A stretch of DNA of 32,000 nucleotides from Chlorobiota bacterium (GCA_016868665.1 VGGK01000001.1:106762-138761); one strand, 5' to 3'; positions 1 through 32,000 are shown, counted from the stretch's first letter. The notes: generated by a model not told the origin, from the letters alone. Translations and numbers: made by a program.

Positions 1-369
1 CGGACGCACCCAGTCGAGATCGCCCTTGACCCAGGCATAGACAAGACCGAGGATGAGAATGCCGGCAAAAATGAGGGCCTCGAAAAGTGCGAAAGGGCCA
101 AGCTGCCTGAAAACCGTTGCCCAGGGGTAAAGAAAGACAACCTCCACATCGAAAATGATGAAGATAAGGGCGACAACGTAAAACCTGATGTTGAATTTGA
201 TCCACGCACTGCCGATCGCCTCCTCTCCGCACTCGTAGGTGGAATTTTTTTCGGGATTCGGCCTGCTGGGCCGAAGCATTCGCGCCGTGAGGTATCCGCC
301 GGCCACGAATACTATTCCGAGAGCGAGAAAAACAAAAACATTTCCGAAACCACTCAGCGTCTGGTCCAT
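1..369 (-). CDS. nuoA: NADH-quinone oxidoreductase subunit A (NuoA/NdhC); 3' end cut by window edge
   Basis: Not in the ORF track because it runs off the window. My own reverse-strand translation from ATG (369..367) gives [123 protein letters not shown]. It has three hydrophobic helices plus the YECG and FDVE..FLYPWA motifs typical of complex I subunit A. Confidence 0.85.
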
Positions 370-511
370 GAGCTGTCTGTTAAGGTTATCCCTGGGTTGC
401 CGTGACGGATTTCCGCACTGATAACAATTATTACTGTTAAGTGCGCCAAATATAAAAAAAAATCCTTTACCGAACAGAAAAAAAGCCACCGAAGCCCAGA
501 AGTTCGAAAAA

Positions 512-530
512 GAACGGTTCCGAACTGTTC
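512..530. promoter_or_regulatory. Two tandem GAACnGTTC palindromes (candidate operator between the small membrane gene and nuoA)
   Basis: Read directly: GAAC(512-515) g GTTC(517-520) c GAAC(522-525) t GTTC(527-530). A further GTTCGAA lies at 502-508. The array is about 145-160 nt upstream of the nuoA ATG on the minus strand. Its function is unknown. Confidence 0.35.
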
Positions 531-592
531 GGGTTGAGCTGAATCTAAAAAAAATTCCCTCAACTCATAACTATATTAAGCACAAACAGGAC

Positions 593-835
593 TTATATAT
601 AAATAAACTTGCCGATAAACCTGAAAATCCTAATAAAAACAAGCAACACAAGTACCGTAACCGGTACGATAACACTCTGGGCGAGAAGAAATGAATCGGT
701 AAACCCTGACAGAACTGGGGCAAGCAGCGATGAGAGAAGCATCCAGACAATTGGAGCCCATGCGAAAGCGAGTATAACCGGAAGCCCTTTTTTCATAAAG
801 ATCTTCCTTGTTTCAATGTCGGGAAACAGTTTCAT
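593..835 (-). CDS. Small hypothetical membrane protein (2 predicted TM helices)
   Basis: 80-aa ORF. Its ATG overlaps the TGA of the upstream TPR gene (ATGA at 832..835). Hydrophobic helices are LPVILAFAWAPIVWMLLSSLLAPVL and VIVPVTVLVLLVFIRIF. No family recognised. An internal ATG at M14 is also possible. Confidence 0.5.
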   Translation of the reverse strand: MKLFPDIETRKIFMKKGLPVILAFAWAPIVWMLLSSLLAPVLSGFTDSFLLAQSVIVPVTVLVLLVFIRIFRFIGKFIYI

Positions 836-1431
836 AACGGCTGGAAAAACAGGGTTTCTATCTGTGCGGCCATGGAAGGATCGAGATCCCTGAGGATATC
901 ATACTCCTTTTTCAGGCCCTTCATATCTCCTTGAGAAACATAATACATGGCAAGCTTGCAGTGCGGTTCGGCACCTTGCGGATCAAGCTCGTAAGCCTTT
1001 TCAAAGGCATCTTTCGCCTTTCCGGACTCTCCGGTATCGAGATAGACATCACCAAGCACACAATAAAGCCCCGCATCGAAAGGATCCCTGTCAAGAGCTG
1101 TCTGAAGGGTTTTCAGCGCGGCCTCATCCTTGCCGAGTGTAAGCTGGATAAAACCGAGATGACGGTAGGCATCCAGAAAATCACGGTCGAGCGCGATCGT
1201 GCGGAGAAAATCGCAGCCAGCCTTCCGGTAGTCGTTCATCGACAGATAGACCACGGCTCTCGCATAGAACGCCCGCGGATCCCGCCTGCGCTCAAGGAGC
1301 ATTCCGTCAAGCAGTTCCAGTGCCTGACTGTTCCGCTCATGCTGCAGATAGCAGAGGGCCAGATCATAACGGAGGTCTGCATCCTCAGGGTTTTCACGAA
1401 GTGCGGCCTCAAGTTTCTGTATCTCGTTCAC
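832..1431 (-). CDS. Tetratricopeptide (TPR) repeat protein
   Basis: 199-aa ORF. Its GTG start overlaps the stop of the upstream gene (GTGA at 1428..1431). It has successive ~34-aa TPR-like units, e.g. AFYARAVVYLSMNDYRKAGCDFLRTIALDRDF, AYRHLGFIQLTLGKDEAALKTLQTALDRDPFD and LYCVLGDVYLDTGESGKAKDAFEKAYELDPQG. Confidence 0.8.
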   Translation of the reverse strand: MNEIQKLEAALRENPEDADLRYDLALCYLQHERNSQALELLDGMLLERRRDPRAFYARAVVYLSMNDYRKAGCDFLRTIALDRDFLDAYRHLGFIQLTLGKDEAALKTLQTALDRDPFDAGLYCVLGDVYLDTGESGKAKDAFEKAYELDPQGAEPHCKLAMYYVSQGDMKGLKKEYDILRDLDPSMAAQIETLFFQPL

Positions 1432-2507
1432 GTGTTCGATGATTTAGGAATTGACGGTACAAGTTCGTGCTCCAGTGTGTGCTGGATATTGTAGAGAACT
1501 TCTAATTCGTCGGTTATCATGTCGGCCAGCCAGCAGGCAAATTCCGGGGATTCATTGATGCAGCGAACATACTGCGCCCTGCTGAAACCTGCACGATCAA
1601 GAACTTTACGCGCCTCGTACTCGGTTTCGCTGTTATCGGCGAAAAAACCGTAGGGAAACATCACAACATTTTCGATACCCTCTTCCTGAAATGCGGCAAG
1701 AGCTTTCTGCACGGTTTCCGATGTCCACTCTCCACCCGCCGAATGGTTCATGCAGCCCTGACGGATATCAGTGAAGAAATTTCTGGGATCGTTCATGATA
1801 CGCTCTTTCATCAAGTCGAAAAAAAGCCTCGTTTCATCGAGACCGGTAAAAACCCTGGGAGGATTTCCGGCCCTGTCCCTTACAAGTGTTCCATGGATGA
1901 CCAGAACCAGCCCGGTTCGAGTAGTATCTATAATTGATGCATCGAGTTCGGAAAAGAGGTGATCGATATAAATCCGGTGCAGTTCAGGCTCTTTCCAGAG
2001 TTTGTTGAGCAGGCGGATACTGCCGTAGCGCATATCGCCGAACTGTTCGGCTATCATCCTGCATGCAACGCCGCACGAAAACGCCGACTCGACGGGAATC
2101 ATCGGCACTATAACAATTCCGTCGTAGTTCCGCTCGTTCACTTTGAGTACATCCTCGAGATACGGGGGAACGAAATAATATGCATCGAATATATCGGCAT
2201 CGAGCGAATCGAAAATATCCGCGCGGCTCCCGGCAAGGCAACGGGCTATCGCCCTCGTCTGAGCCCTGTTTATCGACAGCAGCGATGAACGGTAGCCGTT
2301 CAGCCGCCAGTTGATGAAATGCCTGGTCGAACGGTAATCGGCAATGAAATAGACAAGAAACTTCGGAACCTTCACAATCTGGCTGGTAATCACCTTGAGT
2401 ATCCGTCTCGAACTCGGCCAGAGATTCCGCAGCGTCAATCTCTCCACCTCGCCATACGTAACGATCAGAACTGCATACCGTTTTTTCCCTATAACCCTAT
2501 CCACCAT
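1428..2507 (-). CDS. Ferrochelatase-family protein (HemH-like)
   Basis: 359-aa ORF with an ATG start. The N-terminus AVLIVTYGE...FIADYRSTRHFINWRLNGYRSSLLSINRAQTRAIARCL resembles the ferrochelatase LLxNLGxP...IAxxRxxxxxxxYxxIGGxSPLxxxTxxQ block. VIHGTLV resembles SAHGLP, and the C-terminal FPYGFFADNSETEYE resembles P(I)GFVSDHxETLxE. This is a hand comparison only. Confidence 0.6.
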   Translation of the reverse strand: MVDRVIGKKRYAVLIVTYGEVERLTLRNLWPSSRRILKVITSQIVKVPKFLVYFIADYRSTRHFINWRLNGYRSSLLSINRAQTRAIARCLAGSRADIFDSLDADIFDAYYFVPPYLEDVLKVNERNYDGIVIVPMIPVESAFSCGVACRMIAEQFGDMRYGSIRLLNKLWKEPELHRIYIDHLFSELDASIIDTTRTGLVLVIHGTLVRDRAGNPPRVFTGLDETRLFFDLMKERIMNDPRNFFTDIRQGCMNHSAGGEWTSETVQKALAAFQEEGIENVVMFPYGFFADNSETEYEARKVLDRAGFSRAQYVRCINESPEFACWLADMITDELEVLYNIQHTLEHELVPSIPKSSNT

Positions 2508-3088
2508 CTCAGTTCGGCATACATTAAAACAAACCCGATGATCCCCCCGACAAGTGTCTGCATGAAATTATGCGCTTTCAGGTATATTCTCGACCACATC
2601 AGAACGGGAACCAGGACACAAAGGAACAATGCTCCGGAACCGAACTGCAGGAACAGCAGCGAGATGCATGACGAAAGCGTAAAGAGATGAATGCTGATCT
2701 TCCATTGCAGGGTAACAAGGAGAATAAGCACCGTATTGACGGCATTGAACAGCAGAATGCCGCTTAGCAGTCTCGGCGCGTCGAGCTGCTGCATGAACTC
2801 GTAACCAAGAACGTTCACCCCGGTCAGCACAAGCAGAGGAAGAAAACGCTGTTCCCTGAACGTAATATTGTAATCCGAAACCTTGCCGATTTTTTTCAGT
2901 CCGTAAATCAGCAGCATAGGCGCAACCGTGCTTGATGCAAACAGCACCGTCAGATAGGAAAACCTCGAAGGATCTTCAGGATAACCGAACAGCACGACAA
3001 CGCAGAAGACCAGAGGAGCCACGACAACAGGACTAATTGCCCATGAAAGCAGATCTGCAAAACGGTGAACATCAAAACGCATGGGCAC
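2489..3088 (-). CDS. Polytopic membrane protein, PAP2-like (weak motif match)
   Basis: 199-aa ORF with about 6 hydrophobic helices. KISIH and SRIYLKAHNFMQTLVGG loosely fit PAP2 motifs C2 (SGH) and C3 (SRxxxxxHxxxD, with D replaced by Q). The track start is GTG at 3088, and an ATG lies at 3082. The 3' end overlaps the next gene by 19 nt. Confidence 0.5.
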   Translation of the reverse strand: MPMRFDVHRFADLLSWAISPVVVAPLVFCVVVLFGYPEDPSRFSYLTVLFASSTVAPMLLIYGLKKIGKVSDYNITFREQRFLPLLVLTGVNVLGYEFMQQLDAPRLLSGILLFNAVNTVLILLVTLQWKISIHLFTLSSCISLLFLQFGSGALFLCVLVPVLMWSRIYLKAHNFMQTLVGGIIGFVLMYAELRWWIGL

Positions 3089-3190
3089 AATAAGTCGATA
3101 ATAAAGAATATTATGCGTATTATGGCTCGAAAGTTATTAAGAAAGATAGTTTTTATAAAATAAAAAACCGCGTATATTCTTTGTCCATAT

Positions 3191-3272
3191 GCGAGAGTGG
3201 TGAAATTGGTATACACGCTAGTCTTAGGAACTAGTGCCGTGAGGCGTAAGGGTTCGAGTCCCTTCTCTCGCA
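3191..3272 (+). tRNA. tRNA-Leu (anticodon TAG), type II with long variable arm
   Basis: Folded by hand. The acceptor gcgagag pairs with ctctcgc. The anticodon stem is ctagt/actag with loop cTTAGga (anticodon TAG). The T arm is aaggg-ttcgagt-ccctt, the discriminator is A, and no CCA is encoded. Confidence 0.9.
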
Positions 3273-3288
3273 CATCGTTTTTTATCAT

Positions 3289-3375
3289 GCCAAAGTGGCG
3301 GAACTGGTAGACGCGCTGGACTCAAAATCCAGTGGGCGCAAGCTCGTGTGGGTTCGAGTCCCACCTTTGGTACCA
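3289..3375 (+). tRNA. tRNA-Leu (anticodon CAA), type II, CCA encoded
   Basis: Folded by hand. The acceptor gccaaag pairs with ctttggt (G1-U72 wobble). The anticodon stem is ctgga/tccag with loop ctCAAaa. The T arm is gtggg-ttcgagt-cccac, the discriminator is A3372, and CCA lies at 3373..3375. Confidence 0.9.
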
Positions 3376-3410
3376 TTGCTACACAATAAAACGTTCCATT
3401 CAGCCCAGCC

Positions 3411-3929
3411 ATGCAGCGAATGTACTCACCCTGGCGTGAAGTTTACATGCAATCCTTCAAGGATGTCAAAACTGCCATAAAAGAAGAGAAATCAGTCTTT
3501 TCTGACATTCCTCCCGAACAGGATGAAGAACGTTTCGTATTGTACCGCGGAAAAACCTGTTTCATCATCATGAATCTTTACCCGTACAATTGCGGGCATC
3601 TGATGGTGATACCATTCCTGCAGACACCTGATTTTTCATCTCTCGACAACGAGACAAAACTTGAAATCATGGATCTCACCGATCTGTGCATCAAGGCGCT
3701 TAAAGAAACCCTGAAACCACAGGGCTTCAACTTCGGAGCCAACCTCGGTCGAGTCGCGGGGGGAAGCGTTGATACCCACATTCATTTCCATATCGTGCCC
3801 AGATGGGAAGGCGATACCAATTTCATGCCTGTGCTTGCCGATGCCAAAGTGCTCAGCAACGACATGAAAACCACCTACAGCAACCTCCGAAAAGCCATTC
3901 TGACGCTGGTTCAGGAAAAACAGAGCTGA
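3411..3929 (+). CDS. HIT (histidine triad) family hydrolase
   Basis: 172-aa ORF with an ATG start. It carries the histidine triad DTHIHFHIVPRW, preceded by NLYPYNCGHLMVIP, which is typical of HIT nucleotide hydrolases/transferases. Confidence 0.85.
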   Translation: MQRMYSPWREVYMQSFKDVKTAIKEEKSVFSDIPPEQDEERFVLYRGKTCFIIMNLYPYNCGHLMVIPFLQTPDFSSLDNETKLEIMDLTDLCIKALKETLKPQGFNFGANLGRVAGGSVDTHIHFHIVPRWEGDTNFMPVLADAKVLSNDMKTTYSNLRKAILTLVQEKQS

Positions 3930-3954
3930 CCACTCCAGGCGCTCCCCTTTTACT

Positions 3955-4890
3955 ATGGAAAACCCGTTCTGCCCGATAAGCGGCAAAAGGGATTTCGAAC
4001 CTTTTCTCGCGGTTCCGGATCGCTTCAGACCTGGTTCGCGCTGGCAGATCGTCAGATCCCGCCCCTCAGGACTGCTCATACTCGATCCGAGACCATCATT
4101 TCCCGAAATCGGCAGTTACTATCACCTGGAGAACTACGATCCCCATCTGCATGATGCCATGGTACGATCCTGGCGCAACAGGCTTTATCTTGCCGCAAGG
4201 GCGCTGCTGCTCCGTCGCAAAGCTTCTCTTGTGCTGTACGGCGAAAAAAAACCGTTTACCGGCTGCCGGATACTGGAGATCGGCTGCTCGACCGGAGATC
4301 TTCTGCGCCATCTGAAACTTGCAAGAGGAATTCCTGCCGGGCATCTTCGAGGCATTGAAACCGATCCTGATGCTGCCGTTGTTGCAGAAGCGAAAACCAG
4401 GGTTCCGATTGATCGGCATCCTTCAGGCAGATCGCAGAGCAGAAAAACGTTCGACCGGATCGTGCTGTGGCATGCATTCGAGCATGTGCATGACCTGCAA
4501 AGCATGCTTTACAACATTTTCGAACAGCTTGACCACCAGGGAATCCTGGTGATGGCGTTGCCGAATCCCGAAAGCCGCGATGCGAAGCATTACCGCGAAC
4601 ACTGGGTAGCATGGGACGCTCCGCGACATCTCTGGCATTTTACACCAGCTGTGCTTGAAGCTCTTCTTGAAGAACACGGCTTCGAACTCTGCAGGATGGT
4701 GCCCTACCTGCCGGATACGCTCTATACCTGCTGGTACAGCAGCAAATTGGCCGCAAAAGATCATGGCCGACATTTCGGACTCGCGGGAATGGCCGGAGCT
4801 CTCCTGCAGGCTGCTGCCGGAATCGCGTCAGCTCTGTTCAGCCGGGAGAAGGCATCGACACTGGTGTACTATTTCAGAAAGGCTCGCTGA
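3955..4890 (+). CDS. Class I SAM-dependent methyltransferase
   Basis: 311-aa ORF. The Rossmann motif I is ILEIGCSTGDLL, followed by FDRIVLWHAFEHVHD (post-II/III region). Substrate unknown. Confidence 0.8.
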   Translation: MENPFCPISGKRDFEPFLAVPDRFRPGSRWQIVRSRPSGLLILDPRPSFPEIGSYYHLENYDPHLHDAMVRSWRNRLYLAARALLLRRKASLVLYGEKKPFTGCRILEIGCSTGDLLRHLKLARGIPAGHLRGIETDPDAAVVAEAKTRVPIDRHPSGRSQSRKTFDRIVLWHAFEHVHDLQSMLYNIFEQLDHQGILVMALPNPESRDAKHYREHWVAWDAPRHLWHFTPAVLEALLEEHGFELCRMVPYLPDTLYTCWYSSKLAAKDHGRHFGLAGMAGALLQAAAGIASALFSREKASTLVYYFRKAR

Positions 4891-4895
4891 TACCT

Positions 4896-6287
4896 TCACC
4901 TCTTGAGTTCAGCCGGTGCGCCGGAACGTCCGAGCGCGCGATCGAGCAGCACGCTGGCCATCAGGTAATCATAGACTGCCTGCAGATAATTGGTTTTAGC
5001 CTTGTTGAGCTGCAGTTCCGCATCGGTGAGTTCGAGACGCGAACCGATACCTTCGCGAAAACGAAGTTGTGATATGCGGTAGCTCCGTTCGGCAACGGCG
5101 ATAGTTTTCGATTGCACCTCGATACGCTTTCGGGCCTCGTTGAAAACCGACAGACACATCTCGATCTCGGCCCTGATGTTCGCCTTCAGATCGGCAAGTC
5201 TCGTCATAACCTGCATGCGCGATATTTTCGCCTGCTCAACCTTCGCTCCGATCCTGAAGCCGGTGAAAATCGGCATACTGACCTGCAGACCCACAGCGGA
5301 AGAAACCGGCCAGTCGGAGTCGGCAAGACTTACATCGTCGTTGAAGGCGGTCTGCGTCTCAAGCCGGCCAAAAGCCGACAGTACGGGAAAACGCTCCGAT
5401 CTGGCTGAAAACACCTTCTGATCCTCAGCCTCAACCTGAAGTTCGAGCTGCCGCAGATCAGACCTCGACTGAAGCGCCTCCTCGAAGGCCGAAGCGATAT
5501 CGACGGGATACGACGCAGTCGGCACTTCAAGTCTTCCGGTCAGGGTCACGTCGCTATCGGCGGAAATACCCATGGAATTCTTCAGTTTCGTCATGGCAAT
5601 GCCCACCATGCTCTCGGCCTGAATCAGGTCGGGACGAAGGTTTTCGACCGAGAGAAAGGCCTGCAGGGTATCGATATCCGCGGCAACGCCCTGGCGGAAC
5701 ATGGCCCGCGTATCACGCTGAGCCAGCCCCCACCGTTCTATGCTCTGACGAACAAGCTGAAGCCGATCGCGGGAAATCAGGGCATCGAAATATGCCTGTT
5801 TGATGTCGGCCACAACCGCCGACCTGGTATTACGGTAAGACTCGTCACTTATTTTACGAACCACGGACGCAGCCCTGATTCCGGCTATGGCCGAACCGTC
5901 AAAGAGTTTCTGACGCAGATCGAGCGTCGCCGATGCACTGTTGTCGGCGCTGATTTCGAGAGGGATAAAAGAATTCGGGTTGGCCGGTGATGAAAAAACA
6001 TCCGGAAAAAACAGGACAGAAGGCTGTAGTGTTCTGGTATAGGTGAAACTCGTCGAAAGCTGCGGCAGCACTTCCGACCAGGTCTCGCGAATCTTCTCGG
6101 AAGCCATCTCGCGGTCGAGGCGTGCTATTTCGAGAGCGCGGCTTTTTGAGAGACCGAGATGTACGGCATCGTCAAGCGTCAGAGTGTAACGCGACGAATC
6201 GACGGCGGCGTTTGCCGCTCGGGGATGTAATGCAACAGAGATGAGCAGCAGAACGAATGAGACCAGCGGCAGAACGAACCTGTTCAT
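4896..6287 (-). CDS. TolC-family outer membrane efflux protein
   Basis: I trimmed the ORF to the ATG at 6287, which gives the signal peptide MNRFVLPLVSFVLLLISVALHPRAANA. It shows the duplicated TolC/OEP pattern (LTLDDAVHLGLSKSRALEIARLD...; SDLRQLELQVEAEDQKV...; NYLQAVYDYLMASVLLDRALG). No RND, MFP or ABC partner gene is adjacent. Confidence 0.85.
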   Translation of the reverse strand: MNRFVLPLVSFVLLLISVALHPRAANAAVDSSRYTLTLDDAVHLGLSKSRALEIARLDREMASEKIRETWSEVLPQLSTSFTYTRTLQPSVLFFPDVFSSPANPNSFIPLEISADNSASATLDLRQKLFDGSAIAGIRAASVVRKISDESYRNTRSAVVADIKQAYFDALISRDRLQLVRQSIERWGLAQRDTRAMFRQGVAADIDTLQAFLSVENLRPDLIQAESMVGIAMTKLKNSMGISADSDVTLTGRLEVPTASYPVDIASAFEEALQSRSDLRQLELQVEAEDQKVFSARSERFPVLSAFGRLETQTAFNDDVSLADSDWPVSSAVGLQVSMPIFTGFRIGAKVEQAKISRMQVMTRLADLKANIRAEIEMCLSVFNEARKRIEVQSKTIAVAERSYRISQLRFREGIGSRLELTDAELQLNKAKTNYLQAVYDYLMASVLLDRALGRSGAPAELKR

Positions 6288-6371
6288 GACAATCGTATTA
6301 GATATAATACCGAGAAACAGCGAATCCGGATTACGGCTCCAATATACGAAGAGCGGAATCATCGAAAAAAT

Positions 6372-7721
6372 TCACTTGCCGTATCGATCCTTCCACAGAG
6401 CACGAAGCCGTTCTGCAGCGATTTTTTCGCGCCCCTCTTCCGAAGGGCGATAGAAAAGCTGAGACGGCACTCCATCGGGGAAATAGGTTTCCTCAACAAA
6501 ATGGCCCGGATAACGGTGCGGATAACGGTATCCTTCACCGTATCCGATCTTTTCCATGAAGGCAGTCGCCGCATTTCGCAGGTGCAGCGGAACGCCGGCA
6601 TCCTGAAAAAGTTTCGCTGCGCACATAGCCTCGTTCACTCCCTCGTAGCTCGCGTTTGACTTGGGAGCCGAAGCGAGGTAGGTCACCCCCTGGGCGAGGT
6701 TGATGCGCGCTTCGGGCAATCCTATCATCTGCACGGCATGAAACACCGATACGGAAAGAGTGAGTGCGAACGGGTCGGCATTGCCGACATCCTCGCTGGC
6801 GAAAATAACCATCCTGCGTGCGATGAAAAGCGGATCCTCGCCACCATCCAGCATCCGCGCAAGCCAGAAAAGAGCAGCATCGGGATCGCTGCCCCGCATC
6901 GACTTGATGAAGGCCGAGACAGTATCGAAGTGAGCTTCAGCTCCCTTGTCGTAGACCGGGGCATTATGCTGCAGAACCCGTTCGAGCAGCGGCCGGTCGA
7001 GCCGCACCTGGCGCTGCCCCGCAGGCACGAGAGCAAGTGCCGCCTCAAGCGCGTTAAGCGCCTTTCGGGCATCCCCGCCCGCAAACTGCAGGAGAAAATC
7101 GAGATCCGGGATCTCCACCTGCCTCTCCTTCAGAAGCGTATCGCACTCAAGGGCTCTTTGAACTACCGCCTCGATGTCTCTATGGGTTAGCGGTTTGAGA
7201 ATATAGACCTGCATCCGGCTGAGCAGTGCGGCGTTCACCTCGAACGAAGGATTCTCGGTGGTGGCCCCGACAAGAATCACAAGCCCCTGCTCTATGGCAT
7301 GCAGCAGCGTGTCCTGCTGAGCCTTGTTGAACCTGTGGATCTCGTCGATGAACAGAATGATGCGCTGTCCTGCACGTTGGGCCTGACGTGCGCTTTCGAG
7401 CACCTTGCGCACATCCTTCACTCCGGCATCGATAGCAGACAGCTGTTCGAAACGGTAGTGCAGCGATCGGGCGCAGATTTCGGCAAGTGTGGTTTTGCCG
7501 GAACCTGGCGGGCCCCAGAATATCATGGACGGAAGCCTGCCGGTCTCAAGAAAACTGCGCAACGGCCCATTCCTTCCCGCAAGATGCTCCTGTCCGGCAA
7601 GATCGTCAAGCGAACGAGGACGCACCCGCTCGGCCAGCGGCCGGAATTCTCCGCCTGAAGTTCCGGCACCTGCATCCGGAAGACCGAACAGATCGGCCTG
7701 AAAAAAATCGGGTACGCTCAT
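6372..7721 (-). CDS. rarA: Replication-associated recombination protein A (AAA+ ATPase RarA/MgsA)
   Basis: 449-aa ORF with Walker [12 protein letters not shown] and Walker [17 protein letters not shown]. The C-terminal MgsA block is [36 protein letters not shown]. Its ATG (7719..7721) directly abuts the ribE stop codon (7722..7724). Confidence 0.92.
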
Positions 7722-8366
7722 CTAAAAACCGTTATCCCTGAGCCATGCTTCATCGATCCGCGAAACCGGAGAGGCTGTATTGAACTGACGTGCCACATAT
7801 TTACCGAGAATATCGAACTCAAGATTCACCATGCTGCCTGGTGAAAGTCTGCTGATAGTTGTATGCGCAAAAGTAAAAGGAATGATCGCCACAGCGAAAG
7901 AGGATTCTCCGAGCCTTGCAACAGTAAGGCTTATGCCGTCTATAGCAATGGACCCGGCTGAAACCATGTATGCGCTGAATCCGACAGGATAACCGATCCA
8001 TATTTCGCGGCTCGATCCCAGTTCCAGCACCTTGCTGACCTCACCGACGCAATCCACATGACCCAGCACAAAATGGCCTCCGAGTCTGTCAATCGGACGC
8101 AGCGCTCTTTCAAGATTGACCGGCATGCCGCTGCGAAGCGATCCGAGGGTGGTTTTCAGAAGCGTCTCCTCGACGGTATCGACCTCGAACCACCCGTTAC
8201 CAGCGGCTACGACGGTCTGGCACGCGCCGCTGACGCTCACGCTCTCATCGATCGAAAGAGAGCTGAACGTTTCGGAAGCCGCATGATGCACCCGCAGACG
8301 CAATCCGCCGCATCTCTGCTGCACCGCGGCAATGGTTCCGACTTCCTTCACTATCCCCGTAAACAT
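7722..8366 (-). CDS. ribE: Riboflavin synthase (alpha chain)
   Basis: 214-aa ORF starting MFTGIV.E.G, with the duplicated lumazine-binding repeat (GDSVSV-like [12 protein letters not shown], and [11 protein letters not shown]). Confidence 0.92.
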
Positions 8367-8450
8367 CAGATTGATGGTTTGTTTTTCCGATTACCTTCAC
8401 CAGAACTGTAATATACGGCAACCACAGGTAATTGCCGTGACGCACATCGT

Positions 8451-10403
8451 TCATCCATAGATAACAAACCCTGCCGCAGGAACCGTAATGCACACCGACG
8501 AGCCCTGGCGGGTCTCGACCGTCACATCGTGATGCTGCGTCCCCTCGGCAGTACTGTACAGGCACCGCATGATGCTGCCAGGAGGATGGAGTGAGCTGTC
8601 GACAACGACATACACCCTCAACGCCTGCAATGTATCGGTATTGACTGCGCAAAGCGTCTCGCGGTCCGCGAAAATACGCGACCATGCTATAACCCAGCGC
8701 AGTGCGCCACCCATCGGCTGGGGATAATAAAAATCCCCGTCATAACCTGTAGCGGAAACCTGCCGAAGGTACTGCCTTCCCCGGCGCAGCTCGATACGCT
8801 GCTTCCGGATAGCGGCAACATCGCTTACGAAGCGGTAGACCGGATGTTCTTCGTTAAAAAAGTGCTTCCCCGTACTCTGACGGGAACCGAACCGGCCGCC
8901 GAACATACACTCTCTGAGGAAGACATCACTCCAGGAATCGTCGCCCTGGCGATGGTCGGCGCCGTTGAATGCCTGTTCGGTACCGTAATAGATGCACGGG
9001 ATACCCGAAGAAGCAAGATTCAAGCCAAGAGCGGCTGGAAGCAGCAACTCGCTCTGCGGCGCATCGCCGGCAAAACGAAACTTCTGCTTCACCCCGACCT
9101 GGTCGTGATCATCGAACATCGTCACAATATGGCTCCCGTACCACTGCCGGGTATGCTTGTTGTCGAGCAGGCTGTTGCGGAAAAGATCGAAATACCCCTC
9201 CTGCTCTTCGGTATCGGGATTGCCGGGACTGCGCCATCCCTTGATCATGAACTCCAGCTTGTCGGGAATATCGTTGATGCCGAGGGCCGCATCGAGACCC
9301 GTATTGTCGAGAATCGAGGCCGCATAGCTTCTTCCGCCGGTAATTTCTCCGATGATACAGAAATTCTCCTTGCCGATCGAAGCTGCGAACTCGTGTACCG
9401 CAGTCGCGAAATAGCGCACTGCACCTGGCTCCATATGCTTTACAGTATCGAGGCGATACCCGTCGATATCTGTGTAGGCTATCCAGAACTTATAGATAAC
9501 CGACAGGTCTTTCAGCGCCTGCGAAGGCCTGAACTCGCGGATCCGCCGCTGCAGATCCCAGGCTGCGGAAGGATCTTTGAGCCCTTCACCGAGATTGACA
9601 TCCTTCAGCGTACAGAAATCGCCATCGAGAAACTCCGGAAACCCGTCCCAGTTCCTGATTTCGCCATGCCTCGACCAGACGGACGCATGCTGGAGTTCGA
9701 CAGGCCAGACCGCACCATCGAAATCCGCATTCACATCCACATCAAAAGGAATGCTTCCCGATTCGCCGCTGCGGCTGCGATAGCCCTGCACCGGCCACTG
9801 GCGACCGTCTTGATAGGTATATTGCATGTTCCCTTCATATGCGAAAACGTCACCGGCATGATTGATGATGATATCGAGAATAACCCTTATGCCCAGGGCA
9901 TGCGCAGCCTGAACGAAATCCTTCAGCTCCTCGCGGGTACCGAAATGTGGATCAACATCGAGATAATTCTGGATGCCGTAACCATGATAATCGCTGCTGC
10001 CGGTCACCTGGCGGAACACGGGACTTATCCAGACCGCGGTAATTCCAAGCCTCTTCAGATAACCGAGTTTTTCTTTCATGCCGGAGATAGTGCCACCGCA
10101 CCAGCTTCTGCCGGCCTCGAACCAGCTCTCCCGATCTGCCGTTCCGGCATCGCGCTCCGGCGCAAAAAGCGGGGTGTTCCTTTCACCCGAAGGCTCTGTA
10201 ACCGGTTTGCCTTGGTTATCGGAAAACCCGCCGAACTCTCTGGCATCAGAAAACCGGTCGAGAAACAGAAAATAGAGTATCTCGTCCTCCCATGCAGCCG
10301 GAGACGGATGATACGCCACACCTTCGACAAGCCCGGCAAAATCGATCTCCCTGAGGCTGCGCTCCACAGCCCTTTTTCCCTTTCCGTAACTGATGACTCT
10401 CAT
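8451..10403 (-). CDS. Alpha-amylase family (GH13) glycoside hydrolase
   Basis: I trimmed the ORF to the ATG at 10403 (MRVISYGK...). The GH13 conserved regions are I DIIINHAG, II GYRLDTVKHM, III IIGEITG and IV FDDHDQ. Substrate specificity is not assignable by eye. Confidence 0.85.
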   Translation of the reverse strand: MRVISYGKGKRAVERSLREIDFAGLVEGVAYHPSPAAWEDEILYFLFLDRFSDAREFGGFSDNQGKPVTEPSGERNTPLFAPERDAGTADRESWFEAGRSWCGGTISGMKEKLGYLKRLGITAVWISPVFRQVTGSSDYHGYGIQNYLDVDPHFGTREELKDFVQAAHALGIRVILDIIINHAGDVFAYEGNMQYTYQDGRQWPVQGYRSRSGESGSIPFDVDVNADFDGAVWPVELQHASVWSRHGEIRNWDGFPEFLDGDFCTLKDVNLGEGLKDPSAAWDLQRRIREFRPSQALKDLSVIYKFWIAYTDIDGYRLDTVKHMEPGAVRYFATAVHEFAASIGKENFCIIGEITGGRSYAASILDNTGLDAALGINDIPDKLEFMIKGWRSPGNPDTEEQEGYFDLFRNSLLDNKHTRQWYGSHIVTMFDDHDQVGVKQKFRFAGDAPQSELLLPAALGLNLASSGIPCIYYGTEQAFNGADHRQGDDSWSDVFLRECMFGGRFGSRQSTGKHFFNEEHPVYRFVSDVAAIRKQRIELRRGRQYLRQVSATGYDGDFYYPQPMGGALRWVIAWSRIFADRETLCAVNTDTLQALRVYVVVDSSLHPPGSIMRCLYSTAEGTQHHDVTVETRQGSSVCITVPAAGFVIYG

Positions 10404-10503
10404 AAATACTGATAGTTTTGGGGTTGACAGTATCCGGACATTTATCGCATGCAGTATACGTATAAAATCACACCGCTGATCAAAAAGAAACCGTTTCGGA
10501 AGC

Positions 10504-10528
10504 AAAAAAAAGCCTGCACGAGGCAGGC
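10504..10528 (-). terminator. Rho-independent terminator downstream of tpx
   Basis: The minus-strand reading is GCCTGC-ctcgt-GCAGGC followed by T8 (plus-strand A run 10504..10511). It lies about 65 nt after the tpx stop. Confidence 0.7.
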
Positions 10529-10592
10529 TTGGCGAAGAACCGCAGAAACAATCAGATACCATAAAGAACTTTTACCGCGTCATATGAAACTC

Positions 10593-11093
10593 CTATGCAA
10601 GAGCCTTCAGTGCGGCCTGATAATCCGGTTCCTGTACGATTTCAGGAACAAGTTCACTGTAAGCAACCTTGTGCTCGTTATCGACAACGATAACGGCACG
10701 TGCGAGCAATCCTTTCAAAGGACCGGCAACCAGCTCCACACCGAAATCCCTGCCGAAATCTGGAGAACGAAACACAGAAAGCGAAATAACATTGTTCAAC
10801 CCCTCTACCTCGCAGAACCGTTTGTGAGCGAAAGGCAGGTCGGCCGAAATGCAGAGAACGATGGTATTGTCGAATGAAGCCGCTTCCTGATTGAATCGAC
10901 GAACCGACGCAGCACACACCGCGGTATCGAGACTCGGAAAAATATTCAGCACAAGCTGCTTGCCCTCAAAATCGGCAGGACCTGCTTCGGAAAGATCGGA
11001 TTTCACCAGACAGAAAAAAGGCATTTCGGAGCCGATTGCCGGAAGTTCGCCGCAGGTTTCGACAGGATTGCCTTTCAGCGTGACTGTAGCCAT
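10593..11093 (-). CDS. tpx: Thiol peroxidase (atypical 2-Cys peroxiredoxin Tpx)
   Basis: 166-aa ORF. The N-terminus VTLKGNPV...G.LP..G is Tpx-like, the peroxidatic Cys sits in PSLDTAVCA, and the resolving Cys sits in CISADLPFAHKRFC. Confidence 0.92.
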   Translation of the reverse strand: MATVTLKGNPVETCGELPAIGSEMPFFCLVKSDLSEAGPADFEGKQLVLNIFPSLDTAVCAASVRRFNQEAASFDNTIVLCISADLPFAHKRFCEVEGLNNVISLSVFRSPDFGRDFGVELVAGPLKGLLARAVIVVDNEHKVAYSELVPEIVQEPDYQAALKALA

Positions 11094-11373
11094 AAATGTG
11101 TTAATTTTATTGTTGTGTAAAGGTAAAAAACGAGGACATTGCAGAAAAGATTAAACGAAAACCTGTACGGCCTGCAGAAAGTTTCAACCTGCTGAACCTT
11201 TATTCCCGCGATCGAAAAAATCCGGTAGTGTGAACCCGGTTCTGCCGGTCACGACAAATCCTTTTCATCACGACGGCATAGTGATTGTATGCTGTCAATG
11301 GCATCCGGAACTGCACGACAGATTGCAAGCGCCCCGATAATACCGGCGGGAGCGGATGCTGCCGGCAAACGCC

Positions 11374-12201
11374 TCAGTCACGCACGATGGTGACTGCATC
11401 GCGCACTCGCGCCCAGTTGAAAAGCTTTTCGGCGTCGATCATGAGTAAACGAACACAGCCGTGCGATGCCGGATATCCCGGCATCGACTGCTGATGCATG
11501 AAATAGCCGCTGTAGTAGTTGATCGAGAACGGCATGGGCGCATTGTCATACTTAATCGAGCGCTTGTAACGCTGCTTGTAGTTCACGAAAAACTTGCCAG
11601 GAAGCGTAGGATACGACTTCCGGCCGCTCGATACCGGTCCCCAGAATACCAGTTTGCCCCACTCGTAAGCGCCGAAGTACTGGCTGGCAAGAAACACCCG
11701 TATCTCACGTTCTCCTCTGCCATCGGTCAGAAGTTCCGGAACCGGGGTATATCTGGCGGCTTTCTGAAAATCAACAGGCATGAGCACCGCTCGGCCAGCA
11801 GGCACAAGTTTCCGGTCGATACGGTTGACTTTCATGTAAATGCTCTGGCAAAGGGAGTCCTTTCGGCAGTAATAAGACAGGGCTTCGGGTTTTTTCAGCT
11901 TCTGCAGAACAAAGCCTTCCGGAACATGCTGCGTTGTTTTCGGATCACTTTTTTTCTCCGCCGGATCAGTACCTGATACGGCTTTTGCGGAATCCGCAGC
12001 AAAAAGTTCCTGAGCAGCGGATGCTGCCTGCCCGATTCGGGCGGAATCGGGAAACGAAGCCTCCCCTGTAAATTGTCGCGTTGCGGTTTGTCCTGATTCT
12101 GCAGCTGACATCGGGGATACAGAAAGAAAAAAAATCAGGAACAGACTCGGGAAAACCATACAGTAACAATGCGCCGAACGAAAATGAAATAATGCAGTCA
12201 T
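11374..12201 (-). CDS. L,D-transpeptidase (YkuD domain) with signal peptide
   Basis: The C-terminal catalytic motif is SHGCVRL, preceded by YFMHQQSMPGYP. I trimmed the start to the ATG at 12201, because the track start at 12213 is TTG. The hydrophobic signal is MVFPSLFLIFFLSVSPMSA. Confidence 0.8.
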   Translation of the reverse strand: MTALFHFRSAHCYCMVFPSLFLIFFLSVSPMSAAESGQTATRQFTGEASFPDSARIGQAASAAQELFAADSAKAVSGTDPAEKKSDPKTTQHVPEGFVLQKLKKPEALSYYCRKDSLCQSIYMKVNRIDRKLVPAGRAVLMPVDFQKAARYTPVPELLTDGRGEREIRVFLASQYFGAYEWGKLVFWGPVSSGRKSYPTLPGKFFVNYKQRYKRSIKYDNAPMPFSINYYSGYFMHQQSMPGYPASHGCVRLLMIDAEKLFNWARVRDAVTIVRD

Positions 12202-12508
12202 AGCTGTTTTCAAACCATCATCGTTGAAATAAAGATGCGTTTCAGCGTAGCAATGACAGAAAAACTCATGGTACAGCGGAACACTCTCAATAATCGTGAC
12301 ATGATGACCAACTGGAAATGGCTGAACATACCCTCGTTTGTTTCAGACAGGTTTCTGCACTATTGAATGTAACAAAAACATATAAGAAATGGACTAAAAT
12401 AATCCGCTTATCGCCCCTGACAGAAGACCTGAATCATGAGAAAATCGTGATCCTGAAAAAAACGAAGGCACCGGGCAAATCGAAACACTCAAATGCTGAT
12501 CAGGACGT

Positions 12509-12955
12509 TCAATTCAATCGACCGTTCGATCCCCCGAGCGAAAAACGGCCGGCTCCGATAAAAACGATCGCCAGCGATCCGAACAGGTAGAGCGCTTGCA
12601 GTTCGAGCGCATAGGCCCCGTGCTCATTGAAAGCGAAGAGGTCTCCCATATGTGCCAGGTATACGGCCATGACCATCACGAATGCCACCACCATGGCTGC
12701 TGCACGAGTATAGACCCCGAGAATGATCAGAAGCGGAGCAAGAATTTCACCGACAAGAACTCCATGCGACAGATAGCCGGGCAACCCGGATTTCAGGAGC
12801 ATCTTTTCGATGGATCCATAGCCATAGTGCAGTTTATGAAGTCCATGAAAAAGCATCAGCCCTCCGACCGAAAGACGCAGCAGCAGTTTGCCTAAATCTG
12901 AGGAAAACATCCTGTCAAACATGCCATCTCCCTTTCTTGCGAATTTTCGTTTCAT
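12509..12955 (-). CDS. DoxX family membrane protein
   Basis: 148-aa ORF with 4 hydrophobic helices. The DoxX-like N-terminus is [19 protein letters not shown]. It lies only 18 nt downstream of the ribD stop and is probably co-transcribed. Confidence 0.75.
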
Positions 12956-12973
12956 AGTTACCAGTATGAGATC

Positions 12974-14062
12974 TCACATGGAAATATATGCAGCGAGAAG
13001 AAGATCAGACCCCAAAAAAACCGGCGGCTCCATTTTGAGTCCGACTGCCTGATCAGGCGACATAACGCCAAGGGGAGCGAATGCGCTCAAACCGTCGCCG
13101 CCGAACAGTTTGGGCGCAATGAACAGATAGAGTTTGTCGGCGAGCTTCGCTTTTATGAACGATGAGACCATGCGGCTCCCGCCCTCGACCAGCACGGAGA
13201 GTACACGCCGCTCTTGCAGTACGGCAAGCACAGCCTCAAGATCGAGTCCGCTTTCCCGTCCTTCGACCGCATGTACGGTAACGCCTTTGTCTGCAAGTCT
13301 TGCAGCTTTCTGCGACTGATGCAATGCCGACAAGGTAAAAAGAACTGTTTCGGCTTCATCGCTGAAAACGCCAGCGCTTTCCGGAATGCTGAGTCGGCTG
13401 TCGAGCACCACGCGCAAAGGATTGCGCCCGGCGCAATGACGCACTGTAAGCCGGGAATCGTCTGCCATGACCGTTGCGGCACCGGTCAGCACGGCATCAT
13501 AATGACAGCGAAGACGATGCACCTCACGGCGGGCATCTTCTCCGGTAATCCATTTCGATGCTCCGGTTGCCGTGGCGATCTTTCCGTCGAGCGTCTGGGC
13601 AAGTTTAAGTGCCACAAACGGGCGACCTTTTCTGTGGCTGGTAATAAACGCTTCGTTGATTTTCTCGGATTCTTCCTGAAGAACGCCTTCGATAACCTCA
13701 ACCCCGGCGGCAAGCAGTTTTTCGATTCCCTTGCCTGCTACCTTTATATGCGGATCGCGGCAACCTATAACTACTCGCGGGATACCCTTTTCGATGATCA
13801 GGTCGCTGCAGGGAGGTGTTTTGCCGAAATGCGAACATGGTTCCAGGTTGACATAGAGCGTTGCCTGCTTCAGCAAAGCTTCTTCAGCAACAGCCGCTAC
13901 GGCATTGACTTCTGCATGAGAAGCTCCGTATTCGCGATGATATCCTTCACCGATTATCCGTCCGTCCGCAACAATAACCGAACCAACCTGTGGATTCGGG
14001 CTCACGCTGCCGGCGCCAAGCCGGGCAAGTTCGAGACAGCGGCGCATATAACGTTCACGCAT
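12974..14062 (-). CDS. ribD: Bifunctional riboflavin biosynthesis protein RibD (pyrimidine deaminase / uracil reductase)
   Basis: The deaminase zinc motifs are HAEVNA and [11 protein letters not shown]. The C-terminal reductase block is [11 protein letters not shown]...[10 protein letters not shown] chose the start at ATG 14062 ([13 protein letters not shown]...). Upstream ATGs at 14101 and 14143 would overlap the dCMP deaminase gene. Confidence 0.9.
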
Positions 14063-14084
14063 GGAGCTGTTCTCAAATCCTTTT

Positions 14085-14615
14085 TCAGCAATCGCCGACA
14101 TGAACCTGCACCAGTCTGATTCCCGAAAGACGGAGCAGTTCATCGATATGCTCGATCTTGTACGGCTTATCGTAATAGATAGTCTTGATGCCGACGTTGA
14201 TAAGCACTTTCAGACAGTGGATGCATGGACTTGCCGTGATGTAGATATCGGCATCCTTGATGGAAACCCCATGTTTTGCCGCCTGGGCTATAGCATTGAT
14301 TTCAGCATGAATAGTATTGACGCAGTTCTCCTCTACCGTACCATCAGGGTGGGTGCTGCGATAGATTCTGCAGTTTGTTTCATTGCAGTGCGGCAAACCG
14401 GAAGGGGCTCCGTTGTAGCCGGTCGAGAGAATATTGTGATCCCTTACGATAACCGCACCGATATGCCCTCGGGTGCAGGTCGCACGGCGCGATATCAGAT
14501 GTGCCACGCTCATGAAATACTCATGCCAGCCCAACCTTTTTTCAAGCTCACCGTGACCGTCACAACCTCGATCTGAGCTGCACCCGCCCGAACCGTGATT
14601 TTCCTCCATTGCCAT
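14085..14615 (-). CDS. dCMP deaminase (ComEB / CMP-dCMP deaminase zinc-binding family)
   Basis: 176-aa ORF with the motifs HAEINAI and [15 protein letters not shown] and a WHEYFM..A.L.S.R.TC N-terminal block. It has a short Gly/Cys/His-rich N-terminal extension. Confidence 0.85.
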
Positions 14616-14632
14616 ACTTTTTAATACATTAA

Positions 14633-16324
14633 ATGAACATCATTTACAAAATAGGCAAAAATAATCCGCTTGAGCAACTCATGCACCGCAATTACTTTAC
14701 GCTTTATCATACCGCGATGGAACTGCATGCGAGGCTTACCAGCGGATTCGTCTTCGAAATCCACTCACAGCATAAAAACGAACTGACGCTCAGTTTCATC
14801 ACTGCGGCTGGAGAACACCTGCAGGTAATAATTGTGTTGCGAGTCCCGGAACTGTGCATTTTCACAAGGGAAGGGATGAACCGCTGCAAACGGCAAAGTG
14901 CGAACCTCCTGCATGCTGCCTGTGAACGGGAGGTGCAAGGTGTCTCAATGTCGCCCTGCGACCGTGAAATACTCATCAGCCTTTCTGGAGACTACACGCT
15001 TGTACTGAGACTTTTCAGCGCCTCAGCCAATGCGTTTCTCGTCACAGAAGAAGGGACTGTTGCCGATGCCTGTATTGCCGGAAAAACCCTTATCGGAACT
15101 GCATATCGCGATAAAGCCGACCGATCGTCACCTGATATCATCAGGGAACTCGAACGGCTTGCACAGCAGAAAGAACGATTTTTTGCACTTGTCGGAATCG
15201 CTGAAGACAGTAAACCGCAACTGTCCCCAGGGTCTCTGCCAGGCTTCGACCAGGCAATGCTGCGCACCCTTTCCGAACGGGCAGGAGAAAGCGGCGATCC
15301 TGAGGATGTTTTCGATGCCTTCAGGGACATGTTCTACGAACTGCTCGATCCGTTGCCGCAGACCGGACGAACACCGCAAGGCAAACCGCTCTTCAGCATC
15401 CTGCACAGGCCGCTGCCTGAGAGCCGAAGGTATGCATCTGTGCTCGAAGGGCTGAACCGATACAGCTCGGCCATGTGGAGCTGGCTGCACGCCATGCAGG
15501 AACGGGGCGAGTTCGAAACGAAATTGCGGCAGCAACTGCGAAAAATCGAAAAGGAACTCCAGGAGCACGATCCCGGGATGCTTGCCGGACAAGCCGATGA
15601 TTATCAAACCAGAGGGCATCTGCTCATAGGAGCTCTTTCGTTTGAACGCACTCTGTCGGACAACATAACCGTACCCGACATCTTTAATCCGGACCAACCG
15701 GATATCTCCATCAGCCTGAAACCCGAACTTTCTCTCAGCGACAACGCGGCGGAATATTTCAGAAAAGCCGCCAAAACGCGGGAAAAAATAAGAACCATGA
15801 AACGGCGAAAAACAGAACTCGAAGAACGCAAAGCCCTGCTTGAATCGCTTTCCGGAGAAATCACCTCCCTCCTTTCCCCAAAGGGAATAAAACAATTCCT
15901 CGAAGCCCGCAGATCGGAATTGCGGAGAACCGGCATAGAGCCGACAAAAACCGCTTCCGGAATTACCTCCCGATTCAGAACCGTTAAACTAACGGCATCG
16001 GCCACGCTCTATATCGGCAAAAACGCGACTAACAACGATCATCTCACATTCTCTTTCGCCAAGCCGAATGATATCTGGCTCCATGCGAGGGGCAGTTCAG
16101 GGTCGCACTGCGTGCTGCGCGGTGTCACCCTCCAGCAGAAAGAAGAGATCCGAAGAGCCGCGGAGTATGCGGCAAGATACTCGGCCGCAAAACATTCCGA
16201 ACTGGTGCCGGTAATGTATGCACTGAAAAAACATGTGCGCCGTTCGAAACGGCTTGCGCCAGGCCAGGTACTGATCGAACGGGAAGAGGTTATCATGGTT
16301 CACCCTGCAACAGAAGCGGATTGA
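14633..16324 (+). CDS. NFACT family protein (RqcH / FbpA-like, DUF814-containing)
   Basis: 563-aa ORF. The C-terminal NFACT-R (DUF814) signature is [17 protein letters not shown]...AA.YSAAK. The N-terminal NFACT-N-like region has a DR dipeptide ([11 protein letters not shown]), and the middle is coiled-coil rich. An alternative ATG at 14681 ([10 protein letters not shown]...) would widen the otherwise 17-nt divergent gap to the dCMP deaminase gene. Confidence 0.8.
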
Positions 16325-16445
16325 GCGGGTTTTTGCGCTTTTACGGAACGATATACGGTTTTATTTCCTTACCTTAGGGAGGACATGCAACCTGACCGAC
16401 GGCACAGCCCGATATACGGAACCGGTAATAACACATGGCCAGACA

Positions 16446-16811
16446 ATGGAAAACTATAAACTTGTGCTGCCCGAACACCTTAACCACTACGGGTTTCTTT
16501 TCGGCGGCAACCTTCTGAAATGGATTGACGAGGTAAGCTATATCGCCGTCACGCTTGATTATCCCGGCTGCAACTTCGTTACGGTCGGTATGGACAAGGT
16601 TGAATTCCGCAAAAGCATCCGGGGCGGCACCATCCTCTGCTTCGTAACCGAAAAAAGCCGGATCGGCGATACATCGATCGAGTATACAGTAAACGTCTAT
16701 AAAGACAGCATCGAGACAGGAGAACGATTAATCGTCTTCAGCACGAATATCACCTTTGTCTGTCTTGATGAAAAAGGTCATAAAAAAACCATCTGCGGCA
16801 ACGAAAGATGA
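16446..16811 (+). CDS. Acyl-CoA thioesterase (hotdog fold, YciA-like)
   Basis: 121-aa [32 protein letters not shown] matches the N.G.vhGG.ll..mD motif of 4HBT/acyl-CoA thioester hydrolases. Its stop overlaps the next ATG (ATGA at 16808..16811). Confidence 0.8.
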
Positions 16812-17458
16812 CGAAAATATGGAACAGTTCCGAACGATTCGATCGTTCCGCGGCGCAATGGGATGAAAACCCTCGCCGAAGAGCACTTGCAGAACACGTT
16901 GCGAAAGCCATCATGGAATCAGTAACACCCGAATCTTCAATGCGGGCAATGGAATTCGGCTGCGGTACCGGCCTTGTAACGCTGGCGCTGGCGCCATATC
17001 TCAAATCCATTGCGGCCATAGACACATCGGAAGAGATGCTATCCGTGCTGCAGAAAAAAATCGAAACACTCGACATCCGCAACGTTCAGCCGATTCTGGC
17101 AGACCTTGTGCACGATACCCTCAGTCCTGTACCATCCGAAAGCATTGACTTCATGTGCAGCAGTATGACCCTGCACCATATAGCCGATACTTGTGCGCTT
17201 CTTGAAAAACTATGCGGGCTGCTCCGCCCCGGCGGGACACTGGCCATGGCCGACCTTGACCGTGAAGACGGATTCTTTCATGACGACGGCACCGAAGAGG
17301 TGCATCACGGCTTCGAGCGTCCCGCGCTGCAGGCCATGCTTGAAGGAGCCGGCTTCCGGAACGTCGCATTCCGGACGGTTTGCGAAGTAAAAAAAAACAA
17401 TCGCGCCGGAAGGGAAGCCGTGTACCCGATCTTTCTTGTAACCGCCATTAAAGCATAA
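16808..17458 (+). CDS. Class I SAM-dependent methyltransferase
   Basis: 216-aa ORF with motif [16 protein letters not shown], followed by [13 protein letters not shown] and [12 protein letters not shown]. Confidence 0.8.
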
Positions 17459-17474
17459 CCATACGCCAACGCAA

Positions 17475-18134
17475 ATGCCTTTCAAAGCCGTTATTTTCGA
17501 CCTTGACGGAACGCTGCTCGACACGCTTGAAGATATCGTCAACACCCTCAACGTCGTGCTCGAAATGCATAACTACCCTACACACAGTCTCGATAAAGGA
17601 CGATATCTTGTCGGACACGGTATGCGGGAACTGGTCAGAAAAGCGCTTCCTGAAAACACGGCGACGGAAAAACTGATCGACAGACTGCTTAAGGATCTGC
17701 TGAACCATTACAGCTTTAACTGGAACAGAAACTCGAAACCCTATCCCGGCGTCGCCCAAATGCTCGACGACCTCACCCGACAAGGGCTGAAAAAAGCCAT
17801 CCTGTCCAACAAGGCCGACGCTTTCACGCAGCTCTGCGCACAGGAACTGCTTGCGGAATGGTCATTCGACGTGGTAATGGGCCATCACGAAGCAATTCCC
17901 CACAAGCCCGAACCGGAAGGAGCGCTGCTCATTTCCGGAATGCTGGAAAACGCACCGGAGGATATTCTGTACGTAGGAGACAGCGGCATCGACATGCTGA
18001 CCGCATCACGAGCAGGTATGTACCCGCTCGGAGTGCTCTGGGGATTCAGACCAGCAGAAGAACTGCTCGAAAACGGCGCGAAAACGCTGGTTGATAAACC
18101 GGAAGAAATATCGAGGTTTCTGGGAATTGCATGA
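17475..18134 (+). CDS. HAD-superfamily hydrolase, phosphoglycolate phosphatase-like
   Basis: 219-aa ORF with HAD motif I VIFDLDGTLLDT, motif II ILSNK and motifs III/IV K.PEP....YVGDSGIDM. Confidence 0.8.
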   Translation: MPFKAVIFDLDGTLLDTLEDIVNTLNVVLEMHNYPTHSLDKGRYLVGHGMRELVRKALPENTATEKLIDRLLKDLLNHYSFNWNRNSKPYPGVAQMLDDLTRQGLKKAILSNKADAFTQLCAQELLAEWSFDVVMGHHEAIPHKPEPEGALLISGMLENAPEDILYVGDSGIDMLTASRAGMYPLGVLWGFRPAEELLENGAKTLVDKPEEISRFLGIA

Positions 18135-18307
18135 ATATACCGAACATTCCGGATAACTCTCCCGGGTTCTTCTCAGTAACAGCAGCAAGAACAAGGATAT
18201 AAAGTGCGAAAATCCGCTTTTATGGTTTCCCGGTATCCCGACTCCTGACTCCCCCAAAGCACGCAACTTGAGCCGGAAAAGAACGTCCGCTACTCCTGTG
18301 TCTTTCC

Positions 18308-19150
18308 CTAAAAAGTCACCGTCACCCCCAAAAGCGGCACCGGCTCTGAAGACTCGGCGTAACCGTGCTCCATCCGAACCTCTTCATCGTTGATCATGTT
18401 GCCGACAGCCAAACCGACGGCGGTTCCGATGGCGGCTCCGACGATGGTATCGGAAAGCCAGTGCTTGTCGTCGTAGACTCGCTGCATCGCGGTAAGTGTC
18501 GAAAGAGCGTAGAGCCCAACTGTCGCCCATGGCCTCTTTATTCTGGTGCTGAGAGCGGAAGAGACCGCAAAAGCAGAAGTGGCGTGTCCCGAAGGAAACG
18601 ACCAGTTCGGATTTTCAGTCGCAAACAATGAAAAACGCGTGTTCCCTTCCTGTTTGAACGGACGACTCCGGCCTGTCGTGGCCTTGAGCACACCGGTGAT
18701 CATCATTGCGAACGTATGCGCTTCGAGAACCGCTCTGCCGGTCAGCCGGACATCGTCAGCACCTGCAAGAATTCCTCCGAGATAGATCAGCGACCCAACT
18801 CCATAACCGGTACGAAACCGGCCATAGTAGTCGCCGACAGGCATTACCGTATCAAGAAACGGAGTGTGATGGTTCAGAGCGAAGTCACGGACCGGTTCGT
18901 CAAAAAAGAGCGTCGACAAGGTTGCCGCTCCGGCTATGGCAGCAACCCTCATCCAGTCGCTGTCGTCGAAATGCGCCGGCGAAGAAAACACCCCCCTGAA
19001 ATCGCGATAAAACCCTGTGGCGTCCTGTGAGAACATATCACCGGTACTTTCGCCCCTGCCTGTCCAGGGACAGCATAGCTGCAGAATCGTAACAGCAAAA
19101 AAGATAAACCTGATTACGCCCTCAGCAGCTATGCTGCGGAAAGCGGACAT
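18308..19150 (-). CDS. PAP2-family phosphatase (secreted/membrane)
   Basis: All three PAP2 motifs are present: KATTGRSRP, PSGH, and QRVYDDKHWLSD (an SRxxxxxHxxxD-type C3 in which Q replaces the motif Ser). I trimmed the start to the ATG at 19150, giving the signal-like N-terminus MSAFRSIAAEGVIRFIFFAVTILQL. Upstream ATGs lie at 19171 and 19180. Confidence 0.8.
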   Translation of the reverse strand: MSAFRSIAAEGVIRFIFFAVTILQLCCPWTGRGESTGDMFSQDATGFYRDFRGVFSSPAHFDDSDWMRVAAIAGAATLSTLFFDEPVRDFALNHHTPFLDTVMPVGDYYGRFRTGYGVGSLIYLGGILAGADDVRLTGRAVLEAHTFAMMITGVLKATTGRSRPFKQEGNTRFSLFATENPNWSFPSGHATSAFAVSSALSTRIKRPWATVGLYALSTLTAMQRVYDDKHWLSDTIVGAAIGTAVGLAVGNMINDEEVRMEHGYAESSEPVPLLGVTVTF

Positions 19151-19244
19151 TTTGCGGTGAACGCTTAACATAGGCCGCATGTTATAGTGAAAAATCCATA
19201 TCCCGGCCTTGAGTGTCGGCCGATTTTCAGAATGTACTTTTTTT

Positions 19245-20456
19245 ATGGATAATACGACATCGATCACAGAGAAGGCCGCAGATTACGTATTCAGACTGTT
19301 CAGGGAAAAAGAGAACGGCTGCTGCCCATATCACAATTATGCACATACCGCTGAAACCGTTGATACCTGCCGGGAAATAGCTGAAGGTATGAACGCGACG
19401 GCGTCAGAAACAGAGATTCTCATGCTCGCTGCCTGGTTTCACGATACCGGCTGTCTTTTCGGTATCCGGGATCATGAGCAGAAAAGCACTGAAATCGCAA
19501 AAGATTTTCTCAGGGAAAACGGTTATCCGGAAGAAGATACCGAACAGGTATGCCGCTGCATCCTTGCAACGAAACTGCCGCAACAACCGCGTTCAATGCT
19601 TGAAGAGATCATCTGCGATGCCGATCTCTCACATCTCGGAAAACCCGGATACCGCCAGAAAAGCGAGCTTGTAAGGCTTGAACTGGAAAAAAATGATAAC
19701 AGAAGTTTCAGCGATATCGAATGGCTGAAGCTTAACATCGACTTTTTCAACAGGAACCCGTTCCGAACGAAATATGCAAGCCTTGCTTTCAATACCGATC
19801 GAAAAAAAAATCTTGTTGATCTGCACCAGCGGCTGAGAAAAAAAAACAGCGCGGAAGAAGATGATGCGGGGAGGAATCGGGAATCGGAGGAAAAGCAAAA
19901 GAAAAAAACAAAAGGCAAGGACGTGCCGGAAAGAGGCCTCGAACGCAACATGGAGGTCTACTACCGAACCTCGTCAAGAAACCACGTCGATTTCAGCGCC
20001 ATTGTCGATCATAAAGCAAATATCATGATCCAGACAAATTCGCTCATTTTTTCGATCATCATATCACTTCTGGTCAGAAAACTCGACGAATTTCCTGAAC
20101 TGGTGGCGCCGACTTTTGTGCTGCTGCTCAGTTGCGTAGCAACAATCATCACATCAGTGCTGGCAACAAGGCCGAAAGTGACGAGGTCAAATACCACCCT
20201 GGAAAGCATCAGGGAAAGAAAAGCAAACCTTCTCTTTTTCGGGTCATTCATCAACCTCCGCCTTGATGAATTCGAATGGGGCATGAAAGAGATGCTGAAT
20301 GACAAATCGTACTACATCGACAATATGATTCGCGACACCTATTTCCTGGGGAAAGTGCTTGATTACAAATACAGATTCCTCCGTCTGTCCTACGATATTT
20401 TCATGATCGGACTGGTTGTATCGATCGGCCTTTACGCCTTTGCGTTCATGAAGTGA
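19245..20456 (+). CDS. HD-domain phosphohydrolase fused to a C-terminal 3-TM PycTM/DUF5706-like module
   Basis: I trimmed the start to the ATG at 19245, because the track start is TTG at 19209. The HD residues are YHNYAH, WFHDTG and CDADLSH. A Lys/Glu-rich linker spans about 19800..19931. The C-terminal region (19950..20453) begins YYRTSSRNHVDFSAIVDHKANIMIQTNSLI and holds three hydrophobic helices. I recognise it from memory as Pfam PF18967-like, and this is not verified. Confidence 0.75.
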   Translation: MDNTTSITEKAADYVFRLFREKENGCCPYHNYAHTAETVDTCREIAEGMNATASETEILMLAAWFHDTGCLFGIRDHEQKSTEIAKDFLRENGYPEEDTEQVCRCILATKLPQQPRSMLEEIICDADLSHLGKPGYRQKSELVRLELEKNDNRSFSDIEWLKLNIDFFNRNPFRTKYASLAFNTDRKKNLVDLHQRLRKKNSAEEDDAGRNRESEEKQKKKTKGKDVPERGLERNMEVYYRTSSRNHVDFSAIVDHKANIMIQTNSLIFSIIISLLVRKLDEFPELVAPTFVLLLSCVATIITSVLATRPKVTRSNTTLESIRERKANLLFFGSFINLRLDEFEWGMKEMLNDKSYYIDNMIRDTYFLGKVLDYKYRFLRLSYDIFMIGLVVSIGLYAFAFMK

Positions 20457-21570
20457 GAGCCGCTCTGTCTTCCGGCATAAACGCATCGATACGGTAGAGA
20501 CAGATATCCTGCAGTCGGCCTTTAAGCTTCAGACAACCAATGAACTCAGTATTGAGCTCATTGAGGTTCTTAATGGGAAAAAGGAGGAACAGCTCTTCGG
20601 AAACAAGAAGGCTCGCATGATGAGCCACACACTCGGCCTGGATTCTTGACGCGGTATTGACGGTATCCCCATGAAAAACCACCTCTTTTTTCAGATCGCC
20701 TACCTCCCCGGCAATCACTTTTCCGGCATGCATGCCGGCTTTGAACTTCGGCTTGTAATGATAAGCGCTCATGTACTTGTCGGAAAGCTCCTCCATCTTG
20801 CTCTGGATATCGAAGAAACACCGCACACAATTTATTTTTTTCGCGCCCTGCCTTATATCCCAGGTCACAACGACAGCATCTCCGACATATTGATAGACCT
20901 CCCCGGAATACCGTGAAATAATATCCGAAATATCGTTAAACACGTCGTACAGCAGATCGTGGTAGCGTGCATGGCCGATTTTTTCGGCAACCGCCGTCGA
21001 TCCGTACAGGTCCATGAACATGAACACCCGCTCTTCCTCATGAGGAATACGATAACGGTCCGTCACCGTATCGAGAATTTTTTTTTCACCTACACGACTG
21101 ACAATCAGATGAAATGTCCGGATGGGAAACGAAACAAAAAAGAGAAAAAGCAGCAGGGGAATACTTTCGATATGCATGAAAAGATAAAGGGATGCTTCAG
21201 GATCGCCGTATCCTGGAACTGAAACAGCGATAACCGTATGCTCTACAGCTGTAAAGATAAAAAGACCGGTCATTGCAGCAAGCACATAAAGCGCCGTACC
21301 CGTCAGCAACGACCGGAAAAAGCCGAGGTTTTTCGTCAGTCCTGTAACAATATAAAGGTTGGCTGCGGCAACAGTCAGACCGGCAGCCAGGGCAAGTGAA
21401 AAAAAATGAAAAACAGAGTGCGCATCCTGAGAAAAGGGGTAAACAGACATCGTTTTTCCTGCAACTGTCATCAGGAGAAAATAAGCGATGAACGCCATCA
21501 GATATTCGGCTGTGATCCAGAATGCGGTTACTGTTTTCTGTATGGTCTTGTTTTCAAACTTCATCGACAT
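20446..21570 (-). CDS. Membrane-anchored class III adenylate/guanylate-type nucleotide cyclase
   Basis: I trimmed the start to the ATG at 21570 (MSMKFENK...). The N-terminal ~180 aa holds about 6 hydrophobic helices. The cyclase homology domain has FMFMDLYGST, YVGDAVVVTW, GMHAGKVIAGEVG and HGDTVNTASRIQ. The 3' end overlaps the convergent HD gene by 11 nt. Confidence 0.85.
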   Translation of the reverse strand: MSMKFENKTIQKTVTAFWITAEYLMAFIAYFLLMTVAGKTMSVYPFSQDAHSVFHFFSLALAAGLTVAAANLYIVTGLTKNLGFFRSLLTGTALYVLAAMTGLFIFTAVEHTVIAVSVPGYGDPEASLYLFMHIESIPLLLFLFFVSFPIRTFHLIVSRVGEKKILDTVTDRYRIPHEEERVFMFMDLYGSTAVAEKIGHARYHDLLYDVFNDISDIISRYSGEVYQYVGDAVVVTWDIRQGAKKINCVRCFFDIQSKMEELSDKYMSAYHYKPKFKAGMHAGKVIAGEVGDLKKEVVFHGDTVNTASRIQAECVAHHASLLVSEELFLLFPIKNLNELNTEFIGCLKLKGRLQDICLYRIDAFMPEDRAALTS

Positions 21571-21631
21571 AATGTATTCAACTCGAAAAACGGCAATCCT
21601 TTTTTGCAATATCTGCAATAAAAAAGAAAAG

Positions 21632-21658
21632 AAAAACCCGGATCGCTCCGGGTTTTTT
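21632..21658 (-). terminator. Rho-independent terminator (looks bidirectional) between the Omp85-fusion gene and the cyclase gene
   Basis: The stem is ACCCGGA(21636..21642)-tcgc-TCCGGGT(21647..21653). It is flanked by an A run (21632..21636) and a T run (21653..21658). On the minus strand the hairpin is followed by TTTTTcTTTTcTTTTTT. It lies about 150 nt after the stop at 21805. Confidence 0.6.
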
Positions 21659-21804
21659 CCCCATCAAGCACTTCCTGCCCATATCGACAATACATGTTTC
21701 TTTGATCTCACAGGTTTTAATACTGCTGCAATCATGAACAAAACAGCTGGTATTGTTCTGATGCGAGGAGTAACAACCAACAGAAAAAGAGATTCGTACA
21801 ACGG

Positions 21805-24558
21805 CTAAAAGCTGAAACCCGTCCTGAAATAAATCCCGTAATCATCCATCAGGCGTCCATCGTCAAAGCCTCTGGCGTAGACGATACTTGCACTGTATCT
21901 CGATTCGATAAATCCGAACCACATACCGCTGCCAGCAGAGGTATGCCATGCAGAGGAGTCTTCTCCATCGAGAAAAACCCTGCCGGTTTCCAGGAATGCA
22001 ATCGGCCCGTAGATGACAGGAACGAGAAACTTGAAGGAACCCAGATAGAGACGCAGTTCAGAACCTGCATAGAGCGATGCGTCGCCGGAAAAACGCTGCC
22101 TGTCGTAGCCTCGGAGCGAAGTCGATCCTCCGAGATAAGCCGCTTCCCAGAAAGGATAGTCGCCCCAAAGTTTTTCTCCTCCGATCCGCAGCACCAGACG
22201 GGAATATCCGGGTGTCGAGAAGGGGATATAAGTACGCACTTCTCCACGCAATCTCGTAAACGTTTCGTCATTACCGAAAAATTCCGGATAGTGGCTCGCT
22301 TCCAGATCCACAAGCATGCCGCTTGTAGCTGAAGTGGTACCTCCCCCTTCGCTTCCGGCAAGCCGTCCGGCCTGCTTGCGGGGAGAAAGCTCCACATAAT
22401 CGCCGCTCTGGCGGGAATCGTAGTGAAACCCTATATGGAAACTGCCGGAAAAATCAGTGTCGATACCAGGAATGTCTGCACGATTGAGATCGATGAACGA
22501 ACCCGGTTCGATATCAAGATCAACCCATTTTGCTCCGAATCCGGCGCTCCAGCGGTACTGTCTGTCCATCGGGTAACGCAGCGAGACCCTGATGCTCGTC
22601 ATCTGGTTCAATAACTCGAAATCATCCTCCCTCATGCCTGAACCCCTGAAGTAGTTTTCATTGCCCAGACCATAAAAGTTCATCATATCGAGACCCGAGG
22701 TACCGGCTTCCAGAAGAAGACTCGCATTACGGAACAGTGTCCTGAAATCTCCCCGGTAGTACAACTGGTAACGAAAATCGTCGCCTGCTGCCACCCCTCC
22801 GTTAAGCCGCATGTTGTAACGATAGGGTTCCGACCTGAAGCCATAATCCTCTACCGAAAATCCCCAACCGAGATACGGCCCGTAATCCGGCGAGTAATTA
22901 AGATCGACGCCGGTAATGTTGGCAACGACTTCCTGTCCCGAATCCCTTGGTCTGAGATCGTATTTATCCTTGTCTTCCTTGGGTTCCGGCTTGGCCTGAT
23001 GCCGGTCAACAACCGTATAGCGGGTACCGGAAAATTCCGACCGGTCGCCATGATCATAAAAAAAAGTCATCTTTTCGGCCGTCCATGGGTATCCGGCAGC
23101 AGGTTTTTCTGTACGGTCTTCGAACCTGTCCGCACCCTCACCTCCGATAACCCTTACCTTGAGGCTGTTTTTAACCACCGGCCCATCAACAAGTACAGCA
23201 TCATCGCCGTCTCCGAGATAGAGGCGAACTTCCCGGGTTTCACGGGGATCGAACACCCTCCGGTAAACGGACTGCCCTGAAACCTCCCCGGGCAAATCGG
23301 CTTTACGGAACACGGAAACCTCTACCTGGCCATCCTGAAGACGATGAACTCTGGCAAATTCGGGTTTATCGCTGGCGAATACATCCACATCCTCTGCGTA
23401 GAGCAGATAGAGTTCCTCAGACGCTTTGCTCAGGAGATCCCGTCTGGATCGCAAATCCCGTTCGAGAAGCTCTCCTTCCTTTGCATACATTGCCGGCGGC
23501 ATCCTGCCGACAGCGCGCCCGATGACCTCATCGGTCAGCTTCATCTGCAGTTCTGCAGTCACGGCATTCCATTCATCCCTGCCGATTCCCGAAAGCAGCC
23601 TCCGGTCAAGCGGCCTGCCGGACCAGCTCAGATATCTGATGTCCGCATACTTCCCGCCGAAACCCTCGATCTGGGGAATGATCTGGGTAATGATCCACGA
23701 AAAGATTCCATCCTGTCGCGAAAACGCATTATCCCTGTCGCGTGGAACAGGAACCCATACAGTAGCCCCTTCTTTTTTATAACCGGCCCATCGCCACTGA
23801 TCGGAGTGACGATCCCAGTCTCCAATGAAAAGGTCGATCAGCCTGGCGCGAAGAAAGGCCCTTGCATCGATCCTGTTTGCACTGTCATCTTCAAGGTTGT
23901 CGAAAACCTTGTAGGTTCCGGATACTCTATCGGCCGCCTTGAAGCCGGCTCCGGGTACAGAGCTCTGTTCGGGATGTTCCTCGATAGTTCCGACCAGACC
24001 GGCAAATTCATCGTAAAACTGCCCAAGAAAAGCCTTGTCGTAAGGCATCACGACAATTTTCGGAGCGACATTGCAGACTCCCGCAGCATCCAGGAGAGGA
24101 GGAATAATCTGACCTGAAACCGGATTCGATGTGCTTACCTGATCCTGTACGACATCGGACACCACGGTATTTCGCAGTTTGGGAGGCATTCCCCTCGCCG
24201 GGTCCTTGTCGAGCGTTCTGAAACGGTACTCCTTGCCGTCCGAACCCCTGAAACGAAGACTGACAGTCTGAAAACCGCCACCTTTTTCCAGCGGAGTCAA
24301 CCCGCCGGCAAAGGTTCCGGGATCGAGAACAGGAACTTCGACCGGTGTTGTCCAGAGCGATCTCCAGTGTTCGCCGAAAATAAGGGTATGCAGGGCACCG
24401 GCCTTATAATCCGCCCCGGGCACAACAGTGACGAGGCTGCGACCGGCAACACTTTCAAACGGTATTTTTGCCGGCTGAGCCTCAACGATGGCCGGATGCA
24501 GGATCGATGGGCAAGAAATGACAAACGCACAGGCAATACCTCTCAGAAATAAATTCAT
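21805..24558 (-). CDS. Secreted outer-membrane protein: Omp85/D15-type beta-barrel fused to a large uncharacterised N-terminal domain
   Basis: I trimmed the start to the ATG at 24558, giving the signal peptide MNLFLRGIACAFVISCPSILHPAIVEAQ. The C-terminal third has the Omp85 loop-6-type motif GGSTSLRGYDRQRFSGD (RGY codons 22105..22113), alternating beta-strand patterning and a terminal ...YFRTGFSF. The N-terminal ~520 aa is not recognised as POTRA. Confidence 0.8.
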   Translation of the reverse strand: MNLFLRGIACAFVISCPSILHPAIVEAQPAKIPFESVAGRSLVTVVPGADYKAGALHTLIFGEHWRSLWTTPVEVPVLDPGTFAGGLTPLEKGGGFQTVSLRFRGSDGKEYRFRTLDKDPARGMPPKLRNTVVSDVVQDQVSTSNPVSGQIIPPLLDAAGVCNVAPKIVVMPYDKAFLGQFYDEFAGLVGTIEEHPEQSSVPGAGFKAADRVSGTYKVFDNLEDDSANRIDARAFLRARLIDLFIGDWDRHSDQWRWAGYKKEGATVWVPVPRDRDNAFSRQDGIFSWIITQIIPQIEGFGGKYADIRYLSWSGRPLDRRLLSGIGRDEWNAVTAELQMKLTDEVIGRAVGRMPPAMYAKEGELLERDLRSRRDLLSKASEELYLLYAEDVDVFASDKPEFARVHRLQDGQVEVSVFRKADLPGEVSGQSVYRRVFDPRETREVRLYLGDGDDAVLVDGPVVKNSLKVRVIGGEGADRFEDRTEKPAAGYPWTAEKMTFFYDHGDRSEFSGTRYTVVDRHQAKPEPKEDKDKYDLRPRDSGQEVVANITGVDLNYSPDYGPYLGWGFSVEDYGFRSEPYRYNMRLNGGVAAGDDFRYQLYYRGDFRTLFRNASLLLEAGTSGLDMMNFYGLGNENYFRGSGMREDDFELLNQMTSIRVSLRYPMDRQYRWSAGFGAKWVDLDIEPGSFIDLNRADIPGIDTDFSGSFHIGFHYDSRQSGDYVELSPRKQAGRLAGSEGGGTTSATSGMLVDLEASHYPEFFGNDETFTRLRGEVRTYIPFSTPGYSRLVLRIGGEKLWGDYPFWEAAYLGGSTSLRGYDRQRFSGDASLYAGSELRLYLGSFKFLVPVIYGPIAFLETGRVFLDGEDSSAWHTSAGSGMWFGFIESRYSASIVYARGFDDGRLMDDYGIYFRTGFSF

Positions 24559-24749
24559 GGCAGGATCTCGTTGAAATGAAACATCCGATAGACGACAAAG
24601 AGAAAAACAGGAAAACAACGGAACCGGATGACTATCAGAAAAGAAGATAGCCAATCATGGAACAAGAGCAATAAACCCGGAAAGAATACAACAGTAAAGC
24701 AATAATGAAACGTTCTTTATTACACGTACACAATAGAATTGGTTACCAT

Positions 24750-25640
24750 TCATTCTCGGAACCTGTAGACGGCAGCTCTTCCTCGCAGCATATCTTCGCT
24801 GCTTATCAGCAGAGAGTTGTCAGGCAATACAGCTACACCTTCCGGTTGCGGGTGATATACCGAAGGGAGGCTCTGCAGATCTATCAGGGAACCGGTACGG
24901 TAATCGATTTCTGCAATAAGCCTTGAACCCGACGAAACAATGATAAAATTGCCCGAAAGAGGGTGTCTGGTTATCCCCGAAGGCCTGAAGCCTTTTTTTC
25001 CTGCAGATTCGGCAACATGCCGGGCATCGATAAAAAAACGGGCTTGCCGGCTGAGTTTGTTTGCAGTGAGAGAAAACGAATAAACAGGGCGAGATGCCGA
25101 TTGGTCGAAGGGTTTCTTGCCTGCGCTCCCTTTGCATGCGAGCAGAAGCGAAGCAGTCGAAGGGTCATGACACAACCCTTCAACTTCATACGAAGAACCA
25201 ATCCCTGTCTTATAGACAATGGCCTGCACCGATTCATTATCCCTCCCCTCGCGGAACTCATAGAGTTTCCCTGAACTGGTAACCAGAAAAAAACGGTCCC
25301 CGGCTATGGCGATATCTTCGAAATCGTCTTCAACTCTTCCATTTCCAAACCAGCGTCTGGTTACCACATGAAATCGCTTGATGACCGTTCCGTTCGAAGG
25401 ATCCAGTTGATAAATCGTCGAAACCTCGTCATCATGCGCAAACAGTTTTCCAGTCCGGGAAACCGCGACACCGGATATTTCTCGAAGAGACGTCGGCAGG
25501 ACAAGCTGACGGAATGGCTTGCCCGCAAGATCGTAGCGGTGCAACAGACCGGGAGCATCGGATAAAACAGGATTAACCGGGCAAAGAATGAAAACGGCGA
25601 TTGCGAACAGTGTCGAAAACCGATGAAGCGTTCTTTTCAT
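24750..25640 (-). CDS. SdiA-regulated/YjiK-like beta-propeller protein, secreted
   Basis: I trimmed the start to the ATG at 25640, giving the signal peptide MKRTLHRFSTLFAIAVFILCPVNPVLS. LREISGVAV...DDEVSTIYQLDP.NG.VI and the C-terminal PEGVAVLPDNSLLISSE....VYRF resemble the E. coli YjiK family pattern (EISGL..., AEGVAMD..G.IYIVSEPN.FYRF), recalled from memory. Confidence 0.7.
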   Translation of the reverse strand: MKRTLHRFSTLFAIAVFILCPVNPVLSDAPGLLHRYDLAGKPFRQLVLPTSLREISGVAVSRTGKLFAHDDEVSTIYQLDPSNGTVIKRFHVVTRRWFGNGRVEDDFEDIAIAGDRFFLVTSSGKLYEFREGRDNESVQAIVYKTGIGSSYEVEGLCHDPSTASLLLACKGSAGKKPFDQSASRPVYSFSLTANKLSRQARFFIDARHVAESAGKKGFRPSGITRHPLSGNFIIVSSGSRLIAEIDYRTGSLIDLQSLPSVYHPQPEGVAVLPDNSLLISSEDMLRGRAAVYRFRE

Positions 25641-25684
25641 AATAAAACATCTATCCGGACAAAAAAACTGACATGGAGATCTCG

Positions 25685-26758
25685 TCATGCGAGCAGATGA
25701 ATACGGGAAAACACGTAATCGAGATGGTCCTCATTAAGTACGATACGATAATACCCTGAATTCCCGAGTTCCTGGGGACGGTTATCCCGATCGCTGCTGA
25801 ATTTTCGGCTCTGCTTGCCATTGAACCAGTATACCAGACGGATGATGTTTCCTTCGATTTCAAGAGCGGTGATGCCCCGTTTGCCGATAGCACAGCCTGA
25901 ATTGAAAACACTCGGGATGGTCAGCGTATTGTAAAGACCGCTTCGCAACCCTATTTTTTTGCCCTGCTTGTAACAGGAATCCAGTTCTTCTTTTAGTGAG
26001 TCTATTTTTTCCCTGATAGAAATTCTTTCTTCTGTTTTCGCAGACGGATAAGCCCGGCATAGTTCCTCGATGCGATAGTTCAGATAATCGACTTTCGAGA
26101 GTGATTCAAAAAGCGGCCGGTGGGTGTGGCCGATAACCGATACGATCTTTGCGTTATTGGAAAAGTCGTAAATGGATTTCTCTATAGCAAACCTTCTGCG
26201 GCTGTTATAGGCAATTGAAAAATTCCGGATACCTGCCGGCTTTGCGATATAACGAAGAAAAAACACAACTGAACGACTGACGAGTGGATAGGTTTCCCAG
26301 AGCAGGACCGACGCCTGATGGCCATGAAAAAGCAGCAGGGTCTCTTTTCCGTAAAAAAACCTGAGCGCTTCGATCATGTAAGGAGCAAGCCTGTAGTCCC
26401 GGTCGTCGAGCAGAGCCGCATCATGGTTGCCGTAGGTTTTATAAAAAAAACCGTTGTGCTCGAACTTAAGAAACAGATCGTAAAACGCATTCCACTCTTC
26501 GGTAATGCTATGGAGGGAAAATTTGAACAACTCCTCGATATCGCCGTTAAGTACCAGGCTGTATTGGCCGGGATAATAAAAATCCGCAAGCATGGTCTTG
26601 ACGAGATCGGCGTTACGACGGAATTCGTCGCGCCGCCCCCCGTTGCCCATATGCAGGTCGCTGAGAATCAGAACTCTTGAGGAGCCGTCGAGAACTACAG
26701 GATGGGCATTGCCAAGAAGGCGTTCAAGGTGAGGATGTTTCTTGTGATGTGGCTGCAT
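25685..26758 (-). CDS. Metallophosphoesterase (calcineurin-like, LpxH-like motif set)
   Basis: 357-aa ORF with an ATG start. The motifs are LILSDLHMGNG, LNGDIEE, YGNHD, FHGH and IGHTHRP. Confidence 0.85.
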   Translation of the reverse strand: MQPHHKKHPHLERLLGNAHPVVLDGSSRVLILSDLHMGNGGRRDEFRRNADLVKTMLADFYYPGQYSLVLNGDIEELFKFSLHSITEEWNAFYDLFLKFEHNGFFYKTYGNHDAALLDDRDYRLAPYMIEALRFFYGKETLLLFHGHQASVLLWETYPLVSRSVVFFLRYIAKPAGIRNFSIAYNSRRRFAIEKSIYDFSNNAKIVSVIGHTHRPLFESLSKVDYLNYRIEELCRAYPSAKTEERISIREKIDSLKEELDSCYKQGKKIGLRSGLYNTLTIPSVFNSGCAIGKRGITALEIEGNIIRLVYWFNGKQSRKFSSDRDNRPQELGNSGYYRIVLNEDHLDYVFSRIHLLA

Positions 26759-27075
26759 TGCGTCTGCGTGTACCTCCCTGTTACTCCGAAACCTGCCGAT
26801 AAACCCCTTTGAGTCCGCCTAATCAGTGCGTCTCCGTTCACTCTCAGGGATTTACACTGGGATATAATTAATTTTTTTCTCCCGACAAACTGTCGTGGCA
26901 CACTCGGAAAAGAAACTCACCCCCCCTGCCTGCTCCATACAACCGCAAATCCGGAATAAAACTCTCAACCATGCAATATATAATGGTTTCATCTTCTGTT
27001 TCTGTTAACTTACCGTGAACTGACCAACTCCTTCGATGCCATGCAGTAACGAATACATAAACGAATATACTGCAA

Positions 27076-27828
27076 GTGCCGTTAAACCCGATATTCAGGA
27101 AAAAGGGAGATACCGGTAATTTTGCAGCCCATGGCACTTTTCACCCAACCCTTTTCACCTTGCATCTTTTGGCATCACCCGAACGATTCCGAAAAATCCG
27201 TCAGATGCTGAGGCATCGCCAGACAAGCCTGACTGTTGTCATGGACAACGTCAGCAAATCCCACAATCTTGCCGCAATCATAAGAACCTGCGATGCTGCC
27301 GGCATCCATGAAATACATGCCATATCATACCGTAAACACATCTTTTCACGACATAATGCGGCAGCGGGATCCAGCAAATGGGTCCATATCAATCTCCACC
27401 ATACCATAGAAGAAGCCTACAGGCAATTACGGAGCGAAGACAAACAGATTCTTGCCGCAGCTTCCGGAGAACAGAGCGTTGATTTCAGGGAGATCGACTA
27501 TACCCGACCAACAGCCCTTGTGCTTGGCGCAGAATGGGACGGCATTTCGCAGGAAGCGGTACTCGGAGCAGATCGATGCATCAGAGTGCCAATGTTCGGC
27601 ATGGTTGAATCGCTGAATGTTTCGGTAGCCGGAGCCGTAATCATCTTCGAAGCTCAGCGGCAACGACTGCTGCAGGGCATGTACGATAAGCCCTCGTTGA
27701 ATGAAAAGGATTTGAACGGCCTGCTCTTCGGGTATACCTACCCTCGACTTGCAGATCAGCTCAGGGAAAAAGGAGCCGCCTATCCGCGTCTTGATGACGA
27801 AGGCTTTATCGTTTCTCCCGATACGTAA
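27076..27828 (+). CDS. trmH: tRNA (guanosine(18)-2'-O)-methyltransferase, SpoU/TrmH family
   Basis: PERFRKIRQMLRHRQTSLTVVMDNVSKSHNLAAIIRTCDAAGI closely parallels the E. coli TrmH N-terminus. The SPOUT C-terminal motifs are LVLGAEWDGIS and IRVPMFGMVESLNVSVAGAVIIFE. The track start is GTG at 27076. By comparison with TrmH, a TTG at 27160 or 27169 is the more likely true start. Confidence 0.85.
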   Translation: MPLNPIFRKKGDTGNFAAHGTFHPTLFTLHLLASPERFRKIRQMLRHRQTSLTVVMDNVSKSHNLAAIIRTCDAAGIHEIHAISYRKHIFSRHNAAAGSSKWVHINLHHTIEEAYRQLRSEDKQILAAASGEQSVDFREIDYTRPTALVLGAEWDGISQEAVLGADRCIRVPMFGMVESLNVSVAGAVIIFEAQRQRLLQGMYDKPSLNEKDLNGLLFGYTYPRLADQLREKGAAYPRLDDEGFIVSPDT

Positions 27829-28145
27829 CAGCTCCAGCATCCCGAGCGCCTCTGGTCGCCAAGATGGCTGTGCAGCGCATGAAGCAACTGATCGATCTCC
27901 GAAAGAAGATGTCTGTGTTCGAATGCAAGGGCTATAAGAAAAAGCGGAAAGGAAATATGGTCCCGACGCAGTTTTCGCAGCACATTGCCCATAGCCCGAA
28001 CCATCACCGGGAAAAAACGATGCTCGACCTCTTCCGGCAGGAGCCGCTCCTCAGGAGACGATATGTTGCGATAGTGGCAGGAGAAAAGAAAATCCTCACT
28101 GTCTGTCCACTCGATTTCGATTCTGAACGGTTTTATCTCATCCAT
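27780..28145 (-). CDS. Hypothetical protein (no family recognised)
   Basis: This is a 121-aa reading from the ATG at 28145 (MDEIKPFRIEIEWTDSEDFLF...). Its codon choice resembles neighbouring genes for about the first 100 codons. Its last 49 nt overlap the convergent trmH 3' end, and a competing 107-aa ORF lies on the opposite strand (27864..28187). Status uncertain. Confidence 0.35.
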   Translation of the reverse strand: MDEIKPFRIEIEWTDSEDFLFSCHYRNISSPEERLLPEEVEHRFFPVMVRAMGNVLRKLRRDHISFPLFLIALAFEHRHLLSEIDQLLHALHSHLGDQRRSGCWSCYVSGETIKPSSSRRG

Positions 28146-28390
28146 AAGTTCTCGCCTGTTTCCGATAGAATAACTGAAGGCCGATAGACTTATGTTAAGC
28201 AACAGAACTGGTGCAACCCGTCAGATTTCTGTTACATTTCGGAAAATCCTTCAACTGCCAGAAACCGGAAACAGGCGGCAAATTCGGCAACCCTTGCTCA
28301 TCGCTTCGTTATTGACGAAGAAAGACTTCGATAGTATCTTTCCTTTGTGTTGACAGTAAAGACATTTCAATAACATAACTCCATATCATC

Positions 28391-28579
28391 ATGTCATTGC
28401 AAATCACAGATGCATGCACCTACTGCGCAGCATGCGAATCCGAATGTCCCGTCAACGCGATCTCGGCCGGGGACGATATCTATGTTATCGATGCGGCAAC
28501 ATGCACCGAGTGTGAAGGATTTGCCGATTCACCCGCATGCGTGGCTGTATGCCCGGCAGAATGCATCGTACAGGCATGA
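28391..28579 (+). CDS. 2[4Fe-4S] bacterial-type ferredoxin (Chlorobium type)
   Basis: 62 aa: MSLQITDACTYCAACESECPVNAISAGDDIYVIDAATCTECEGFADSPACVAVCPAECIVQA. It carries the two cluster motifs CxxCxxCxxxCP and CxxC(8)CxxxCP. Confidence 0.95.
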   Translation: MSLQITDACTYCAACESECPVNAISAGDDIYVIDAATCTECEGFADSPACVAVCPAECIVQA

Positions 28580-28655
28580 ACCACAGCGGCGGGAGAGCCG
28601 AACAGCTTTCCAGCCATCGAGCTCTCTCGCCGTCCAACCTGAAAAAGCTGTGCCG

Positions 28656-29591
28656 TTACCGGATAGACTCCAGAAAACGTTCCGCATCGACTGCTGCCAT
28701 GCATCCTGAACCGACTGCTGTCACAGCCTGGCGGTAGGTGTAATCCTGCACGTCGCCGCAAGCAAAAACGCCAGGAACACTGGTAGCTGTCGAGGATTTT
28801 TTCGTTTCGATATAACCGTAATCGTCAAGAGAGAGCTGGCCTTTGAAAAGACCGGCATTCGGCTCGTGACCGATCGCCATGAATACACCCTCGCAATCGT
28901 GTTCGCTCAGTTCTCCTGTTCGGACATCTTTCAGCCTGATTCCGGTAACCTTGATTCCGTCACCAAGTATCTCATCGACGACGGCATTCAGAACAGTGCT
29001 TATTTTCGGATTCTTGCTCGCCCTGAGGCTCATGATTTTCGATGCGCGGAACTCGTCCCTCCTGTGTACAAGTGTCACCTCGGAAGCGAATCTTGTGAGA
29101 TAGAGGGCTTCTTCCATGGCCGTATCGCCACCACCGATCACAAATACCCGGCTATCCTTGAAAAAAAAGCCGTCGCAGGTAGCGCAGGCAGATACGCCCT
29201 TTCCCCTGTAACGATTTTCAGACTCGATACCGAGCCATTTCGCATTGGCGCCTGTCGCGATAATAAGGGAACGGGCAAAAATCTCCCGACCGTCATCCAG
29301 AACAAGCGAAAACGGGCTTCGTGACAGGTCGGCTTCCATAACACTTCCATAGACAAATTCGGCATTGAACCGCTCTGCCTGCCGACGCATTCTCGACATG
29401 AGCTCAGGACCGTTTATGCCTTCCGGAAAACCAGGAAAGTTCTCGATATCGGTGGTTATCATGAGCTGGCCGCCCGGCTGCATACCCTCGATGACAAGAG
29501 GTCCGAGGTTGGCCCTGCCGGTATAGATAGCCGCAGTATACCCCGCAGGACCGGTTCCGATGATGACCACATCCCGAATTTCCTTTTCCAT
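28656..29591 (-). CDS. trxB: Thioredoxin-disulfide reductase
   Basis: 311-aa ORF with the FAD motif [10 protein letters not shown], the redox-active CATCDG, the NADPH motif [10 protein letters not shown] and the C-terminal GVFACGDV. Confidence 0.95.
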
Positions 29592-29617
29592 AATAGGTAT
29601 ATATCAATGGCGTTGAT

Positions 29618-29646
29618 AAAAAAAATCCCGGCAGGAGGCTGCCGGG
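29618..29646 (-). terminator. Rho-independent terminator between trxA and trxB
   Basis: The minus-strand reading is CCCGGCAG-cctc-CTGCCGGG (8-bp stem, 29627..29646) followed by T8 (plus-strand A run 29618..29625). It begins about 23 nt after the trxA stop. Confidence 0.75.
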
Positions 29647-29668
29647 ACGCATTGAAAGCTGTAAAGAA

Positions 29669-29998
29669 TCAACCGATATATTCGTCGATTTTTTTTGCAA
29701 TCATGTTTTTCGGCATCGCGCCGACCATCTGATCGACGACCTGACCGTTCTTGAATACCAGCATGGTAGGAATGCTGCGGATACCGTACTGGGCAGCAGT
29801 ATTGGGATTCTCATCGACATTCAGCTTGGCAACGACAGCCTTGCCTTCGTATTCGCCCGCAAGCTCTTCGATAACCGGACCAAGCATCATGCAGGGCCCA
29901 CACCATGCAGCCCAGAAATCGACAAGCGCGACCTTGTCGGATTCGAGAATCTCGGTCTTGAAATTCTGATCGGTAGCCGCAAGATATTTTCCGCTCAT
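29669..29998 (-). CDS. trxA: Thioredoxin
   Basis: 109-aa ORF with the active site WAAWCGPC and the canonical thioredoxin length and pattern (VDFWA.WCGPC......P..E.......K.N.DENP..A..Y.IRSIPT...F..G). Confidence 0.95.
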   Translation of the reverse strand: MSGKYLAATDQNFKTEILESDKVALVDFWAAWCGPCMMLGPVIEELAGEYEGKAVVAKLNVDENPNTAAQYGIRSIPTMLVFKNGQVVDQMVGAMPKNMIAKKIDEYIG

Positions 29999-30138
29999 TG
30001 TAATGTTCAGTTTTATGTGAAAGTATTATCTAAACTCTATAGCAATACAAGCAACAAGTTATAAAACTAACCAAAAAAAACAAGGCGGGCCGAAAAAACC
30101 TTACTGAAGAGGAGCCTCTGAACGTCGCACAGCATACC

Positions 30139-32000
30139 TCAGCCCGAAATTCTCACATTGTCCGGCCCGAGTATGTCCTCGAGTTTTTCAATCGTCGCTT
30201 CCGCAGCATCCAGGGGGGTCCCGCGCGCAAACAATTTCATCATCTCGATATTTCCGTCGCTCTGCACCATCACCTCGAAATCGACCGGCACCGCTCCCCG
30301 ATGCGCATCGAATACCTTTTTCAGCTCATCAAGCCTTTCCAGCTGCCCCTCCTCATCAGCATCAACCTTCAGAATGATCTTGCGAACCAGACTGCTTCGA
30401 ACCTTTTTGACCGGAATGACCTCCTTGACAAGCAGTTTGAGCATACCGCCGCCAACCTCCGCTTCTGCAACAAGCATAACGACCTCCTCAGGCTTGAGCA
30501 GATACCCGTACTGTTCATAGACGCTTGCAAAAACGGTAAAATCCGCCTTGCCGGTAAAATCCTCCAAAGCCCCGAAGAGCATTGATTTACCCTTCCGATC
30601 CTGGTGAGGCTTGACGGAAACTATGACGCCGATGACCTTGTACTGCCTCGAAGGGGTCACCTCCTTGGCATTGAGATGCAGCGTAGCGAAAGCCTCCCAA
30701 TCTCTCCGATAGGGCGAAAGCGGATGGCGGCTGAGATAAAATCCGACCAGCTTCTTTTCCTGAAGAAGTTTCTCCGATTCCGGCATGGGATCGGCCGGAT
30801 CGAGATCGGGATAGTGCACATCATCGGTTCCCTCGCCGGATTCAGAGGTAAAGAATCCGCACTGACCGAGCGTAACCGACCGGTTCTGCATTTGCCCGAA
30901 CCTGATAGCCTTGTCCACGTTTGCCAGCAGCCTTGCCCGGTTGGAATCAAGTTCATCGAGCGCTCCGGCAAGGATCAGGCATTCGAGTGCCTTGCGGTTC
31001 ATGACACGCAGATCGACAGAGGCCGTAACATCGAACAGATTCAGGTAATCCCGTTTTTTTCGCATCCGTGAAGTGACAATAGCCCGCGCAGCACCGCCAA
31101 CCTGCTTGATCGCGCTCAGTCCGACCCGGATAAAGGGCTTGCCCCGGAGATCCTCGATTGCAAAAAGCGTATCGCTCTTATTGACCGAAGGAGGCAGTGT
31201 CATGATTCCGAAACTCTTTGCCTCGTCAGTCAGATGCTTCATGCGATCGGTATCTCCGATCTCGCTGTTGAGAATCGCGGTCATGAACTCGGCGGTATAG
31301 TGCGCCTTGAGGTACCCCGTCCAGTAAGCCAGCACGCCGTATGCCGCCGAATGGCTTTTATTGAATCCGTAACCGGCAAATTCAGCCATCAGCTCGAACA
31401 CTCTGGTAGCGAGAGTATCGTGAACTCCCTGTGCGACAGCACCGCTGACGAAATCGGCCTTGAACTGCTCCATGATTTCAGGCATCTTCTTGCCCATTGC
31501 CTTGCGGAGGTTATCGGCTTTGGCCATGGAGAATCCCCCCATGACCTGGGAAATCTGCATAACCTGCTCCTGATAGACAATGACGCCATAGGTCTCCTTG
31601 AGAATCCATTCGAGCATTGGATGCATATAGTCTAAAGCCTCCCGCCCATGCTTGCGATCGACGAAAAGGTCAACGGCATTGCGATGCTCGTCAATTCTTG
31701 CATTGAGCGCACCGGGACGATACAGCGCGCTCATAGCGATGATATCTCCAATCTGCGTAGGCTGCAGACGGGTCATGTAGCTCTGCATGCCGGACGATTC
31801 AAACTGGAAAATGCCGGCCATCTTGCCCTCCTGAAAAATGCGGAAGGTCTTCCTGTCGTTCATCGGCACCTTTTCAAGGTCGATATCGACGTTATGCCTT
31901 TTTCTGATAAGATGCAGCGTCTCGTCGATCACGGCAAGCGTCTCAAGACCGAGATAATCGATTTTCAGAAGGCCGGCAGTCTCGATCCAGTTCTTGTCGA
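30139..32000 (-). CDS. dnaE: DNA polymerase III alpha subunit, C-terminal part (5' end outside window)
   Basis: The frame stays open to the window edge. The track M at 31932 is an internal GTG. Upstream my translation reads ...GLLKIDYLGLETLAVIDE. DnaE blocks seen are GIFQFESSGM, YRPG, VYQEQVMQI, ADNLRKAMGKK and GYGFNKSHSAAY, plus the C-terminal OB-fold region. Confidence 0.95.
   Translation of the reverse strand, partial: DKNWIETAGLLKIDYLGLETLAVIDETLHLIRKRHNVDIDLEKVPMNDRKTFRIFQEGKMAGIFQFESSGMQSYMTRLQPTQIGDIIAMSALYRPGALNARIDEHRNAVDLFVDRKHGREALDYMHPMLEWILKETYGVIVYQEQVMQISQVMGGFSMAKADNLRKAMGKKMPEIMEQFKADFVSGAVAQGVHDTLATRVFELMAEFAGYGFNKSHSAAYGVLAYWTGYLKAHYTAEFMTAILNSEIGDTDRMKHLTDEAKSFGIMTLPPSVNKSDTLFAIEDLRGKPFIRVGLSAIKQVGGAARAIVTSRMRKKRDYLNLFDVTASVDLRVMNRKALECLILAGALDELDSNRARLLANVDKAIRFGQMQNRSVTLGQCGFFTSESGEGTDDVHYPDLDPADPMPESEKLLQEKKLVGFYLSRHPLSPYRRDWEAFATLHLNAKEVTPSRQYKVIGVIVSVKPHQDRKGKSMLFGALEDFTGKADFTVFASVYEQYGYLLKPEEVVMLVAEAEVGGGMLKLLVKEVIPVKKVRSSLVRKIILKVDADEEGQLERLDELKKVFDAHRGAVPVDFEVMVQSDGNIEMMKLFARGTPLDAAEATIEKLEDILGPDNVRISG

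Follow-up and report, generated by a model that had tools for sequence, protein, structure and literature searches.

Does a convergent pair of genes in a Chlorobiota bacterium, one for a membrane-anchored class III nucleotidyl cyclase and one for an HD-domain protein ending in the membrane module of Pycsar anti-phage effectors, constitute a dedicated signalling or defence system? A preliminary description of the locus had raised this idea, and we have followed it up by comparing the two proteins, their domains and their gene neighbourhoods with those of relatives. The window, meaning the whole stretch of DNA that was analysed (GCA_016868665.1, VGGK01000001.1:106762-138761), is 32,000 nucleotides long, and all positions are counted from its first letter. 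The HD-domain protein is referred to as HD-PycTM.

Organisation of the locus

The HD-PycTM gene (19245..20456, plus strand; identified by ORF, translation and Pfam) encodes 403 amino acids. ATG 19245 is its likely start, because a 95%-identical homologue (P0001) begins with MDNTTS as well, and its stop is the TGA at 20454-20456. The cyclase gene (20446..21570, minus strand; identified by ORF, Pfam and catalytic residues) encodes 374 amino acids and also ends in TGA, read as tca at 20446-20448. Both reading frames thus lie where they had been described, with convergent 3' ends sharing 11 bp. This overlap is not a conserved feature: in other Chlorobiaceae the genes are separated by up to 66 bp or overlap by up to 17 bp.

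An intrinsic-terminator-like hairpin (21622..21657, minus strand), with an 11-bp stem AAAAACCCGG...CCGGGTTTTT and a T tract, separates the Omp85-like gene from the start of the cyclase and implies that the latter is transcribed alone. A common transcript of the window cyclase and the Omp85-like gene was considered and is unlikely with this predicted terminator in between. Being convergent, and with the predicted terminator upstream of the cyclase, HD-PycTM and the cyclase are not one operon. An Rfam scan found no riboswitch near the two genes.

The pair is flanked by a PAP2 phosphatase gene (18308..19267, minus strand), divergent from HD-PycTM and in the same position in 5/5 Chlorobiaceae loci, and by an Omp85-like outer-membrane protein gene (21805..24654, minus strand) whose product of 949 amino acids has a C-terminal barrel and an N-terminal part of about 690 amino acids without a Pfam match. 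These are followed by an SdiA-regulated/phytase-like beta-propeller gene (24750..25688, minus strand), part of the conserved neighbourhood, and a calcineurin-like metallophosphoesterase gene (25685..26758, minus strand), which is syntenic in Prosthecochloris. The remaining annotated genes of the window are all housekeeping genes. No mobile-element or defence hallmarks were found within the window; their absence around the pair had already been pointed out.

The HD-PycTM protein

Three regions are distinguished in HD-PycTM. The HD phosphohydrolase domain (19317..19829, plus strand; aa ~25-195) was delimited by Pfam, homologue alignment and Foldseek, and the Lys/Glu-rich helical linker (19830..19952, plus strand; aa ~196-236) by alignment and predicted structure. 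The linker is followed by a PycTM/PF18967-like 3TM module (19953..20453, plus strand; aa ~237-403) in the order TM1, TM2, a helical insert of about 70 amino acids, TM3. The translation contains all the features reported previously, i.e. YHNYAH, WFHDTG, CDADLSH, the Lys/Glu-rich linker and the module opening YYRTSSRNHVDFSAIVDHKANIMIQTNSLI.

Pfam HD (PF01966) matches aa 32-127 with 28.2 bits (cutoff 22), and an alignment of 50 homologues shows no variation at the metal-binding residues H30, H66-D67 and D127. Both features of the HD superfamily, the H...HD...D residues and the HD fold, are therefore present. When the predicted structure was searched with Foldseek, the fold was closest to YpgQ/YedJ-type HD enzymes (YpgQ 5dqw: E 3e-3, TM-score 0.73 normalised by target). 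A distant likeness to the cNMP phosphodiesterases PDE5/10/2 was also seen (E 0.04-0.2), the YpgQ-type enzymes being closer.

The earlier assignment of the C-terminal module to PF18967 is borne out by Pfam, which matches aa 279-389 with 101.2 bits (cutoff 27.2; E 5e-29). Hydropathy gives three TM helices (aa 259-277, 290-308 and 380-402), and the predicted structure has helices at 231-279, 284-308 and 354-402 with the insert at 310-352. Both features of the PF18967 family are thus present: the score exceeds the gathering threshold, and a soluble insert accompanies the three TM helices. In PADLOC, the PycTM profiles, 154-165 positions in length, align to aa 248-401 with 85% model coverage (PDLC02364: E 6.5e-13, model positions 17-152 of 160). 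As the C-terminal module alone covers these profiles, the HD domain is better seen as an addition than as a replacement of a sensor, and its proposed placement in the sensor position is doubtful.

Conservation is uneven along the protein. The linker varies most (mean column identity 0.38), with low pLDDT at aa 222-228, and the TM2-TM3 insert is the best conserved part (0.72; 24/69 columns at >=90%), carrying the invariant motifs NLLFFG and LG.VL..KY. HD-PycTM would be an inner-membrane protein of N-in topology, with the N-terminal HD domain in the cytosol, and the TM2-TM3 insert is likewise predicted to be cytosolic.

The cyclase protein

The N-terminal membrane region of the cyclase (21061..21570, minus strand) has 4 hydrophobic helices by hydropathy (aa 16-37, 52-75, 88-118 and 128-157), which suggests about four TM helices where about six had been counted before. 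It is followed by the cyclase homology domain (20449..21060, minus strand), and Pfam Guanylate_cyc (PF00211) covers aa 183-352 with E 8e-15. Pfam thereby agrees with the earlier domain assignments for both proteins. By alignment, D187 and D231 (metal) and N305 and R309 were located; in 23 cyclase family members D187, D231 and R309 are invariant and N305 is kept in >=90%. The class III features, two metal-binding Asp together with the transition-state Asn and Arg, are all present, and as the protein has only one such catalytically complete domain, a homodimer is implied.

Canonical base-specifying pairs are Lys/Asp or Lys/Thr for ATP and Glu/Cys for GTP. No such pair is present in the window cyclase, which has the invariant Gln227 (YQYVGD) at the first position and Val298 (VVFHGD), a position held by Val/Ile/Ala in the family, at the second; in OaPAC, Lys (KFIGD) and Thr (YTILGD) align with these residues. 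The sequence therefore does not predict the product. M. tuberculosis Rv0386 also has Gln in the purine-specifying place but is mainly an adenylyl cyclase all the same, and Gln alone is thus no sign of a pyrimidine product. A family in which this Gln is invariant is a reasonable target for a product screen.

The closest solved relatives of the cyclase, by sequence and family profile, among the PDB matches listed are OaPAC, CyaB and soluble guanylyl cyclase, and no uridylate/cytidylate or Pycsar cyclase occurs by name among these matches. PADLOC PycC matches were rejected as a sign of a Pycsar cyclase. They are non-specific, since the best PycC score of the window cyclase is 45.9 bits and the known adenylyl cyclase OaPAC, used as a control, reaches 82.8 bits with the same model. 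The control and the PDB relatives both speak against the cyclase as a Pycsar-type partner: by its sequence affinities it is placed outside the PycC clade of soluble Pycsar-type cyclases, as a membrane-anchored enzyme like signalling adenylyl/guanylyl cyclases.

Distribution and inheritance of HD-PycTM

HD-PycTM belongs to a family of more than 3,000 clusters in Chlorobiota, Ignavibacteria and Bacteroidota, and at least 597 species genomes encode a relative. The HD+PF18967 architecture is found in nearly all of the 120 matches listed out of 3,184. Among the matches listed, identity drops with taxonomic distance, from 74-95% in Chlorobium-like bacteria to 56-62% in Prosthecochloris, 51-56% in Chloroherpeton, about 39-47% in Ignavibacteria and 35-43% in Bacteroidota. 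Mean column identity across three groups is 45%. There were no full-length matches on phages and only 3 on plasmids, all non-mobilizable megaplasmids, and BLAST of HD-PycTM against plasmids found no standalone PycTM. By these comparisons HD-PycTM is a large, vertically inherited core family restricted to the Fibrobacteres-Chlorobi-Bacteroidetes (FCB) group, and the data match the caveat, made at the outset, of a possible conserved housekeeping role for HD+DUF5706 proteins in Chlorobiota/Bacteroidota.

This bears on whether the locus is a bona fide anti-phage Pycsar variant acting by abortive infection. Both proteins match PADLOC HMMs (PycC and PycTM), the PycTM module, which like the alternative CNBD-TIR module marks a Pycsar effector, is present, and homologues are named 'Pycsar system effector family protein' by NCBI. 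Nevertheless, we regard an immune function as extremely improbable. The PycC matches are those that OaPAC exceeds, the inheritance is vertical and slow-evolving, the locus is surrounded by housekeeping genes alone, no copy is on a phage or mobile plasmid, and the genes are not in one operon. Neither a defence-island or mobile context nor a patchy, fast-evolving distribution was observed for HD-PycTM, whose identity follows taxonomy. With such core genes, and with PADLOC PycC scoring ordinary adenylyl cyclases highly, loci of this kind could be miscounted as defence systems.

Linkage of the cyclase to HD-PycTM

Neighbours were counted by ORF clustering over 81 HD-PycTM loci, about 90 related genomic loci being compared in all; the counts are lower bounds, as many loci end at contig edges. 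A cyclase within 6 kb of HD-PycTM was found in 11/81 loci, namely 5/5 in Chlorobiaceae, 4/19 in Ignavibacteria and 2/57 in all others. About 70 of the 81 loci, including both Chloroherpeton-like ones, are without a nearby cyclase. Direct adjacency is confined to Chlorobiaceae, the proximity in Ignavibacteria being looser and variable, and the placement of the cyclase differs between loci (L005, L014, L020, L030, L047 and L052). The Chloroherpeton thalassium genome has the cyclase orthologue at 0.17 Mb and HD-PycTM about 2 Mb away, at 2.19 Mb. Starting from the cyclase, HD-PycTM was near none of the homologues in 9 sampled loci outside Chlorobiaceae, and the cyclases of Bacteroidota stand in other, unrelated surroundings, where their conserved upstream partner is a different one. 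The 11/81 loci probably exceed chance if genomes carry few such cyclase loci, and in the Chlorobi-Ignavibacteria lineage the cyclase may be loosely linked. The HD-PycTM and cyclase families have the same phylum-level distribution, and interacting genes need not adjoin.

It had been proposed that the cyclase product activates, or is hydrolysed by, HD-PycTM, which then acts on the membrane. The homology to PycTM is real, the adjacency is kept in 5/5 Chlorobiaceae loci spanning about 56-95% protein identity, the HD fold has its distant likeness to PDE5/10/2, and the Gln/Val specificity residues of the cyclase are non-canonical. Such a dedicated two-gene system is nonetheless improbable. Linkage in other genomes had been named beforehand as one of the refuting tests, and a lack of linkage is largely what was found: the pair is conserved in one family only, and no cyclase is near in 55 of the 57 loci outside Chlorobiaceae and Ignavibacteria. 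In Chlorobiaceae the entire block from PAP2 to the metallophosphoesterase is syntenic, so the adjacency is explicable by descent. Furthermore, the genes are convergent and in separate transcription units, they are far apart in C. thalassium, and the HD domain is nearer to YpgQ-type enzymes than to PDEs.

Gene partners of HD-PycTM

The commonest neighbour of HD-PycTM is the Omp85-like gene (52/81 loci), followed by a cluster designated c2_793 (37), the SixA-like gene (23), PPK1 (18), PAP2 (15) and the cyclase (11). Sequence searches of Pfam, NCBIfam and PDB gave no annotation for c2_793. Phytase-like and metallophosphoesterase genes are also recurrent. HD-PycTM, SixA-like and PPK1 genes form a row in the same direction with gaps of 9-18 bp (L003, L004 and L008), which is also seen, with somewhat wider gaps, in the complete C. 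thalassium genome, and the three are kept together in rearranged orders in six further loci (L018, L023, L026, L032, L033 and L036). PPK1 is linked to HD-PycTM in 10/19 Ignavibacteria, 2/2 Chloroherpeton-like, 3/9 unclassified and 3/46 other Bacteroidota loci. The window has neither a SixA-like gene nor PPK1, and the other Chlorobiaceae loci likewise show no linkage to PPK1. The interval from HD-PycTM to the Omp85-like gene, which in Chloroherpeton and Ignavibacteria contains SixA-like and PPK1 genes, is occupied by the cyclase in Chlorobiaceae.

In Flavobacteriia the Omp85-family partner bears an N-terminal metallophosphoesterase (Metallophos) domain, and the Omp85-like parts of the window and flavobacterial proteins are clearly orthologous. 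A fusion or fission between the window metallophosphoesterase gene and the flavobacterial Metallophos domain was also considered; BLAST gives it no support. SixA has been found alongside ppk and ppx in phosphate islands of other bacteria (PMC10734472). Our literature searches found no paper linking HD-PycTM to PPK1/SixA-like phosphatase and an Omp85-family protein, and nothing relevant on DUF5706, HD-domain Pycsar effectors or Omp85 with metallophosphoesterase.

The cyclase could instead belong to the neighbourhood as a whole. The 4TM cyclase of the Chlorobi-Ignavibacteria lineage would then be part of an envelope/phosphate cluster (Omp85-like, phytase-like, metallophosphoesterase, HD-PycTM, PPK1), which its cyclic nucleotide would regulate, possibly with the HD-PycTM protein among the targets, in a physiological and not an immune role. 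The cyclase directly adjoins the Omp85-like gene in the same direction in the window and in L001, L002, L012 and L015, overlaps the start of such a gene in L030, and occurs as three tandem copies converging on the HD-PycTM / SixA-like / PPK1 row in L005. Four tandem cyclases follow a row of Omp85, phytase-like and Omp85 genes on two Ignavibacteria contigs (L085 and L088), but these are near-identical and so not independent. The 4/19 Ignavibacteria loci with a cyclase within 6 kb point the same way. In the window, however, the predicted terminator stands between the cyclase and the Omp85-like gene. A cyclase is missing both from the 55/57 loci mentioned above and from the Chloroherpeton-like loci, and the Bacteroidota cyclases keep other company. 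We consider such a module rather unlikely.

Proposed function

The reading that we favour, and hold to be somewhat probable, is that HD-PycTM and the cyclase are independent, vertically inherited core genes and no dedicated signal/effector pair, with HD-PycTM tied to phosphate/polyphosphate and envelope functions. The HD domain has the fold and metal residues expected of an active YpgQ/YedJ-type phosphohydrolase, and the long helical stalk would link it to the 3TM module. This module probably oligomerises in the membrane, by analogy with PucTM, for which cryo-EM gives a hexameric channel (bioRxiv 10.64898/2026.08.12.744502), and the conserved insert in the cytosol probably offers a surface for ligand binding or gating. 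The partners of HD-PycTM (PPK1 and SixA-like phosphohistidine phosphatase, Omp85-family protein, phytase-like propeller, PAP2) would point to envelope phosphate/polyphosphate handling rather than phage defence. Since HD-PycTM fills the place of ppx in ppx-sixA-ppk groupings known from other lineages, the activity of a membrane nucleotide/polyphosphate phosphohydrolase seems the likeliest. In the membrane, HD-PycTM probably acts as a phosphohydrolase or as a pore, the phosphate/polyphosphate role being suggested solely by guilt by association. The cyclase, in its own transcription unit, would be a catalytically complete, homodimer-type 4TM class III enzyme that most likely makes cAMP when cued by the membrane or envelope; with Gln and Val at the two base-specifying positions, its product may also be an unusual one.

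Several observations run counter to this explanation, among them the lack of PPK1 and SixA-like genes in the window itself and the cyclases within 6 kb, at differing positions, in 11/81 loci. The 3TM module is homologous to effectors activated by cyclic mononucleotides, and the strongest constraint, on the cytosolic insert, would also fit a cNMP-gated function.

A more far-reaching scheme sees in HD-PycTM the housekeeping equivalent of Pycsar/CBASS-type TM effectors and possibly their evolutionary source. It would be a nucleotide-gated oligomeric inner-membrane pore with an HD hydrolase. Its partners in a phosphate/polyphosphate system spanning the envelope would be PPK1, the SixA-like phosphatase and a surface phosphoesterase linked to Omp85, and the pore would be gated, in Chlorobiaceae as well as some Ignavibacteria, by what the 4TM cyclase makes, maybe a non-canonical cyclic nucleotide. 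We judge this scheme to be very unlikely.

If HD-PycTM and the cyclase are indeed independent core genes, the membrane module of the PycTM type also has a slowly evolving form without an immune function, joined to an HD hydrolase. The gene associations of this form are an entry point to the roles of PycTM modules outside immunity and to the polyphosphate/envelope biology of the FCB group.

Comparison with known systems

The operon-like row with SixA-like and PPK1 genes that HD-PycTM heads in Ignavibacteria and Chloroherpeton resembles the ppk-ppx and ppx-sixA-ppk gene clusters for polyphosphate. HD-PycTM, however, is not of the Ppx/GppA family, to our knowledge no polyphosphatase activity is known for it, and the Chlorobium locus of the window is without SixA-like and PPK1 genes.

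The cyclase resembles membrane or sensor-coupled adenylyl cyclases of the OaPAC/CyaB/Rv1625c type in having a single complete cyclase homology domain after an N-terminal membrane region. It differs in having 4 predicted TM helices instead of 6, and Gln/Val in place of the Lys/Thr of OaPAC.

The top structural matches of the HD domain are YpgQ/YedJ-type enzymes (5dqw, 3gw7, 2pjq, 2pq7 and 3b57; TM-score 0.66-0.76 normalised by target), with which it shares the H...HD...D metal-binding residues. These enzymes are soluble, have about 180-215 amino acids and are 12-20% identical to it, whereas the HD domain of HD-PycTM is tethered to a 3TM module.

The C-terminal ~165 amino acids of HD-PycTM are homologous to the TM effectors of Pycsar and Pucsar (PycTM and PucTM; PF18967, 'pJV1-SpdB3 3TM' family), with a similarity to standalone PycTM effectors that is seen by profiles only. 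Like them, HD-PycTM has three TM helices and a helical soluble insert between TM2 and TM3. In contrast to these effectors, its module is fused to an N-terminal HD domain via a helical stalk, and the protein is vertically inherited, is not encoded with a PycC/PucC cyclase and has phosphate and envelope genes as its neighbours.

Domain content and conservation of HD-PycTM

The 403 aa open reading frame at 19245-20456 on the plus strand encodes HD-PycTM, and the 374 aa frame at 20446-21570 on the minus strand encodes a membrane protein with a complete class III cyclase domain (PF00211, E 8e-15). Both frames, the cyclase domain and the two Pfam domains of HD-PycTM are as proposed in the preliminary description: HD (PF01966) covers aa 32-127 with 28.2 bits against a cutoff of 22, and PycTM (PF18967) covers aa 279-389 with 101.2 bits against a cutoff of 27.2 (E 5e-29). 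PADLOC PycTM profiles, which are 154-165 positions long, match aa 248-401 (85% model coverage, E 6.5e-13), and some of the PADLOC profiles for CBASS '2TM effector' proteins likewise match HD-PycTM.

Hydropathy and an AlphaFold2 model (pLDDT 86.6) give the same layout: a long stalk rich in Lys and Glu leads from an all-helical HD domain to TM1 and TM2, and a soluble, helical insert of about 70 aa separates TM2 from TM3. Across 50 HD-PycTM sequences the residues that bind the metal, H30, H66-D67 and D127, do not vary. The best fold match of the HD domain was found among YpgQ/YedJ-type phosphohydrolases (Foldseek E 3e-3, TM-score 0.73 normalised by target), with weaker matches to cyclic nucleotide phosphodiesterases, the PPX/GppA C-terminal domain and HD-GYP. 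The soluble insert is the most conserved part of the protein (mean column identity 0.72, 24 of 69 columns at 90% or above), followed by the HD core (0.59) and the linker (0.38). As the insert and not the HD core is best conserved, the 3TM module is more than a membrane anchor.

Distribution and inheritance

The family is very large and uniform. Of the 3,184 matches 120 were listed, and almost every one of these is about 390-450 aa long and has HD together with PF18967. Relatives are encoded in at least 597 species genomes. Their identity to the window protein is highest in Chlorobium-like genomes (74-95%) and lower in Prosthecochloris (56-62%), Chloroherpeton-like genomes (51-56%), Ignavibacteria (about 39-47%) and Bacteroidota (35-43%). 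Because identity drops in step with taxonomy, the pattern is that of a vertically inherited core gene, which bears out the earlier caveat that HD+DUF5706 proteins may be conserved housekeeping proteins. A phage search with HD-PycTM gave zero full-length matches, and the only three full-length plasmid matches were all on non-mobilizable Bacteroidota megaplasmids.

Linkage of the cyclase and HD-PycTM genes

Eighty loci round HD-PycTM homologues were taken with a flank of 6 kb, the window cyclase was used as query, and all open reading frames were clustered. In 11 of 81 loci (window included), HD-PycTM has a member of this cyclase family no more than 6 kb away: all five Chlorobiaceae loci, 4 of 19 in Ignavibacteria, 2 of 46 in other Bacteroidota, and none of the two Chloroherpeton-like loci or nine unclassified MAGs. 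The Chlorobiaceae block is syntenic throughout, Prosthecochloris aestuarii included (methyltransferase, HAD, PAP2, HD-PycTM, cyclase, Omp85-like, phytase-like, metallophosphoesterase), so that adjacency there can be explained by descent alone. The complete genome of Chloroherpeton thalassium has the cyclase orthologue at 0.17 Mb, adjoining a response regulator and a PAS kinase, and HD-PycTM about 2 Mb away at 2.19 Mb. From the cyclase side, HD-PycTM was found within 8-9 kb in 0 of 9 homologues sampled outside Chlorobiaceae. A conserved pairing is absent. The two genes had been read as a candidate cyclic-nucleotide system, in which the cyclase product may activate, or be hydrolysed by, HD-PycTM; this part of the interpretation is not supported, and its domain calls and housekeeping caveat stand. 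The convergent genes do overlap at their stop-codon ends as described, and the overlap is 11 bp; it is not kept in relatives. On the assumption that genomes of about 3-4 Mb carry only a few such cyclase loci, the Ignavibacteria count (4 of 19) would be well above chance.

Sequence and neighbours of the cyclase

Hydropathy gives four hydrophobic helices in the cyclase, not the six or so first counted. D187, D231 and R309 do not vary among 23 family members, and N305 is conserved in at least 90% of them. Gln227 is invariant at the specificity-Lys position of adenylyl cyclases, and at the second specificity position the family has Val, Ile or Ala. Among the matches listed, the closest solved structures, both by sequence and by family profile, are of adenylyl and guanylyl cyclases with a signalling role; the listed PDB matches include none named as a Pycsar cyclase. 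The catalytic domain of OaPAC, a photoactivated adenylyl cyclase used as control, scores 82.8 and 68.5 bits on the PADLOC-DB 'PycC' HMMs PDLC00734 and PDLC02367. As this known adenylyl cyclase outscores the window cyclase (82.8 versus 45.9 bits), the weak PycC matches of the latter are non-specific, and a match to these two HMMs alone does not distinguish Pycsar from ordinary class III cyclases.

Between the stop codon of the Omp85-like gene and the start of the cyclase there is a strong hairpin resembling a terminator, and the cyclase therefore looks monocistronic. Its steadiest neighbour is the Omp85-like gene, in the window, the other four Chlorobiaceae loci, one further locus (L030) and two near-identical Ignavibacteria contigs, where a row of Omp85, phytase-like and Omp85 genes precedes four tandem cyclases. 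For this reason a loose link of the cyclase to the whole neighbourhood is possible in the Chlorobi-Ignavibacteria lineage. Tandem arrays of 3-4 paralogous 4TM cyclases are present in Ignavibacteria at L085:4651-9044, L088:5654-10047 and L005:10137-13203, the first two being the near-identical contigs, in which the array comes directly after two copies of the Omp85-like gene that have the phytase-like gene between them.

Five Bacteroidota cyclase loci share another conserved gene, upstream on the same strand (L082:7348-7986, L086:7394-8023, L087:7274-7879, L089:8283-8906, L091:8184-8846). The unannotated, soluble product of about 201-220 aa has an invariant GPLTNLQDARS-AAVG motif and 34-47% identity among the five, and may be the real conserved partner of this cyclase family. 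The window is without it.

Conserved neighbourhood of HD-PycTM

The most frequent neighbour is an Omp85-like outer-membrane protein (52 of 81 loci; 949 aa in the window, 21805-24654, minus strand). Its orientation relative to HD-PycTM is not the same in all classes, and this points to selection for keeping the two genes close. The Omp85-like proteins are orthologous to one another (E 1e-86). The window protein matches no Pfam family over aa 1-690, and still has 26% identity over about 850 aa to a flavobacterial version of 1,246 aa with an additional N-terminal metallophosphoesterase domain; the architecture is reminiscent of passenger-plus-barrel (type Vd-like) surface enzymes. The metallophosphoesterase is fused to the Omp85-like protein in Flavobacteriia and is a separate gene in the window, and homology between these two units was not demonstrable on comparison.

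Other neighbours are a SixA-like histidine phosphatase (23 of 81 loci; 15 of 19 in Ignavibacteria), PPK1 (18 of 81; 10 of 19 in Ignavibacteria; all four domains, E 1e-68) and PAP2 (15 of 81; 5 of 5 in Chlorobiaceae). Phytase-like/SdiA-regulated propellers and a calcineurin-like metallophosphoesterase also recur. The SixA-like gene and PPK1 come after HD-PycTM on its own strand in Ignavibacteria and Chloroherpeton, and in several loci the genes are 9-18 bp apart. In other lineages, SixA is found beside ppk and ppx in phosphate islands (PMC10734472). HD-PycTM would thus hold the position that ppx has in such groupings. The Prosthecochloris locus L084 (1-5400) has pstSCAB-like phosphate ABC transporter genes and a Porin_5 gene ahead of the syntenic block, the former consistent with the phosphate theme; the window has other genes at the matching distance.

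An unannotated cluster of soluble proteins of about 793 aa, c2_793, was found in 37 of 81 loci, each of them among the 46 of the other-Bacteroidota group; there it directly adjoins HD-PycTM, the ends frequently overlapping by a few bases (e.g. L054:2714-5095, L035:7191-9566). It gave no match in Pfam, NCBIfam or PDB sequences.

The other window genes are housekeeping (riboflavin synthesis, ferrochelatase, MgsA, DnaE, thioredoxin-reductase-like, SpoU and others), including an NFACT/RqcH-type protein of the ribosome-quality-control family (14633-16324, plus strand; NFACT_N and NFACT-R). Two adjacent tRNA genes (3191-3272 and 3289-3372, plus strand; Rfam RF00005, about 60 bits each) are flanked by a PAP2-like and a HIT-family gene. 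A second, weaker PAP2-superfamily frame (2489-3088, minus strand, 199 aa; 24.7 bits, below the Pfam cutoff of 27.2) adjoins the ferrochelatase gene.

Proposed function

HD-PycTM would sit in the inner membrane with its HD hydrolase in the cytosol, and would probably be oligomeric by analogy with PucTM, whose structure is hexameric (bioRxiv 10.64898/2026.08.12.744502). The conserved insert of HD-PycTM may bind a ligand or a partner protein, and the gene context suggests that the protein acts in phosphate/polyphosphate and envelope physiology. The cyclase would be an autonomous membrane-sensor enzyme, probably producing cAMP.

Comparison with Pycsar

Members of the family already carry the NCBI label 'Pycsar system effector family protein', and a literature search found no paper on the HD-fused PycTM branch or its gene neighbourhood. 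Some value of the locus lies in a warning on Pycsar labels in annotation, in the undescribed association of HD-PycTM with the Omp85-like, SixA-like and PPK1 genes, and in the unusual specificity residues of the cyclase. Pycsar is defined by a cyclase of the PycC clade, an operon inherited as a unit, a defence or mobile context and a PF18967 module; the window locus has only the last of these four and should not be filed as Pycsar. HD-PycTM is a distinct HD-fused branch of the PycTM/3TM family, apparently with a housekeeping role.
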